In this document: positions 1-64,000 of the stretch, piece by piece
How positions within the stretch are numbered: the first letter of the stretch is position 1
Layout of the letters: every line of letters begins with the position of its first letter
Assembly (NCBI GenBank): GCA_965238175.1
Contig: CBDEGZ010000003.1
Location: forward strand, 1,184,001-1,248,000
Origin: Gammaproteobacteria bacterium
GTDB lineage: Bacteria; Pseudomonadota; Gammaproteobacteria; CAJXQU01
Direction: 5' to 3'
DNA length: 64,000 bases
Notes under the pieces: generated by a model
Databases searched by the model: none
The model's input: only the letters and a program-made list of their open reading frames with translations
Told to the model about the DNA's origin: nothing
Made by a program: the position numbers and the translations under genes

Positions 1-1
1 C

Positions 2-31
2 AAAAAAAGGCGAACCTGAGTTCGCCTTTTT
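2..31 (-). terminator. Rho-independent terminator downstream of acnB (possibly bidirectional)
   Basis: AAAAAGGCGAAC-ctga-GTTCGCCTTTTT perfect hairpin with A/T runs on both sides, 20 bp after the acnB stop. Confidence 0.85.
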
Positions 32-51
32 ATTAAATGATAACTAACGTA

Positions 52-2670
52 TCAATTAGCAACTCTAACCGGTATATCGGCCAATTTTGCTGGAGCTTCA
101 GCTGCTTTTTCAGTGTATTCTGCAATTTCATCAAAATTCAGATAGCGATAGATATCATCTGCCATGGGATCAATTTTTGATGCAAATTCCATATACTCTT
201 CTTTATTAGGAATTTTACCGAGAATTGAGGCTACTGCGGCTATCTCAGCTGAAGAAAGATATACATTTGCACCATCGCCAAGACGATTTGGGAAGTTACG
301 AGTTGAAGTCGAAACTACTGTAGAATTTGCCGCAACTCGTGCCTGGTTACCCATGCAGAGCGAACAACCCGCCATTTCTGTTCTGGCGCCTGCTTTGCCA
401 TAAATGCTGTAGTAACCTTCAGCAGTAAGTTGTGCTTCATCCATTTTTGTTGGCGGTGCAACCCAAAGACGCGTTGGGATGACTTCTTTAAATTGCTCAA
501 GCATTTTACCAGCAGCACGGAAGTGACCAATATTGGTCATACATGATCCAAGGAAGACTTCATCGATCTTGGTGCCAGCAACGTCAGCTAATGTTTTCAC
601 ATCATCCGGATCATTCGGGCAAGCAAGAATTGGCTCATGAATTTTATTCATGTCGATTTCGATGATGGTATGATATTCCGCATCAGCATCAGCCTCCATT
701 AACTCCGGATTTTTGATCCATTCTTCCATTGCTAAAGCACGGCGTTCTAATGTACGAGGGTCGCCATAATCATTCGCAATCATCCAACGTAGCATTGTGA
801 TGTTAGAGTTTAGATATTCGATGATTGGTTTTTTATCCAATTTGATCGTACAACCTGCTGCTGAGCGCTCAGCAGACGCATCCGATAATTCGAATGCTTG
901 CTCGACTTTAAGCTGAGGTAGACCTTCGATTTCAAGAACACGTCCAGAGAAAACGTTTTTCTTACCTTTTTTCTCTACCGTTAGAAGTCCCATTTCCAGT
1001 GCTTTCAAAGGAATTGCATTAACCAGATCACGCAGAGTGATCCCCGGCTGCATTTCACCAGAGAATCGAACAAGTACTGATTCAGGCATATCCAAGGGCA
1101 TAACGCCCGTTGCAGCTGCAAATGCAACCAGACCAGAACCGGCAGGAAAAGAAATACCGATCGGAAAACGTGTATGCGAATCACCACCCGTACCAACCGT
1201 ATCAGGCAGCAACATACGGTTTAACCAGGAGTGAATAACACCATCACCTGGTCGTAAAGAAACACCGCCACGAGTCATAATGAAATCAGGTAGCGTGTGA
1301 TGCGTGTTGACGTCAATGGGTTTTGGATAGGCAGCTGTATGACAAAAAGATTGCATAGTCAGATCAGCGGAGAAGCCAAGACAAGCCAGATCTTTCAACT
1401 CATCACGTGTCATCGGGCCTGTTGTATCTTGTGATCCAACAGTTGTCATCTTAGGTTCGCAGTAGGTATCTGGTCGAATGCCATCAACACCACATGCTTT
1501 ACCGACCATTTTTTGTGCAAGTGTATAACCCTTGCCGGTATCAACCGCAGGAACGGGTACACGGAATAGATCTGTTACGCCCAAGCCTAGTGCTTCTCTT
1601 GCACGAGTCGTTAGACCACGACCAATGATCAAAGGAATACGTCCGCCTGCGCGAACCTCATCCAAAAGGATCTCTGTTTTCAGACCGAAATCACATAAAG
1701 TATCACCACTGTTAGCATTTTTAACCAGACCTTCATAAGGGTAGATATCAACAACATCACCCGTATTCAAATTATTGACATCACATTCAATCGGTAATGC
1801 ACCAGCATCTTCCAGCGTGTTAAAGAAAATAGGTGCAATTTTGCCACCAAGACAAAAACCACCAGCACGTTTGTTTGGAATGAAAGGAATATCATCGCCT
1901 GTATGCCAAAGCACAGAGTTAACCGCAGATTTACGTGAAGAACCGGTACCGACAACATCACCAACATAAGCTAAAGGGTGGCCTTTTTCTTTCAACGTTT
2001 CGATTTGTTTGATCGGACCAACAGTACCTTGCTGATCAGGATTAATACCTTCACGTTCCATTTTTAACATCGCTTGTGCGTGCAATGGGATATCTGGTCG
2101 TGACCAGGCATCTGGTGCAGGTGAAAGATCATCTGTATTTGTTTCACCTGTGACTTTGAAAACAGTGACGGTAATTTTTTCTGCCAGTTCAGGCTTACTC
2201 GTAAACCACTCGCCGTTAGCCAAGGACTCGATAATTTTTTTAGCGTGAGTATTACCGGCTTTCATTTTTTCTTCGACATCATAAAAGGCATCGAACATTA
2301 ATAATGTATGAGAAAGTGCTTCAATCGCAGGAGCAGCAATCTCTTCATCATCAAGTGCGTCGATCAAAGGTACGATGTTATAGCCGCCCAACATTGTGCC
2401 GAGTAGCTCTGTTGCTTTGACTTTATCGATGAGAGGAGAACTTGCTTCGCTTTTTGTAATCGCCGCCAGAAAACCCGCTTTTACATAAGCAGCCTGATCA
2501 ACACCGGCTGGTACACGATTGATCAAAAGATCAAGAATAAAATCTTCTTCACCAGCAGGTGGGTTTTTTAATAGTTCTACCAGATCAGCAGTTTGTTCAG
2601 GTGACAAAGGTTGAGGAACAATCCCCTCAGCGGCACGTTCTTCGACATGTTTGCGATAAGCTTCAAGCAC
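52..2670 (-). CDS. acnB: Aconitate hydratase B (aconitase 2 / 2-methylisocitrate dehydratase)
   Basis: 872 aa; [18 protein letters not shown]-terminus, [23 protein letters not shown], Fe-S cysteines GSCMTN and GCSLCMGNQ; GTG start. Confidence 0.98.
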
Positions 2671-2895
2671 GATATTTTCTCCAGAGTATGTGCGCCAGTT
2701 TCCTTACTAACACTTAGAAATGAATAGTTGTAAAAGTGAACCGTTAATTATAGTGGATTTTTGATAAGAAGCGTAGTCGGGCTCGGAAAACGAAAACCTT
2801 GGTATTTATTGATACACAGTAATCAATTATCTATGTACAAATAACGACAGAGCAGATTATTTACGGAAAATATTCGGGTGTGAACTCAATCGAGA

Positions 2896-3611
2896 TCAAG
2901 AACCTAAGAAGTAGCTAAGACGACTGTCGAAGTTGGTTAAAGAATATTCAACTGACTCAGAACACTCAGCCACTGCGTCTAGCGATATTTTCTTTTCTTG
3001 CGGATCGTAAACGAACAAATTGCCACTTAACGGGTTTGTCGCAAGATCAGGATTGTTTTGAATAAAAGTCGCAATCTGGGATGACGGAATATTCTTTTCT
3101 TTCAATAGCACAATAAAACGCAGTAGTTCTCTTCGAGCATGATAGGAATGCTGTGCAAGATATAGGCTTAAAATACAGATCTCGAAGTTGATAGATCAAA
3201 GGTATTAGCTATCTGTTCTGAAGGGCCAAATTTTATTAATTGTTTTATGTGATCGAATAGCTGGTTGCTTTCTCGTGAATAGGATTTTCTGATTTTGGTT
3301 TTAGAGCAGAGTTCTTTGAATGGTAAATGTGTATTTGCTAAAAACTCTTGAGCATTTTTATAAGCGTCATTTGAGTTTTGGTTTTTGTCCAAGCCAACAT
3401 AGTATTGGATCAATTTCTCCAACAAAGGGGATTTTGACGTAATCACTTTCTCTGGTTTGTTCAATCTTTATGATCAAATTTTTGTTTCTCTTGATCAGAA
3501 ATATGAATAAAAAAATGCCTCAGCTTCAGGATTAACGCGTGATAAATAAACCGCCCATCCGATTAAAAGGATTAGGGAAAGGATCAAAAAACGTATGAGG
3601 AATTTTTTCAT
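2896..3611 (-). pseudogene. Probable frameshifted gene for a membrane-anchored protein of unknown function
   Basis: ATG at 3611 gives MKKFLIRFLILSLILLIGWAVYL (TM/signal-like) and stops soon after a T7 run; same-strand ORF fragments follow at 3168-3464 and 2896-3111. Confidence 0.4.
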
Positions 3612-3945
3612 GGGTTTTAATTATTTGTTTCTAAACCATGTAACAGTATTTTCAATTGCAAGGTAGCAGATCGAAATTTATAACCCAAGTCACCTTGAGT
3701 TTTATTGCGGGAGAAAAAATTGAAAAATTATAGATCCTGTTTTAGTTTTTCGGCTAGTGCGATACTTGCATCTTGAGTCTCGTTAAGTTTATCGGATTCT
3801 ATAACGATGATAATTAATCTGAAAATTGCTGGAAAGTGTTTTCGTATTAGATATGATCTGTTCGCCAGTCAATATCCTCTTACAAACCGAGTGAGCTCTC
3901 GATCTTATTTGTTGCGCATATGATCATAAAATGTGACGGAAATAA

Positions 3946-3976
3946 AATAAGGCCCACCAGTTTCCTGGCAGGCTTT
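3946..3976 (-). terminator. Putative terminator after the surface-antigen gene
   Basis: Minus strand AAGCCTGCCAG-gaaa-CTGGTGGGCCTT (G-U pairs) followed by ATTTTATTT. Confidence 0.55.
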
Positions 3977-4006
3977 TATGGTAACCGAATTCTAAGTGTT
4001 AGCGGC

Positions 4007-4450
4007 TTAGTTAACAGTTTGCCAGCGTCCATCGTTTTGACGACACGCCGTTCCATAAACGGTTTCAACCCGGCCATCAATAGTCGCATTAGTACGGTAT
4101 TCACGACATGGGCCAGCAGCGGTTTCGTATGTGTGCGTAGGAGTGACTGCATACTGAACACCTGAATCGGGATTCTGCCAACGAGAAGTGGAGCCTGTTC
4201 GGGCATGTTCAAATGTACGGTTTGCTTTCATTTGATCCAGTTCATCCATACTTGCTCCAACCGAGCTGCCTAACATAGCACCGGCAAGAGTTCCTGCGGC
4301 AGTTGCAACTAACCGACCACTTCCACCTCCAATGGTACTGCCCACATAACCACCGACAATTGCGCCGGTTGTTGATCCAATAGTTTGTTTATTACAGCCC
4401 GCCAAAAAAGCCAGACTGGCGAGAAGAATTATTGTGATTAGCTTGTTCAT
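4007..4450 (-). CDS. Glycine-zipper 2TM lipoprotein, 17 kDa surface antigen-like
   Basis: Start re-assigned to ATG 4450 (GGAGG RBS); lipobox LAGC, glycine zipper GAIVGGYVGSTIGGGSG, C-terminal WQNPDSG...CREY...GTACRQNDGRW. Confidence 0.88.
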   Translation of the reverse strand: MNKLITIILLASLAFLAGCNKQTIGSTTGAIVGGYVGSTIGGGSGRLVATAAGTLAGAMLGSSVGASMDELDQMKANRTFEHARTGSTSRWQNPDSGVQYAVTPTHTYETAAGPCREYRTNATIDGRVETVYGTACRQNDGRWQTVN

Positions 4451-4601
4451 CTGGTGTGTCCTCCACCGGTATTTGACAGTGAATTTAAAAACTAGCGCAA
4501 ATATTCGCACGCAGTGACTGAACGAATCCTTAATAAGACATTAAGGGTTTGGACAAGATCAGGAGTCATTATTCAAAATTTCAGGTTGATAAAGAAGTCG
4601 T

Positions 4602-5366
4602 TTATTCGATGATAAGTACGCCGCCTTCTGCATCATCATCTTCGCTAAAAAAGTCATCCAGTTCTTCTGCAGGTGGATTGCCGTCATAGATTAAGGATGT
4701 TCTATGCTGGCGATATGCTTCTCGTGTAAATGCGTATGGATCAAGTGCCGCTTCATCTCTGAATGTCGAAGCATCGAGCAAATTCGCACGTTCATCAACA
4801 AATCTCAGGATAGTTAAGGGAATAGATATTCCGGAAGACAAATAGGTGATCGGGTTTAACAGCGTACTTGTTATTAAGTCAGGGGCGTCACGTGTTGAAC
4901 TGGATCCTAAAAGTGGCAGATTCAGATAAGCCCCTTCGCCTGCTCCCCAAGTTCCGAATGTCTGACCTAGATCTTCTTCATGTTTTACTAACCCTGCTGA
5001 AGAGGCAGGATCAAAAAATCCAAGAATACCGATTGTGCTATTGATAAGGAATCGGGCGGAATCGCCAATAGCCTGTTTAAATTTGCCTTGTAAAACATCG
5101 TTGAAGATAACGTTAATTGATTCAAGATTATCAAAGAAGTTGGTCATACTATTTCGTACGGGTTTAGGTGTAACGGCAACATAGCCTTTCGACACTGGTT
5201 TCATCACGCCTCTATCAAGCCCATCATTAAATCCATAAATTGGTCGATTAATTCCTTCCAGCGGATCAGTTTCATCTCTGGTTGCGCCGGTTTGGCAGCC
5301 AGTAGTTAGAAGGGTTGTGCATAGTAAAATCAGTACAATTAGTTTTTTTAGTAATCCAAATTTCAT
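4602..5366 (-). CDS. mlaA: MlaA/VacJ family outer-membrane lipoprotein
   Basis: Lipobox TTGC, DPLEGINR, RFLINSTIGILGFFD, EDLGQTFGTWG, DPYAFTREAY; likely ATG at 5366. Confidence 0.93.
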   Translation of the reverse strand: MKFGLLKKLIVLILLCTTLLTTGCQTGATRDETDPLEGINRPIYGFNDGLDRGVMKPVSKGYVAVTPKPVRNSMTNFFDNLESINVIFNDVLQGKFKQAIGDSARFLINSTIGILGFFDPASSAGLVKHEEDLGQTFGTWGAGEGAYLNLPLLGSSSTRDAPDLITSTLLNPITYLSSGISIPLTILRFVDERANLLDASTFRDEAALDPYAFTREAYRQHRTSLIYDGNPPAEELDDFFSEDDDAEGGVLIIE

Positions 5367-5703
5367 GTGGCGCCTCAAGCAATGTACGTAATAATCACGT
5401 TAATTTACAATTTTAGTTTCATCAACTTGACCCTCCACCGATTGATGCTCCTAATCTTTCAATTTTAACAAGCAACTTTCCTACCAGTCTATCAAAACCT
5501 TCGGATTTAATAATGGCGAACTTATTGAAGGAGGAAAATCACTTGCTTTTTTTAAGGAGGGTTATTATACGTCATTCAGTGATTTTCTAGTGTTAAATAA
5601 TAGGTAATGTTTTGATTCAGAATTAGATGGTACTTTATGTTTTTATAGGCACAAGAGCATATTTCTCAGGAAAGTAACGGATAATACACATTAAATTAAA
5701 AGG

Positions 5704-5742
5704 AGTTTATAGCCTATAACTTTGAATTATAGGCTATAAACT
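5704..5742. repeat. Perfect 16-bp inverted repeat (hairpin or operator)
   Basis: AGTTTATAGCCTATAA-ctttgaa-TTATAGGCTATAAACT. Confidence 0.7.
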
Positions 5743-5791
5743 GGCTGAGCCTAATCTTATATTAAAGTACGTGAAACCAGCTATGATAAAC

Positions 5792-7017
5792 TGTAGAAAT
5801 TCAGACTTGATCTGACAGTTACCCCTTTTTCTGTAACTGACTGTCAGGTTAAGTTTAGTTCACAAACTTTTCCTTCCAGATAGCTTGTCCGTCGATGAGT
5901 GTTTCCATCGGCGTCCTCCCGCAGCACATTTTGCCTTGGTGAGTTCGTTGAGTATTGTATTTGAGCAACCATTCGTCAAGGTCGAGTTGCAGTTCATCAA
6001 TCGATTGGTAAATTTTCTTACGCAAAGCGACTTGATAAAACTCATTGAGGATCGTCTTATGGAATCGCTCACAAATACCATTCGTCTGAGGTGATTTGAC
6101 CTTGGTTTTGGTGTGTTCGATATTGTTCAACGCCATATAAAGCTGATAATCATGCTGGTCAGCTCGCCCACAATACTCCGTCCCTCTATCTGTCAAAATG
6201 CGCAACATAGGCAAACGTTGTTGTTCGTAGAATGGGAGGACGCGGTCATTGAGCATGTCAGCTGCCGTAATCGGTGTTTTAGTCGGGTACAGTTTCGCGT
6301 GAGCGACCTTGCTGTAAGTATCAACAAACGTTTGTTGATAAACCCGACCAATGCCTTTGAAAGTACCGACATAGTAAGTATCTTGCGAGCCAAGATAACC
6401 AGGGTGTGCCGTCTCTATCTCGCCACAAGCCTCATCGTCGTCTTTCTTGCGTTCCATCGCCGCGACTTGAGACTCAGTGAGGATCAAGCCTTCACCAGCT
6501 ACCTTATCAGACAATGCCTTCAGGCGATCTTTAAAGCAAGCAAGACCATGACGAAGCCAGATACAACGAACGCCACTGGGTGAGACAAATGTTCCCCGTT
6601 TGCGCAGCTCGTTACTGGTGCGCGTTTGACCATGTGCGGGCTCTTCCAGTGCATACTCGAGCACAACGGTTTCAATAGCCGGGTCGATTCTGTTTTTAAG
6701 ATTTGGGGTACGCCGATTACGATCAAACAAGGCTTCTACACCGCCTTCATCAGCCGCTTCTTTGTAGCGATAAAATGTATCTCTGGACAAACCCATCATC
6801 TTGCAGGCTTTTGAGACATTGCCGAGTTCTTCAGCGAGATTGAGTAGACCAACTTTATGTTTTATAACTTTGTCATTAGTATGAATCATGAGAGTTACCT
6901 CTTTGTGTTTTGATGTTTACGTTGCAGTTACATCAAAGCGGGTAACTCTCACTAAATCAAGCGTCGCTACGCTCCGCTTGATTTAGTGATGTGTCAGATT
7001 GGGTCTAAACTTCTACA
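5792..7017 (-). mobile_element. IS481-family insertion sequence, complete
   Basis: TGT...ACA ends; 26-bp imperfect IRs TGTAGAAATTCAGACTTGATCTGACA and revcomp TGTAGAAGTTTAGACCCAATCTGACA; direct repeat GATAAAC at 5785-5791 and 7018-7024. Confidence 0.93.
5855..6889 (-). CDS. IS481-family transposase
   Basis: KHKVGLLNLAEELGNVSKACK HTH; DDE core QDT...TDRGTEY...NGICERFHKT. Confidence 0.95.
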   Translation of the reverse strand: MIHTNDKVIKHKVGLLNLAEELGNVSKACKMMGLSRDTFYRYKEAADEGGVEALFDRNRRTPNLKNRIDPAIETVVLEYALEEPAHGQTRTSNELRKRGTFVSPSGVRCIWLRHGLACFKDRLKALSDKVAGEGLILTESQVAAMERKKDDDEACGEIETAHPGYLGSQDTYYVGTFKGIGRVYQQTFVDTYSKVAHAKLYPTKTPITAADMLNDRVLPFYEQQRLPMLRILTDRGTEYCGRADQHDYQLYMALNNIEHTKTKVKSPQTNGICERFHKTILNEFYQVALRKKIYQSIDELQLDLDEWLLKYNTQRTHQGKMCCGRTPMETLIDGQAIWKEKFVN

Positions 7018-7225
7018 GATAAACTAATGCAGTATTAGTCTTCGCTGAGAGTGTCTGAACAAATTATTAGCACTATTTTCTTTTTCCAAAGACTCTTTCT
7101 ACTCGACCAAGCTCATAAGTTGCATTTGTTTTTACCCGCAATAATAGTGAATAGGGTTACCTCCTTGCATGATTGAATGTCACTCCCCATAATTGCAGTT
7201 TTCGTATGAAATGTGATTTTTGAAA

Positions 7226-9091
7226 ATGGATGATACACAAATCCCTTTACTTTCCAAAATAGATTCACCGGCAGATCTACGCAAACTAACCGAAACCCAG
7301 TTGCTGTCACTAGCAACCGAGTTACGTGCTTTTTTGTTGGGTGTCGTCAGTCAAAGTGGTGGTCATTTTGCTGCAGGTTTAGGAACAGTAGAGCTTACCG
7401 TTGCCTTACATTATCTCTATAACACACCAGAGGACCGGTTAGTTTGGGATGTCGGTCATCAAGCTTATCCGCATAAAATATTGACTGGTCGTCGCGATAG
7501 GATGACAACAATTCGTCAGAAGGGTGGTGTTTCACCTTTTCCAAACAGAGAAGAAAGTCCCTACGATACTTTTGGTGTTGGCCATTCTAGCACCTCGATT
7601 AGCGCAGCACTTGGTATGCAGATAGCGTCTGATCGTACAGGATCAAATCGGAAGTGTGTCGCGATTATTGGAGATGGTGGTATGACCGCAGGTTTGCCAT
7701 TTGAAGCTATGAATCACGCAGGAGCTGTGGGATCTGATCTTTTGGTGATACTCAACGATAATAATATGTCAATCTCGCCAAATGTTGGTGCGTTATCAAA
7801 TCACTTTGCTCAAGTATTATCAGGAAAAATCTATTCAACTGTGCGCGAGGGTGGCAAAAAAGTCCTGTCGAATATGCCTTCTGTTAAAGAGCTTGCTCAT
7901 CGTTTAGAGGAACACGCTAAAGGTTTGATCGTGCCGGGAACCTTATTTGAAGAGCTTGGTTTTAACTATATTGGCCCTATCGATGGTCACGATTTACCCG
8001 TTCTGATGAACACTTTACGTAATATAAAACGACTTAAGGGGCCGCAACTCCTGCATATACATACTAAAAAAGGTAAAGGCTATGAAAAAGCAGAAGCGGA
8101 TCCTGTTAAATATCATGGTGTATCACCTTTTGATCCTGAAAAAGGAATCATCTCTTCAGGTAAATCATCACCAGTGACTTATACAAATGTATTTAGCGAC
8201 TGGGTTTGTGATATGGCCGCAGAAGATGATCGGCTTGTTGCAATTACACCTGCGATGAGAGAAGGGTCAGGGTTAGTTCGTTTTGAAAAAGAATATCCTG
8301 ATCGCTATTTTGATGTTGCCATAGCAGAACAACATGCAGTGAATATTGCCGCAGGTATGGCCTGCGATGGCTTGAAACCGGTTGTCGCTATTTATTCGAC
8401 CTTTTTGCAGCGTGGTTATGATCAATTATTACATGATGTTGCTTTGCAAAATTTGCCCGTAATGTTCGCCATTGATCGGGCCGGTTTGGTCGGAGCAGAT
8501 GGCCCTACACATAATGGTATTTATGATTATTCCTTCATGCGTTGTTTACCGAACATGGTCATTATGGCACCGGCAGATGAGAACGAATGTCGACAGATGC
8601 TATATACAGGTATGCAACTAGATCAACCATCTTCAGTTCGATACCCTAGAGGTGATGGACCAGGGGTTAAGGTTCAAAAGGAAATGGTTGCTTTACCTGT
8701 TGGAAAAGCAGAAGTCAGAAAACAAAGTGAAAATAAGCAGTTGGCAATATTAGCCTTTGGGACAATGGTCACAGCAGCAATGGAAGTTGCGGAAGAAATT
8801 GATGCGACGATTGTAAATATGCGTTTCGTAAAACCACTAGATGTTGAGATGGTGAAAAAAATAGCTGATGAATATGCACAAATCATCACTATTGAAGAAA
8901 ATGTGATTGAGGGTGGTGCGGGTTCAGCTGTTGCGGAGACCTTGTCAGCGGCAGGTATTGTGACTAACATGCATCATTTGGGAATACCAGATCGGTTAAT
9001 TCATCATGGTTCTCAAGCAGAAATGTTGGAAGATTGTGGGTTAACCGCAGGGCAGATTAAGGGAAAAATCAACGCATTAGTTAATAATTAA
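7226..9091 (+). CDS. dxs: 1-deoxy-D-xylulose-5-phosphate synthase
   Basis: [28 protein letters not shown]...NDN TPP motif, [20 protein letters not shown]; ATG at 7226. Confidence 0.98.
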
Positions 9092-9294
9092 GCAAGATTC
9101 AGAAACAAAATAACAATAAAGTTCAAGCTGATGGAGTAGTAACAGGTTAGTAGGGATAACCACGAACTGTATAGATTGGTAACGTACATTTCTTATAAAA
9201 AGTGTCGCTAGTAGGTAACGCAATTTAGAGGTTTTGTGATTTGTTAAATACTGGGGGCACGCTAACTATTTGATAGTGGGGTTAAATATTGGAT

Positions 9295-9310
9295 TGGCAT
9301 GATTGATGCT
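9295..9310 (+). promoter_or_regulatory. Putative sigma54 (-24/-12) promoter of the PEP-CTERM gene
   Basis: TGGCAT-GATTG-ATGCT (GG-N10-GC) about 100 bp upstream of the ATG; PEP-CTERM genes are known to carry sigma54 promoters. Confidence 0.65.
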
Positions 9311-9318
9311 ATGTATAA

Positions 9319-9360
9319 CATGTTAGTGTTAACAATTTCATGTTAGTGTTAACAATTTCA
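9319..9360. repeat. Tandem duplication, 20-bp unit x2
   Basis: CATGTTAGTGTTAACAATTT twice, then CA. Confidence 0.9.
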
Positions 9361-9407
9361 GGTTTTTTCTGAAAATATTTTTGTACAATTAGAAAAAGGA
9401 GTTAATT

Positions 9408-10016
9408 ATGGGTTTTACAATCAAAAAGGCAGGGGTTATAGCAAGCATACTTACAAGTATTACTATTTACTCGTCTGCAGCGTCAGCGATTGTGGTTGAT
9501 TTTACTGGCAGTGGTGGCAATTTAGGCACAACAGCAATGTTTAATACAGGCTTTGTTGATGTTGCATCAACTGGGTCAGGTGGAGGAGCGCTTTATCAAG
9601 ATTCTGATGGTTTGGGTGTTATTGGTGCAGGTGACTCAGACGAAATCAATGGTAGAGTCGAAGTCGTTACCGTCACATTCGATCAAGCTGTAAGTATAAA
9701 TTCTATTACGGTAGATGATTTATGGTTGGATACGGGTGATGTAGGTGCGGGTTATCAGATTAATGGAACGGGAACAATATTTAATATTGCAGCAGTAAAC
9801 AATCGTTCAAGTAATCTACCAACAGTTTCTACATTTGGGACACCATTTTCTAGTGTTACCTCACTTACTTTCTTTGCAGGGGTATTAGATGATACAGCAA
9901 GGGGCTATGCGCTAAGAGCAATTGACTACGATGTTGCCGCAGTTCCAGTGCCTGCAGCGTTCTGGTTGTTAGGCTCGGCGATGGTGTTCCTTTTCAGGAA
10001 ACGTAAAGTCGGTTAA
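9408..10016 (+). CDS. PEP-CTERM (VPLPA-like, VPVPA) exosortase-substrate surface protein
   Basis: Signal peptide ending ASA; low-complexity Gly/Thr/Asp body; C-terminal VPVPAAFWLLGSAMVFLFRKRK; AGGAG RBS. Confidence 0.9.
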   Translation: MGFTIKKAGVIASILTSITIYSSAASAIVVDFTGSGGNLGTTAMFNTGFVDVASTGSGGGALYQDSDGLGVIGAGDSDEINGRVEVVTVTFDQAVSINSITVDDLWLDTGDVGAGYQINGTGTIFNIAAVNNRSSNLPTVSTFGTPFSSVTSLTFFAGVLDDTARGYALRAIDYDVAAVPVPAAFWLLGSAMVFLFRKRKVG

Positions 10017-10058
10017 AGCGAGAAAGTTGTTCTAAATACATATAGTTCTGATGTTCGG

Positions 10059-10087
10059 AAAGCCCTGTTTTTGACAGGGCTTTTTTA
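10059..10087 (+). terminator. Rho-independent terminator
   Basis: AAAGCCCTGT...ACAGGGCTTTTTT. Confidence 0.85.
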
Positions 10088-10230
10088 TTTTCCAGTTATT
10101 GCTGCTGCAAATGGACTTGGTGGGAAGAGGAGAACCTTAGAAACCTGATGTGATGGTCTCCTCCCCCTAACGGCATCTAGGTGCCATGATTGAACTGACA
10201 TACACACAATCAAAAGAGGAGAAGACCAAA

Positions 10231-11244
10231 ATGAAGACTACAACAATCGGGTTAGACATAGCAAAAAACGTATTTCATGCTGTCTGCTGTAATCAACAAG
10301 GGCGTATAATCAAAAAGAAAATGTTAAAGCGAGCGCAGGTACTCTCCTTTTTTCAATCTCAACCTCCTTGTTTAGTCGCAATAGAATCTTGTGCAACGTC
10401 ACAGTATTGGGCCCGAGCGATACAACAACAGGGACATCAGGTGAAATTACTACCACCTCAGCATGTTAACGCATTTCTAATCGGCAATAAGAATGATTAT
10501 AACGATGCCTTGGCCATCGCCGTTGCTGCGAAACAACCTCATTTAAAAAGTGTGGGCATTAAATCAGTTGAGCAACAAGACAACCAGGCACAACATAAAG
10601 CAAGAGACTTAGCGGTCAGACAAAGAACCGCATTATGTAACCAAATGAGAGCGCTTGTTGCAGAATATGGCATTAGCCTTCGTCCCGGCCTAAATACCCT
10701 ACGTCAATCTATCCCGTTGCTATTAAGTGATGAGAACGAACGGTTGTCCGTTACTTTCAAAAGGATACTGCGCCAGCTAAAGGAACAATGGCAATCACTT
10801 GATGCCTGTATTGCGACATTTGACCAATTGATCATTCAATCGGCAAAAAACAATGCGATTTGCCAACGCTTACAAACTATTCCAGGGTTTGGGCCGATGG
10901 TCTCGAGCGCGTATTTTAATGAAGTGGGAAACGGCGCTCATTATCACAAAGGGCGCGATGTGTCCGCCTCATTAGGACTTGTTCCACGACAGTACAGTAG
11001 TGGTGGTAAAGAGGTGCTACTGGGGATCAGTAAACGCGGCAATAAATACCTTCGTTGTTTGTTAATTCTAGGCGCGAAGGCCGTGGTATCAAGAGCCAAA
11101 ACGAAAGGCGATAAACTGAGTCAATGGATTAATCGTTTAGTTGAGACGCGGGGGCATAATCGAGCGTGTGTGGCGTATGCCAACAAAATGGCAAGAATGG
11201 CCTGGGCTATAACGGTTTCTGGTGATGACTACTCACCGGCCTAA
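10231..11244 (+). CDS. IS110-family DEDD recombinase/transposase
   Basis: IGLDIAK, IES, KNDYNDA (DEDD); C-terminal GLVPRQYSSGGK, ISKRGNKYLR, ANKMAR; ATG 10231 after GAGGAG. Confidence 0.95.
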   Translation: MKTTTIGLDIAKNVFHAVCCNQQGRIIKKKMLKRAQVLSFFQSQPPCLVAIESCATSQYWARAIQQQGHQVKLLPPQHVNAFLIGNKNDYNDALAIAVAAKQPHLKSVGIKSVEQQDNQAQHKARDLAVRQRTALCNQMRALVAEYGISLRPGLNTLRQSIPLLLSDENERLSVTFKRILRQLKEQWQSLDACIATFDQLIIQSAKNNAICQRLQTIPGFGPMVSSAYFNEVGNGAHYHKGRDVSASLGLVPRQYSSGGKEVLLGISKRGNKYLRCLLILGAKAVVSRAKTKGDKLSQWINRLVETRGHNRACVAYANKMARMAWAITVSGDDYSPA

Positions 11245-11460
11245 ATAGAGAGAACAAATCATTTCAACGAATTGCGAAGGTAAAACTAAAGATGGCATAA
11301 CAGGTCAAACCAGCCTATTGAAAACCTGTCGAGCTCAGGGGTAACTAATACCGATAACCTGATAAGGAAAATAGGCGCGTAATACATCCAGGTCAGAAGT
11401 TGAAAACTTCATTGAAGGCCGTATATATGACAGCAATCCTGTCCCTGTTATCTGAATGTT
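11245..11460 (+). ncRNA. Putative bridge/seek RNA of the IS1111-group element (boundaries approximate)
   Basis: Two stem-loop modules whose internal segments match the insertion target (CGAGCTCA, ATAACCTGA) and the circle junction (ACATC, ATATATGA). Confidence 0.7.
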
Positions 11461-11679
11461 TTATCTTGCAATACGGGAGGAGACCATATATGAACTCGGG
11501 ATAAGAAATACTGCGTAGGTTATGCAAAGCCTAGCGTATCAACGTTTCTGAGAGCCCAGTTCTCTGCTAGTTTTGTCTTAGTTTATCAATCTAAATCTAT
11601 TAACACTATGATTTAGTAGGTTTTTAACCTACTTAGTCAGCCCTAAAAAACAAACTCATTGAATATATTAACTAAAGAT

Positions 11680-12364
11680 TCAGTAACAAGATGACCGAAT
11701 CGACCAGCGATAATAAAATGAAAGCTCCTTCTCTAGTCGAAATGCTGAATAAATGCTGACCAAAAGCCATACGGGTGGTTTTCAACCGAATTTGATTGGG
11801 AATGAGACTTACTTCAACTACTAACTCCCTCTACCCCTTTACTAGTGCTATCCGCCCGCAATTCCCTGGCATGACTTTGAGCAAGCCCTTGCCAAGCACT
11901 ACACTCAGGGATTTAGCTATATGGCAGCAAAATCTCCATTGCCAGCACAGCGAAGGGCAATATCATCGTTGGTACAATGAGTCACTTACAGAGCCTGCAT
12001 GACAGCCATACTTTACTGTCGTAGTGATGCATATCGAAACGTTACGGGGCAAAGTCGTTCACACAGCTGTTTGTGTTCGAGACTATCGAAGCCATCATTG
12101 GCTATCTGAAATCAGATTTTCGGATATCAAGAAACTTCCTCAAAGGTATATCAGGCAATGAAATTAATCTGCTAATGGCACTGTCTGGAACTTGAAGAAA
12201 TGGCTAGTCGCCATTTATCTGGCCTTATTTTTGTGGCTTAAAAGGAATGCTATACAGAATCAAAATCAACCCAGCATCAATGCAACGTTAAATCGAGGTT
12301 GCTCAGAGCCAAAGGCTTCTCTGGCAAATATCCATATCGTAAGTTGAAACTTTTTCAGGGGCGA
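11680..12364 (+). mobile_element. Internally deleted IS5-family remnant, copy 1
   Basis: Broken frames encode IPWHDFEQALAKHY, GNIIVG...LHDSHT and EAIIGYLKSDFRISRNFLKG...INLLMA; right end TTTTTCAGGGGCGA; near-identical to 41532-42218. Confidence 0.75.
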
Positions 12365-12438
12365 TTACTTAGCTAAAAAATTAGTTAAAAATCACAGTCA
12401 ATAAATCAAAAGCGGGTAATGCGCTTTTTTAGTTTGAT

Positions 12439-13383
12439 TTAAACGCAAATTTCAACCATTTCTTCAGTAATTGTTGAGATGATCTCTTCTAGTTTTTCAT
12501 CAGCCAAATTATTTTTGACTTGACATGTGCCCGCATTTAGATGGCCACCACCGCCGTAGTTCAGACAAAGTTCGCCAATATTAATATCAGACGATCGATC
12601 GAGAATTGACTTACCAATTGCAAATACGGTGTTTTGTTGTTTCAACCCCCACATAACATGGATAGAAATATTGGTTTCAGGGAATAATGCATAGATCAGA
12701 AAGCGATTGGCTGTATAGATAGTTTTTTCCTCTCGCAGATCAAGCACAACCAAGTCGTTATGGACCGTAGAGCAACGTTGGATCTGTTGTTTCGCTTTTT
12801 CTTCATGATGTTTAAAAAGTGTGATGCGCTCCTGAACGTCAGGTAAATTCATGATTTCATCAATAGAGAGTGCCTTACACTTGTCGATCAGATCCATCAT
12901 TAATTGATAATTTGAAATCCTAAAATCATGGAAACGGCCAAGGCCTGTACGTGCATCCATCAGAAAGTTAAGTAATGGCCATCCTTCTGGGTTTAAAATT
13001 TCGTTTTTACTAAATTGTGCAGCATCACCCTTATCTACCGCTGCCATCATTTCTTGCCAGTCTGTAGGAAAACGAGCATCGCCACCGTAATAGTCGTATA
13101 CAACACGGGCTGCGGATGGTGCATCCGGATCAATAACGTGATTTTTTTTCTTATCGTTTCGAATGGTTTCACTTAGATGATGATCAAAAGCGATGTGTAC
13201 GCCTTCAACATAAGGAAGGTTTGTTGTAATGTCGTTATCGGTGATATTAATCTTGCCATCTTGCATATCTTTAGGGTGAACAAATTTTATTTCATTAACA
13301 ATATCTAATTCTTTTAGAAGCACGGCGCAGACGAGTCCGTCAAAGTCGCTTCTTGTTACTAGTCTGAAATTTAAATTGGTCAT
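12439..13383 (-). CDS. DHH/DHHA1-family phosphoesterase (exopolyphosphatase-like / nanoRNase-like)
   Basis: RLVTRSDFDGLVC, FDHH, GGGGH motifs. Confidence 0.85.
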   Translation of the reverse strand: MTNLNFRLVTRSDFDGLVCAVLLKELDIVNEIKFVHPKDMQDGKINITDNDITTNLPYVEGVHIAFDHHLSETIRNDKKKNHVIDPDAPSAARVVYDYYGGDARFPTDWQEMMAAVDKGDAAQFSKNEILNPEGWPLLNFLMDARTGLGRFHDFRISNYQLMMDLIDKCKALSIDEIMNLPDVQERITLFKHHEEKAKQQIQRCSTVHNDLVVLDLREEKTIYTANRFLIYALFPETNISIHVMWGLKQQNTVFAIGKSILDRSSDINIGELCLNYGGGGHLNAGTCQVKNNLADEKLEEIISTITEEMVEICV

Positions 13384-13551
13384 ACCTATATCTCCTTGAA
13401 ATTATTTTCCTTGCTTATTTAGGCTATATCGGTAGGAAAGACAGAATCTTTAAGAGATTCTTACCATCAACGATTCTACTACTGATTTGGTGGACACAAA
13501 TCTATAGAATACGGATCAGTCATCATGTACAGTTTTTAAAGGACAAAATTA

Positions 13552-14049
13552 ATGGAAAAGAAATTCGAAAATTTACTTTACTTATCGCGTTGGTTGCTGG
13601 CGCCGATCTATTTTGGGTTGAGCTTTGCTTTACTCGCTTTATCAATAAAGTTTTTCCAGGAAATTGTTCATACACTGCCTCATATTCTCGAAATTAAAGA
13701 GGCAGATTTAGTGTTGTTAGTACTTTCTTTAGTGGATATTTCTCTCGTTGGTGGCCTATTGGTCATGGTGATGTTTAGTGGTTATGAAAACTTCGTTTCT
13801 CAGATAGACATAGAGGATGGAAAAGAAAAACTAAACTGGTTAGGTAAGTTGGATTCGGGCTCACTTAAGCAAAAAGTAGCAGCTTCTATTGTTGCCATTT
13901 CATCAATTCATTTGCTAAAAGCATTTATGAATGCTGATCAGATCGAGAACGATAAGTTAATGTGGTACGTGATAATGCATATGACCTTCGTCTTTTCAGC
14001 CATTGGAATGGCGTTTGTGGATAAGATGAATAGTAAGGTGGGTTACTAG
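13552..14049 (+). CDS. YqhA / UPF0114 (TIGR00645) inner-membrane protein
   Basis: [37 protein letters not shown]. Confidence 0.88.
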
Positions 14050-14074
14050 AAGATAGCCTATACAATCTTTGTTT

Positions 14075-16576
14075 CTAGACGTCATAGAGGAAGTGCTGAA
14101 AACCTACGAATACTTCACGTATTGCTGTGGGTGATCCAAGCATACCGGTAGCATCGCTGATCGTGTTGTATTTTAGCTCAAGTATGCTTTTCATCTTACT
14201 CACTGATAATTCGTTAACGCCATCATTAATATATCGTTTTAGTATAAATTCAATAAAGGCTTGTTGGTTATATTCCGCGAAGTTCTGATTAATATGGGGT
14301 TTTGCTTGTTTTACACGCTGCTGACGAGAGCGTGTTTCAGTAGCGTAGGCGACATAAGCGAGCACATCGAAAACGTCACTATTTCTAGCATCGATCAGTT
14401 CTTTCATACTCTCAAGTTTTTCATTGTCATAACCCGCTTCTGAAAGGTCATGTAATAATCTTTCACGAGTTTCAGGATCACCCCATATTTTACGCAAACG
14501 ATCTTCCGTTTCAAAAAATTGCGGTAAGTCATCAAACATTCGTTCGACAAACTCTTTTGCTGTAATAGGTTTTCCTTCAGAACTCCAATACATTACCGAG
14601 GATATATGCAGGATCTGACGCGCTTTTCCATCACTCAATTTTATAACTATTTTCTCAAAACAAGTGCAAGGTTTATTCCCACACTCAGAACAAGACTGTG
14701 ATTCGCATAAACAGGGCTTGTTACCACACACGTCGCAGGCTTGTTTACCACAGCTGCAAGGATCATTTCCGCACTCAACACATAAATCTTTATCGCAATT
14801 GCATGGGCTAAAACCACACTCGCTACAAGGCGCTTCACAATTGCACGGTGCATTACCGCATTCACTACAAGATTCTGGCGGTAGCGGTTCATCATCCCAC
14901 TCAGGATCAGCAAAGTTATGATGCGCTTTTACAAAATCGAATACCGTGAAAAAATCTTTACCCTCAAACAGTCGAGTACCGCGCCCAACAATTTGCTTAA
15001 ACTCGATCATATTATTGCAGGGTCGCATTAAAACAATATTGCGTATATTTCTGGCATCCACTCCCGTGGAGAGTTTGCGCGAAGTGGTCAAAATTGTAGG
15101 AATAGTTTTCTCGTTATCCTGAAATATTCTTAAATCTTTCTCACCCGCTTTGCCATCATTAGCGGTAACACGCACACAGTAATCTGTATTACTTGTCCAG
15201 CCATGCTTAACTGCATATTGATTGACAAAATCGCGCACTGTTCCGGCATGTTCTTGCGTTGCACAAAAGACGATCGTTTTCTGCTGAGGGTTAATCCGAT
15301 CCATCCAATAGTGCACACGTTTTTCTTCACGTTCTGGAATCGTAATTGTTCGATTAAAATCAGCCTCTTTATAAACCTTTCCCGGTTCAGGATCGCCCTG
15401 AATCACCACGCCATCATTAGGGGTATACACATACTCATCCATCGTCCCGACAATAGGATAGACCTTAAACGGCGTTAAGAAACCATCGTTAATACCTTGT
15501 TTTAAGGTGTAGCTATAAACCGGCTCGCCGAAGTATGTGTAGGTATCCACATTATCTTTGCGTTTTGGTGTCGCGGTTAAACCTAACTGCACGGCAGGGG
15601 CAAAATAATTGAGTACATCGCGCCAACTACTCTCATCTCTGGCTCCGCCACGGTGGCATTCATCAATAATAATAAAATCAAAAAAATCCTTTGGATAATC
15701 ACCGTAATATTCTGTCGGATTTCCCTTTTGATCTTTAGGGCCAGACATAAAGGTTTGGAAGATAGTAAAGAACACACTGGCATTTTTAGGTACACGACCT
15801 TTCTTTTTGATCTCGTCTGGCGCAATACGCACAATGGCGTCTTCACCGAAAGATCCGAAATCGTTAAACGCCTGATTAGCGAGAATATTCCGATCAGCTA
15901 AGAATAATATTCGAGGGCGACGTGTAGCTTCATCTGGCGTTTTATGGGCAGTTAAACTCCAACGGCTGTGAAACAACTTCCAGGCAATTTGAAAAGCGAT
16001 GGCGGTTTTACCTGTCCCTGTCGCCAGCGTTAATAAAATCCGCTGTTCTCCTTTTGCAATAGATTCCAGCGCATTATTGATCGCGTTTTCCTGATAATAA
16101 CGCGGCGCCCAACTACCGCTTTTAGTCTCGCAAGGAATCGTAGAAAAACGTTTGCGCCAACCACTAGCGAAATCAGGTTCAGTTTTTCCGAAGGTTAAGG
16201 CCCAACACTGATCGGGAGAAAGAGAATCATCGACTAACTTTTCTTCACCGGAGATCAAATCTATCTGATAAATCTGATCACCATTTGTCGCATAGGCAAA
16301 TCGACACTGCAAACGCTGGGCGTAATCTTTGGCCTGACGTACGCCCTCGACATAAGACAAGCTTTCTTTCTTCGCTTCAACCGCAGCTAATTTGCGGCCT
16401 TGATACACCAACACATAATCACTGGTGACACTGTCGCTGCGTTGTCCACCTGTGATAATACGACCGGGACAGATTACCTCTCGACGAATAAAACTGTTTT
16501 CAACCACACCCCAACCGTTCGCCCGTAACTGCGGATCGATCAGATCAGCGCGGGTATCAGCTTCATTGCGTGGCAT
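14075..16576 (-). CDS. hsdR: Type I restriction endonuclease subunit R (EcoAI-like) with a Cys-rich insert
   Basis: NEADTRADLIDP, DY...VEAK nuclease, ATGTGKT Walker A, DECHRG, TATP, QIVGRGTR; five CxxCGxxPCxC repeats near the C-terminus. Confidence 0.93.
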   Translation of the reverse strand: MPRNEADTRADLIDPQLRANGWGVVENSFIRREVICPGRIITGGQRSDSVTSDYVLVYQGRKLAAVEAKKESLSYVEGVRQAKDYAQRLQCRFAYATNGDQIYQIDLISGEEKLVDDSLSPDQCWALTFGKTEPDFASGWRKRFSTIPCETKSGSWAPRYYQENAINNALESIAKGEQRILLTLATGTGKTAIAFQIAWKLFHSRWSLTAHKTPDEATRRPRILFLADRNILANQAFNDFGSFGEDAIVRIAPDEIKKKGRVPKNASVFFTIFQTFMSGPKDQKGNPTEYYGDYPKDFFDFIIIDECHRGGARDESSWRDVLNYFAPAVQLGLTATPKRKDNVDTYTYFGEPVYSYTLKQGINDGFLTPFKVYPIVGTMDEYVYTPNDGVVIQGDPEPGKVYKEADFNRTITIPEREEKRVHYWMDRINPQQKTIVFCATQEHAGTVRDFVNQYAVKHGWTSNTDYCVRVTANDGKAGEKDLRIFQDNEKTIPTILTTSRKLSTGVDARNIRNIVLMRPCNNMIEFKQIVGRGTRLFEGKDFFTVFDFVKAHHNFADPEWDDEPLPPESCSECGNAPCNCEAPCSECGFSPCNCDKDLCVECGNDPCSCGKQACDVCGNKPCLCESQSCSECGNKPCTCFEKIVIKLSDGKARQILHISSVMYWSSEGKPITAKEFVERMFDDLPQFFETEDRLRKIWGDPETRERLLHDLSEAGYDNEKLESMKELIDARNSDVFDVLAYVAYATETRSRQQRVKQAKPHINQNFAEYNQQAFIEFILKRYINDGVNELSVSKMKSILELKYNTISDATGMLGSPTAIREVFVGFQHFLYDV

Positions 16577-16591
16577 CAGATCGCGACTCCT

Positions 16592-17584
16592 TTAATCCTT
16601 TTCTTTTAACATATGCATAATTAAACGGATCAATGTTTCTTTTTGTTTTGGATCAGATTCCGCCACTAACAATGTCAATGCCGCCAGCCCAGTATCATTA
16701 ATCACCGGCTGGTTTTGATCATTCAATAAACGACCATTGCGGTGTAAAAAATCAACAAACAAAAAAGCACCGCTGCGTTTATTACCATCACTGAACGGAT
16801 GATTTTTCACCACAAAATAAAGAAGATGTGCGGCCTTACTTTCAATCGTCGGATAAGCGGCTTCACCAAACACACTTTGATCAAGGTTTCCAAATATAGA
16901 TGCTAGGCCATCTTCGCGCAAACGTGCGAACAGATCGGTTGCCTCGCCGCGTTTAATCAAAGATTGTTTCAACGTATTTAACGATTGCATCGCCTCGTCA
17001 ACACTGGGCAATACACCGCCAACCTGACCTTTAGGTTCGATCAACAAACCTTCATCGTACTGCTGCAACCACAGAAACGTTTGCGTATAACGGCTAACAA
17101 TTTCAACCAATCCACTGCCAGCTTCTGAGGTTAGCGACTCGGACTTAGCCGCTTTTTGGATCAGCGCAATTGCTTGTTGTAGTTCAGCGGCATTTTGAAC
17201 AAAACGTTGCTGGTTAATGGTGTAACCTTGTACGAGATGTTCGCGTAACGTTTTAGTTGCCCATATCCGAAACTGCGTGCCTTTTTTGGAGTTAACCCGA
17301 TAACCAACGGAAATGATCGCATCCAGATTGTAGTGATCAACATCACGTTCAACCTGCCGTTTTCCTTCAGTTTGAACTATCCGGAATTTCCGGGTAGTTG
17401 GTTCAGACTCCAGTTCTTGTTCTTTATAGATATTTTTTAAATGTTCGTTGACCGTACGTACGTCTTTATCAAACAACTCAGCCATCTGTTTTTGATTTAA
17501 CCAAATCGTTTCCTGATCACTATCAAAGCGAACTTCTACATCCTGTCCTTCTTGCTGATAAATTAATAGCTGATTATTCATCAT
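16592..17584 (-). CDS. RhuM-like / Fic-Doc family protein
   Basis: N-terminal TIWLNQKQMAELF...YNLDAIISVGYRVNS...FRIWAT (RhuM-like); C-terminal HPFSDGNKRSG Fic/Doc motif. Confidence 0.9.
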   Translation of the reverse strand: MMNNQLLIYQQEGQDVEVRFDSDQETIWLNQKQMAELFDKDVRTVNEHLKNIYKEQELESEPTTRKFRIVQTEGKRQVERDVDHYNLDAIISVGYRVNSKKGTQFRIWATKTLREHLVQGYTINQQRFVQNAAELQQAIALIQKAAKSESLTSEAGSGLVEIVSRYTQTFLWLQQYDEGLLIEPKGQVGGVLPSVDEAMQSLNTLKQSLIKRGEATDLFARLREDGLASIFGNLDQSVFGEAAYPTIESKAAHLLYFVVKNHPFSDGNKRSGAFLFVDFLHRNGRLLNDQNQPVINDTGLAALTLLVAESDPKQKETLIRLIMHMLKEKD

Positions 17585-17609
17585 TTTACTCCTTGTTGAT
17601 GTTGAGTAC

Positions 17610-18845
17610 TCATGCGGCGTGTTGTCCTTTGTTTTGGTTTTTATCGGTAGTTAGCTGTCCGGTGAAGGCTTTTTGCAGGATGGATTTTTTTAGTTCGTCG
17701 AGAGACTTTAATTTATTAGAATAGACTTGCTCTAACAGTGATACTTGATATTTAGTTTTTAGAAGAGCATCAACATCAGCCCGCTGCTGATCTATTCTTG
17801 GTAGCTCACTGATAGCTAATTGTCGAATATCTTTCATGTTAACGTGTTGAACAGTTGCACCTGTTGAATAAGCCAAAAGCCTATTTTGCATAATCGGGTG
17901 TAACAACAAAAAAGCTAAATAACGAGAATCGATAATATTACTCATGGGGCGTATTAGAACAGTCCTCTGGCCTAGGCATACTTGCTCCCTACTTGGGATT
18001 ACGCCGACATTACCCGCTGGTGCTTCACGAGCAAGTATCAAGTCACCCGATTGTGGCACAGCTCTCTTCGTCCACAGTTCATATGTTTTTTTTGAAACCC
18101 GTCTCACATTATCGAGTATTAACTCACCTTTACCAATGTTTGGTGTTCGTATTGACGGAAACCCTTCATCTTGAGTTGGTGCAGTTTTATGCTCACAATC
18201 AACTATAAGATCAGTGATACATGAAAGCGTTTGTTTAGGAATCTTTGAGCAAATAGCTAAGAGACGCTCATTTAAACAATTTTCAAACAGTTCACGGACA
18301 TTTTTGAGATTTTGTTCGGCATTAGCGCGAGCTTTGTCGATGTCAGCAAAGGCTTGATCGAGAATAGCGACGATGCGTTTTTGTTCGGGGAGTGGTATTA
18401 GTGGAATTTTTACGCCACTTACCAAGTCAATATTTAAGTTCCTTACAGTTGATCCCGCAGCCAACGAATCAAATTGTTGAAAAATAAATTGGGAACCAAG
18501 AATATGATAGAGAAAGTCTTGATCAATACTTTTATCTTTGGCTTTTAGCACCAACCACCCATCATGAATACAGCCCGGTGTTCCCATAATGTATGGTCTT
18601 CCAAAGCTCATTGAGTTTGATAATATGAAGTCTCCCTCATCTACCAGCCGTGATCGTTGGATACCTTCTGGAATGATTTTTTGTTTTGTTTCGAAAATAT
18701 ACTTTCCACTTGCGGTTGCGTCGCCAATTTTTATCCAATTAATTCCTTCAGGGTCATCAGTGATAAATTTATTGATTGGCCTAGGTGAGCCTCCTCTAGC
18801 AATACTGTAAAGACTATCGAGCCGAACTAAAGGCCATTCCATCAC
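17610..18845 (-). CDS. hsdS: Type I R-M specificity subunit
   Basis: Two TRDs separated by the conserved IPLPEQKRIVAILDQAFADID helix; C-terminal LKKSILQKAFTG. Confidence 0.93.
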   Translation of the reverse strand: MMEWPLVRLDSLYSIARGGSPRPINKFITDDPEGINWIKIGDATASGKYIFETKQKIIPEGIQRSRLVDEGDFILSNSMSFGRPYIMGTPGCIHDGWLVLKAKDKSIDQDFLYHILGSQFIFQQFDSLAAGSTVRNLNIDLVSGVKIPLIPLPEQKRIVAILDQAFADIDKARANAEQNLKNVRELFENCLNERLLAICSKIPKQTLSCITDLIVDCEHKTAPTQDEGFPSIRTPNIGKGELILDNVRRVSKKTYELWTKRAVPQSGDLILAREAPAGNVGVIPSREQVCLGQRTVLIRPMSNIIDSRYLAFLLLHPIMQNRLLAYSTGATVQHVNMKDIRQLAISELPRIDQQRADVDALLKTKYQVSLLEQVYSNKLKSLDELKKSILQKAFTGQLTTDKNQNKGQHAA

Positions 18846-20296
18846 AGCAATCCTTGAATATTTTTCAGAATTCTTTCACTCTCTTTATCCAATGCGATAA
18901 TTTCTTCAATAATTACCGCTGGTTCGCGCAACACAACCTCATCATCCACATTCGGGTTTTTAACCGATAAATCCCAAGTTGTAGTATCAAGATCATTTAC
19001 ATTCAGTGACCATGATTGATCAGAATCTGCAAAGGTTTTTTGCAGATCAACAAAGTCTTTTAGATCATTATCATTAAGTGGATTGGTTTTGCCCAGGCTA
19101 CGGCCAACATCTAATTGATAGAACCAGACTTTTTGCGTAGGCACACCTTTTTCAAAAAACAGCACAACGGTTTTTACACCGGCACCGAGAAATGTTTTAG
19201 CTGGGCAATCAAGAACCGTATGCAGGTTACAGTTTTCGAGTAATTCTTTTCGTAATGCAATCGCGGCGTTATCGGTATTGGATAGAAATGTATTTTTGAT
19301 CACAATCGCGGCACGGCCACCAGCTTTGAGCATTTTGATAAAATGCTGCAAAAACAAAAAGGCAGTTTCGCCCGTTTTGATCGGGAAGTTTTGTTGGACT
19401 TCTTTACGCTCTTTTCCGCCGAAGGGTGGGTTGGCTAAAATAATATCGTGACGCTCGCTTTGTTGAATATCCGCCAGGTTTTCGCCCAGTGTATTGGTAT
19501 GGATCACATTCGGCGCTTCAACGCCATGCAGGATCATATTCATAATCGCGATCACGTAGGCGAGCGATTTCTTCTCTTTGGCGTAAAAGGTTTTTTCTTG
19601 CAGGGTTTTTAGATCGCTGGTGGATAAACCTTCGCGCTGTCTTAAATAATCAAACGCTTCACATAAAAATCCTGCCGATCCTGCTGCGCCGTCATAAATG
19701 GTTTCACCAATTTTCGGTTGCACTATATCGATCATGGCACGGATCAGTGGGCGCGGTGTGTAGTATTCGCCGCCGTTACGACCGGCATTGCCCATGTTTT
19801 TGATCTTGGTTTCGTAGAGGTGTGACAGTTCGTGCTTTTCTTCTTGTGAACGAAAACGTAGTTCGTCGATCTTTTCTAACGCGTCACGTAGGGAATAACC
19901 GCTTTGGATCTTGTTTTTGATCTCACCGAATATTTCGCCAATTTTATATTCAATTGTATCGGGACTTTCAGCGCGTTGTTTAAACCCTTTCAGATATGGG
20001 AATAGTTCACCATCGACATAGTCCATCAAGTCACTGCCGGTTAATGCATTATTATGATCAAAGTTACTATCAGTATCTTTGGGTGCGGCCCAGGTGTCCC
20101 AACGGTGTTCGTTGTCAATAATGTATTGGTATTCTTTGTTTAACAGTTGGGCTTCAAGTGATTTTTCATGTTCCAGATCGTCGAGGTACTTGAGGAACAA
20201 CATCCACGAGGTCTGTTCTGTGTAATCCAGTTCACTGGAACATCCAGCATCTTTGCGCAGAATGTCGTCAATGTTTTTGAAGGTTTGTTCAAACAT
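18842..20296 (-). CDS. hsdM: Type I R-M N6-adenine methyltransferase subunit
   Basis: GEYYTPR, YDGAAGSAGFL SAM motif, NPPF catalytic motif; 4-bp overlap with hsdS. Confidence 0.95.
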   Translation of the reverse strand: MFEQTFKNIDDILRKDAGCSSELDYTEQTSWMLFLKYLDDLEHEKSLEAQLLNKEYQYIIDNEHRWDTWAAPKDTDSNFDHNNALTGSDLMDYVDGELFPYLKGFKQRAESPDTIEYKIGEIFGEIKNKIQSGYSLRDALEKIDELRFRSQEEKHELSHLYETKIKNMGNAGRNGGEYYTPRPLIRAMIDIVQPKIGETIYDGAAGSAGFLCEAFDYLRQREGLSTSDLKTLQEKTFYAKEKKSLAYVIAIMNMILHGVEAPNVIHTNTLGENLADIQQSERHDIILANPPFGGKERKEVQQNFPIKTGETAFLFLQHFIKMLKAGGRAAIVIKNTFLSNTDNAAIALRKELLENCNLHTVLDCPAKTFLGAGVKTVVLFFEKGVPTQKVWFYQLDVGRSLGKTNPLNDNDLKDFVDLQKTFADSDQSWSLNVNDLDTTTWDLSVKNPNVDDEVVLREPAVIIEEIIALDKESERILKNIQGLL

Positions 20297-20331
20297 GTTT
20301 AATTTTCTAATTATTATTGAATTACTGAACC

Positions 20332-20360
20332 AAAAAAGGCTACATCATAGTAGCCTCTTT
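20332..20360 (-). terminator. Terminator after ssb
   Basis: Minus strand AGGCTAC-tatgat-GTAGCCT followed by a T run. Confidence 0.75.
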
Positions 20361-20392
20361 AGAGATAGAACTGAAATTTTAACTAGTTGTGT

Positions 20393-20881
20393 TTAAAACG
20401 GAATATCATCATCAAAATCATCTATCTGTGGAGCGGATGATGAAGGTGTTTGTTGTTGAGGCGTCTGCTGCTGAGACGCCTGATTTGAAGCTTGGTTAGG
20501 TGCTGCGTGTGGAGCCGATTCAAAATTAGCCGATGCTCCACCTTTGCTATCAAGCATTTGCATTTCGTTTCCTACAATTTCAGTGGTGTAGCGATCCTGG
20601 CCATTATTGTCTTGCCATTTGCGAGTTTGCAACCTTCCTTCAACATAAAGTTTTGATCCTTTATGCACGTATTGTTGAACAATTTCTGCCAGCTTGCCGA
20701 AGAAGACGACACGATGCCACTCGGTTTTTTCTTGTTGTTCGCCGGTTGTTTTGTCGCGCCATGTTTCACTGGTGGCCATATTGATATTTGCCATCGCACT
20801 GCCGCTGGATGTATAGCGGACTTCGGGTTCGGCTCCGAGATTGCCGATGATCATTACTTTGTTGAGTCCTCTGGACGCCAT
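20393..20881 (-). CDS. ssb: Single-stranded DNA-binding protein
   Basis: True start [16 protein letters not shown] at 20881; TEWHRVV; C-terminal DFDDDIPF. Confidence 0.97.
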
Positions 20882-21152
20882 GTTATTTCCCCTTTGAGCT
20901 TTTGAGACCTTTCCACGATTGTTCTTTTGTCCACTGGCTTCGTCGCTTAAAGCGCCTATTATTGGTAAAAACGTACTCATTTGGTCATTTATATGTATAA
21001 ACTCCCTCATTCCGTGCGCTTTTGCCTTGCCAGCGAACAAAAGCCCGCTCGTGTAAAGGTCTCTAATTATTATTATGGATTTGCATCCGATCCTGTATCG
21101 TTAACGATACCGTTTTTTGATCTTAACGTCACTATATACGTCATAGCAAAAA

Positions 21153-22364
21153 TTAGTGTCTTGCCGATGTTATCTTTATCGGAACAATGATCACAATCCA
21201 GATAAGGATCAAAATTGCGTTGACTAAAAATACATTTCCAATCCCCGCTGTTCCATATAACCATCCGCCGATTGTTCCGCCGAGAAAAGCACCGAAAAAT
21301 TGTGAGGTGGAGTAGACACCAAGTGCTGTGCCTCTTCTATCGGATGGTGCGGTTCTGGAAACTAATGAAGGTAAGGTTGCTTCGAGATAATTAAAGGCGG
21401 TAAAGAATACGAGCATCATGACGGAAAGCCAGACGACTGATGAATAGCCTTTCCAAAGTCCGAGTTCGGCAAATGCTAACAAGATGGTTGCGCCGATAAA
21501 GATCGGTTTAGCCAGATTCTTTTGCGAATTTGGTTTTTCTGCTAATCGAATAAAGGGGAGCATGAATACCAGTGAAAGTAGCATGACGGGTAGATATGTT
21601 TTCCAATGCTGTGCAGAATCTAAGCCTGCATAATCACGCAAGGCTAGAGGTAGAACAACGAAACTGGCGGTCAGGACTAAATGTAAGATCAGAATGCTAA
21701 TGTCTAGCCTTAAAAGATCTGAGTTTTTTAGAACCGCCAGAAAGTTTTTTTTCTCAGGTTCTGGGTCGATTTCTGTCTGTTCAAAGTCTTGAGTATTGGG
21801 TACCCAGACAAAAAGCACGGCAATGGCTAGCAGGCCAAGTAAAGCTGCCATCCAGAACAAACCATGAAGTCCAAGCCAGATATCGAGAATTGGCCCAGCG
21901 ATAAATGACAATGTGAAAGCCAATCCGATTGTGACACCAATAATGGCCATGGTTTTTGTGCGCTGGCTTTCACGGGTTAGATCAGATGCTAATGCCATGA
22001 TTGCTGCTGCAATTGCGCCTGCACCCTGGAGAGCACGACCGAGAATTAAGATATAAATATCTTCTGATAATGCGGCGATCATACTACCGATCGCAAAGAT
22101 AAGTAACCCAGTAGCAACCACGGGTTTACGCCCAAAACGATCAGAAAACATGCCGAAAGGAATTTGCAATAGAGCTTGAGTCAAACCATAAATACCGATA
22201 GCAAGGCCGATCAAAATTGGTGTCGCACCGGTCATTACTTCGGTATACAAAGACAACACCGGCAAAAGCATGAACAGGCCGAACATGCGTAAGAAGTAGA
22301 TTAGCGCAAGTGATGTGGCAGATCGGAGTTCTAGCGGCGTCATTTTTTGTTTATTTTTATTCAT
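21153..22364 (-). CDS. MFS transporter (YajR-like)
   Basis: RMFGLFMLLPV, SDRFGRKP motif A, about 12 TM; typical ssb-MFS-uvrA context; start moved to 22364 to avoid overlapping uvrA. Confidence 0.88.
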   Translation of the reverse strand: MNKNKQKMTPLELRSATSLALIYFLRMFGLFMLLPVLSLYTEVMTGATPILIGLAIGIYGLTQALLQIPFGMFSDRFGRKPVVATGLLIFAIGSMIAALSEDIYILILGRALQGAGAIAAAIMALASDLTRESQRTKTMAIIGVTIGLAFTLSFIAGPILDIWLGLHGLFWMAALLGLLAIAVLFVWVPNTQDFEQTEIDPEPEKKNFLAVLKNSDLLRLDISILILHLVLTASFVVLPLALRDYAGLDSAQHWKTYLPVMLLSLVFMLPFIRLAEKPNSQKNLAKPIFIGATILLAFAELGLWKGYSSVVWLSVMMLVFFTAFNYLEATLPSLVSRTAPSDRRGTALGVYSTSQFFGAFLGGTIGGWLYGTAGIGNVFLVNAILILIWIVIIVPIKITSARH

Positions 22365-22438
22365 GCCGTGTATTTCTAAAACATCCTTGCGCAAAAACGC
22401 GTATATTAACAGGTTGCTTCCAATTCGATTAAGAAAAT

Positions 22439-25261
22439 ATGGATAAAATTTCGATCCGTGGTGCACGTACTCATAATTTGAAGGGCGTGGATCTTGATTT
22501 ACCTCGCAATAAACTGATCGTGATCACAGGCTTGTCTGGATCCGGTAAATCATCATTAGCATTTGATACGATTTATGCCGAAGGACAACGCCGCTACGTT
22601 GAGTCGCTTTCGTCCTATGCACGTCAGTTTTTGTCGATGATGGAAAAACCCGATGTTGATTTGATCGAAGGCTTGTCTCCAGCCATCTCCATTGAACAAA
22701 AATCCACCTCGCATAATCCACGATCAACGGTTGGTACTATCACCGAGATTTATGATTATTTGCGTTTGTTATTTGCCCGTGTTGGCGAGCCGCGCTGTCC
22801 TGAACACGATAAGATTCTTGAAGCTCAAACCATTAGCCAAATGGTTGATAATGTTCTGGAGTTACCAGAAGGTAGTAAATTGATGTTGCTGGCTCCTCTA
22901 GTACAAGGGCGAAAAGGCGAGCATATTCAGTTGCTTGAGAGTCTTCGTCGCGAAGGTTACATTCGCGCACGGATCAATGGTGAGGTAGTCAATCTTGATG
23001 ATGCACCTGAATTGGATCTGTATAAAAAACACGATATTGAGGCGGTGGTTGATCGGTTCAAAGTCCGCGATGATATGAAAATACGATTGGCCGAATCGTT
23101 TGAAACAGCACTGACGCTTACCGAAGGCATCGCAAAAGTTGCCTGGATGGACGACGATAAACCGGATTTTATCTTTTCAGCCTTATTTGCTTGTCCGCAT
23201 TGTGGTTATAGTATTAGTGAATTGGAACCGCGGATTTTTTCTTTCAATAATCCTGCCGGCGCATGTCCAGATTGTGATGGTTTGGGCGTGATGCAATTTT
23301 TTGATCCTGACCGTGTTGTACAACACCCAGAATTATCAATGCCCGGTGGAGCGATTCGTGGATGGGATCGACGTACTGTCTATTACTATCAGTTGATCTG
23401 TGCGCTAGCTGAACACTATAAGTTTGATGTTGATATTCCTTTTCAAGATCTTCCAAAGAATATTCAGGAAGTGATTCTCTACGGCAGTGGCGAAACCGAA
23501 ATTAAGTTTGACTACGCTGATTCCAAAGGGAGTAAACGTAAGCGTAAACATGCATTCGAGGGTGTGATTAATAATCTGCAACGACGTTATCGAGAAACTG
23601 ATTCCAGTTCGATCCGTGATGAGCTGGCAAAATTTTTAGTTTCTAAACCTTGCTCTTCCTGTAGTGGACAGCGCTTAGGTGTTGCCGCGAGAAATGTGTT
23701 TGTTGAAAAGAAAAACTTGCCGGAAATTTCAGATATGTCGGTGGGAACGGCGCAGTTATTTTTTGATGGCTTGAAACTAGAAGGTCAGCGCGGCGAGATC
23801 GCAGAAAAGATCCTTAAAGAAGTCTCTGAACGATTAAGTTTTTTGGTTAATGTCGGTCTTGATTATCTGACCTTGTCGCGCAGTGCGGAATCTCTTTCAG
23901 GTGGTGAAGCACAACGGATCCGTTTAGCCAGCCAAATTGGTGCGGGCTTGGTCGGTGTGATGTATGTGCTTGATGAACCTTCGATTGGTCTGCATCAGCG
24001 AGATAATCAACGTTTGTTGAGCACTTTATATCATCTGCGAGATCTCGGTAATACAGTAATTGTTGTTGAGCATGATGAAGAAGCGATTCGGGCTGCTGAT
24101 TATGTCCTTGATATCGGTCCTGGTGCGGGTGTTCATGGTGGTGAGATTGTCGCGCAAGGGACGATGAAGGATCTGGAATCAAGTGAACGATCGCTTACTG
24201 GGCAATATCTTTCAGGCAAACGAGAGATTAAGGTACCCGAAACACGTCATCCAGTAGATCCTGATCGTCTACTACGAGTTGTTGGGGCGACGGGGAATAA
24301 TCTCAAGAAAGTCACTTTGGAAATCCCTGTAGGTTTGATGACCTGTATAACCGGTGTTTCTGGATCGGGTAAATCCACTCTAATTAATGACACACTTTAT
24401 AAGGTTGCCGCACATCAATTAAACCGGGCAAATACAGAACCAGCCAAGCACGAAAAGATCGAAGGGCTGGATCAGTTTGATAAGGTGGTTGATATTGATC
24501 AAAGTCCGATTGGCCGCACACCAAGATCAAACCCCGCAACATATACCGGTATTTTCACTCCCGTTCGTGAGCTATTTGCGACGACTCATGAATCCCGTTC
24601 ACGTGGGTATAAGCCGGGTCGTTTTAGTTTTAATGTCAAAGGTGGGCGATGCGAAGCTTGTCAGGGTGATGGTGTGCTCAAAGTCGAAATGCACTTTTTA
24701 CCGGATGTGTATGTGCCTTGTGATATTTGCAAAGGAAAACGTTATAACCGCGAAACTCTGGAAGTTAGATACAAAGGGAAAAATATCCATGAAGTGTTAG
24801 ATATGACGGTTGAAGAAGCGCGCGAATTTTTTGATTCAGTTCCGATGATTAAAACCAAGTTACAAACACTAATGGATGTTGGTTTAACCTATATAAAACT
24901 CGGTCAAAACGCGACAACTCTCTCTGGTGGTGAGGCACAGCGGGTGAAATTATCGCGCGAGTTGTCAAAACGAGATACAGGTAATACTTTGTATATCCTC
25001 GATGAACCGACAACTGGGTTACACTTTTATGATACTGAACAACTACTACAAGTCTTGCATCGTTTACGTGATCATGGCAATACTGTCATTGTGATCGAAC
25101 ACAATTTGGACGTGATCAAAACGGCAGATTGGATAGTAGATCTTGGGCCAGAAGGTGGTAACGGTGGTGGAGAGATCCTGGTTGCAGGTTCACCCGAAGA
25201 GGTAGTGAAGCACAAGGTATCGCATACGGCGAAATATTTGTCTCCGCTATTGGAGAAATAA
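22439..25261 (+). CDS. uvrA: Excinuclease ABC subunit A
   Basis: GARTHNLK, two GxSGSGKS Walker A motifs, two LSGGEAQR signatures, zinc fingers. Confidence 0.99.
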
Positions 25262-25263
25262 TC

Positions 25264-26466
25264 ATGAAAAAACTATTCTTTTTTACTAGTTCATTATTCC
25301 TCGTATTTTTGTTTTATGCTAAGACGACAATTGCAAAACCTGTTAACTGGCTAGCAGAAGGACTACCAGCACCTTATGCAACACCCTCAGCCAATAGGGG
25401 AGCGAGGATTATTGATCAACCAGATGGTGCGAAATTAAAAGTGCCTGAAGGTTTCCAAGTCGAAGAATACATGTCTGGGTTTGTCAGCCCGCGATTTATG
25501 ATCCTTGGGACAAAAGGCGAGCTGATCTTGTCTGATACCTTTGTCGGCAAGGTCTATGTGATTAAGGATAAAAAGAAAACATTACTGATCCGTGATTTGA
25601 ATAATCCTTATGGATTGGCCTTTTACAAAGATTGGTTATACGTTGCCGAGACAACTGCCGTGCGTCGATATAAATATGATCCGGAGTCATTAGCTGTAAC
25701 ACCAGAAAGCGAGATGATTGTCGATATGTCAGATTTTAATCGAGGACATATTACCCGTTCGATTGTTTTTGATTATAAAGTCGACAAGTTTTATTTAAGC
25801 GTTGGATCTCAATCGAATGTTGACCCTGGAGAGCCAGTGATGAGGGCGGCTATAAGCCGGTTTAATCCTGATGGTAGTGGTAAAGAGATTTTTGCATCAG
25901 GTATTAGGAATGGTGTGGGATTGCGTTTAACTGAGGATACAGCGGATCAAAAACCTCAAGTTTGGGTGACGTCTCATGAACGCGATGGACTTGGGGATGA
26001 TCTTGTTCCCGATTATTTGACCAGTGTTAATGAGGATGATTTTTTGGGTTGGCCTTATGCCTATATTGGTCCAAACGAAGATCCTCGAAATGCTGGTTTA
26101 GCATCTGATATGGTGGCGAAAACCCGTTATCCAGATGTATTGCTGGGTTCACACGTAGGCGCGATGGACTTTATTTTTTATAAAGGCAATCAATTTCCAG
26201 AAAAATATCATGGCGGTAGTTTCGTTGCGCTTCATGGTTCGTGGAATCGTTCAAAACTGGTGGGTTACCGTATCGCATTTGTACCTTTTACTGCAGGAAA
26301 ACCAACTTCCGGGCCAGAAGATTTTCTTACGGGTTGGTTGTTATCTAACGATTCAAATAAGGTATGGGGCCGTCCTGTAGGACTGGTGGAATTAAAAGAT
26401 GGATCAATTTTGGTTACAGACGATGCGGCAGGGAAAATCTGGCGTGTTTTTTATTCTGTTCAATGA
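25264..26466 (+). CDS. Secreted PQQ-dependent sugar / L-sorbosone dehydrogenase-family beta-propeller
   Basis: Signal peptide; SGIRNGVGL, ERDGLGDDLVPDY, ALHGSWNRS, GRPVG, VTDDAAGKIWRV. Confidence 0.85.
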   Translation: MKKLFFFTSSLFLVFLFYAKTTIAKPVNWLAEGLPAPYATPSANRGARIIDQPDGAKLKVPEGFQVEEYMSGFVSPRFMILGTKGELILSDTFVGKVYVIKDKKKTLLIRDLNNPYGLAFYKDWLYVAETTAVRRYKYDPESLAVTPESEMIVDMSDFNRGHITRSIVFDYKVDKFYLSVGSQSNVDPGEPVMRAAISRFNPDGSGKEIFASGIRNGVGLRLTEDTADQKPQVWVTSHERDGLGDDLVPDYLTSVNEDDFLGWPYAYIGPNEDPRNAGLASDMVAKTRYPDVLLGSHVGAMDFIFYKGNQFPEKYHGGSFVALHGSWNRSKLVGYRIAFVPFTAGKPTSGPEDFLTGWLLSNDSNKVWGRPVGLVELKDGSILVTDDAAGKIWRVFYSVQ

Positions 26467-26538
26467 TTATTTGAAGTTTTACACGAGGTTTTGCGGTAGT
26501 ATTTAAATCAAAGTATTTAGAACACACGAGGAGTTTTT

Positions 26539-27471
26539 ATGTCAATTTTAGTCTGTGGATCGCTAGCTTACGACAATATTATGGTTTTTCCCGACAAGTT
26601 CAAAAATCATATTTTGCCGGATAAGATCCATATGTTGAACGTTTCTTTTTTTGTTCCTGAAATGCGCCGAGAATATGGCGGTTGTGCCGGTAATATTGCT
26701 TATAACCTTAATTTATTGGGTGAATCACCCGTATTGATGGCCACTGCGGGAAGTGACTTTGCACCTTATGCGCAATGGATAGATGACTGTGGTGTCCGTC
26801 GTGAAAACGTTACTATCATTGACGATGCCTTCACGGCCCAGGCCTTTATTACAACGGATCTAGATGATAACCAGATCACTGCTTTTCATCCGGGAGCAAT
26901 GAATATGTCGCATGTTAACCGCGTTGATGATACGTCGGACATTGTATTGGGTATTATTTCTCCCGATGGCCGTGACGGCATGATTCAGCACGCAGAACAA
27001 TTTGTAAAACAAGAAGTGCCGTTTATTTTTGATCCGGGTCAGGGTATGCCGATGTTTGACGGTGATGATTTGAAGAAATTTATTGATCAAGCCACTTGGG
27101 TAACCGTGAACGATTATGAATGGCAAATGATGCAGGAACGAACAGCTTGGTCGGTTGATGATGTTACAGAACGAGTTGAAGCGTTGATTGTCACCAAAGG
27201 AGGCGAAGGATCATCAATTTATTGTCGCGGAAATACGATAGAAATTCCGCCCGCTAAAATCGCTGAAAATAATGATCCAACCGGTTGTGGTGATGCATAT
27301 CGAGCTGGATTACTCTACGGATTAAAAAATAATCTGGATTGGGAAAGTACAGGACGAATTGCTTCTCTCATTGGTGCGATCAAGATTGAGCAACATGGAA
27401 CACAGAACCACCAATTTACCAAACCTGAATTTAAGGCACGTTATGAACGTGAATTTGGAAGTTCTTTTTAA
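26539..27471 (+). CDS. PfkB-family carbohydrate/nucleoside kinase (adenosine kinase-like)
   Basis: [36 protein letters not shown]. Confidence 0.9.
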
Positions 27472-27494
27472 GATTTTTTATAAGAAATAACATT

Positions 27495-28445
27495 ATGAAA
27501 ATATTACTTGCTAACCCTCGAGGTTTTTGTGCTGGCGTTGACAGAGCAATTGGGATTGTTGATCGTGCGATAGAGTTGTTTGGAGCTCCAATTTATGTAC
27601 GACATGAAGTGGTCCACAATAAGTATGTTGTTGATAACTTAAGGGAAAAAGGTGCAGTATTTGTTGATGAGTTAGATCAGGTGCCAGATGGCAATACCGT
27701 CATTTTTAGTGCCCATGGTGTCGCAAAATCTGTCCGAGAAGAAGCAGAAAAAAGAGATTTGCGAGTCTTTGATGCAATTTGTCCTTTGGTAACGAAGGTG
27801 CATATGGAAGTAAGTCGATACCAGAAAGAGGGGCGAGAGTGTATTTTAATCGGCCATGTTGGTCATCCTGAAGTTGAAGGTACCTTAGGGCAATACACTC
27901 GTAACGATGGTGTTGGTGGGATTTATCTTATTGAAACTGTAGAGGATGTCCAGAATCTTCAAGTTAAAGATCCAGAATTTTTAGCTTTTGTTACGCAAAC
28001 AACCTTATCGATGGATGATACTGCCGAAGTGATCAATGCATTGGTCGAACACTTCCCTAAAATATATGGTCCAAAAAAAGAAGACATTTGTTATGCGACT
28101 CAAAATCGTCAAGATGCTGTGAAAGTGCTTGTTGAACAATCTGATCTGGTTCTTGTTGTTGGATCCCAAAGCAGTTCTAATTCGACAAGGTTGAAAGAAA
28201 TATCTGTTAAGAAAGGTATACTTGCTTATCTGATTGATGGTGCTAATGAAATTCAAAAAGAGTGGCTGGATGGGGTTGACACTATCGGTGTGACTGCTGG
28301 TGCCTCAGCGCCTGAAGTGCTGGTGAATGAGGTAATTGAACGGTTAAGAGAATGGGGTGGGGTTATACCTGAAGAGCTTGAAGGTGTAAAAGAGACGATT
28401 GTTTTTAACCTTCCCAAAGAACTGGCAAAGGTTGCTAATTCCTAG
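27495..28445 (+). CDS. ispH: 4-hydroxy-3-methylbut-2-enyl diphosphate reductase
   Basis: [37 protein letters not shown]. Confidence 0.98.
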
Positions 28446-28883
28446 TTATCTTTGCCAGCAGTCATCATTGGTAGCCGTTTTTCGTCCAGTCGATGTTTGA
28501 GTATATTTTGCACATTCTGTGTCTAATGATTGAAGGGTGCCATGAGTAGTAACGGATAAGGAAAAACAGTTAGTTATAGGACAATTTCCAGTAGGCGTAT
28601 CAACGGATAGCTGATAGTAACCATGTTTGGAGATGGCAGGATTAGCTAGGTATCCTAATATTATTGTACTCACGGCATAAGTATTATTGGAAGAGTAATA
28701 ACGTTCTTGATCTGCAATTGCACGTTCTAGCATTGCTTTTCCTTCTAGTCGATTAGTTCTCAAAACATGCTTGTTATAGGATGGATAAGCAATAGCGGCG
28801 ACAATCCCTATTATAGTGACAGTAATCATTAGTTCGATAAGTGTGAAACCAGCAAATTGTTTTTTGCAAGCTCGTAGATTCAT
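28446..28883 (-). CDS. pilE: Type IV minor pilin, PilE-like
   Basis: G|FTLIELMI prepilin site, IAYPSY, C-terminal Cys pair ending CW. Confidence 0.85.
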   Translation of the reverse strand: MNLRACKKQFAGFTLIELMITVTIIGIVAAIAYPSYNKHVLRTNRLEGKAMLERAIADQERYYSSNNTYAVSTIILGYLANPAISKHGYYQLSVDTPTGNCPITNCFSLSVTTHGTLQSLDTECAKYTQTSTGRKTATNDDCWQR

Positions 28884-29058
28884 CTATTTACACCATTTGA
28901 TTTGAGACAAGTTGATGCTAGTTTAGCATGCAGCAGCAGTACCACTATTCATCAATGTTCTGTGTATCAGGATATGGTTAATTTTACCATGCACTTAATT
29001 GATAAATCGTAGAAAATATTAACCATTATGTACTGACGGTGATGATTGGAGAAGGTAT

Positions 29059-30165
29059 TTGACAATTGATTGTGTAATTATTGGTGGAGGAATCATTGGA
29101 ATGATGACTGCACGGGAATTGTCCACCGCAGGTCTTAAAGTCCAAATCCTTGAAAAGGGGGTGGTTGGGAGAGAGGCTTCTTGGGCTGGCGGAGGTATTC
29201 TTTCACCTATTTACCCTTGGGACGCTGCTGAAAAAATTTGGCCAATGGTGGACGCCAGTCAAAAAATATATCCCAGTTTATGCGCAGAACTGACAGATGA
29301 AACAGGGATAGATCCACAAAGGTCTCGTTCTGGGATGCTTAACTTTGATCAAATTGATAATGAGAAATTAACGCGTTGGCAAAGTAAAACTGAAACAAAT
29401 TATGAGTATCTGGATAGAGAACAGATCCGTGAGATAGAGCCTTTAATTAATGAGAGGTTTGAGTCTGCTATTTGGATATCAAACATTACGCAAATCAGAA
29501 CGCCACGACTACTCAAGGCATTAAAGAAATCCTTGTTACTTCATGGAGTCAAAATAAGTGAAGGGGTTGAGGTGACAGAAATTAGCCAAGCTAAGGCTAA
29601 GATAGATGGTGTTGAATCTACTCAAGGTAGAATTGATTGTGCGTCTGTTGTGATTGCAGCTGGTGCCTGGAGTGGGAAATTTCTTAAAGATAAGTTATCA
29701 ATAAAACCTGTTCGAGGGCAAATGTTGCGAGTTGGTGTCCCGAATGGTTTACTCAATAGTATTTTATTGAAAAACGGAATTTATCTCATACCCAGGAAAG
29801 CTGAGTTAATAAAAGATTTGTCTCAGCAAAAACAACAGATTTTGATAGGGTCGACAATGGAGCATGTTGGGTTTGATCAATCAACAACGGCTGAGGCAGC
29901 TAACAGTCTCTATGTCGCAGGGATCGAAATACTTCCAGATCTGGAAAATTATCCAATTATTCAGCAGTGGTCAGGGTTAAGACCAGGTTCAGAAAAAGGA
30001 ATTCCTATTATTGATGCGATAGAAGGTACCGAAGGGTTGTTCTTAAACAGTGGTCATCATAGAAATGGTGTAACACTTGCACCAGGCGCAGCGAAAATAA
30101 TGAAGGATAAGGTTATTAATTATTTGCAGGGACAACTTGCCAATTTGTACCGGGAAAAGAATTGA
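29059..30165 (+). CDS. thiO: Glycine oxidase ThiO-like FAD oxidoreductase
   Basis: GGGIIG, EASWAGGGILSP, PVRGQM, WSGLRP, GHHRNG; TTG start. Confidence 0.85.
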   Translation: MTIDCVIIGGGIIGMMTARELSTAGLKVQILEKGVVGREASWAGGGILSPIYPWDAAEKIWPMVDASQKIYPSLCAELTDETGIDPQRSRSGMLNFDQIDNEKLTRWQSKTETNYEYLDREQIREIEPLINERFESAIWISNITQIRTPRLLKALKKSLLLHGVKISEGVEVTEISQAKAKIDGVESTQGRIDCASVVIAAGAWSGKFLKDKLSIKPVRGQMLRVGVPNGLLNSILLKNGIYLIPRKAELIKDLSQQKQQILIGSTMEHVGFDQSTTAEAANSLYVAGIEILPDLENYPIIQQWSGLRPGSEKGIPIIDAIEGTEGLFLNSGHHRNGVTLAPGAAKIMKDKVINYLQGQLANLYREKN

Positions 30166-33100
30166 TTGTTTCACTGTTAATTATGGAAATGCCATTCAGT
30201 TGATTCATCAAGTTGCCCCCGGTAACCGAATTTTTCCATAACAGATCAGTATTACCGTCGTTGTTATAGTCCGCAGTTTGTACTAATGTCCAGGATCCAA
30301 CCAATGTACTTAGTAGATCATTTTGCGTTATTTGGGTTCCATTCATCAGATACATCCAAACAAGGTTCGTGGATTCATTACGCCAAACAATATCTTCTTT
30401 ACCATCTCCGTTAAAATCACCTGTTCCTTTTATATCCCAGTCAGCACCTGAGAAGGCAACATGCTGATCAGTAATGATATTTGATCCATTCATTAAGTAC
30501 ATCCAGACTCTTCCGTTTGATTTATTTCGCCATAAAATGTCACCATCACCATCACCATCAAAGTCACCGACACCTTTTATTTCCCAGTCAAGTCCAGTAA
30601 AAGCAATGTGATTGCCTTGGCCGCCACCATTAATAACGGTTGATCCATTCATAAGATATACCCAAATACGCCCTGTTCCGCTATGACGCCACAGAATATC
30701 GTTGCTTCCATCACCATTAAAATCAGCGATCCCATTCACTTGCCATCTTGTGTCAGCGACTGTTTGAATGACACTATTACGCAAAATCTGAGTACCATTC
30801 ATAAAATAAATTCGATTTTCACCGGAGACACTATTTCGCCATAAAAGATCTTCTTTGCCATCACCATCAAAATCGCCATTACCGACGATCTGCCACTGAT
30901 TTGATGGTGTATTTAGAGTGGCATTCTGGTTAATAACATTCCCGGCAATGAGGTATGTTTTATGTGCGCCAGTTGCAGTATTACGTAAAAAAATTGATAT
31001 GGTTGTTGATATTGGATCATTTATATCAGTTGGATTACTACCACCTCGAAACTCTTGCAAATTTGTTAACCCATCTCCATCGAGATCAAGTGACGCATCC
31101 GCACTATTCAACGGATTGAGTCCATAAGTTGTTTCAAAGTTATCTGCTATACCATCGCCATCAGTGTCAGCTGTTTCAGTGGCGCTAGTTGGGAAAGCAT
31201 CACAGGCATCGCCTGCTAAATCGCCATCGGTATTTATTTGGTTAGAATTCGGAATAGAAGGGCAGTTATCGCTGCTATCGGGAATGCCATCGCTATCAAG
31301 ATCTCCTACGAATTGTGCAATGATACTTCTGAAAGTATTCATTGTAACTGTACAATTTCGGTTAGATGTTGAATCACACCCAGTCCATGCAATGAATGTG
31401 CTATTTGATGCAGGATTAGCTGTAATCGTGACATTCGTACCATCAGAATAATATCCACAGCTTACCGAATTATCACCACAGTCTGTACCGGACGAACTCA
31501 GCACGAAATTACCCGAATCATTTCCTGAACTTGTAACGAGTAAATATTTGTTGTCAGTAATGTCTGGGTTCTCGGAAAGATAGATGTCTTTCTGCCCGTT
31601 GGAATCACTAACAATCAAATTAGAAGCGCTACTGGCAAAAGTGACAAATTTTCCATCGAAAGAGATACTTGATTTACTGCTATTGTTATTTGCTTGCGTC
31701 GCCGTTAGCGATCTCACACTCATACGGGAAGTTTTAGATCCATCACGATCTCGAACAAAAATATCGTTAACGCCATTTGTATCGTTTACAACCGAATCAA
31801 GATTGGTTGCAGTACTCGTGAAACTAACATAATCACCGTCCGCAGAAATCGATGGTTCGATACTGTCGTTGTTTGCCTGGACATTAAACGAATTAATGCT
31901 TAGACGACTGGTATTTCCTGTTTGTCGATCATGTAAAAAAATATCACGACTCGAATTACTATCGCTATCGACCAAATTAGTTGCAGTACTGTCAAAAACA
32001 ATGAATCTTCCGTCACCAGAAATGTCAGCTCGGTAGGAATCGTTATTCGCCTGTTCTGTACCAGAACCAATACTAACCCTGGTAAGGTTATTTGTTGCTA
32101 ACTCATAAACAAAGATGTCGCTAGAATTATTACTATCTCCAGATATTAAATCTGACGCATCGCTTTCAAAGGCGACAAAACGCCCATCGGCAGAAATAGC
32201 AGCACGTTGACTAGTATTGTTTCCCGCATTACCCGAATTATTTGTACTAAGTCGTTTCAAACTATCGTTATTTCTATCGAATAAGAATACATCAGTCGTA
32301 CCATTAGAATCGCCCATAACCAGATTCGAAGCATCACTTTCGAAAACAATATACCGACCATCTGCAGAGATTACAGGCAGTCTACTGGCACCGTTGGCTT
32401 CAGTTCCACTACTAGTCAGGCTGATCCGAGATGTTGTGGAAGATTGTGTGTTGCGAAGGAAGACATCTCTCTTTGAGTTGGAATCTCCTGAGATCAGGTT
32501 TGAAGCAAAACTATCAAAAACGACAAATGTACCATCACCAGATTGATCGGGGTTTCGACTATTACCATTACTTTGAGAGCTGCTGGCAGTAACACTTATT
32601 AGAGAGGTGTTGTCTGATTGCTTGTCATAAACAAAAATATCTAACCAAGAATTAGAATCACTTATAGTGAGATCAGATGCAAGACTATGAAAGGCTATGT
32701 ATCTGCCACTAGCGGAAATTGATGGGTTACCACTCTCGGCATTTGGGTTATCGCCTGAGCTATCTACGCTCACTCTCGTCGTGAGGAAAGACACGATAGG
32801 TGGACTAGCTGCAACAACATCAAAATCGAAACCAAAAAATTCAAGTATACCGTTCTGATAGCCATTGTGGTTAACGGTGAAGGTATAGTATTCATCTGCA
32901 AAAAACGTTGCATTAATGTTCGTAAAGTTTTGGGAAGAACCATTCTCATCATCTCTTCCCTGTAAGTTAGATAAGTTAACTCCTAAACCCGAAATATCGA
33001 AATCTGGGATGTTACCAGAGTTTGAAGTATAGGCCGATGAGCTAATGCCATCAAAAATCACGGAATTGAGGTTTACATTGTGATCAAAAATAAGATCGAA

Positions 33101-33535
33101 AGTATGGCTGATATTGAAATCACCACTGAACGAAGAAATATTTGCATGTCCGGCAAAAAAACCGTGAGCTAGCGGAATGAAGGGTTGGTTGCCACTAAGG
33201 TTTGTGTTATCAGGCTGACCCGAGGAACGACTTAGATCTGGCGTATTATCGTTGCCTTGTATTCTTGCTGTAATGTTAAGTGGGTTGCCAGCGAAAGTTG
33301 TGCTGATTGTACTTCGATATCCGTCTGCATATTTATCAGCGCCTGCTATATTGTATGCAGTTTGATTACCTGAGGTAGTTACATTGTATGCGTTGCTTGG
33401 CAGTGAAAACACTAATGCATTAGCCTGGTTAGACAACAACGCACTGAGTATCAAAAAGATTGATCCTGAGTAGTTGCGAACGCAGTGTGATCTTACTAAG
33501 TGTGAAATTTGTCGACTGACATTCCTTTGTATCAT
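30116..33535 (-). CDS. Large secreted multidomain surface protein (TolB/PD40-like propeller, TSP3-like Ca-binding repeats, FG-GAP-like repeats)
   Basis: Signal peptide ending ANA; repeated ISADGRxxxFxSxAxNLVxxDxNxxxDIF; DSDGIPDSSDNCP / DTDGDG repeats; GDFDGDGxxDILWR repeats. Confidence 0.85.
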   Translation of the reverse strand: MIQRNVSRQISHLVRSHCVRNYSGSIFLILSALLSNQANALVFSLPSNAYNVTTSGNQTAYNIAGADKYADGYRSTISTTFAGNPLNITARIQGNDNTPDLSRSSGQPDNTNLSGNQPFIPLAHGFFAGHANISSFSGDFNISHTFDLIFDHNVNLNSVIFDGISSSAYTSNSGNIPDFDISGLGVNLSNLQGRDDENGSSQNFTNINATFFADEYYTFTVNHNGYQNGILEFFGFDFDVVAASPPIVSFLTTRVSVDSSGDNPNAESGNPSISASGRYIAFHSLASDLTISDSNSWLDIFVYDKQSDNTSLISVTASSSQSNGNSRNPDQSGDGTFVVFDSFASNLISGDSNSKRDVFLRNTQSSTTSRISLTSSGTEANGASRLPVISADGRYIVFESDASNLVMGDSNGTTDVFLFDRNNDSLKRLSTNNSGNAGNNTSQRAAISADGRFVAFESDASDLISGDSNNSSDIFVYELATNNLTRVSIGSGTEQANNDSYRADISGDGRFIVFDSTATNLVDSDSNSSRDIFLHDRQTGNTSRLSINSFNVQANNDSIEPSISADGDYVSFTSTATNLDSVVNDTNGVNDIFVRDRDGSKTSRMSVRSLTATQANNNSSKSSISFDGKFVTFASSASNLIVSDSNGQKDIYLSENPDITDNKYLLVTSSGNDSGNFVLSSSGTDCGDNSVSCGYYSDGTNVTITANPASNSTFIAWTGCDSTSNRNCTVTMNTFRSIIAQFVGDLDSDGIPDSSDNCPSIPNSNQINTDGDLAGDACDAFPTSATETADTDGDGIADNFETTYGLNPLNSADASLDLDGDGLTNLQEFRGGSNPTDINDPISTTISIFLRNTATGAHKTYLIAGNVINQNATLNTPSNQWQIVGNGDFDGDGKEDLLWRNSVSGENRIYFMNGTQILRNSVIQTVADTRWQVNGIADFNGDGSNDILWRHSGTGRIWVYLMNGSTVINGGGQGNHIAFTGLDWEIKGVGDFDGDGDGDILWRNKSNGRVWMYLMNGSNIITDQHVAFSGADWDIKGTGDFNGDGKEDIVWRNESTNLVWMYLMNGTQITQNDLLSTLVGSWTLVQTADYNNDGNTDLLWKNSVTGGNLMNQLNGISIINSETINSFPGTNWQVVPANN

Positions 33536-33776
33536 TGTAGAATTAATTTAGTTCCGTAAAGTAAAGTTGGTAAACTATCTGGCTCGTAACAACGGGTGAT
33601 TATAACTATTTTCAAAGTTCAATTAGTAGTCAGCCACCTAATTTTTAACAACTTATTACGCATTCTTAAAGATACTATCGACATAAGTCAGGCGAAAATT
33701 TTAGGAAAATTTCATGGTATTTACTGAATATCTGATTTTTTAATATGAAAAAAAAAGCAACGCGCTTCGTTTAGAC

Positions 33777-34781
33777 ATGGAGATAACTATCCTAATCTCT
33801 GGTGATTTGAACGTCGATAATGCTGCAAAGATGAATTCCCTGAAGTGTATGAGTACTTATGGGGACAGGGAATTTTTGAGTCAAAATTTACTTGAACTTT
33901 TGTTTGGGCTTTTTGGAATAACAAACGAACAAAAAAAAGATTTGCCTGTAGCAGCAATTACAGCGCTTGCTGATCTGCAAAACTCTTCTGATCAGATCTG
34001 GTTACGAGCTGATCCCGTGATTATGAAGGCAGACATGACTTCATTAAGGTTGTTCGATAGTCGACACTTTTCTCTGGAAAAAAAAGTTGCTATGAAAATT
34101 ATTTCGAGACTCAATAAGTTTTTGGAAGGTGATGGTCTCCAGATAATATGTGGTGAGGATCCTCAGCGGTGGTATATTCCTATCTCAAGTTCTCCCAAAC
34201 TAAGAACAACCGCGCCGAGTATTGCAAATGGGCAAGACATTCGTGACTTTTTACCAGAGGGTCACGACCGCAAAGTTTGGAGAGTCTTGATGAGCGAAAT
34301 TCAAATGTTTTTATTTGATTTCTTGAATCATAAGACTCAAGAAAAATCCCCGATCAACAGTGTCTGGTTTTGGGGTACTGGGGATCTTCCGAAACCAATA
34401 ACTTGTCAATTTGACTCTGTTATTAGCAATGATGTTAACGCGATAGGACTGGCGCAATGGGCGAATATTCCTTGTCAGTCACTCACGGAGAGTTTCCAGG
34501 ATCATATAGAACAATGTCAGGACGATAAAAAAATATTAATAGTTTTGTCACAGGACGATCTGGCTTTATCCTGTTTTGATCCATTTAAACAAGCTATGTG
34601 GTTGAGCGAGATGGAAAAGAATGTCTTCAATCCAATATTTAGATTACTAAAAAAAGGAAAGGTCAAAAGCATAAAGCTCAACAGTGCCGATCAATATTGC
34701 AGCATAAAACCTATCCACCTTTTCCGCTTTTGGCGTAAAAAAAACTTATGCATGAGTTTAAAAACAACAGAGATTAAATGA
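33777..34781 (+). CDS. Phosphoglycerate-mutase-like conserved protein upstream of recJ
   Basis: WLRADPV, WRVLMSEIQM, INSVWFWGTG, C-terminal FRFWR; 4-bp overlap with recJ. Confidence 0.7.
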   Translation: MEITILISGDLNVDNAAKMNSLKCMSTYGDREFLSQNLLELLFGLFGITNEQKKDLPVAAITALADLQNSSDQIWLRADPVIMKADMTSLRLFDSRHFSLEKKVAMKIISRLNKFLEGDGLQIICGEDPQRWYIPISSSPKLRTTAPSIANGQDIRDFLPEGHDRKVWRVLMSEIQMFLFDFLNHKTQEKSPINSVWFWGTGDLPKPITCQFDSVISNDVNAIGLAQWANIPCQSLTESFQDHIEQCQDDKKILIVLSQDDLALSCFDPFKQAMWLSEMEKNVFNPIFRLLKKGKVKSIKLNSADQYCSIKPIHLFRFWRKKNLCMSLKTTEIK

Positions 34782-36502
34782 GTATAAAAATAAAAAGAAG
34801 ATCGATTCCTAAAGCTAGCGGGTTTGTAGGTTTACATCCTGTTTTAGAACGAGTTTATGCTGCCAGAAATATAAAAAATCAGCATGAGCTTGATTATGGC
34901 TTGGCAGGATTGATCAGTTTTTCAGAATTATTAGGTATTGAGCCAGCAGTTGATCTTGTTGTTGATGTGCTTGCTAAAAATCAGCGGATTTTAATCGTTG
35001 CAGATTTTGATGCAGATGGGGCAACCAGCTGTGCGTTGGCAGTTCGAGGTTTGCGCGCTATGGGTGCAAAAGATGTCCGCTACGTTGTACCGAATCGTTT
35101 TGAATATGGATATGGTTTAACACCCGAAATCGTCGAAGTTGCGGCCAAAGAAAACCCCGATTTGATCATCACTGTTGATAATGGAATTGCAAGTAATGAG
35201 GGTGTTGCAGCGGCTAAAAAAATGGGTATAAAAGTACTAGTGACAGATCATCATTTACCGGGTGAACATTTACCTGATGCCGATGCCATTGTGAATCCCA
35301 ATCAAGATGAGGACGATTTCCCGAGTAAAGCCTTAGCTGGCGTGGGGGTCATGTTTTATCTGTTGATGGCTTTACGATCAAAGTTACGACAGTCTGGCTG
35401 GTTTGAGCAACAAGGTATTTCTGATCCAAATCTGGCTCAGTGGTTAGATATTGTCGCTTTAGGAACCGTTGCCGATGTTGTGCCGCTAGATCGAAATAAT
35501 CGAATTTTGGTTTCTCAAGGACTAGCGAGGATTAGAAAAGGTGCTGGATGCATGGGAATTCGAGCAATATCTGAAGTTGCAAAGCGAGATTTCCGGAATC
35601 TCACATCATCCGATTTAGGATTTGCGATTGGCCCCCGGTTGAATGCTGCTGGTCGTCTTGATGATATGTCGTTAGGGATTGAATGCTTGCTTAGTGACGA
35701 TGAGCAAAAAGCTAAGCAGCTTGCGATACAACTTGATCAATTAAACCATGTAAGACGCGAAATTGGTGATCAAATGTTGGGAGAAGCAGTACAAATTATG
35801 GATAAACTGGATCTTGAAAATGACGAGATCCCATTTGGATTATGTCTGCATGATCAAGACTGGCATCAAGGTGTGATCGGAATTCTGGCTTCACGTATAA
35901 AAGATCAACATCATCGACCGGTGATTGTATTTGCTACTGTGGAAGAGGGTGGGTTAAAAGGATCTGCACGCTCGGTAAAAGGCGTTCATATTCGAGATGT
36001 CCTGGATACAGTTGCCACACAAAACCCTGCGATGATCAATAAGTTTGGTGGACATGCAATGGCGGCCGGTTTGACCATAGCACAAGATTATTATGAAGAC
36101 TTTAAGCAGGCGTTTGATCAAGAAGTTCGAAAACATCTTAATAAAGAAGATTTACAAGATGTGATCAAATCAGACGGTGAGTTAAGTGCTGAAGAAATCA
36201 CGATAGATCTGGCCGAACAGCTTCGTTTTGCTGGGCCATGGGGACAGGCGTTTCCAGAACCCGTTTTTGATGGTGTATTTGAAATAGAAAGTGTAAGAAT
36301 CGTTGCTGAAAAGCATTTGAAAGTTTTGCTAAGAATTCCAAATTCAGAAATACTCGTTGATGGCATTGCTTTTAATATAACAAACCATGACTGGCCGACA
36401 GTTGTGTCGAAAGTTGAAGTTGCTTATCAGTTAGATCTAAACGAATTTCGTGGTAATCGAAATGCGCAAATGTTGATCCGACATATTTCGCCAATGTCAT
36501 AG
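34778..36502 (+). CDS. recJ: Single-stranded-DNA-specific exonuclease RecJ
   Basis: DFDADGATS, TVDNG, TDHH, GTVADVV, PRLNAAGR, GGHAMAAG. Confidence 0.98.
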   Translation: MSIKIKRRSIPKASGFVGLHPVLERVYAARNIKNQHELDYGLAGLISFSELLGIEPAVDLVVDVLAKNQRILIVADFDADGATSCALAVRGLRAMGAKDVRYVVPNRFEYGYGLTPEIVEVAAKENPDLIITVDNGIASNEGVAAAKKMGIKVLVTDHHLPGEHLPDADAIVNPNQDEDDFPSKALAGVGVMFYLLMALRSKLRQSGWFEQQGISDPNLAQWLDIVALGTVADVVPLDRNNRILVSQGLARIRKGAGCMGIRAISEVAKRDFRNLTSSDLGFAIGPRLNAAGRLDDMSLGIECLLSDDEQKAKQLAIQLDQLNHVRREIGDQMLGEAVQIMDKLDLENDEIPFGLCLHDQDWHQGVIGILASRIKDQHHRPVIVFATVEEGGLKGSARSVKGVHIRDVLDTVATQNPAMINKFGGHAMAAGLTIAQDYYEDFKQAFDQEVRKHLNKEDLQDVIKSDGELSAEEITIDLAEQLRFAGPWGQAFPEPVFDGVFEIESVRIVAEKHLKVLLRIPNSEILVDGIAFNITNHDWPTVVSKVEVAYQLDLNEFRGNRNAQMLIRHISPMS

Positions 36503-36617
36503 GTTTTGGTTTATGCCGACAAAAATTAAGTGTAGTTGGAAATGAGCGGAGTGTATGTGAGTTTACTAAAAATTCTTTCTAATATTGTCGCTTTGAAAAC
36601 ATTATTGATCCATTGTT

Positions 36618-36633
36618 TGTGATGATTGTCACA
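36618..36633. promoter_or_regulatory. CRP/FNR-family-like palindromic site
   Basis: TGTGA-tgattg-TCACA, an exact match to the CRP consensus, about 145 bp upstream of the ATG at 36778. Confidence 0.55.
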
Positions 36634-36777
36634 ATTTCGGGTTAAATAACGCTACCTACCTTTACTTGTTAGTTTTGTATATTAGTATGTTATCAAGGCA
36701 TCAGGGTCATGGACAGGATGTTCAGCCAAAATGCCACTGATAAAGGATTATCAATATTCATTACATGGAGATACAAC

Positions 36778-37389
36778 ATGAAGTTCACAGCCAAAGGATT
36801 GATATTAATCGTCTCATCGATGGTTACATTTTCTGCACAAGCAACGGTCTACAGTTTTTCCTCGGAGTTTAAAAATCGCGCAATGGAAACTTATTCCACA
36901 TCTTGGAATACGGATAGTGATGTCCTTAGTCTGACTTCCAAATTTAATAATAGTCGCGGAAAAGTAGATAATATTCGATTTACGTTGACCGATGGTGCTG
37001 TGCCAAATAGAGCTAAGCAATACTTCACATACAACTTGGATTTAGTAAACAACAAAGTAAGTGTTAGAGATTATTGGAATGGCGGAAAAGAAATCGCTGC
37101 CTTTGAGAATATTATTGATATTAAACAAGGTGAATTTTCCTTGAACCTTGACCATACTGGCTTTGACAAAAAGTATAACGTCGGTTTCGGAGATAAACTT
37201 GGTATTTGGCATTTTGTTCATAGTAAGGGTAAAAAGATAGACCAAGTAGATCAAAGTAATGTGAGAACCACTAAAGTAGATCTTCCACCGGTATCTCCGA
37301 CTAGTGTATCAGAGCCCAGTACGATGGCATTAATGGGTTTAGGATTGTTAGGATTGATAGCTAGCCGTAGAAAGTTCGCTAAGAAATAA
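36778..37389 (+). CDS. PEP-CTERM-type (VSEP variant) surface protein, paralog A
   Basis: Start re-assigned to MKFTAK (GGAGA RBS); signal peptide ending AQA; C-terminal VSEPSTMALMGLGLLGLIASRRK. Confidence 0.88.
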   Translation: MKFTAKGLILIVSSMVTFSAQATVYSFSSEFKNRAMETYSTSWNTDSDVLSLTSKFNNSRGKVDNIRFTLTDGAVPNRAKQYFTYNLDLVNNKVSVRDYWNGGKEIAAFENIIDIKQGEFSLNLDHTGFDKKYNVGFGDKLGIWHFVHSKGKKIDQVDQSNVRTTKVDLPPVSPTSVSEPSTMALMGLGLLGLIASRRKFAKK

Positions 37390-37445
37390 GCTAAACAAAC
37401 CTAATGCGAAGGCTATAATCAGCAGAAGCTTTCATTTAAATTTAC

Positions 37446-37476
37446 AAAAAAGCCGAAGTTTATCTTCGGCTTTTTT
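37446..37476 (+). terminator. Rho-independent terminator
   Basis: AAAAAAGCCGAAG-tttat-CTTCGGCTTTTTT. Confidence 0.88.
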
Positions 37477-37579
37477 GATTAAGAAATAGAGACTTTAACT
37501 ACCCCCAACTCATGACAAGAAACTGAACTAAAAGCCCGCTCTTTGTTCAGATCAATTGAGACCTAAACAACAGACGAAC

Positions 37580-38102
37580 TGTTTGTATGGTTTCAACTAC
37601 ACCTCACCAACCATCAAGGGAATATTTTAGCCACCAAAATCGCAACTGGTAATGTCGAGGATTGTCAGCCTGATCCTGAACTCTGCGAGAGGACGACCGG
37701 CAAACTTTACAGGGATAAAAGCTACACCAGTAACGCTTTATCCAACAATTTATTTGATGAAGACGTTGAACTGGTCATCCATGTTTGGAAAAACAGGAAA
37801 GCAAAAGTCACTTCACTCTGGGTCGGTAATTGCTCCTGCATTACCAAAACTCCCCCTTCCATGGTAGTCAGACAGAGCTATGCTGAATCGGTGTTTTGTT
37901 ATTGAAAGATCAATGGCCAATTGAAAAAGATGACTCAGACAGAACACTCAAAACACCACTCTGCGCATGGTTTATATTGTTGAATCTTGTCGGTTGATTG
38001 CTTACTGTCTTAAAAATGAAGCCTTTTTTGGAAATTATCGAGTGATGATTTTGAGTGTTTGAAACAGGCGTTAGTGACTGTGGCTTAAAACGCTCTCGAG
38101 TT
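37580..38102 (+). pseudogene. Degenerate IS982-family transposase remnant
   Basis: Broken frames give YGF..LHL..NHQGNILATKIATGNVED, GKLYRDKSY (compare GKLYGDKGY), INGQLK..TEHSKHHS, LIAYCLK. Confidence 0.75.
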
Positions 38103-38332
38103 AACTAAAATGGACTGAGTATTTTAACCTGAACTTGGGATGAAAACGACAATAAAAACCCTAAAATACAATGAGTTATATGAAAACGCGGTGACTGTTT
38201 TGTCCAGCAGGCTTCTTTTCGTGGCTATTTTAAGGCGGAGTTGCGTAGTAATAGTGGGCTATTGGAAACAACTCCAACGTATAGAGGCGCTAAAAGAAGT
38301 CTGCTGGATGGGTGTTTATTATCCCGAGTTCA

Positions 38333-39677
38333 TATATGGTCTCCTCCCGTATTGCAAGATAAAACATTCAGATAACAGGGACAGGATTGCTGTCATATAT
38401 ACGGCCTTCAATGAAGTTTTCAACTTCTGACCTGGATGTATTACGCGCCTATTTTCCTTATCAGGTTATCGGTATTAGTTACCCCTGAGCTCGACAGGTT
38501 TTCAATAGGCTGGTTTGACCTGTTATGCCATCTTTAGTTTTACCTTCGCAATTCGTTGAAATGATTTGTTCTCTCTATTTAGGCCGGTGAGTAGTCATCA
38601 CCAGAAACCGTTATAGCCCAGGCCATTCTTGCCATTTTGTTGGCATACGCCACACACGCTCGATTATGCCCCCGCGTCTCAACTAAACGATTAATCCATT
38701 GACTCAGTTTATCGCCTTTCGTTTTGGCTCTTGATACCACGGCCTTCGCGCCTAGAATTAACAAACAACGAAGGTATTTATTGCCGCGTTTACTGATCCC
38801 CAGTAGCACCTCTTTACCACCACTACTGTACTGTCGTGGAACAAGTCCTAATGAGGCGGACACATCGCGCCCTTTGTGATAATGAGCGCCGTTTCCCACT
38901 TCATTAAAATACGCGCTCGAGACCATCGGCCCAAACCCTGGAATAGTTTGTAAGCGTTGGCAAATCGCATTGTTTTTTGCCGATTGAATGATCAATTGGT
39001 CAAATGTCGCAATACAGGCATCAAGTGATTGCCATTGTTCCTTTAGCTGGCGCAGTATCCTTTTGAAAGTAACGGACAACCGTTCGTTCTCATCACTTAA
39101 TAGCAACGGGATAGATTGACGTAGGGTATTTAGGCCGGGACGAAGGCTAATGCCATATTCTGCAACAAGCGCTCTCATTTGGTTACATAATGCGGTTCTT
39201 TGTCTGACCGCTAAGTCTCTTGCTTTATGTTGTGCCTGGTTGTCTTGTTGCTCAACTGATTTAATGCCCACACTTTTTAAATGAGGTTGTTTCGCAGCAA
39301 CGGCGATGGCCAAGGCATCGTTATAATCATTCTTATTGCCGATTAGAAATGCGTTAACATGCTGAGGTGGTAGTAATTTCACCTGATGTCCCTGTTGTTG
39401 TATCGCTCGGGCCCAATACTGTGACGTTGCACAAGATTCTATTGCGACTAAACAAGGAGGTTGAGATTGAAAAAAGGAGAGTACCTGCGCTCGCTTTAAC
39501 ATTTTCTTTTTGATTATACGCCCTTGTTGATTACAGCAGACAGCATGAAATACGTTTTTTGCTATGTCTAACCCGATTGTTGTAGTCTTCATTTTGGTCT
39601 TCTCCTCTTTTGATTGTGTGTATGTCAGTTCAATCATGGCACCTAGATGCCGTTAGGGGGAGGAGACCATCACATCA
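38333..39677 (-). mobile_element. IS110-family, IS1111-group element, copy 2
   Basis: Reverse complement of 10146-11490 with identical translated transposase; same sub-terminal IRs and same target AACC|TG|AACTCGGGATAA. Confidence 0.92.
38579..39592 (-). CDS. IS110-family DEDD recombinase/transposase
   Basis: Protein identical to 10231-11244. Confidence 0.95.
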   Translation of the reverse strand: MKTTTIGLDIAKNVFHAVCCNQQGRIIKKKMLKRAQVLSFFQSQPPCLVAIESCATSQYWARAIQQQGHQVKLLPPQHVNAFLIGNKNDYNDALAIAVAAKQPHLKSVGIKSVEQQDNQAQHKARDLAVRQRTALCNQMRALVAEYGISLRPGLNTLRQSIPLLLSDENERLSVTFKRILRQLKEQWQSLDACIATFDQLIIQSAKNNAICQRLQTIPGFGPMVSSAYFNEVGNGAHYHKGRDVSASLGLVPRQYSSGGKEVLLGISKRGNKYLRCLLILGAKAVVSRAKTKGDKLSQWINRLVETRGHNRACVAYANKMARMAWAITVSGDDYSPA

Positions 39678-39885
39678 GGTTATTGTTAGATACATTGTGC
39701 ATAAAACTGTGTCAAAGTGACAGAACAATGTCACAAATTATAAACTAAGAGGTCTTGCTATTTACTTACGTCAATTATTCATTAACTATGGGCACGTATA
39801 TTGGGTTCCTGAACTGGACGTTTGATAAAGAACCACAGATAAAGGATTATCAATTTTTACTATAACAATTATAAGGAGATACAAC

Positions 39886-40509
39886 ATGAAATTCACAGCC
39901 AAAAAATTAGTTCCCGCTATTGTTTTAACCGTAGCATCAACCATCACATTTTCAGCACAAGCGACTATTTATAGTTTCTCAAAAACAGTTACTGGCAAGG
40001 CGATAGAAACTTTTTCGACTTCCTGGAATACTCAAAATAATGTTCTCAAACTATCATCAAGCTTCAATAGTAATAAAGGATATATTGACAGGTACTCCTT
40101 TGTTTTGACAGGTGGTGGTGGCCCTCGCGGAGCAGAGGAATATTTCAACTATAATTTAGATTTGGTGAGCAACCGTGTAACTGTCACTGACTATCGTGAC
40201 CAGACTAACATATTAGCGACATTTGATAATATTATCGATATTAAACAAGGTAGCTTTTCAGTGAGTCTTGATCATACGGGTGCTGGTAACAATTACAATA
40301 TTGGATATGGAGAAGACATTGGTATTTGGAACTTTTTGCATAGTGGTGGTAGGTTGGTAGATCAGCTTGATGTCCATAGTGCAAAAACTACTGCGACACA
40401 ATCACCTACTCCTGGTACTGGCGTATCTGTATCAGAGCCGGGCACATTAGCATTAATGGGCTTAGGATTGTTAGGGATGGTTAGCCGTAGGAAGTTGGCT
40501 AAGAAATAA
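39886..40509 (+). CDS. PEP-CTERM-type (VSEP variant) surface protein, paralog B
   Basis: MKFTAKKL signal peptide; VSEPGTLALMGLGLLGMVSRRK tail; homologous to A and C. Confidence 0.9.
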   Translation: MKFTAKKLVPAIVLTVASTITFSAQATIYSFSKTVTGKAIETFSTSWNTQNNVLKLSSSFNSNKGYIDRYSFVLTGGGGPRGAEEYFNYNLDLVSNRVTVTDYRDQTNILATFDNIIDIKQGSFSVSLDHTGAGNNYNIGYGEDIGIWNFLHSGGRLVDQLDVHSAKTTATQSPTPGTGVSVSEPGTLALMGLGLLGMVSRRKLAKK

Positions 40510-40535
40510 GAATAAGTCATTTTAATTTGACACTC

Positions 40536-40565
40536 AAAGCCGAAGTTAATCTTCGGCTTTTTTTT
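40536..40565 (+). terminator. Rho-independent terminator
   Basis: AAAGCCGAAG-ttaat-CTTCGGCTTTTTTTT. Confidence 0.88.
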
Positions 40566-40793
40566 GTTCAAGGGATAGAGTTTCAGACTTTACTTAAAAC
40601 GAACTGAGTATTTTAGATACACTGCGCATAGAATTGTGTCAAAGTGACAGAAGAATGTCACAAATTATAAATTAAAAGGCCTTGCTATTTACTTACGTCA
40701 ATTATTCATTATTATAGACACATACATCGGGTTCCTGAACCGGACGTTCAGTTGATAAAGGATTATCAATTTTTACTTATAAGGAGATACAGT

Positions 40794-41459
40794 ATGAAAT
40801 TCACAGCTAAAAAGTTAGTTCCTGCCATTATTTTAACCGTAGCATCGACCATCGCATTTTCAGCACAAGCGGCATTACTTCCTGATCATGATGTTTATAG
40901 TTACTCAACTTCCTTTAACAATCGCGCAACAGAAAGCTTTTCCACGTCTTGGAATACAGCCACTAATGTACTTAGTCTTTCTTCCATGTTTAATAATGAT
41001 TATGGCAAAGTGGATAATATCCGATTTACGTTGACTGATGGCGCCGCGCCAGATCGCGCCAGGCAATACTTCTCATACAATCTGGATTTAGTAAACAACA
41101 AAGTTACTGTTGGAGATCTTTGGAATGGCGGAAAAGAAATTGCGTCTTTTGATAATATTATCGATATTAAAGACGGTAAACTGTCATTAAAACTTGATCA
41201 TTCTAGTTTTGACAAAAAGTATAATGTTGGTTTTGGAAACAATCTTGGTGTCTGGCATTATGTGTACAGTAAAGGTAAACAAATAGATCAATTGGATCTG
41301 AATAATGTTGGAACCAGGGTAGACCGCGTAATAGTAGATCCGCCAGCGGTGATAGAACCACCTGTTACCGGCGTATCTGTATCAGAGCCGGGCACATTAG
41401 CATTAATGGGCTTAGGATTGTTAGGGATGGTTGGCCGTAGGAAGTTAACTAAGAAATAA
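40794..41459 (+). CDS. PEP-CTERM-type (VSEP variant) surface protein, paralog C
   Basis: Start re-assigned to ATG 40794 (AAGGAGA RBS); VSEPGTLALMGLGLLGMVGRRK tail. Confidence 0.9.
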   Translation: MKFTAKKLVPAIILTVASTIAFSAQAALLPDHDVYSYSTSFNNRATESFSTSWNTATNVLSLSSMFNNDYGKVDNIRFTLTDGAAPDRARQYFSYNLDLVNNKVTVGDLWNGGKEIASFDNIIDIKDGKLSLKLDHSSFDKKYNVGFGNNLGVWHYVYSKGKQIDQLDLNNVGTRVDRVIVDPPAVIEPPVTGVSVSEPGTLALMGLGLLGMVGRRKLTKK

Positions 41460-41485
41460 CAATAAGTCATTTTAATTTGACACTC

Positions 41486-41514
41486 AAAGCCGAAGTTAAT
41501 CTTCGGCTTTTTTT
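41486..41514 (+). terminator. Rho-independent terminator (same as after paralog B)
   Basis: AAAGCCGAAG-ttaat-CTTCGGCTTTTTTT. Confidence 0.88.
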
Positions 41515-41531
41515 GTTTAAGGGATAAAGGC

Positions 41532-42218
41532 TCAGTAACAAGATGACCGAATCGACCAGCGATAATAAAATGAAAGCTCCTTCTCTAGTCGAAATGCTGA
41601 ATAAATGCTGACTAAAAGCCATACGGGTGGTTTTCAACCGAATTTGATTGGGAATGAGACTTACTTCAACTACTAACTCCCTCTACCCCTTTACTAGTGC
41701 TATCCGCTCGCAATTCCCTGGCATGACTTTGAGCAAGCCCTTGCCAAGCACTACACTCAGGGATTTAGCTATATGGCAGCAAAATCTCCATTGCCAGCAC
41801 AGCGAAGGGTAATATCATCGTTGGTACAATGAGTCACTTACAGAGCCTGCATGACAGCCATACTTTTTACTGCCGTATTGATGCATATCGAAACGTTACG
41901 GGGTAAAGTCGTTCACACAGCTGTTTGTGTTCGAGACTATCGAAGCCATCATTGGCTATCTGAAATCAGATTTTCGGTTATCAAGAAACTTCCTCAAAGG
42001 TATATCAGGCAATGAAATTAATCTGCTAATGGCACTGTCTGGAACTTGAAGAAATGGCTAGTCGCCATTTATCTGGCCTTATTTTTGTGGCTTAAAAGGA
42101 ATGCTATACAGAATCAAAATCAACCCAGCATCAATGCAACGTTAAATCGAGGTTGCTCAGAGCCAAAGGCTTCTCTGGCAAATATCCATATCGTAAGTTG
42201 AAACTTTTTCAGGGGCGA
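41532..42218 (+). mobile_element. Internally deleted IS5-family remnant, copy 2
   Basis: Near-identical direct copy of 11680-12364 with a few substitutions and a 2-bp indel. Confidence 0.75.
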
Positions 42219-42225
42219 CTATGTC

Positions 42226-42561
42226 TATACCGTGCTACTTGGAAATGCAGATTTCAGCGAGTCCAAGCGTCTACACAGGAAGGCCGTGTACGCCGAGAAT
42301 GGCCTAGTGTGTAATTTGGCTATTTTCAAGTAGGTTAACGCCGTTGTGTGGATGCTTGGACTCGCCCTCGATATATGTTCCAGGAACATTCTATCTCCTG
42401 CGTCCATGCAGTCGTCTGGCTGGCTCTAACATTCTCGCTGGGCAGCGTTGTGTTTCTTGAAAAGAGCCAAGCAACTAACAAGCCCCTTTCCGGCGAAACA
42501 TGCCTTGCCAGCAAGAACGATAGAGCCACTGAAACCTGCAGTTTCAAGTAGCACGGGTATA
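42226..42561. repeat. ERIC-like MITE
   Basis: Terminal IRs TATACCGTGCTACTTGGAAATGCAG and CTGCAGTTTCAAGTAGCACGGGTATA resemble ERIC termini; TA ends. Confidence 0.7.
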
Positions 42562-42595
42562 TACCGAGTTCAGATTTAGTATCATTATTCTAAAT

Positions 42596-45500
42596 CTAAT
42601 GGAAAGGTGAATTTTTTGGCTGTGGCTTTACAACAACAGTTTCAATTAAAGGCTTTTCCCAACCTCCTGTTAAGGTGTATCGCTGCTCAAGAACCTTGTC
42701 GATGACATTGGGTAAGCTTGGTATCATTTTTTTTGCAAGTACAATAGCAGTTCCTACACCTATTCCTACTGGACCAAAGACGGCCCCAGCAACGGGAAGA
42801 CTATCAGTGACAGAAGGAGTGACTGTAATCAGTTGGTCAAAATCTTGAGTAGCAAGGCCAATGCGGCCGACTATTTCAATATTGGCGGATGGGCCAATCA
42901 TATTCAGATTTTTAGTTCGGGCATTTCCTTGAGCTATTTCGAAATCACCCGAGATATTATCGAAGGTAAACCCTTTCTTAAATAGATCTTTAAAATCAAG
43001 TGTTAGACGCCGTTTTAACGACTGAAGGCTGACTAAGCCAAACACTTTCCCTAGATTATTTTTTATTTCCGTAAATCGCCCTTGTTCGACATTAATTTTT
43101 AGATTCCCTTTTAGCATTGCAAGATCAAGTTCTGCCGGTGAGCCTTGCCAGTTGGCGTCAATGATCAGTTCTGTTTTGCCCCCATCGACATCACTTTCTC
43201 CAAAACCAAATTGATCTAACATAGGGTTTAATTTTTCACCCTTAGCTTGAAGTTTGAATTCTGACCATTGTTGTTTGTCTTGTTTTACCCAATGACCGCG
43301 TATATCTATCTTAGTTGCTGGACTCGATAAAATCAGTTTATTTATATTGATTCCTTTGCTTTCAGGTTTTATGTGTAATTGTAGGGAACCGAGATTTAAA
43401 TCATTGTATTGAAAAGATTTGCTTGTAAGCTGTAGTTCCGGGATTTGTTTTGGGTTTAACTTTGATTTTTGATTGTCGTTTTTTGACGACATAATCTTAA
43501 GGCGTTTAAAATCAGTCTTTATTGAATTTCTTTGAGTGTCATATGGAATGGTTATTTTGCCTTTCGTATCTTTACTATCAATTTCGACTTGCCAGGCATT
43601 AGCCATCGTTTTTCCAATGATGTGATTATTTATAAGGTTTTGTCCAAATACATTTAGTTGATCAATGTTAAGATCAATCGATAGAAAATTTTCTGTTGGT
43701 GTCTGGTAGGAGGAGTCAGGCTCAAAAATTTGATCAAAAAAATTCGTCCAAGCGGAAGTATTTATATTATCTATGCGTCCATCAATAGTGATTAGCTGTT
43801 TTATATTTTTTTTAGGCGAGCTTTTTGAACCAAAGGTGAGTGCAAATTTCTGTAAGTCTGTGGTTTTATTCTGAGTGATAAAATCAATATTTCCATATAA
43901 CGAATTGTTGTAATCAAATTCAACATGACGTTTTGGATTGTTAGATAACGATGTGCTAATTTTTAGTGGCCGGATCCCCGTTGTTGTTTTACCGATAGGT
44001 GCTGGTGCTTTGATCTTGAGCCCTTTCAGATCGGAGCTTATCAATAGACCGGTTTCTTCATCTGGCGCACCTATTTTGGCTGGCAAAGAGAGTTGTGCTT
44101 GCCAGGCGGTACTTCCATTAATTAAATCCAGAGCTTTTAGATGTTTTGGCTGCATGCCAATTTGAATCATGCGATTCGAAATGTAACTTTTATCAGCTAT
44201 ACCAGAAAACTGGACATCGGATTTGGAGTTTCTGTCGTCAATGTCCAGAAATATTTTGATCGGACTGTCATAAAGTAAGGCTTTTAAAGCTTTCCCTCGC
44301 CAACGGTGTCGGTCAAATAAAAACTTACCTTTGAGTGCTTTAAGTTCAATTCCTAATGATTCAAGCGACAAGACATTTTTGTTTAGATGAATACTACCTT
44401 CCACTTGTGGTGTTTCTTCACCTGCAAGAGGTATATCTAGCTTGAGATCCAAATTCAATTTGCCTTTGATTTTCATGTGGTTAAGTTGTTTCCCAACAGA
44501 AGTCTTTAGGGGGCTGTTATAGATAAATCGTAAGCCATCTTTCATTTTTCCTTTGGCTTTTCCATTTATCAAAAGGTGGTGGTTGTTTGAAAGTAAATCC
44601 GGAATTTCAACAATCGTATCTTTTAGATCAGCATTATAAATTTTTGCATTTGGAGACCTTACCACCATCTTTTGACTATCAAAGACAACCTCGGCAGTGA
44701 TCTCTTCTATCCTCGGCCAACCCTCGAAATAATCTAATATGCCATCTTCGCCAGTCAGACGAACTTCAAATAAACCACTTTCATCTGTAAATGGAAATTC
44801 TTCTAAAGGGCCGCGAAAAACAACACTCCCTCCTGTTAGGCGACCACTGACGATGGAGCGATCAAGCCATTTATTTGCCTTGCCATGAAGAAGGTTTGAC
44901 GGGATCATTTTAACGATAGGTTCAACATTGCCGCGAAAAAAAGTGCCTTGTAGATCAATTAGGTGTGAGCTGCTTGTTTGTTTATCTACTGAACCCGTTA
45001 GTTGAAATTCAAGGTCAGGATTTACTAGTGTTATTTGTGGAATAGAAAGTTTCCAGCCATGACTAGATTTTTGCCAGTCTAGTTGGCCATTCAGCGTGTC
45101 TAATTTGATTGATGGTTCCAGCTCTCCAGAGTCGAGTAATCTGTCTATCAATAAGTTTTGGCTATCGAGAACTAAGGAGATGATGTTTTTATTAATTTGA
45201 ACTTTGCCTGCAAGATTTTTGAATCCTGGGATTTTTCCACTTGGAGACGTATTTAGATTTGAAAAATCACTCTCAAGCAGCATTGATGAAGGTAGATTTT
45301 TTTGGTCTAAATGTAGCTTTATATTTTCAAGATTTCCTTCTGGTTGATAGGCCGCCATTTTTTTAATGAGTGACTCTGGTAAAACTTTGGCGAGGTCATT
45401 TATGACCAGTTTACTTAGGCTAGCGTCTAACTCCGGTTTTTCAAAGGAAAAGTTTGTTGGCACATGTAGAAGTACCGACAAAGGGTGCCAGCGATGATCA

Positions 45501-46474
45501 TATGTTTTAATCAATAATTCAGGTAAAGAAAACTGCCAGTTCTCAGGAGTTGATTTTTTTACCGTAAATTCACTGCTTATAGAATTAATTGTTGCTGTAT
45601 CTATTAAGGAAAAATATCCATCCAGTTCAGTAATTTTTGAATGATGCCAGCGGATATTTGTATTCGAACTTATTGTTGGATTGTTTATGAAGATATGTTC
45701 ATTTTGTAGAGCTAAATTTAATTTTTCATTAAGATCTGTGGGTAAATAGGGTGTCAGATCAATTTGCTCTGTGACGATGTTTAGATTGGCATTCCAATTT
45801 GGATCAAATGGATTTCCTTTTATTTTTAGATCAAAGTTAAATCCGCTTTGGCTTTCAGCAATTCTGGCTGAGCCTTTTAAAAAGTGTTGATTCTTATTCG
45901 GTTTATTGGTTAGTTCTAAATCAACATCTTTTAAAATTATCTTTTGCTGCGTTTGAAGTTGCCACTTGTTTTCGTGCCAGGTGATATTCGAATCGGTGAG
46001 TTTTAAGTGCGATTGTTCTAATAACCAACGCGAAAACTGATCACTATCAGAGGCTTCTTCTGTTAAACCGAGTAGTGATACCTTTCCATCTTCTTGATGG
46101 ACAAGCTCTATCGTTAATCCAGAAAACTCAAGCTGTCCGACATTAACTTTCCACTCAACTAGAGATTGGAATAGATCAACATTTAGCTTGGCCTGATTAA
46201 ATCGTGTAAGGCTTTGGTGTGTATTTCGATTAAATACTTCGACACCAGACAGTTTCAGATGAGGGATGATGCCATGCCACTCAACCTCTAGAGCATCTAC
46301 TTCGACAGGTTGGCCAGTCGTTGTGTTTACCCATTCAAGGATCTTCGGTCTCAGATCATCAATATTTGAACTTGTTAGCCAGATTAGGCTAATCGTTAAT
46401 ATCCCAAAAATAAAAGTAAAAAATATCAGGAACCAACTCAGACTGAGCAGCGAGTGTATGAGTCGTTTAAACAT
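42596..46474 (-). CDS. yhdP: YhdP (AsmA-like) phospholipid-transport protein
   Basis: 1292 aa; N-terminal TM; WLDRSIVSG, GPLEEFPF, RRLTLDFKDLFKKGFTFDNISG, YTLTGGWEKP; downstream of rng. Confidence 0.92.
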   Translation of the reverse strand: MFKRLIHSLLSLSWFLIFFTFIFGILTISLIWLTSSNIDDLRPKILEWVNTTTGQPVEVDALEVEWHGIIPHLKLSGVEVFNRNTHQSLTRFNQAKLNVDLFQSLVEWKVNVGQLEFSGLTIELVHQEDGKVSLLGLTEEASDSDQFSRWLLEQSHLKLTDSNITWHENKWQLQTQQKIILKDVDLELTNKPNKNQHFLKGSARIAESQSGFNFDLKIKGNPFDPNWNANLNIVTEQIDLTPYLPTDLNEKLNLALQNEHIFINNPTISSNTNIRWHHSKITELDGYFSLIDTATINSISSEFTVKKSTPENWQFSLPELLIKTYDHRWHPLSVLLHVPTNFSFEKPELDASLSKLVINDLAKVLPESLIKKMAAYQPEGNLENIKLHLDQKNLPSSMLLESDFSNLNTSPSGKIPGFKNLAGKVQINKNIISLVLDSQNLLIDRLLDSGELEPSIKLDTLNGQLDWQKSSHGWKLSIPQITLVNPDLEFQLTGSVDKQTSSSHLIDLQGTFFRGNVEPIVKMIPSNLLHGKANKWLDRSIVSGRLTGGSVVFRGPLEEFPFTDESGLFEVRLTGEDGILDYFEGWPRIEEITAEVVFDSQKMVVRSPNAKIYNADLKDTIVEIPDLLSNNHHLLINGKAKGKMKDGLRFIYNSPLKTSVGKQLNHMKIKGKLNLDLKLDIPLAGEETPQVEGSIHLNKNVLSLESLGIELKALKGKFLFDRHRWRGKALKALLYDSPIKIFLDIDDRNSKSDVQFSGIADKSYISNRMIQIGMQPKHLKALDLINGSTAWQAQLSLPAKIGAPDEETGLLISSDLKGLKIKAPAPIGKTTTGIRPLKISTSLSNNPKRHVEFDYNNSLYGNIDFITQNKTTDLQKFALTFGSKSSPKKNIKQLITIDGRIDNINTSAWTNFFDQIFEPDSSYQTPTENFLSIDLNIDQLNVFGQNLINNHIIGKTMANAWQVEIDSKDTKGKITIPYDTQRNSIKTDFKRLKIMSSKNDNQKSKLNPKQIPELQLTSKSFQYNDLNLGSLQLHIKPESKGININKLILSSPATKIDIRGHWVKQDKQQWSEFKLQAKGEKLNPMLDQFGFGESDVDGGKTELIIDANWQGSPAELDLAMLKGNLKINVEQGRFTEIKNNLGKVFGLVSLQSLKRRLTLDFKDLFKKGFTFDNISGDFEIAQGNARTKNLNMIGPSANIEIVGRIGLATQDFDQLITVTPSVTDSLPVAGAVFGPVGIGVGTAIVLAKKMIPSLPNVIDKVLEQRYTLTGGWEKPLIETVVVKPQPKNSPFH

Positions 46475-46507
46475 TCAGTAGTTTGATCCTTGTGGTTCTA
46501 TTTTTTA

Positions 46508-48046
46508 TCAAAGTAGCACAATGTCGTATTGTTCTTGATAGTACATAGGCTCAGCTTGAAATTTGATTGGGATTTTAATGAATTCTTCCAATTCTGCGAC
46601 ACCGTTTGATTCTTCATCGAGTAGTCGGTCGACAACATCTTGTGCAGCGACGACTAATAATTTACGAGCTTCAAATTGTCTTGCTTCACGGAGGATTTCT
46701 CGAAAAATTTCATAGCAAATTGTCTCTGCTGTTTTTATAGAGCCGCTACCTTTACAGATTGGACAAGGTTCACAGAGGATATGTTCCAAACTTTCACGTG
46801 TTCTTTTTCGTGTGATTTGAACCAGACCTAAAGACGTGATTTCGCTAATGGTGATTTTGGAGTGATCATGTGACAGACTTTTTTCCAAAGCGCGCAAAAC
46901 TTGTCGTTGATGCTCGGGATCTTTCATGTCGATAAAATCAACAATGATCATTCCACCTAAGTTCCTCAAACGCAATTGTCGTGAGAGTGCCAGTGCAGAT
47001 TCTAGATTAGTTTTGAAGATGGTTTCTTCTAGGTTTCGATTACCGACAAAGGTGCCCGTATTTACATCAATGGTGGTCATTGCTTCGGTTTGATCAATAA
47101 CCAGATGCCCCCCTGATTTCAGATTAACCTTTCGTTCTAGTGCTTTTTGCAGTTCATCTTCAATCGCATACAGATCCATGATCGGCCGGCCGCCAAGGTA
47201 GTGTTCAATTTTCGGAACTAGATCGGGAACAAATTCATTTGTGAAGGTGGCAACTTTGTCGTAAGTTTCTTTTGAATCGATACGAATTTTTTCGATGGAT
47301 GAATCATCAAGACTCCTGACCATACGTAATAACATCGGTAGATCTTCATATACGATTTTTGGTGCCCGAGATTCGTTCACTTGAGATCCGTTTGCCTGGT
47401 TTTTAATTGATAGCCATAAACGTTTGAGAAACTTTATATCAGTGGAGGCTTGTTTCTCCTCTATGCCCTCGGCAGCCGTTCTTAATATTAGTCCGTAGGA
47501 TCCTAGTGAACCTTCTTCTTTGTTATCTTCATTCTCATCAATTTCTTTTTTACAATTGATAATGACTTCTCTGAGGCGTTCCCGTTCTTCTATATCTTCA
47601 ATTCTTTGAGATACACCGACGACTTCCTCATTAGGAAGTAGCACTAGATAGCGAGAAGGGATGCTTAAATGCGTAGTTAAACGAGCGCCTTTGCTGCCTA
47701 AAGGATCTTTTGTTACCTGTACAAGTACATTTTGACCTTCTCGCAGAATTTGTTCGATTGCTAATTCAGATTCAGAAACCTCTGGAACTGTCTTGCCGTT
47801 GTTATTGTTTTGATTTTTATGCTCGGCGATATCGAGTACGTGTAAGAAAGCAGTGCGTTCTATCCCTATGTCGATGAAAGCGGCTTGCATTCCAGGCAAT
47901 ACCCGAGAAACTGTGCCCATGTAGATATTACCTACTAGCCCACGTTTGGCTAATCGTTCAATTACGACTTCCTGTAATACTCCATTTTCGACTAATGCTA
48001 TGCGGGTCTCTTGTGGGGTGATATTGACTAATATTTCTTCACTCAT
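46508..48046 (-). CDS. rng: Ribonuclease G
   Basis: MSEEILVNITPQETR, S1 VGNIYMG...RVLPGMQAAF, DQTEAMTTIDVNTG, LRLRNLGGMIIVDFIDM, CPICKG. Confidence 0.96.
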   Translation of the reverse strand: MSEEILVNITPQETRIALVENGVLQEVVIERLAKRGLVGNIYMGTVSRVLPGMQAAFIDIGIERTAFLHVLDIAEHKNQNNNNGKTVPEVSESELAIEQILREGQNVLVQVTKDPLGSKGARLTTHLSIPSRYLVLLPNEEVVGVSQRIEDIEERERLREVIINCKKEIDENEDNKEEGSLGSYGLILRTAAEGIEEKQASTDIKFLKRLWLSIKNQANGSQVNESRAPKIVYEDLPMLLRMVRSLDDSSIEKIRIDSKETYDKVATFTNEFVPDLVPKIEHYLGGRPIMDLYAIEDELQKALERKVNLKSGGHLVIDQTEAMTTIDVNTGTFVGNRNLEETIFKTNLESALALSRQLRLRNLGGMIIVDFIDMKDPEHQRQVLRALEKSLSHDHSKITISEITSLGLVQITRKRTRESLEHILCEPCPICKGSGSIKTAETICYEIFREILREARQFEARKLLVVAAQDVVDRLLDEESNGVAELEEFIKIPIKFQAEPMYYQEQYDIVLL

Positions 48047-48146
48047 AGGTGATTATTCTGCCTTTATTGACGTGATGTTGCCACCTTAAGAATGACAGTA
48101 TGTGATCCTTGCATTAATTGAGCCTGAATTGGGTCAATAGGGTAAA

Positions 48147-49601
48147 ATGAAACCTATGGATTTTATTGAGGGGTGCCGAAAAATATTGCCGCATGATTCT
48201 GTGATTTCGGATATGGAGTCTATGCGTCCCTACGAATGTGACGGGCTTTCTACACATCGCAGTCTACCCAAAGTAGTTTTAATGCCCGATAAGGCTGATC
48301 AAGTACAAGCGATTTTGAAGCTCTGTCATCAACATCAGGTCCCTGTTGTTGCAAGAGGTGCAGGTACAGGCCTTTCTGGAGGTGCGCGCCCAAACCCGGA
48401 TGCCGTTCTGTTGAGTCTGGCCAAATTTACCAGAATACTCGACGTTGATCCGAGCAATAGAACTGCAAAAGTTGAACCGGGTGTTCGAAACATTGTGATC
48501 TCGCAGATTGTTGAAGAGTATGGTCTTTTTTACGCACCGGATCCTTCTTCTCAGATTGCATGCACAATTGGTGGAAATGTTGCCGAAAATTCCGGCGGTG
48601 TGCATTGTCTAAAATATGGGCTGACAGTTCATAACATTCAATCGATTACCATGTTGACGATGGAAGGTGAATATCTTGAGTTGGGAGGTGATTCTCTCGA
48701 TTCACCTGGGTATGATTTATTAGCGGTAGCAACGGGATCAGAGGGTTTATTGGGTGTGATTGTGGCGGTTACGGTGAAATTAATACCGCTTCCAGAATAT
48801 ATCCAGGTCATTATGTCTTCTTTTGATGATGTTGAAAATGCAGGTAACGCAGTTGCAGCGGTGATTGCCGATGGCATTATTCCTGCTGGTTTAGAGATGA
48901 TGGATAAGCTGACAATAAAAGCGGCAGAAGATTTTATCCATGCTGGATATCCTGCAGAGGCTGCTGCGATTTTGCTTTGCGAACTCGACGGAACGCGAGA
49001 AGAGGTTGATACACAAGTCAAGCGAGTGAAAAGTATTATGGCGTTAAATGGCGCAATAGAATCTCGCATCGCAAAAGATCCTGCTGAGCAACAAATCTTT
49101 TGGGCTGGACGTAAAGCGGCTTTTCCGGCCGTTGGTCGGCTTGCACCTGATTATTATTGTGTTGATGGCACCATTCCACGAAAACATCTGGCGGCAGTTT
49201 TACAAAAGATTAATGATATTGCCGAAGAATACGGCTTACAGGTTGCCAATGTTTTTCATGCTGGCGACGGTAATCTACATCCTTTGATATTGTTTGACGC
49301 CAATAAAGATGGTGATCTTGAAAATGCTGAAGAGGTTGGTACAAAGATCCTTGAGCATTGCGTTGAAGTGGGAGGAACGGTGACTGGAGAACACGGCGTT
49401 GGAACCGAAAAACTGAAACCCATGTGTGTTCAATTTAGTGCAATGGAATTGCAACAATTTCATGCGATCAAATTTGTTTTTGATCCTGATGGTTTACTTA
49501 ATCCGGGTAAAGCGGTTCCAACGCTACAGCGATGTGCAGAATTTGGAGCAATGCATGTGCACCATGGTGAACTGTCTTTTCCTGACTTAGAACGGTTTTA
49601 A
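48147..49601 (+). CDS. glcD: Glycolate oxidase FAD subunit GlcD-like
   Basis: RGAGTGLSGG, YAPDPSSQIACTIGGNVAENSGGVHCLKYG, HAGDGNLHP, GEHGVG, LNPGK. Confidence 0.9.
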   Translation: MKPMDFIEGCRKILPHDSVISDMESMRPYECDGLSTHRSLPKVVLMPDKADQVQAILKLCHQHQVPVVARGAGTGLSGGARPNPDAVLLSLAKFTRILDVDPSNRTAKVEPGVRNIVISQIVEEYGLFYAPDPSSQIACTIGGNVAENSGGVHCLKYGLTVHNIQSITMLTMEGEYLELGGDSLDSPGYDLLAVATGSEGLLGVIVAVTVKLIPLPEYIQVIMSSFDDVENAGNAVAAVIADGIIPAGLEMMDKLTIKAAEDFIHAGYPAEAAAILLCELDGTREEVDTQVKRVKSIMALNGAIESRIAKDPAEQQIFWAGRKAAFPAVGRLAPDYYCVDGTIPRKHLAAVLQKINDIAEEYGLQVANVFHAGDGNLHPLILFDANKDGDLENAEEVGTKILEHCVEVGGTVTGEHGVGTEKLKPMCVQFSAMELQQFHAIKFVFDPDGLLNPGKAVPTLQRCAEFGAMHVHHGELSFPDLERF

Positions 49602-50101
49602 TGTCGGAAGATAATCCCGAAAGTATTCCAGATCCAGTCAAACAACTTATCTCTCGTCTATCTGCGGGTGCTAACTCAATTCTCTTTGTTAGCCAAGAGA
49701 ATGATGAAGCAAAAAACAATCAAATAAATTTTGATCAAACTCATGTAATAACATTAACGTTAAGTCAGCTAAACGAAGATTTGATATCGAGATTAGGATT
49801 ATTTGACTTTGTTTTGATCAAAGACTTATTCGAAAAAATGGATAAACAAAAAGTTGAGAACATTATTGCCCAAATGCGAGATGTGCATACGCGAGAATTG
49901 TTATTGATCATCTCCGAATCCAGTTTTAATCAAGCTTCTGATTTGATTAGCCTGGGATTTACTCGGGTTGCAGAATTTGATCAAGATGGACAGGTTCACC
50001 AAGCATGGTATTTCGCACTAGAAAGTTATAAAAGGGTACCTGAGTGGTTGAATAGTCAATATTGGGCTAACCCTGAACTATTTAAAAAATACCGCTGGTG
50101 A
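49601..50101 (+). CDS. Conserved hypothetical protein (recalled as DUF6231-like)
   Basis: TAATG coupling to glcD; C-terminal YKRVPEWLNSQYWANPELFKKYRW. Confidence 0.6.
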   Translation: MSEDNPESIPDPVKQLISRLSAGANSILFVSQENDEAKNNQINFDQTHVITLTLSQLNEDLISRLGLFDFVLIKDLFEKMDKQKVENIIAQMRDVHTRELLLIISESSFNQASDLISLGFTRVAEFDQDGQVHQAWYFALESYKRVPEWLNSQYWANPELFKKYRW

Positions 50102-50133
50102 AAAAGTGTATGACCCGCTTTGATTGATGATGG

Positions 50134-52116
50134 TTAGGAAAGTGCCGTAACGTCGACAGGTTGGGCCGCAACTATGGCAGGGTATTTTTCAACTTTTCCC
50201 TCACGATCAAGTACAATACAAACCTGATTTCGTCCTTTAGATTTTGCTGAATAAACACCTTTATCTGCGGCTTTGAGTAGATCCTTAACGTTTGAATCTT
50301 CGGCACATCGTGTTGCAATGCCAACGCTGATTGTGACGAATAGTTGTTGATCATCAACCGAAAGTGAGAGTGCTTCAACGGCGGAGCGTAAACGTTCAGC
50401 TGTCACTTTTACTTCATCTAGATCAGTATTTGTACAAATGACTAGAAATTCTTCACCACCGATGCGACAAACTTCATCATCTACACGTGCGGCTGTTCTT
50501 AAGGTTTGAGCAACTTCATGGAGAACGGTATCGCCTACGTCATGGCCGAAAGTATCATTAACGTCTTTGAACAGATCGATATCAATTAATATGCAACTTA
50601 GAGGGTTTTGATCTCGGTCAGAACTTGCCCATTCTTGATCAAGACGACTGGTGGCATAGCGCCGATTAGGTATTTTTGTTAATGCATCCGTTAAAGCGGC
50701 TTGTTCAAGGTGCTTATTTGCAATGGCAAGCTCTGCCAGAATTTGTTGGTTTTGATATTGTTCTTCTTTAATGGCTTCCTGTAATTGGAATACACGTTGT
50801 CCACCACGGATCCTGGCTTTTACTATATTGGGACGAGCTGGTTTTTCAATGTAGTCATCCACACCCGATTTGAATGCTTTAATTAGCGATCCCTCATCTG
50901 TTTTTGCAGTCAGGGCAATAATGTAAATTTTTTGACCGACACGTGTCTTTCGTAGTGTTCGACATAACTCAAGGCCATCCATTTCCGGCATCGATAAATC
51001 AGTAATCAATAATTGAGGTGTGTCTTCTAAGGCTATTTTCAGCGCTTCTTTGCCGCTGTTTGCAAAGCTGACTGAGTGCCCATCTTTCGACAGTTGATGT
51101 TCTAATAGAACGGATGATTCAGGATCATCATCGACGATTAATATTTGCAGTCCAATTTCCTGCGTTCTATCCAAATCAACAAGCTCAAACGAGGTATCGA
51201 TTTGACGACTAATTAGATCATAACCTGTTGATTCATCGATGGGGACATCAAGCAGTTGGCTCCATTCAGCCCATACTTTCAGGGCTTGATTAAAAAGTGA
51301 AGACAACTCGTCCGAATCAATTCCGGTTTTGATCACCTCTTTTTCAAGCGAGCGGTATAGAGGGTGATCCTGAGAGCGGCCTTCTACACACAAGCTGGCT
51401 AGTCGTGCGGAATAATTTAGGCATTGTGCGAGTGCTTTGGTGCGTGGATTCTTGCTCGTAAGTTGATCTATTTCATAGATGCCATAGATCGCCTCATAAT
51501 GAACAGCGGGTAAACCCCAATCCTTTAACATCGCGTGGCCCATTTCAAGGTGGTTTGTATAAAATTGTTTTTGTTCGGCGGCTAATAAGGCATCAATTGA
51601 TTTTTCACCAACGGTTTTGAGAATCTCGTTGTATTGATCTGGATAAACATTAGCCAAACCAAGACGTCCAGCATTACTTAAAAGGCCGACAGTGAAAGCT
51701 TCGTCTTTGGGAAATAGGTTGTCTCGATCACTCAACAATTGAGTACTAATGCCCATAGCAAGCGAATAAGGCCAGAAATTTTCATAATCAAAACTGCGGC
51801 AATGTCCTTGCGTATTTGTGGATAAAACCGACAGTTCCAGTGTGAGATGCTGAGTTACACCCAGTCCAATTCGAGCAATGGTTTCTGAAAGTGAAACCGT
51901 AGGTCTTGATCCGTTTGTGTTTCCACTGAGTGAATTTGCTAGTTTGATCAAGCGCCCAGCCAATGCCGGATCTGCCTGAATTATGTGGGTGATATATTCT
52001 GTAGAAACCTGCTTGTTCTGCAAATGTTCTAATACGTTTAAAGCTATACTAGTCGGGGAAGGCAGATCACCGATGGCCTTTAGTTCCAGGAAGCGGTGTT
52101 TGGATAGTCGTAGCAT
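50134..52116 (-). CDS. HDOD-REC-GGDEF diguanylate cyclase response regulator
   Basis: LPSP...DPALAGRLIKLANS (HDOD); ILIVDDD...TDLSMPEMDG...KP (REC); RVDD I-site and GGEEF active site. Confidence 0.92.
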   Translation of the reverse strand: MLRLSKHRFLELKAIGDLPSPTSIALNVLEHLQNKQVSTEYITHIIQADPALAGRLIKLANSLSGNTNGSRPTVSLSETIARIGLGVTQHLTLELSVLSTNTQGHCRSFDYENFWPYSLAMGISTQLLSDRDNLFPKDEAFTVGLLSNAGRLGLANVYPDQYNEILKTVGEKSIDALLAAEQKQFYTNHLEMGHAMLKDWGLPAVHYEAIYGIYEIDQLTSKNPRTKALAQCLNYSARLASLCVEGRSQDHPLYRSLEKEVIKTGIDSDELSSLFNQALKVWAEWSQLLDVPIDESTGYDLISRQIDTSFELVDLDRTQEIGLQILIVDDDPESSVLLEHQLSKDGHSVSFANSGKEALKIALEDTPQLLITDLSMPEMDGLELCRTLRKTRVGQKIYIIALTAKTDEGSLIKAFKSGVDDYIEKPARPNIVKARIRGGQRVFQLQEAIKEEQYQNQQILAELAIANKHLEQAALTDALTKIPNRRYATSRLDQEWASSDRDQNPLSCILIDIDLFKDVNDTFGHDVGDTVLHEVAQTLRTAARVDDEVCRIGGEEFLVICTNTDLDEVKVTAERLRSAVEALSLSVDDQQLFVTISVGIATRCAEDSNVKDLLKAADKGVYSAKSKGRNQVCIVLDREGKVEKYPAIVAAQPVDVTALS

Positions 52117-52170
52117 GGCCTCTGTAGCGACAACTTGTTACACTTCCTTTAAATATCTCGGGAGAAAGAA

Positions 52171-53094
52171 ATGTCTGCATCAGGATCAAAAACTGCCATT
52201 ATTGCGGCGTTGGCCGGCAATGCATTAGTCGCAATTACCAAGTTTGTTGCTGCTGGAATTACCGGTAGTTCGGCAATGTTCTCCGAAGGAATTCATTCTG
52301 TTGTTGATACAGGCAATCAGGGACTTTTACTTTACGGGATAAAAAAAGCACAAAAACCAGCAGACGAAGAATTTCCATTTGGGCATGGTAAAGAGATCTA
52401 CTTTTGGAGTTTTGTCGTAGCGATCTTGATCTTTGCAGTGGGTGCTGGTGTATCTATCTATGAAGGTATTCATCATATTTTTCATCCTGAACCGATGCAG
52501 AGCGTTATGATCAATTACATTGTTCTTGGGCTCGCTTTTTTATTTGAAGGTGCTGTTTTTTTAGTTGCGCTTCGGGAATTCAATAAAGTAAAAGGCGATT
52601 ATGGTTATTTTGAAGCGGTTCGAAGAGGGAAAGATCCTTCACTTTTTGTTGTGTTATTTGAAGATTTTGCTGCGACTTTAGGCCTGTTAGTTGCCGCTCT
52701 GGGTATTTTTCTTTCACAAACTACCGGTATTTTGCAATTCGACGGAATTGCCTCTGTAATCATTGGCCTGATTTTAGGGTCAACTGCTTTTTGGTTAGCA
52801 ATTGAAACCAAAGGACTTTTGATCGGCGAAAGAGCTGGGCAAGGTGTTGTTGCTGGGATCAAAAAGCTTGTGAACGCTAGAGATGAAATTGATTATGTTA
52901 ATGAAGTATTGACCATGCATATGGGCCCAGAATTTATACTCCTCAATATCAGTGCGACATTCAAAGATTCAGCCAAAGCCGATGATATAGAAGACGCGAT
53001 AGAGTCGTTGAGTGAGCAGATCAAAAGTGAATATCCGAACGTCAAACGTATTTTTGTTGAAGCAGAGGCGAGGCATAGAAAAGTGGTTTCATGA
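52171..53094 (+). CDS. Cation diffusion facilitator family transporter
   Basis: SSAMFSEGIHSVVDTGNQ, FPFGHGKE, LFED, C-terminal domain ending RIFVEAE. Confidence 0.92.
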   Translation: MSASGSKTAIIAALAGNALVAITKFVAAGITGSSAMFSEGIHSVVDTGNQGLLLYGIKKAQKPADEEFPFGHGKEIYFWSFVVAILIFAVGAGVSIYEGIHHIFHPEPMQSVMINYIVLGLAFLFEGAVFLVALREFNKVKGDYGYFEAVRRGKDPSLFVVLFEDFAATLGLLVAALGIFLSQTTGILQFDGIASVIIGLILGSTAFWLAIETKGLLIGERAGQGVVAGIKKLVNARDEIDYVNEVLTMHMGPEFILLNISATFKDSAKADDIEDAIESLSEQIKSEYPNVKRIFVEAEARHRKVVS

Positions 53095-53357
53095 TCCGAC
53101 TTAGTGCTGTTTTTGGGGAAAGCTTAATAAATAACTGGTTTTTGCGTCCAAGTTTTTTAAGCAGTCTTTCGAGGTTTACTTTGCTATTTGGATCATTTTG
53201 TTTAGAGGCTAACCTAAATAGTCAGAGAGTTTGCTCATCATTATTTTCAATTCCAGAACCGAGCATATAGGACATCCGAGATTATTTTGTGCAACAGAAT
53301 ATCTAGTGCAAGATGCTTTTTTCCACTATTCAACGATTGTTTTGTCACCCTGTGTTA

Positions 53358-53599
53358 TATACCCGTGATACTTGGAAATACATATTTATAGCACGCCTGC
53401 TTTTATCCATGGCGGCGTTGTTCCTCTTTGTAGGGAATGGCTATGCGCATCGTCGTCACGCCTTGCCCTGACTGAATAGAAGCAGATGCTCTCGGCTTTG
53501 GCTTCCTGCATCTCGCTCTCGACAATAGTTCCTGCGTTGTTCTACCTTCGAGCATCCTGGAGTCGTCTAAAACATGCATTTCCAAGTATCATGGGTATA
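53358..53599. repeat. ERIC-like MITE, second member with a different interior
   Basis: TATACCCGTGATACTTGGAAAT ... ATTTCCAAGTATCATGGGTATA terminal IRs, related to 42226-42561. Confidence 0.72.
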
Positions 53600-53719
53600 T
53601 ACGAATCGCTGAACGATTGATCTGAATTTCCTGCGTTAATTTGAGAATACTCTGCACGGATTGTTGTCTGTCCGTTATAATTCCTCCTTTTCGTCGATTG
53701 GATACCAATAGCAAAAAAC

Positions 53720-54685
53720 ATGGAATTATCCCGTAAACTCGATGTTATTCTCGCCAGACAAAGTGATTGTGTGGCGACAATCGGTAACTTCGATGGACTT
53801 CATCTGGGGCATCAGGCGGTGCTTAAGCAGCTACGTGCGCGAGCTGATGCGTTGGGTTTGCCAGCAACGGTGATTGTTTTTGAGCCGCAACCGTTGGAAT
53901 TTTTTGATCCTGATAATGCACCACCACGTTTGACGCGCTGGCGGGAGAAATATCAATTGTTAAAAGAACAAGATGTCGATCGCATGGTTTGCGTGGCTTT
54001 TAATCATGAAACAGCGGCTTTGTCTGCCGAAGCCTTTGTCACAGATATTCTATTGAATAAGGTTGGGGTTAAACATCTTGTGATCGGCGATGATTTTCGT
54101 TTTGGTCAAGGTCGTCAGGGTGATTATGATTTGCTTTGTACCTTGGGTGAAAAACACGATTATAAAGTTGAACGATCAAAAACATTTTTGATCGAAAACG
54201 AGCGAGTTAGTAGTAGTCGGATCAGAAAGGCGTTAGCGACAGATCAACTTGAGATGGCCTCCGGGTTATTAGGTCGTGCATATAGCATCAGTGGACGTGT
54301 AGCGCACGGAGATAAACAGGGGCGCGAGTTAGGTTTTCCGACAGCGAATATTGAGTTGCGTCGAATGAAAACGGTGTTGAATGGCATTTTTATCGCACAG
54401 GTAACATTTGGTGATCAATCATCACGACCGGCAGTGGCTTATATTGGAACAAAACCAACACATGGCGGAACGCGTACTTTGCTCGAAGTGCATGTGTTTG
54501 ATTACTCCGGTGATCTGTATGGTCAGTATATAAAGGTGGAGTTCCTGCAGAAGTTGCGAGATGATAAGCGGTTTGATTCGTTTGAGTTACTTAAGGATCA
54601 AATTGCGGCGGATGCAAAAGTGGCCAGAGATTATTTTAAAGAGAACTCTGACTTACTCAGAGTTTCCATTAATTATTTTAAGTGA
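53720..54685 (+). CDS. ribF: Bifunctional riboflavin kinase / FAD synthetase
   Basis: TIGNFDGLHLGHQ, GDDFRFG, VSSSRIR, GRELGFPTAN, LEVH. Confidence 0.97.
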   Translation: MELSRKLDVILARQSDCVATIGNFDGLHLGHQAVLKQLRARADALGLPATVIVFEPQPLEFFDPDNAPPRLTRWREKYQLLKEQDVDRMVCVAFNHETAALSAEAFVTDILLNKVGVKHLVIGDDFRFGQGRQGDYDLLCTLGEKHDYKVERSKTFLIENERVSSSRIRKALATDQLEMASGLLGRAYSISGRVAHGDKQGRELGFPTANIELRRMKTVLNGIFIAQVTFGDQSSRPAVAYIGTKPTHGGTRTLLEVHVFDYSGDLYGQYIKVEFLQKLRDDKRFDSFELLKDQIAADAKVARDYFKENSDLLRVSINYFK

Positions 54686-54698
54686 AATTGAATAGACA

Positions 54699-57518
54699 AT
54701 GAGTTCAGATTACAAACCGACGTTAAACCTTCCTAAAACAGATTTTCCTATGCGCGGCAATTTGCCGAACCGCGAACCGGCTATGTTAAAGCAGTGGGAA
54801 GGCGATGGGCTATATCAGAAGATCCGTAAAAACCGGGCGAGTAAGGAAAAATACATTCTTCACGACGGCCCGCCATACGCAAACGGCGATATCCATATTG
54901 GTCACGCGGTCAATAAAGTGCTCAAAGATATCATCGTTAAATCACGCTCAATGAGTGATTTGGATGTGCCTTATGTTCCCGGTTGGGATTGTCATGGGCT
55001 GCCGATCGAATTAATGGTCGAGAAAAAGATCGGTAAAGCCGGTCACAAGGTGGATGCAAAAACATTCCGTAAAGCTTGTCGTGAATATGCGCAAAAGCAA
55101 GTTGATAAACAGCGATCAGATTTTAAACGTTTGGGCATTTTTGCAGATTGGGATAATCCTTATCTGACGATGGATTATAAGTTTGAGGCGAATATTATCC
55201 GCGGACTTGGAAAGATCATCGACGCTGGGCATATGCAAAAAGGTGTTAAGCCAGTGCATTGGTGTACTGATTGCGGATCGGCTTTAGCTGAGGCTGAAGT
55301 TGAATATGAAGACAAAACCTCACCAGCGATTTATGTGGCGTTTAAAGTAGAAGATTTAGCAGAATTGTCGAAGCATTTTGATCAAACATTTGCAGCGCCT
55401 GTTTCAGTTGTAATCTGGACAACAACGCCGTGGACATTACCGGCGAACCAAGCGGTGGCTTTGAACGCAGAACTAGAATACTCCGTTGTACTTTATAGTG
55501 CCGAAGAAGGCGAAAAACGGATCTTGATGGCGACGAGTTTGATAGAAGATGTAATGAATCGTTGTGGTGTTAAAGACTATACCGTTGCGATGCATTGCAA
55601 AGGATCTGATCTGGAAGGGTTGAAACTCAAGCATCCATTTTATGAGCGTATTGTTCCGGTAATTTTGGGTGATCATGTCACGACGGATGCCGGTACTGGT
55701 GCGGTACATACTGCTCCCGGACATGGACAGGACGATTTTATTGTCGGACAACGTTATGGTTTGGAAGTGGATAACCCTGTCGGAGATAACGGTGTGTTCT
55801 TGCCGAGTACAGAATTATTTGCCGGTAAGCATGTGTTCGCTGCCAATGAAATAGTGATCGATGTTCTTAAACAAAACGACGCGCTAGTTCATCACGAAAA
55901 TTTAAGGCATAGCTATCCGCATTGCTGGCGGCATAAAACGCCGATCATTTTCCGCGCAACGCCGCAGTGGTTTGTGAGCATGGATGATAATAATTTGCGC
56001 GAAACTGCACTGAAAGAAGTAGGCAAGGTCAGTTGGTTGCCAGATTGGGGTGAAGAACGCATTAATGGGATGATCGAAAATCGTCCTGATTGGTGTATTT
56101 CTCGTCAGCGAACCTGGGGTGTTCCGATAGCGGTTTTTATAAATCGAGAAACGCAGGAATTACATCCAGGGACATCAAGATTGATCATGGAAGTAGCGGA
56201 TCGAATCGAACAACAAGGCATTGAAGCCTGGTTCGAATTAGACGCTGCAGATTTGTTGGGAGATGAAGCAGCCCAATATGCCAAGGTGACAGATACGTTG
56301 GATGTTTGGTTTGATTCTGGTGTGACGCATGAATGTGTTTTACAACAGAATGAAGATCTGGTTTTTCCGGCAGATCTGTATTTAGAAGGATCAGATCAGC
56401 ATCGTGGTTGGTTCCAGTCATCATTGTTGACCTCAGTCGCAATCAATAATGTCGCACCATACAAAACGGTTTTGACGCATGGGTTTACCGTTGATGCGAA
56501 GGGCATGAAAATGTCTAAATCGAAAGGCAATGTTGTTGAACCGCAGAAGGTGATTAATCGTCTTGGCGCTGACATTCTCAGACTTTGGATTGCGTCTTCA
56601 GACTACAGCGCAGAAATGAGCGTGTCGGATGAAATTCTCGATCGTACTGCCGATGCTTATCGTCGGGTCAGAAATACAGCACGATTTTTATTATCAAACC
56701 TGGAAGGATTTGATCCAGAAAAAAATAGCGTACCATTTGATGAATTGATCAAACTAGATCGATGGGCAATTCAGCATACTGCACAGCTTCAACAGGAAAT
56801 TATTGAGGCTTACGAGAGTTTCCAATTTCATTTAATCTATCAAAAACTGCATCATTTTTGTTCGGTGGAAATGGGTGGCTTTTATCTCGATATTATTAAA
56901 GATCGACAATACACCACGAAAAGTGACAGTCATGCGCGACGTTCTGCCCAGACTGCGCTTTATCATATTATTGAAGCAATGACGCGCTGGATAGCACCAA
57001 TATTGAGTTTTACGGCTGAAGAGTTATGGCAACATATTCCGGGTAAGCGTGATGAGACGATCTTTTTGCAAACCTGGTATGAACCGTTAAATAATCTAAC
57101 GGATGTTGCTGAATTTGATCTGACTTATTGGCAAAAAGTGATCGTAGTGCGTGAAGCAATCAGTAAAAAATTAGAAGGCTTGCGAACGGAAGGAAGCATT
57201 GGTTCGTCGTTAGATGCTGAAGTGACTCTTTATTGTGAGGACGAACTTTATTCTGATCTTGAATTGTTAGAAGATGAATTACGTTTTGTTTTGATCACTT
57301 CTTATGCTCGAATTGCTCCAATGTCTGATGCACCGGATAACGCGGATTCAACGGATCTGGAAACAATGAAATTAGTTGCAGTGGCTTCTGATTATGAAAA
57401 ATGTGTACGTTGTTGGCATCACCGCGAAAATGTTGGTCAACATTCAGAACACCCAAAATTGTGTGGTCGTTGTGTTGAAAATGTTGCCGGCGATGGCGAA
57501 CCTAGATCATATGCTTGA
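54699..57518 (+). CDS. ileS: Isoleucine--tRNA ligase
   Basis: [28 protein letters not shown]-terminal zinc finger CVRCW...CGRC. Confidence 0.99.
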
Positions 57519-57535
57519 TATGGAGATTATTTGAA

Positions 57536-58009
57536 ATGCGGTGGTTATGGCTTTCGGTTGTGGTAGTTATTCTCGATCAAATTAGTAAATTTCATGCGAG
57601 CGAATACCTTCTAAACCAACCACCGATAGTGATTACGTCTTGGTTGAATTTTATTCTTGCTCATAACTACGGTGCTGCTTTTAGTATATTGGGTGGTCAA
57701 CGATTATTATTGGCTGGGCTATCAGCAGTCGTTTCCATAGTTTTGATCGTTTGGATTAGTCGATTGCCTAAGAATACGTTTTGGTTACCTTGTTGTCTTG
57801 CTCTAATTTTAGGTGGTGCAGTAGGAAATTTAATTGATCGTGTATGGTTTGGTTACGTGGTGGACTTTATCGATTTCCATATCAACACTTGGCACTTCGC
57901 GACATTTAACGTTGCGGATGTGGCAATTTCAGTCGGTGCAGTAATGATGTTGATTGATGCTTTTTTTCTATCAAATGATGAAGAAAAAGAAAATTTGATT
58001 CGGGACTAG
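57536..58009 (+). CDS. lspA: Lipoprotein signal peptidase II
   Basis: DQISK, NYGAAFS, GGAVGNLIDR, VVDFIDF, FNVAD; ATG at 57536. Confidence 0.97.
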   Translation: MRWLWLSVVVVILDQISKFHASEYLLNQPPIVITSWLNFILAHNYGAAFSILGGQRLLLAGLSAVVSIVLIVWISRLPKNTFWLPCCLALILGGAVGNLIDRVWFGYVVDFIDFHINTWHFATFNVADVAISVGAVMMLIDAFFLSNDEEKENLIRD

Positions 58010-58040
58010 TTTGTGGTTAAGCAGGGATGTTTAAGGAATA

Positions 58041-58069
58041 TGTCATCCTGAGCGACTGCGAAGGATCTC
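58041..58069 (+). repeat. GTCATCCTGAGC-type palindromic repeat, left half
   Basis: TGTCATCCTGAGCGACTGCGAAGGATCTC; inverted partner at 59197-59228. Confidence 0.65.
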
Positions 58070-58108
58070 AACATCGAAGCCGCTCAGTTCAAGATTAAAC
58101 CAGTATAT

Positions 58109-58225
58109 TAGGTTGAGTTAGGCTAGGCATGGTTTCATGCCGTAACCCAACATTAAAAGTCTCATCGACATTTGATAATCTTGATGTTGGATTACGGAGC
58201 AAAAGACACTCCTAATTCAACCTGC
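58109..58225. repeat. GTAG-type REP doublet (REPIN-like)
   Basis: TAGGTTGAGTTAGG...CGTAACCCAACA and inverted TGTTGGATTACG...CCTAATTCAACCTGC. Confidence 0.65.
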
Positions 58226-58275
58226 GCTACTCTAAGATAAAATTAAAAAGAAGGGTCGTGCAGTCCAACTCTCCC

Positions 58276-58959
58276 CTACGCCGCTTTTTTACGAAACCCC
58301 ATCAAACCCAATAACGCCGAGCCCATTAACCAAACAGCCGCCGGAACCGGTACCGCATTGACAGTCGTTGTATCAAACGCCACTTCATAATGGGTAGTGG
58401 AACTGCTTCCTAAATTAGTAAGAACTCGCAGTCGAAGATATCGAGTGCTGATATCCGTAAAGTTAAAAACCTGAGCACCTCCTCCTCCAGTATCTGTATC
58501 ATTTCCGAAGGTACCCAAGGTAGTCGTCCCAGCCATATAATCACCATCATCATCCGCAAACAGAGTAAATTGATTGATGCCTCGAGAGGATGTATCGAAC
58601 CACGAGACTATTTGAGAGACGATATAAGTATCTCCCAGGTCAAAGTCGATATCGCCCGTTGGCATATTGGCTGCTGAAAGCCAACTATAGCGTAGGCCAA
58701 TCCTATGTGTTGGTTGGCTGCTAACATAAGTATCAAAGTCTGTGACGCCGCTGATATAGCTTGAGCTAAGGTGTGCCTGATCAATAAGCGAGTTGATGTT
58801 TGTACGACCAGAAAAGCTTCCCATCGTCGTCGTCACCGAGCTTGCACTGCGGATTAATCCTGCATGACTGTAGCTTGAGAAAGCCAGTAAGGCGATTAGG
58901 CTAAAAAGTTGTGTTTTGTGTTTTGTGTTTTGTGTTTTGTGTTTTGTGTTTTGCATCAT
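58276..58959 (-). CDS. PEP-CTERM (VPVPA) surface protein with a 5' heptanucleotide SSR; beta-sandwich/discoidin-like core
   Basis: MM-(QNTKHKT)2 then signal peptide ending SHA; IDFDLG, TRYLRLRV; C-terminal VPVPAAVWLMGSALLGLMGFRKK. Confidence 0.88.
   Translation of the reverse strand: MMQNTKHKTQNTKHKTQLFSLIALLAFSSYSHAGLIRSASSVTTTMGSFSGRTNINSLIDQAHLSSSYISGVTDFDTYVSSQPTHRIGLRYSWLSAANMPTGDIDFDLGDTYIVSQIVSWFDTSSRGINQFTLFADDDGDYMAGTTTLGTFGNDTDTGGGGAQVFNFTDISTRYLRLRVLTNLGSSSTTHYEVAFDTTTVNAVPVPAAVWLMGSALLGLMGFRKKAA
58912..58953 (-). repeat. Simple sequence repeat (CAAAACA)6 directly after the start codons
   Basis: Six perfect TGTTTTG units on the + strand (42 bp, in frame). Confidence 0.95.
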
Positions 58960-59006
58960 TTTGTCCTTTAATTTTAAGAGTACTTATTATTGAGTTTATA
59001 ATAGAG

Positions 59007-59084
59007 CATCGATAGCACATTCCATGTCGATAGCACATCGATAGCACATTCCATGTCGATAGCACATCGATAGCACATTCCATG
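59007..59084. repeat. Tandem repeat, 29-bp unit x2.7, overlapping the sigma54 -12 element
   Basis: CATCGATAGCACATTCCATGTCGATAGCA at 59007 and 59036, partial at 59065. Confidence 0.9.
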
Positions 59085-59087
59085 CCA
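59072..59087 (-). promoter_or_regulatory. Putative sigma54 promoter
   Basis: Minus strand TGGCAT-GGAAT-GTGCT (GG-N10-GC); palindrome TGTCGTT-N4-AACGACA at 59159-59176 at enhancer distance. Confidence 0.65.
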
Positions 59088-59196
59088 CTTTGTAATAACT
59101 AATATTTTCAACCACTTATGGATTCACATAAAATTTATGACCTGGTTTACGTTAATTGTGTCGTTTTTTAACGACAGTTATTATGGTTTTGATGAG

Positions 59197-59228
59197 GAGA
59201 TCTTTCGCTATACTCAGTCAGGATGACA
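59197..59228 (-). repeat. GTCATCCTGAGC-type palindromic repeat, right half
   Basis: GAGATCTTTCGC...TCAGGATGACA, inverted relative to 58041-58069. Confidence 0.6.
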
Positions 59229-59345
59229 TCAAAGAGGGAGGGTATTCTGACGATTTCAGGAAGAATCTTAAGAACGAAATCTTTAAACGTACCATTTTAG
59301 TTATGCAACAAAGCGAGATGCTTATCCAGAGTTCAGCTTAAAGAA

Positions 59346-59873
59346 TCAGAATGAAGGAACAGAGTCTAGATCAATTTTTTCCGTTAAGGTCTGAATGACC
59401 AACATAACGCTTTCTTTTTCAACCGCAGCGCAGGGAATAATGGGAATATTTTCTGATAATTTCAAATGGCTACGGATTTCTTCCATCGATACAACATCTG
59501 GATAATCTTGTTTGCTAGCAGCGATAACATGCGGTAGTGAAACATCAAAGCTGGCAAGAATATTTACTGCATCGTCAAGTGAATTACGATCACTACTATC
59601 AACGACAAGAATAAAGCCTCTCATCCCTTTCGATAGTACGTCCCACATAAAGTCAAGATAGTCTTGGCCAGGTGTTCCAAATAAATTGATCTGTACAGAT
59701 TCATTAAGATCAATTCTTCCATAATCCATAGCAACGGTAGTGGTTTTCTTAGTCCCAGTTTGATCTTCAAGATCGACTTCTGTAGAGACGGTTTCGATTT
59801 CGCTGGCCGTATTTATGAAGCGTGTTTTTCCTGCGCCGTATGTTCCTGCAACGACAATTTTAACTCGTTTCAT
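59346..59873 (-). CDS. Small GTPase, MglA/CvnD-like ATP/GTP-binding protein
   Basis: KIVVAGTYGAGKT (G1), TTTVAMDYG (G2), LFGTPGQ (G3), SKQD (G4), CAA (G5). Confidence 0.88.
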   Translation of the reverse strand: MKRVKIVVAGTYGAGKTRFINTASEIETVSTEVDLEDQTGTKKTTTVAMDYGRIDLNESVQINLFGTPGQDYLDFMWDVLSKGMRGFILVVDSSDRNSLDDAVNILASFDVSLPHVIAASKQDYPDVVSMEEIRSHLKLSENIPIIPCAAVEKESVMLVIQTLTEKIDLDSVPSF

Positions 59874-60600
59874 ACAAATAACTTTCTAGTATTTCTCGTT
59901 CTGAAGCAGGTAAGTTCTTAGTTTTCAGTCGTTTCTTCACGAGTCGTCGGGAGATTATACCTCGTGAGATAAGGCGTCGTTTTTCTTCTGGGAGCACAGA
60001 CTCATTTAGAAAAACTTTATCAATAGGCAATATTTTTGAATCGACGATTAAATTTATTTCATCTAGCAAAGCACGGAATCCACTATCAGGATTACTTAAA
60101 CGGAGTTTCACAAATTCAGTGGGGATAGAGCCAGTTTTGTAGATAGTCTTCATTTCTGTTCGATAGTTTTCGATCAATTTTGGTTTGACAGATTTTTCAA
60201 TTCTATGTTCGAGCATCTCTATTCTTTTTGATAGAAGTGTTGTTATAAAACTATCAGATTTTTTTTTATCTCTCTTATTGGTGTTTTTTGGAAGATTCAA
60301 AATCTGATCATAAATCGAAAGAATTTGTTTTAAAGAAATTTTTTGATAGATGTCAGAAACAAAAATGCGATTACGTTTTGTTAATAAATCTTCAACTGAA
60401 TCCAAACCGAGTATAAAAATAATATCGAGTAATTCCTTGATGTCTCGATTAAAACCGAGCGCACAGATAAGTTGGCTGAGGTTTAATTGAAAATGTTGAG
60501 CAATTTCTTCAGCTGTCAAAGACATATCTACTTCGGGAGCGTAGAAAGTTTCAATTATGTCCTCAGAACTGGCAGAGAGTAGTTCATGAAAAACAGGCAT
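59860..60600 (-). CDS. Hypothetical protein (Leu/Ile-rich, probably helical)
   Basis: 246-aa ORF, 8 bp after the upstream stop and overlapping the GTPase start by 14 bp; no motif recognised. Confidence 0.75.
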   Translation of the reverse strand: MPVFHELLSASSEDIIETFYAPEVDMSLTAEEIAQHFQLNLSQLICALGFNRDIKELLDIIFILGLDSVEDLLTKRNRIFVSDIYQKISLKQILSIYDQILNLPKNTNKRDKKKSDSFITTLLSKRIEMLEHRIEKSVKPKLIENYRTEMKTIYKTGSIPTEFVKLRLSNPDSGFRALLDEINLIVDSKILPIDKVFLNESVLPEEKRRLISRGIISRRLVKKRLKTKNLPASEREILESYLYETS

Positions 60601-60608
60601 GAATTGTC

Positions 60609-62039
60609 TTATTCCTTAATGTCATTCTGAATAAATTCAAAACTTCTTGGGAAGGGGCGAGCATCTCGATATTTTGGTGGAAGAGCCCTCCTGCCACGTA
60701 ATGATTCTTTGTGGTTTAGAAAATTCCCATAAATAACTTTATAAATTATTCGACCGTGCATGGTTGATTTGTATACTGCTTTCTCACCTTCTAGTTTAAG
60801 GTTTTTAATATAGCGTTGTGCATATTCTTCTTGATGGAATGCGATCATTTGAAGTGCATAATGTTCAGGGTTTTGTGTCTTTATCCAGTTTTCATCGAGA
60901 GGCTCTTCTGAAAAATGTATTACTGTTTCATTGTCAGTTTTTGGAATAATATTAGTTTTGGGTGATGGTTGTTTTGGTACTTCTATTGTCTTAGTAATTT
61001 TTTTAACTGGAATTGAGATAGGTTTTTCTACGAGCTTAATAGTTTCTATTTTTTGTTGTTTAGACGTTGTCGCTTTTTCAATTTTTTCTCCAGAGATGAC
61101 CTGATGGTTCTGTGGTGGTAATTTAGTCGGCGTAGGTTTTTCAGAAGGATCGTTCTCTATAATTGTTGTTTCGGGAGTTGTGAGGGTTTCCATTTCAGGA
61201 GTAGAAGAGGGCTGTGTATTAGCCGTCACAGTAACAACGGATTTTGTGGTGTCTCCTGTCATTTGCTTGGTTGTTTCATCCGAAGATAGTTTTTGTGCTG
61301 GTTCCATAGAGTTATCAAAGCCCTGGAGCCTTTCAGTTGCCTGATCAATTCCGCCTTCTGAAGCTCTTTGATACCATTTTCTGGCACCCGCTAAATCAAC
61401 ATCTGTTCCTCGGCCATGTTCAAGCAAAACGGCTAAATTATATTGTGCCTGCGCAATATTTTGTTCTGCGGCATCTTGAAAATAAGAGAGTCCTTTGGCG
61501 TAATCTTGAGCCACCCCTTGTCCAAATGAGTACATAACGCCCAGGCTATATTGAGCATGTGGGTGGCCTTGAGATGCTGCTTTTGAGTACCAATTTACTG
61601 CTTGAGTGCTGTCTTTCTCAATGCCAAGGCCGCGAGCGTACATAATACCAAGGTTATATTGCGATACGGCAACGCCATTATCAGCAGCCATACGCCACCA
61701 GGCCGAAGCTTTATCATAGTCTTGTTCAATTCCTTGTCCTTTGAAATATTTTACGCCAAGATCGTGTTGCACAGATGAATTGCCTTGTGCGGCGGCTTTT
61801 TCATACCAACTAATAGCTTTGATAGGATCTTTTTCTACACCGTGACCAAAGTCATACATAATACCAAGGGTGATTTGAGCTTTTGCATGACCTTTGCTTG
61901 CTAGAGGTTCTAATATGGAAAATGCTTTTTCGTAGTCTTTTGCTAAGTAAGCTTCTTTACCTTCTTCAAAGGAGGCTGCAAACAAGGTGTTACAGAGGGT
62001 GAGAAATAAGAGAAGTGCTAGTAAGAATTTTTTCATCAT
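60609..62039 (-). CDS. Periplasmic Sel1-repeat protein with C-terminal SPOR (DamX-like) domain
   Basis: Signal peptide; five AQxxLGxMYxxGxGVxxD repeats; Thr/Pro/Lys linker; WIKTQNPEHYALQMIA...YKVIYGNF...LP SPOR domain. Confidence 0.88.
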   Translation of the reverse strand: MMKKFLLALLLFLTLCNTLFAASFEEGKEAYLAKDYEKAFSILEPLASKGHAKAQITLGIMYDFGHGVEKDPIKAISWYEKAAAQGNSSVQHDLGVKYFKGQGIEQDYDKASAWWRMAADNGVAVSQYNLGIMYARGLGIEKDSTQAVNWYSKAASQGHPHAQYSLGVMYSFGQGVAQDYAKGLSYFQDAAEQNIAQAQYNLAVLLEHGRGTDVDLAGARKWYQRASEGGIDQATERLQGFDNSMEPAQKLSSDETTKQMTGDTTKSVVTVTANTQPSSTPEMETLTTPETTIIENDPSEKPTPTKLPPQNHQVISGEKIEKATTSKQQKIETIKLVEKPISIPVKKITKTIEVPKQPSPKTNIIPKTDNETVIHFSEEPLDENWIKTQNPEHYALQMIAFHQEEYAQRYIKNLKLEGEKAVYKSTMHGRIIYKVIYGNFLNHKESLRGRRALPPKYRDARPFPRSFEFIQNDIKE

Positions 62040-62072
62040 TTCTGTATTTTCGCATGCCGTTCTTAAAATAAA

Positions 62073-62106
62073 AACACCTCTGACAAGTTTAGTAATCAGA
62101 GGTGTT
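62073..62106 (-). terminator. Hairpin, probable terminator after mtdA
   Basis: AACACCTCTGA-N12-TCAGAGGTGTT with a T-rich tail on the minus strand. Confidence 0.6.
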
Positions 62107-62154
62107 ATGTTTTACAAAATCTGACAGAAAGTCAGAATCTATAGAAGCTGAAAT

Positions 62155-63036
62155 TTACCAACCGCCTTTGTTTGCAATCATTTCTTTACAAATAGCGTAT
62201 ATTTCCATCGCATCAAAGACTTGATCGTGTGCTTCGAATAGTTTTTCTATACAACGTTTGTGTAGTGCTAGTTTTAATGTACCAACACCAATTGCTCCCC
62301 AGACTAGTTTGCCGTGATATAACTTACCTTTATCCATCATATCAATGCCACCGAAACCCAAGGGAGGCGTTGCGTTTGCATCAGATATCATTTGAATTGT
62401 TGGATTTAATCTCCATGCATCTTCTGATAACAGCTCTATACCTGCTGCGCCGCAGGCTAAAACAATCTGTGCACCCTCAAGTGCTTTTGCGGTTGATTCT
62501 TCATCTGAAGCTGCGGCTGCAGTCATTTCTACACCAAAGCTCTCATTCATGTCATCACAAGCCTGTTGAGCTCTTTCAAGATTCCGAGAAGTTAAGACGA
62601 CATTTGCGCCTTCTTTAGCCAACATTACACCAGCTCTTTGTCCTACAGGTCCTGTTCCAGCTAAAACAACAGCATGTTTGGCTTTTAGATTATTTGAGGA
62701 GTGTTCGAGTAAGGCAACCATGGCGGCAGCTGTTGTGTTTGAACCATTACTGTCAAGCATCATAGAAACACGAAAATCACCAAAGAAGTTTTTTGGGATG
62801 GTTTTAAAAAGCGCTTCACCAGCAACCATATTGCTACCACTTACAAAGATTGCAGTATGCTTTTTCTCTTTTGGAGGGCGTGTAAAGATGGTTCCTTCTA
62901 CAAGAGGTGTGACGTTTTCTGGTGTGACACCACCATAGCCTTTGACATGATCAGCACCGCCATCATAAGCAACAACCGTGTCGAAAACGCTTGGCATTGG
63001 ATCGGTATCAAAATGGAATAGTAGATTTTTAGGCAT
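62155..63036 (-). CDS. mtdA: NADP-dependent methylene-H4MPT/H4F dehydrogenase
   Basis: LLFHFDTDPMPSVFDTVVAYDGGAD, TIFTR, VSMMLDSNGSNTTAAA, GTGPVGQR, DANATPPLG, matching Methylorubrum MtdA as recalled. Confidence 0.9.
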   Translation of the reverse strand: MPKNLLFHFDTDPMPSVFDTVVAYDGGADHVKGYGGVTPENVTPLVEGTIFTRPPKEKKHTAIFVSGSNMVAGEALFKTIPKNFFGDFRVSMMLDSNGSNTTAAAMVALLEHSSNNLKAKHAVVLAGTGPVGQRAGVMLAKEGANVVLTSRNLERAQQACDDMNESFGVEMTAAAASDEESTAKALEGAQIVLACGAAGIELLSEDAWRLNPTIQMISDANATPPLGFGGIDMMDKGKLYHGKLVWGAIGVGTLKLALHKRCIEKLFEAHDQVFDAMEIYAICKEMIANKGGW

Positions 63037-63283
63037 TGTTGTTTCCTCACTGAGTAATGTTTTTTTAATTTTTAGAGATAAATCTGATCAGAAGTGTTTT
63101 ATATAGATTCTTAAAATGTGGCTATAAAAACCTAAACCCAGAGATATATCCAGAGAGACGCGCAAGCGTTAAATTTAACCTATCACGGCTTTTTGAACAA
63201 GTCAGATTAGACCGTGTGAGCCGACTCCCTTATAATCGCGTCTTAAATTATTATAAAAAAGTGGTGTGGAGGAACATCGGCTA

Positions 63284-63907
63284 ATGGTAAAAAATCAACC
63301 AATACAAGAATTTCTCGATCAATTAGCGAGCAGTGCTCCAACCCCTGGTGGTGGTGGTGCAGCGGCAATGATGGGAGCGTTAGGTGCGGCGCTGACCAGC
63401 ATGGTGTGTAACTTAACGATCGGAAAAGAAAAATATAAAGATGTTGAAGACGACATGCAGGAAACGCTAAAACAAGCGGAAGATCTACGTGCTCGATTGA
63501 CTGATATGATCGCAGCAGATGTGGAAGTTTTTGATAAATTGATGGGTTCTTACGGATTACCAAAAGAAACTGACGATGAAAAAGCAGCAAGAAGTGAAGC
63601 AATCCAAGTTGCATTACGGGAAGCGACAGACGTGCCACTTGAATGTGCACGAGCTTGTGCGGATGTGATTGCAGTTAGCCGTTCTGCTGCTGAAAAAGGC
63701 AACACAAATGTAATCAGTGATGCAGGCGTTTCAGTAATGGCAGCTTACGGTGCACTTAAAAGTGCGGCATTAAATGTTTATATCAATGCAGGTAGCATTA
63801 AAGATAAAGAATTTGCTGATCAGAGATTAGCGGATTTGGAAAAACTGTTAGCGAATGCTGAGAAAGATACCAATGAAATTTACGAGATTGTGAAAGGCAA
63901 GCTTTGA
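63284..63907 (+). CDS. fchA: Methenyltetrahydrofolate cyclohydrolase Fch (FTCD C-terminal family)
   Basis: FLDQLASSAPTPGGGGAAA, MVCNLTIGK, GNTNVISDAGV, LNVYIN; divergent from mtdA; ATG 63284. Confidence 0.9.
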   Translation: MVKNQPIQEFLDQLASSAPTPGGGGAAAMMGALGAALTSMVCNLTIGKEKYKDVEDDMQETLKQAEDLRARLTDMIAADVEVFDKLMGSYGLPKETDDEKAARSEAIQVALREATDVPLECARACADVIAVSRSAAEKGNTNVISDAGVSVMAAYGALKSAALNVYINAGSIKDKEFADQRLADLEKLLANAEKDTNEIYEIVKGKL

Positions 63908-64000
63908 TTGTAAGGAATATTCCTCTATATCTTAGGGGAATGTTCCTGTTTTATTCACTCAGTCAGCTTCTGTATATTGAAGGCGTTTCTGAACTAAATC

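Follow-up and report, generated by a model that had tools for sequence, protein, structure and literature searches.

Elements of the IS1111 group are set apart from those of IS110 by subterminal repeats, short extensions, and a long 3′ non-coding region (Siddiquee 2024, PMC11187229; Durrant 2024, PMC11208160). According to Siddiquee 2024 (PMC11187229), the seekRNAs of the IS1111 family occur in a long form of 145–170 nt and a short form of 70–100 nt, and they were shown experimentally for four elements. In these RNAs, the top-strand match is placed 5′ of the bottom-strand match, with overlap at the insertion point; this order is the reverse of that in the IS110 type (PMC11187229). Bridge RNAs were predicted in 93% of the IS1111 elements of ISfinder (Durrant 2024, PMC11208160). 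Since bridge RNAs are already known in IS1111 elements, the element described here adds to a described class.

The window (the whole stretch of DNA that was analyzed, 64,000 nt) contains, at 11245–11494, what is very probably the non-coding right end of an active element of the IS1111 group, encoding a bridge/seek RNA of ca. 200 nt (11272–11471). A preliminary description of this region had claimed an RNA-guided recombinase of the IS1111/IS110 type with a TG core, guide segments in the right end, and a MITE terminal repeat as the target. Here we compare the locus with the described systems by means of its copies in the genome and its relatives in other genomes.

Anatomy and copies of the element

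The element is an insertion sequence of 1345 bp belonging to the IS1111 group of the IS110 family. Two identical copies, inverted relative to each other, are found in the window at 10146–11492 (+ strand) and 38331–39677 (− strand), and the predicted bridge RNA of the second copy lies at 38352–38551 on the minus strand. The repeated blocks around them, 10142–11504 (+) and 38319–39681 (−), are identical in sequence, each being flanked by AACC and TG on one side and by TG and AACTCGGGATAA on the other. In copy 1, the left target half (LT) is AAACC (10141–10145, + strand), whereas the other 23 of 24 genomic copies have TAACC here. It is followed by the left copy of the TG core dinucleotide (10146–10147) and by the left end (10148–10165), composed of a 5-nt extension, ATGTG (10148–52), and a 13-bp subterminal inverted repeat, ATGGTCTCCTCCC (10153–65). 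The right end (11475–11492) consists of the subterminal repeat GGGAGGAGACCAT (11475–87), the extension ATA (11488–90), and the right copy of the TG core (11491–92). The right target half, AACTCGGGATAAGAAATACT (11493–11512), forms the inner portion of a terminal repeat common to MITEs and IS982-type elements. At 65 loci where both ends were found, the boundaries followed one pattern, namely YG before ATGNN and the subterminal repeat on the left, and the subterminal repeat with ATA before YG on the right. The A after the left TG thus belongs to the element, and the A after the right TG belongs to the target. The TG core of the preliminary description therefore holds family-wide in the form YG.

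The transposase/recombinase gene (10231–11244, + strand) encodes 337 aa. Its open frame reaches back to 10186, and homologues align from residue 1 of the product that starts at the ATG at 10231. This protein contains the domains DEDD_Tnp_IS110 and Transposase_20 (PF01548, E 3.6e-16; PF02371, E 6.4e-20) and scores 302.9 bits against the NCBIfam model NF033542, 'IS110 family RNA-guided transposase' (cutoff 140). D9, E52, D89, D92, G249, V251, P252, G258, and G259 are invariant among 18 homologues, at least 90% of which also have S256/S257. The motif GLVPRQYSSGG is present; LGLVPRQYSSGG in the 337-aa product corresponds to the GL-P----S(t)G motif, and the size fits the range of 330–350 aa in the IS1111 group. 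The other features of this group were also found. The subterminal inverted repeats of 13 bp with short extensions fall within the range of 7–17 bp, and the non-coding DNA is longer 3′ of tnp (230 nt, 11245–11474) than between the left end and the ATG (83 nt, 10148–10230). In 24/24 copies the insertion is site- and orientation-specific and flanked solely by the short core, and empty sites exist. The assignment to the IS1111/IS110 RNA-guided recombinases, proposed earlier, is thus borne out by both domains, the NCBIfam model, the 13-bp repeat, and the long 3′ non-coding region.

The genome contains 24 full copies, one more that is truncated by a contig start, and a few fragments. The full copies differ by two SNPs in total over 1343 bp, at the window equivalents of 10869 and 11416, neither of which lies within a guide, and the open reading frame is present in all 24. 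Judged from these near-identical copies with open frames and from the conserved catalytic-type residues, the element is evidently active.

Predicted RNA fold and its two modules

To obtain relatives, we scanned one genome per species and found 80 loci whose transposases were 49–78% identical to that of the element, the closest being in MAGs or isolates labelled Halioglobus, Colwellia, Shewanella frigidimarina, Paraglaciecola, and Pseudoalteromonas. Together with the window there were 81 sources; both ends were found by motif in 65, and 49 of these were aligned. The 16 rows that were dropped comprised copies from the same genome or contig (L031, L032, L034, L036, L038, L039, and L060), loci with cut flanks (L024, L044, L051, L059, L068, and L072), and loci of odd length or with ambiguous ends (L016, L035, and L075). 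In a plasmid collection, the best relatives of the transposase, which were enterobacterial, were ca. 45–46% identical; one plasmid relative (L086) was set aside, its right end being cut by an IS5-like element.

The RNAalifold consensus of the 49 non-coding regions showed compensatory change in 22/40 pairs. The basal helix P0 was added to this consensus before counting, which gave 50 pairs in nine helices. Across the 49 relatives, these pairs were 89.3% paired, compared with 34–41% when the 3′ partners were slid by 1–3 columns; the covariation score was 0.322, compared with 0.08–0.13 for the slid versions, and both-sided (compensatory) change was observed in 31 of the 50 pairs. None of 500 shuffles reached any of the observed fold measures.

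In this fold, the predicted RNA body of ca. 200 nt (11272–11471, + strand) is closed by P0 (11272–86 with 11458–71) and P1 (11291–304 with 11438–52). P0 is the weakest helix, 69% paired in the un-bulged register that was counted; a register with a bulge agrees better with the window sequence. The first, predicted target-binding module (11313–11376) has the stem GCCTATT/AATAGGC (11313–19/11370–76), which is 99% paired with compensatory change in 7/8 pairs, an inner clamp CCU/AGG (11325–27/11365–67), and an apical hairpin GGTA/TACC (11340–43/11349–52). The second module is bounded by a two-pair GC clamp (11377–78/11433–34) and contains, within 11391–11420, the stem GGTC/GGCC (11391–94/11417–20) and the apical hairpin GAAGTT/AACTTC (11396–401/11405–10). 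In its helices 8 and 9, compensatory change was found in 7/9 pairs. All stems and hairpins of the preliminary description lie where it had placed them and recur in the conserved fold, to which P0, P1, and the inner CCU/AGG clamp are now added.

Covariation was preferred over single-sequence folding energy as evidence. When folded singly, the 250-nt stretch gave z values of −3.06 (+ strand) and −0.93 (− strand); for the 151-nt core, z was −0.83, no better than shuffles. The single-sequence fold also pairs part of the region of the right-target guide (CCUG...CAGG), which speaks against the guide reading. A search of 9500–12500 against Rfam at E ≤ 10 gave nothing relevant, the three matches being at chance level and to unrelated families.

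The loop of the first module holds two segments that fit the target. The right-target guide (RTG; the 'T' match of Siddiquee), TCGAGCUCA (11329–11337, + strand; TCGAGCTCA as DNA), is complementary to the top strand over TG and the right target. The left-target guide (LTG; the 'B' match), UAACCUG (11355–11361, + strand; TAACCTG as DNA), has the same sequence as the top strand across the left target and core, and would pair with the bottom strand. RTG and LTG overlap at the TG core, and the segment complementary to the top strand is located 5′ of that complementary to the bottom strand. LTG matches exactly in 23/24 genomic copies. RTG has one C·A mismatch to the commonest target, TGAACTCGG, at the second right-target base (AACTCGG), where the relative L003 carries the matching U.

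Across the 49 relatives, the loop segments covary with the flanks. Between the non-core guide columns (7 + 6 nt) and the flanks of the element in question there were 503 matches, compared with 224 ± 13 when flanks were permuted among elements; the permutation maximum was 284, and none of 20000 permutations reached 503. The aligned rows span 44 target (flank) classes and 47 different guide pairs. We also applied an alignment-free test to the 59 loci whose flanks were available over 12 nt on either side. The best match (at least 7/9) of the reverse complement of core plus RT7 was at the homologous offset in 49/59 elements. For the left-flank 9-mer, the best match was at the expected offset in 33/59, and both flanks gave it in 25/59; the left-flank 9-mer is weaker partly because its outer two bases lie outside the guide. 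These results support the reading of the first module as the target-binding loop. Because short motif matches are weak within the window, the case rests on the genomic copies and the relatives: ATAACCTGA occurs three times against 0.51 expected, two of the three being the guide itself, CGAGYTCA occurs five times against 3.72 expected, and ACATC on its own is uninformative.

The guides named in the preliminary description, CGAGCTCA (11330–37), ATAACCTGA (11354–62), ATATATGA (11423–30), and ACATC (11384–88), are present at these positions, and the covariation between loops and flanks of homologues, which it had suggested as a check, was observed; the limits of the guides needed correction. CGAGCTCA covaries with the flanks but extends one base further 5′, to TCGAGCTCA. 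ATAACCTGA also covaries with the flanks, whereas its final A, present in almost every row, is a loop base and not a guide position. ATATATGA tracks the right end, but its final A falls in a varying column and is likewise outside the guide. ACATC would pair with the left end as had been proposed, although the full guide is TACATC (11383–88) and includes a U·G wobble.

The second module carries two segments that resemble donor guides. The right-donor guide (RDG-like), UACAUC (11383–11388, + strand), can pair with the core G and ATGTG of the left end, top strand, through five Watson-Crick pairs and one U·G wobble. The left-donor guide (LDG-like), AUAUAUG (11423–11429, + strand), repeats the terminal bases of the right end followed by the core. 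Measured against the loops of IS621, the target loop has a left and a right guide that both include the core; in the second module, LDG includes it, whereas RDG would pair only with the core G and 5 nt of the left end. The RDG base facing the first core nucleotide is variable in the relatives, and in the window element C11389 is mismatched with the core T. The second module is probably a donor-binding loop, an assignment that we make with less confidence than that of the target loop.

Alternatively, only the first module might guide, and the second (11377–11434) might be a structural or processing element of a long precursor, its likeness to the ends reflecting shared ancestry or promoter/end sequence instead of donor pairing. 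We consider this unlikely. It would agree with the finding that the short 82-nt seekRNA alone was sufficient for movement of ISEc11, the role of the long form being left open (Siddiquee 2024, PMC11187229); against it, donor-binding nucleotides have been predicted in IS1111 bridge RNAs (Durrant 2024, PMC11208160), and the topology of the second module is that of the target module, with the top-strand-complementary segment 5′ and the top-strand-identical segment 3′ of the stem. RDG comprises just 6 nt, one of them in a wobble pair, and in the window element its base opposite the core finds no partner; even so, at position 4 of the left end (ATGNN), the sole variable one, Watson-Crick pairing with the RDG column is kept in 48/49 rows by three pair types (A-U 36, T-A 11, and G-C 1, the lone G-C row combining the left end ATGGA with UCCAUC). 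There is little variation behind this covariation, the ends being nearly invariant in the family: one column is informative, and its A-U/T-A split follows few clades. Additionally, the 3′ segment reads AUAUAYG in the 49 relatives, and its Y, the core base of LDG, switches between U and C along with the right-junction core in most rows. A donor-binding role of the second module is therefore the reading that we retain.

Insertion sites in the genome

All 24 copies are inserted at (T/A)AACC-TG-A, with TAACC in 23 and AAACC in one, which is copy 1 of the window; none was found at an unrelated site, and the first right-target base (RT1) is A in 24/24. It had been proposed that both window copies occupy the same site, which holds for AACC-TG, whereas the base to the left differs, copy 1 reading AAACC and not TAACC. 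The target site has the form TAACC-TG-AACTCGGG (left half, core, and right half). The right flanks of the 24 copies are of the AAYTYRGG type in 13, AACCCAGG in one, and AGATCGGT in two, the remaining eight being less alike.

Most occupied sites are the terminal inverted repeats of a MITE of ca. 210 bp or of IS982-family elements, so that the MITE target of the preliminary description is confirmed and extends to a second class of victim. In six insertions, including copy 2 of the window, an inverted partner repeat was found 206–208 bp beyond the element. Copy 2 occupies one terminal repeat of the MITE at 38125–38330, whose partner repeat is 208 bp from the insertion; the other end of this MITE is empty and reads TAACCTGAACTTGGGATGAA (38125–38144). 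In two other insertions, the partner repeat is 1004 bp away, and the DNA in between encodes an IS982-family transposase (NF033520, 279 bits). Both of two identical IS982-like copies are occupied, and a third IS982-like copy carries an insertion at its other end; diverged IS982-like copies that read TC or CC at the position of the core TG are empty. Three further insertions have another repeated right flank in common. The RNA-coding end of the element always faces the interior of the victim.

We compared all genomic TAACCTG sites by their match to RTG. At a match of at least 5/8, 11 sites were occupied and 12 empty; the corresponding numbers were 8 and 25 at 4/8, 3 and 103 at 3/8, and 1 and 352 at 2/8 or less. 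Occupancy of TAACCTG sites thus rises with the RTG match, the counts not being independent events since repeat families share sequence by descent. The right target is poorly matched (3/8 positions or fewer) in 4/24 insertions, one of them at 1/8; therefore, right-side recognition is loose, or some flanks were rearranged later. From these sites, the left half and core look strict, and the right half appears to tolerate a mismatch at its second base.

These sites also bear on the possibility that there is no guide RNA and that the 3′ region acts as DNA, through transposase binding and a junction promoter, with the boundaries misplaced and 'target' bases such as TAACCTG belonging to the element. 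Indeed, TAACC-TG marks 23 of the 24 left junctions, with unrelated sequence further left, and promoter function alone would explain the TTGCAA inside P0. However, uninterrupted TAACCTGAACTCGGGATAAG is present in the genome at MITE ends that are empty, one MITE of ca. 210 bp (L083) having it at either end, and relatives with the same ends have quite different left flanks, the loop segment changing accordingly. The compensatory changes in 31/50 pairs are likewise unpredicted by a function at the DNA level. We regard an explanation by DNA alone as very improbable and prefer the guide RNA.

A search for sequencing runs that contain the element gave three DNA runs from one sample and no RNA run. 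In the contigs of these three runs, the element appears as a collapsed contig of 1352–1353 nt (10142–11493) with ca. 19–26 times the depth of the flanks, and its loose ends lead into various right flanks (region 9900–11800). These contigs contained no circle-junction or empty-site joint, and since contigs cannot show rare forms, the result is uninformative on excision. That the element is an inactive relic with an RNA gene no longer functional, to which this result and the RTG mismatch to the commonest target might be added, is the least probable explanation of all, given 24 copies that differ by two SNPs, all with an open frame, conserved catalytic-type residues, and the occupation of both identical IS982-like copies.

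Predicted circle junction, core asymmetry, and known systems

When the right and left ends are joined, TTGCAA (11466–11471, + strand), a predicted −35 element, comes to lie 17 nt before a −10 element, TA-TG-AT, that would form only in the circle; the combination matches the consensus at 9/12 positions. The same geometry (TTGCAA, 17 nt, and TA-YG-AT) was present in 51/65 loci, and no sigma-70-like site was found on the + strand inside the integrated copy. We infer a junction promoter for the element from this arrangement, which fits the proposal made for these families in the Discussion of Siddiquee 2024 (PMC11187229).

The element would accordingly be excised as a circle, its joined ends creating the promoter TTGCAA, 17 nt, TA-TG-AT, which would drive the transposase gene and the downstream RNA. 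The RNA would fold as a long basal stem bearing the two modules. In the donor module, UACAUC (11383–88) would pair with the left end and AUAUAUG (11423–29) with the right end plus TG. The DEDD/serine recombinase would then exchange strands at the TG core, so that the element would come to lie 7 bp within TAACC-TG-AACTCGGGATAAG, the terminal inverted repeat of MITEs of ca. 210 bp and IS982-family elements, its RNA-coding end always facing inwards in the victim. For RNA production, RNA-protein binding, and the chemistry of strand exchange, we infer these steps by homology to the tested relatives.

As a family-level oddity not peculiar to the window element, the left junction has TG and the right junction CG in 11/49 relatives, and the reverse was never seen. 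In those 11 relatives, LTG, RTG, and LDG all specify CG, and the RDG base facing the position varies. In most of the 49 rows, the core bases of LDG, RTG, and LTG agree with the right-junction core. T at the first core position gives a better −10 hexamer in the circle junction. It is conceivable, though doubtful, that the first core base is handled asymmetrically in this family, unlike in IS621, and, as a separate point of the same standing, that the terminal repeats of IS982-type elements and MITEs are an undescribed target class. If the former were true, the first core base, where it adjoins the left end, could travel with the element, strand exchange could be offset by one base or a heteroduplex resolved in one direction, and the donor and target cores need not be identical.

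The target class, IS982-type ends and their MITEs, may be undescribed. Our literature search, with ISfinder and the supplements of the 2024 papers outside its scope, gave general papers, none of which dealt by title or abstract with IS1111-type insertion into IS982 ends, and the sequence of the subterminal repeat was found in no full text that also names IS1111.

The locus offers a cleanly annotated, evidently active RNA-guided recombinase of the IS1111 type with a TG core and every predicted guide segment mapped. Its 24 near-identical copies and ca. 500 unoccupied TAACCTG sites in one genome are a natural data set on specificity, and they provide an example of one mobile element that would be led by an RNA guide to the end-repeats of a second mobile-element family and of that family's MITEs. 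The alignment of 49 members, spanning 44 target classes, contains natural examples of retargeting and could seed a covariance model of the clade. The picture drawn in 2024 is unchanged by these findings.

Among the described systems, the element is most readily compared with ISEc11, ISPa11, ISKpn4, and ISPst6, as these are presented in Siddiquee 2024 (PMC11187229). It shares with them a DEDD transposase of 330–350 aa with the GL-P----S(t)G motif, subterminal repeats, a long non-coding region downstream of tnp, and site- and orientation-specific insertion. It differs from them in its target, the terminal repeat of IS982-type elements and MITEs. Like the IS1111-type elements for which terminal inverted repeats of Tn21/Tn3-type transposons serve as the target, it enters the repeat of another transposon family in one orientation; the descriptions set the two apart, the victims here being IS982-type insertion sequences and MITEs and the target sequence being different. 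It also resembles ISPpu9 with Ssr9 of Pseudomonas putida (PMC12288879), an IS110-family element that lies in repeated (extragenic) sequences and has, 3′ of its transposase gene, a gene for a small RNA. Unlike ISPpu9, for which PMC12288879 reports extra stand-alone copies of the RNA gene, this genome contained no solo copy of the right end in a BLAST search.

A PDB sequence search with the transposase matched only IS621 and ISCro4, at E ~2e-4, the match to IS621 covering the C-terminal domain. As in IS621 (Durrant 2024, PMC11208160; PDB 8wt6), there are two modules with left and right guides, those of the second module being putative here, and a circle-junction promoter, here a predicted one; of the two guides, one would read the bottom strand on the left side of the core, and its partner the top strand on the right side. 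In contrast to the account of IS621 given there, the RNA gene is in the right end (in the left end and upstream of the recombinase gene in IS621), the order of guides within the loops is reversed, the core is TG instead of CT, and there is a long subterminal repeat. The RNA of the element would work like a bridge RNA but has the layout of the IS1111 group.

Core dinucleotides in the relatives

The two copies of the core dinucleotide that flank the element were compared among 49 aligned relatives. Judged from their junctions, 11 of them (loci L026, L028, L029, L047, L053, L056, L058, L063, L064, L070, and L078) carry TG at the left end but CG at the right end, while the converse pair, CG on the left and TG on the right, was found in none of the 49. 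In these 11 relatives, CG is the core specified by the left-target, right-target, and left-donor guides (LTG, RTG, and LDG) of the predicted guide RNA. A T as the first core base gives a better -10 sequence in the promoter that the circle junction of the excised element would form. These results suggest that the first core base may be handled asymmetrically.

Other element-related sites in the source genome

At G000:C3:393937-395311 (source-genome coordinates), a short hairpin-like element carries two target-like sites in inverted orientation. The site with a perfect RTG match (TAACCTGAGCTCGGGG) is empty, and the insertion sequence has gone into the less well matched one, which lies 9 nt away on the other strand. 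Locus L084 (G000:C3:1393150-1393450) contains, at about positions 118-196, a palindrome of ca. 75 bp made of two inverted left ends of the element, 44 nt each, which overlap at the natural GGCA...TGCC hairpin. The palindrome has TAACCTG on either side. It resembles a foldback of two left ends, or else a very small derivative of the element. At G000:C3:2357907-2358383 there is also a degenerate relative, with 79% identity across the first 394 nt and 72% across positions 750-832.

Surroundings of the two copies in the window

The copies at 10146-11492 and 38331-39677 are 100% identical and inverted, with 26.8 kb between them, and this segment could be inverted by homologous recombination. About 180 nt to the right of the first copy begins a direct repeat of ca. 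700 bp (11673-12367 and 41525-42221, 98% identical), of which three to four more partial copies occur in the genome. Small paralogous genes (repeat families D1, D4, and D6-D9) are arranged in tandem at 36760-41523, where the second copy is located, and at 9408-10016. The ORF at 9408-10016 ends C-terminally in VPVPAAFWLLGSAMVFLFRKRKVG, which we take to resemble a PEP-CTERM-type sorting signal.

A relative on an enterobacterial plasmid

L086 (NZ_CP058173.1, 46993-49394) is an IS110-family element on an enterobacterial plasmid, and its protein is 45% identical. Its left junction falls within a repeat reading GGCTTTGTT..., presumably an IS903-type end. On the right, L086 is truncated by an IS5-like element. 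The subterminal repeat of L086, ATGGTCGCCTCCC, is similar to that of the element in the window.

Follow-up and report, generated by a model that had tools for sequence, protein, structure and literature searches.

An IS1111-family element with a predicted guide RNA for the outer tips of IS982-family ends

How does one insertion sequence come to lie at a fixed base inside the terminal inverted repeat (IR) of another mobile element? The question is raised by a 64,000-nt window of a gammaproteobacterial genome (G000:C3:1184001-1248000, G000 being the source genome), in which an IS1111-family element interrupts a short non-coding element upstream of a PEP-CTERM gene. "The window" below means this whole stretch; plain positions are those of the window, and positions prefixed C3 are those of the contig. 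From the comparison of sequences, we consider it very probable that the IS1111 element is guided to integrated IS982-family ends, at their outer tip, by an RNA encoded in its own 3' non-coding region.

The nested insertion in the window

The IS1111 element (Table 1) was present in the source genome in 25 copies at 99.9-100% identity, one of them cut by a contig start, and its ends were fixed by the 24 copies with two flanks. The subterminal IRs matched at 13/13 positions and were followed by the 7-bp left and 3-bp right extensions found in the IS1111 family, in which these IRs are 11-13 bp long. The recombinase, for whose gene a longer ORF starts at 39637, matched PF01548 and PF02371 in a Pfam profile search and scored 302.9 bits against NF033542 (cut-off 140); its motifs, including the C-terminal SG motif, were located, and its length fits the IS1111 range of 330-350 aa. 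Insertion was into a specific target, in a single orientation and with no duplication, and an intact empty copy of the host MITE exists (C3:2509896-2510106, with a 6-bp duplication). The window element has every IS1111 feature that can be checked in sequence, and the membership proposed in the first-pass annotation holds on its DEDD recombinase, IRs, 3' non-coding region and NF033542 score above the cut-off.

Table 1. Coordinates of the nested insertion, its predicted guides and its surroundings in the window
Feature	Position	Strand	Remarks
Decayed IS982 with internal deletion	37502..38101	+	own 6-bp duplication at 37496-37501 and 38102-38107
Left copy of MITE target duplication, 7 bp	38120..38126	+
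IS982-type MITE, body and left IR	38127..38332	+	left IR 38127-38144; most of right IR 38318-38332
IS1111-family insertion sequence	38333..39677	-	1345 bp, no target duplication
Right subterminal IR, 13 bp	38336..38348	+	3-bp terminal extension at 38333-38335
3' non-coding region, predicted seek/bridge RNA	38349..38578	-	230 bp, downstream of recombinase gene
Candidate left donor guide	38393..38400	-	8/8 with right-end/left-end circle junction
Candidate right donor guide	38434..38440	-	5/7 complementary to IS left end; conserved column
Left target guide	38462..38468	-	TAACC plus core TG; host's terminal ACC plus 2 bp of host duplication
Right target guide	38486..38494	-	complement of top strand; reads target +1..+8 as TGAGCTCG; covariation
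DEDD recombinase gene	38579..39592	-	337 aa from ATG with ribosome-binding site
Left subterminal IR, 13 bp	39658..39670	-	7-bp terminal extension at 39671-39677
Last 3 bp of MITE right IR, displaced by IS	39678..39680	+
Right copy of MITE target duplication, one extra base	39681..39688	+
PEP-CTERM gene, downstream of insertion	39886..40509	+	PF07589
Paralogous empty site, upstream of third PEP-CTERM gene	40604..40620	+	repeats and alignment

A DNA search of 60 related genomes gave no full-length close copy of the element and partial matches in 6. Older related left-end fragments lie at C3:2357911-2358383, 1154716-1154798, 2897431-2897503 and 1393274-1393339; they showed 79-100% identity over 40-391 bp, which suggests an earlier wave of the same IS1111 lineage. 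In run X2, which may be the source sample, the IS contig had a depth of 139 vs 6 for the flank, a ratio compatible with a high copy number. The circle joint and the empty allele were absent from the assembled read contigs, a neutral result because contigs drop rare forms.

The insertion was located 3 bp inside the right IR of a 209-bp MITE. Removal of the IS rebuilds the inverted partner of the IR at 38127 (38318-38332 joined to 39678-39680), as the first-pass annotation had read it. Eight other long relatives in the source genome showed 80-87% identity over 168-211 bp; the family, with 9 long copies of 207-211 bp, has TAnnTA duplications in five other copies. With these relatives and a match to an IS982 end, the segment is neither single-copy nor bounded by a motif unrelated to IS ends. 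The IR and duplication type common to both suggest that the MITE was probably mobilised in trans by IS982 transposase. A 96-aa ORF (38140-38430) spanning the MITE into the IS end had no Pfam match. The pre-MITE site proposed earlier was borne out in part: a single TATTTTA stands in the paralogue at 40604-40620, but the window duplication is imperfect, reading TATTTTA on the left and TATTGTTA, one base more, on the right.

The IS982 remnant noted previously beside the MITE is present (PF13612, E 1.4e-19, with an internal stop; 67-69% identity to intact copies), but as a separate insertion that ends 25 bp before the MITE. That the MITE is part of this remnant was ruled out, each having its own duplication, which is TAACTA in the remnant. 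The IS interrupts the MITE and so cannot predate it, in line with the order of MITE first and IS second that had been deduced. IS copies are at least 99.9% identical, vs 80-87% for the MITE and 67-69% between the remnant and intact IS982; the IS burst is therefore the latest event. The relative order of the remnant and the MITE is suggested only by their decay. None of the 5 same-genus genomes searched yielded an orthologous empty locus.

Three tandem PEP-CTERM paralogues lie within 36778-41459 (the other two at 36778-37389 and 40794-41459). All three matched PF07589 and have a common upstream block and a common terminator-like hairpin; the region of the second gene had no match in five same-genus genomes. 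Between the insertion and the start of the next PEP-CTERM gene lie about 205 bp, and the upstream block that this gene has in common with the paralogue, from 39686, is intact, so that any effect of the insertion on the gene is probably incidental. No sign of a role for the gene in the insertion mechanism was found.

IS982 hosts and occupied ends in the source genome

PF13612 gave four full-length matches and two broken elements in the source genome, and the two IS982 proteins tested against NF033520 scored 279.6 and 271.2 bits (cut-off 130). These elements measured 1005-1044 bp, with 6-7-bp duplications in two of three that were capped, i.e., occupied at an end by the IS1111 element. In length, AC termini and direct repeats they agree with the family description of about 1 kb, IRs with 5' AC ends and variable direct repeats, as given in the available text of PMC7335449. 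The IS982 at C3:1090210 carries a full transposase, and its left end is identical to the MITE-family consensus repeat, confirming the IS982 assignment of the first-pass annotation; this left end is interrupted by the same IS1111 at the same base. Among 52 IR-like ends in the genome, TA stood directly outside in 40 and TAnnTA in 29.

Some variants of these hosts were seen. Two IS982 transposases (C3:1090300-1091235 and C3:526648-527583) have a 39-bp (13-aa) in-frame insertion near the N-terminus relative to other copies. A 27-bp collapsed element at C3:393939-395310 consists of two fused IS982-type ends, one capped, with flanks that are inverted, not direct, copies. A second, longer non-coding family with IS982-type ends was found at C3:1506522-1507016 and C3:1195490; one of its ends is capped though the flank is without the T of TA.

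All 24 copies with both flanks were inserted at AACC^TGA (caret, insertion point) in one orientation, and 23/24 at TAACC^TGA. IS982-type ends held 20/24 of them (16 intact ends, 3 truncated by IS481 and 1 in a collapsed mini-element); among the remaining 4/24, the copy at C3:3074123 is ambiguous and three are not in IS982 ends. The 25th copy, at the contig start, has a flank with the same 6-bp duplication as the MITE at C3:3331937 and is therefore probably in that MITE's second end.

The genome-wide count of occupied and empty sites that the first-pass annotation had called for gave 16/26 occupied among IR-like ends with AACCTGA and 0/26 among those without (Fisher p 1e-6), where the latter 26 include some chance matches and one probably capped end later cut by IS481. 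Its other proposal, a comparison with intact IS982 IRs, gave the same picture: in five near-complete IS982 elements, ACCTGA ends were occupied in 3/3 cases and other ends in 0/7. Ten of the 26 matching IR-like ends were still empty. At sites with a perfect TAACCTGA, occupancy by number of further guide mismatches was 9/13 (0-1), 7/16 (2), 5/23 (3) and 1/59 (4); among sites listed with any mismatch in TAACCTGA it was 1/4571.

Three ACC^TGAAC-TGT sites were considered as a separate target family and rejected, being MITE ends cut by an IS481 copy. The IS481-family element occurs in the window at 5792-7017 (1226 bp, NF033577 above cut-off) and in 57 full copies in G000:C3. A 7-bp duplication was found in 39/57 of these, and flanks were unmatched in 16; several of the unmatched flanks pair reciprocally, therefore indicating rearrangements between copies. 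The same IS481-truncated junction occurred three times with different TAnnTA flanks, each time capped (C3:1050196-1054153; C3:1390022 with C3:2865990; C3:945276). The first of these places is a MITE with IS481 in place of its interior and both ends capped by IS1111. At C3:589238 an IS1111 copy lies in the TAACCTGA of an IS481-derived fragment; the IS481 left end contains TAACCTGA, and the same site in full IS481 copies was unused.

The predicted guide RNA and competing explanations

The 230-bp region had a folding z-score of -3.38, with 0/200 shuffles as stable, and its RNA scaffold was conserved in relatives; Rfam gave only sub-threshold matches, none of them in the non-coding region. From 159 related loci and the window element, 99 loci with flanks on both sides and legible guides were obtained; they contain 81 distinct guide pairs. 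Over these 81 pairs, guide and target agreed at 9.28 of 11 non-core positions vs 3.79 when shuffled (maximum of 4.73 in 10000 shuffles), a test that is inflated by relatedness and was made on very diverse targets. In a column scan of 76 guide pairs, both segments emerged again, together with a base that follows the right guide and pairs with target -1. The core base of the left donor guide covaried with the core (0.95 vs 0.50 expected). The order of the guides, with the top-strand complement 5' of the bottom-strand match, is that of the IS1111 seekRNAs described in the available part of PMC11187229.

Together the two target guides spell TAACC^TGAGCTCG, including the TA of the host target duplication. 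The left guide reads the TA of the TAnnTA duplication and so matches IS982 ends that are integrated. The combined guide has one mismatch to the MITE/left-end type TGAACTCG and one to the IS982 right-end type TGAGATCG; the right guide has C at +4, where 19/24 targets would need U. The sole perfect 13-mer site in the genome was empty, and the other end of that mini-element was occupied.

Going by family members as described in the available parts of PMC11187229 and PMC11208160, the IS1111 element would be excised as a circle, a promoter (TTGCAA-17-TATGAT) would be assembled across the circle junction, and strand exchange guided by the RNA would take place at the TG core. A -35/-10 pair of that sequence does form across the modelled right-end/left-end junction. 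Insertion also brought the IS right end next to MITE sequence at the 38333 junction in the window, and the two together make up TTGCAA-17-TATGAA, which may serve as a minus-strand promoter directed outward, into the MITE. IS982 and MITE ends would offer a renewable, mostly intergenic and neutral safe harbour. Capping would shift host IR positions 7-18 by 1345 bp inward, a displacement that probably keeps the host element from moving for as long as the IS stays in place. The outermost 6 bp of the host end (ACCTGA) are supplied anew by the left end of the IS, and the host end would be rebuilt if the IS excised precisely. The three identical truncated junctions with different duplications, all capped, suggest that a capped or nearly IR-less unit may have moved. 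For immobilisation of the host we go no further than inferring it, because the outer ACCTGA is restored, excision would be precise and the three truncated junctions are capped.

Two insertions at non-IS982 sites with a good match to the guide, and the 4/24 copies outside clear ends, could mean that the guide specifies no more than a short, loose motif and that IS982 ends predominate because genic insertions were purged, the element not being tuned to IS982. Purging, however, shapes the positions of surviving copies and not the spelling of the guide. The 13-nt guide matches IS982-type ends in 23/27 members of the clade, follows the end variants (L012) and in several lineages has come back to the same end by way of the opposite strand, and we regard a merely loose motif as very unlikely. 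More improbable still is that the capped ends are copies of a few capped units, made by IS982 transposase carriage or gene conversion and not by independent targeting. The three identical IS481-truncated ends, which have different duplications and are capped despite 3 guide mismatches, would agree with such copying, as would two identical IS982 copies capped at the same end. Against it, left as well as right ends are capped, the host elements concerned are of several kinds, and unrelated genomes show insertion in the same register; copying would explain few sites at most.

A second determinant in the IS982 end, either the MITE fold or the distal IR, might supplement pairing, which would add to the guide and not replace it. 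Sites with TAACCTGA were occupied in 15/23 cases with a distal IR and in 8/195 without, a fold of the MITE into a long hairpin can bring its IRs together, and a target stem-loop is reported, in the portion of the source available, for ISPpu10. Guide positions +4..+8, however, account for much of the gap between 15/23 and 8/195, selection against genic insertions yields the same pattern, and ends with no partner within 4 kb, as well as 1-kb IS982 elements, were also occupied. Such a supplement is possible but on the unlikely side. The recognition of IS982 tips by the guide RNA is the reading followed below.

Relatives of opposite polarity and known systems

Close relatives (59-79% identity) occupied IS982-type ends in other genera. 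L019 was found in the right end of a full IS982, and L013, L017, L236, L246, L248, L252, L254, L255 and L257 in MITEs with 6-bp TAnnTA duplications; L011, L012, L237, L244, L245, L249, L251 and L256 lie at an IS982-like end whose partner is absent from the flank, their host being judged by sequence. The L012 guide reads GAGATCG, the right-end type. A tree was built with 27 ingroup rows, excluding repeat copies within one genome, partial loci without the non-coding region and the degraded or duplicate rows L018, L020, L037, L039, L162, L163, L237, L238 and L239. Guides for IS982-type ends were carried by 23/27 (18 forward and 5 reverse) and guides for other targets by 4/27.

The reverse guides (L011, L157, L235, L242 and L243; e.g., CGAGC^TGAGGTTA) correspond on the other strand to ACC(T/C)CA IS982 ends, cut between IR positions 6 and 7; these are the ends left empty by the forward type in the source genome (0/7). 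L242 was found within a 228-bp element whose repeats read ACCCCA. Forward guides would fit ACC-TG-A ends and reverse guides ACC-(T/C)-CA ends, where a TG core would be available on the opposite strand at a shift of one base, the lineage tracking the end variant of its host. The reverse elements required at least 5 changes on the tree, and a single clade was rejected (p-AU 3e-64, LG+G4); a mixture-model tree also separated L157 from L011. The clade includes recombinase pairs 91-92% identical with opposite-polarity guides for the same host end. Free ends were counted as TG:CA, giving 3:26, 1:8, 13:7 and 4:3 in four reverse-element genomes, 23:0, 16:2 and 8:2 in three forward-element genomes, 19:7 in G000 after removal of the IS copies and 26:9 in G167, which holds both types; G367 (0:0) was excluded. 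The CA share was higher in all four reverse genomes than in all four forward genomes (p 0.014, from a small sample with non-independent kin).

Transfer of the whole non-coding region among reverse types was disfavoured, the nearest RNA scaffold outside the loop being that of a forward element for 4/5 reverse elements. A simple DNA inversion of the guide loop was rejected as the source of the reverse type; when the loops were aligned, the guides seen were not those that reverse complementation would produce. Each of the five reverse elements had a different hairpin between its guides. L014, L015, L016 and L160 have non-IS982 guides, yet keep the forward-type inter-guide hairpin that is changed in all five reverse elements. 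One reading, which we think doubtful, is that guide slots exchange 5-nt segments, beyond slow point mutation, so that polarity flips and IS982 ends in which a single base change has removed the TG core are recaptured. By such an exchange, a forward RTG [CGAGC or CGATC]TCA with LTG [TAACC]TGA could become RTG [TAACC]TCA with LTG [CGAGC or CGATC]TGA, and the process could be intramolecular or templated by target DNA. The reverse pattern is also the geometric outcome of any selection for that IS982 end, and guide loops could have been moved between co-resident relatives by gene conversion, G167 holding both types. If true, segment exchange would let a chase between parasite and host, played out by two IS families, be tracked, and would offer a natural way into the question of how bridge/seek RNAs gain new guides.

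Other targets were seen among more distant relatives. L044-L047, L049-L051 and L055 (52-54%) are inserted at TCATC^CGGAAAC, which in L049 is the IR bounding a short element, making this another end-targeting lineage. In L040, L053, L080, L211 and L231 the right guides read (C/T)GGGTTAAT, i.e., TAACCC on the other strand, and L040 was found within a 120-bp element whose repeats are imperfect. Many relatives at 50-58% (in L024-L090 and L165-L234) lie in REP-like palindromes starting GTAGG, so the clade has been retargeted among REPs and several IS/MITE ends.

The source genome is a clean natural dataset: it holds all 25 copies, sites both filled and unfilled, and controls only one base apart. 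With it and the 91-92% recombinase pairs, both the natural rewriting of guides and a possible suppression of one IS family by another through capped ends become directly testable.

As far as the available text goes, IS4321/IS5075 enter the terminal repeats of the Tn21 family (PMC8269217) and resemble the window element in being IS1111 elements at one position in another element's terminal repeat, in the safe-harbour logic and in occasional insertion at look-alike sites. The window element differs in its target, which is an 18-bp IS982 end and MITEs and not a Tn21-family repeat, and in a guide that extends into the host target duplication. The best plasmid-borne IS110 proteins, which may not include IS4321, were only 45-46% identical to its recombinase. 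Subterminal IRs, 7/3-bp extensions, a downstream non-coding region and the guide order are common to the seekRNA elements ISEc11, ISKpn4, ISPst6 and ISPa11 in the part of PMC11187229 available. The same text describes natural guide replacement among ~70%-identical relatives (ISEc11/ISXne4), there toward a different or modified target, whereas the window clade returns to the same host end with opposite polarity. ISEc21 of the IS110 group is likewise an RNA-guided IS aimed at another IS family; unlike the window element, it has its own non-coding region upstream and targets DDE codons of IS3-family transposases, which are coding sequence and not an end. The IS621 bridge RNA also has separate target and donor guides around a 2-bp core, but IS621 belongs to the IS110 group, carries its RNA in the left end and targets REPs (available part of PMC11208160).

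The main text of the IS982 review PMC7335449 has 0 occurrences of IS110, IS1111 or MITE, and "IS982" is absent from the main text and six searchable supplements of PMC11187229. A literature search at the level of titles and abstract openings found no report of IS110/IS1111 elements in IS982 ends or of polarity-flipped guides. Insertion of IS1111 elements into the ends of other elements (IS4321/IS5075 in Tn21 ends) and natural guide redirection are already known. What appears to be new is the IS982 target, the guide that reaches into the host duplication and the repeated switch of polarity in step with a one-base end variant; IS982 ends thereby join the few mobile-element ends that serve as targets of RNA-guided IS1111 elements.
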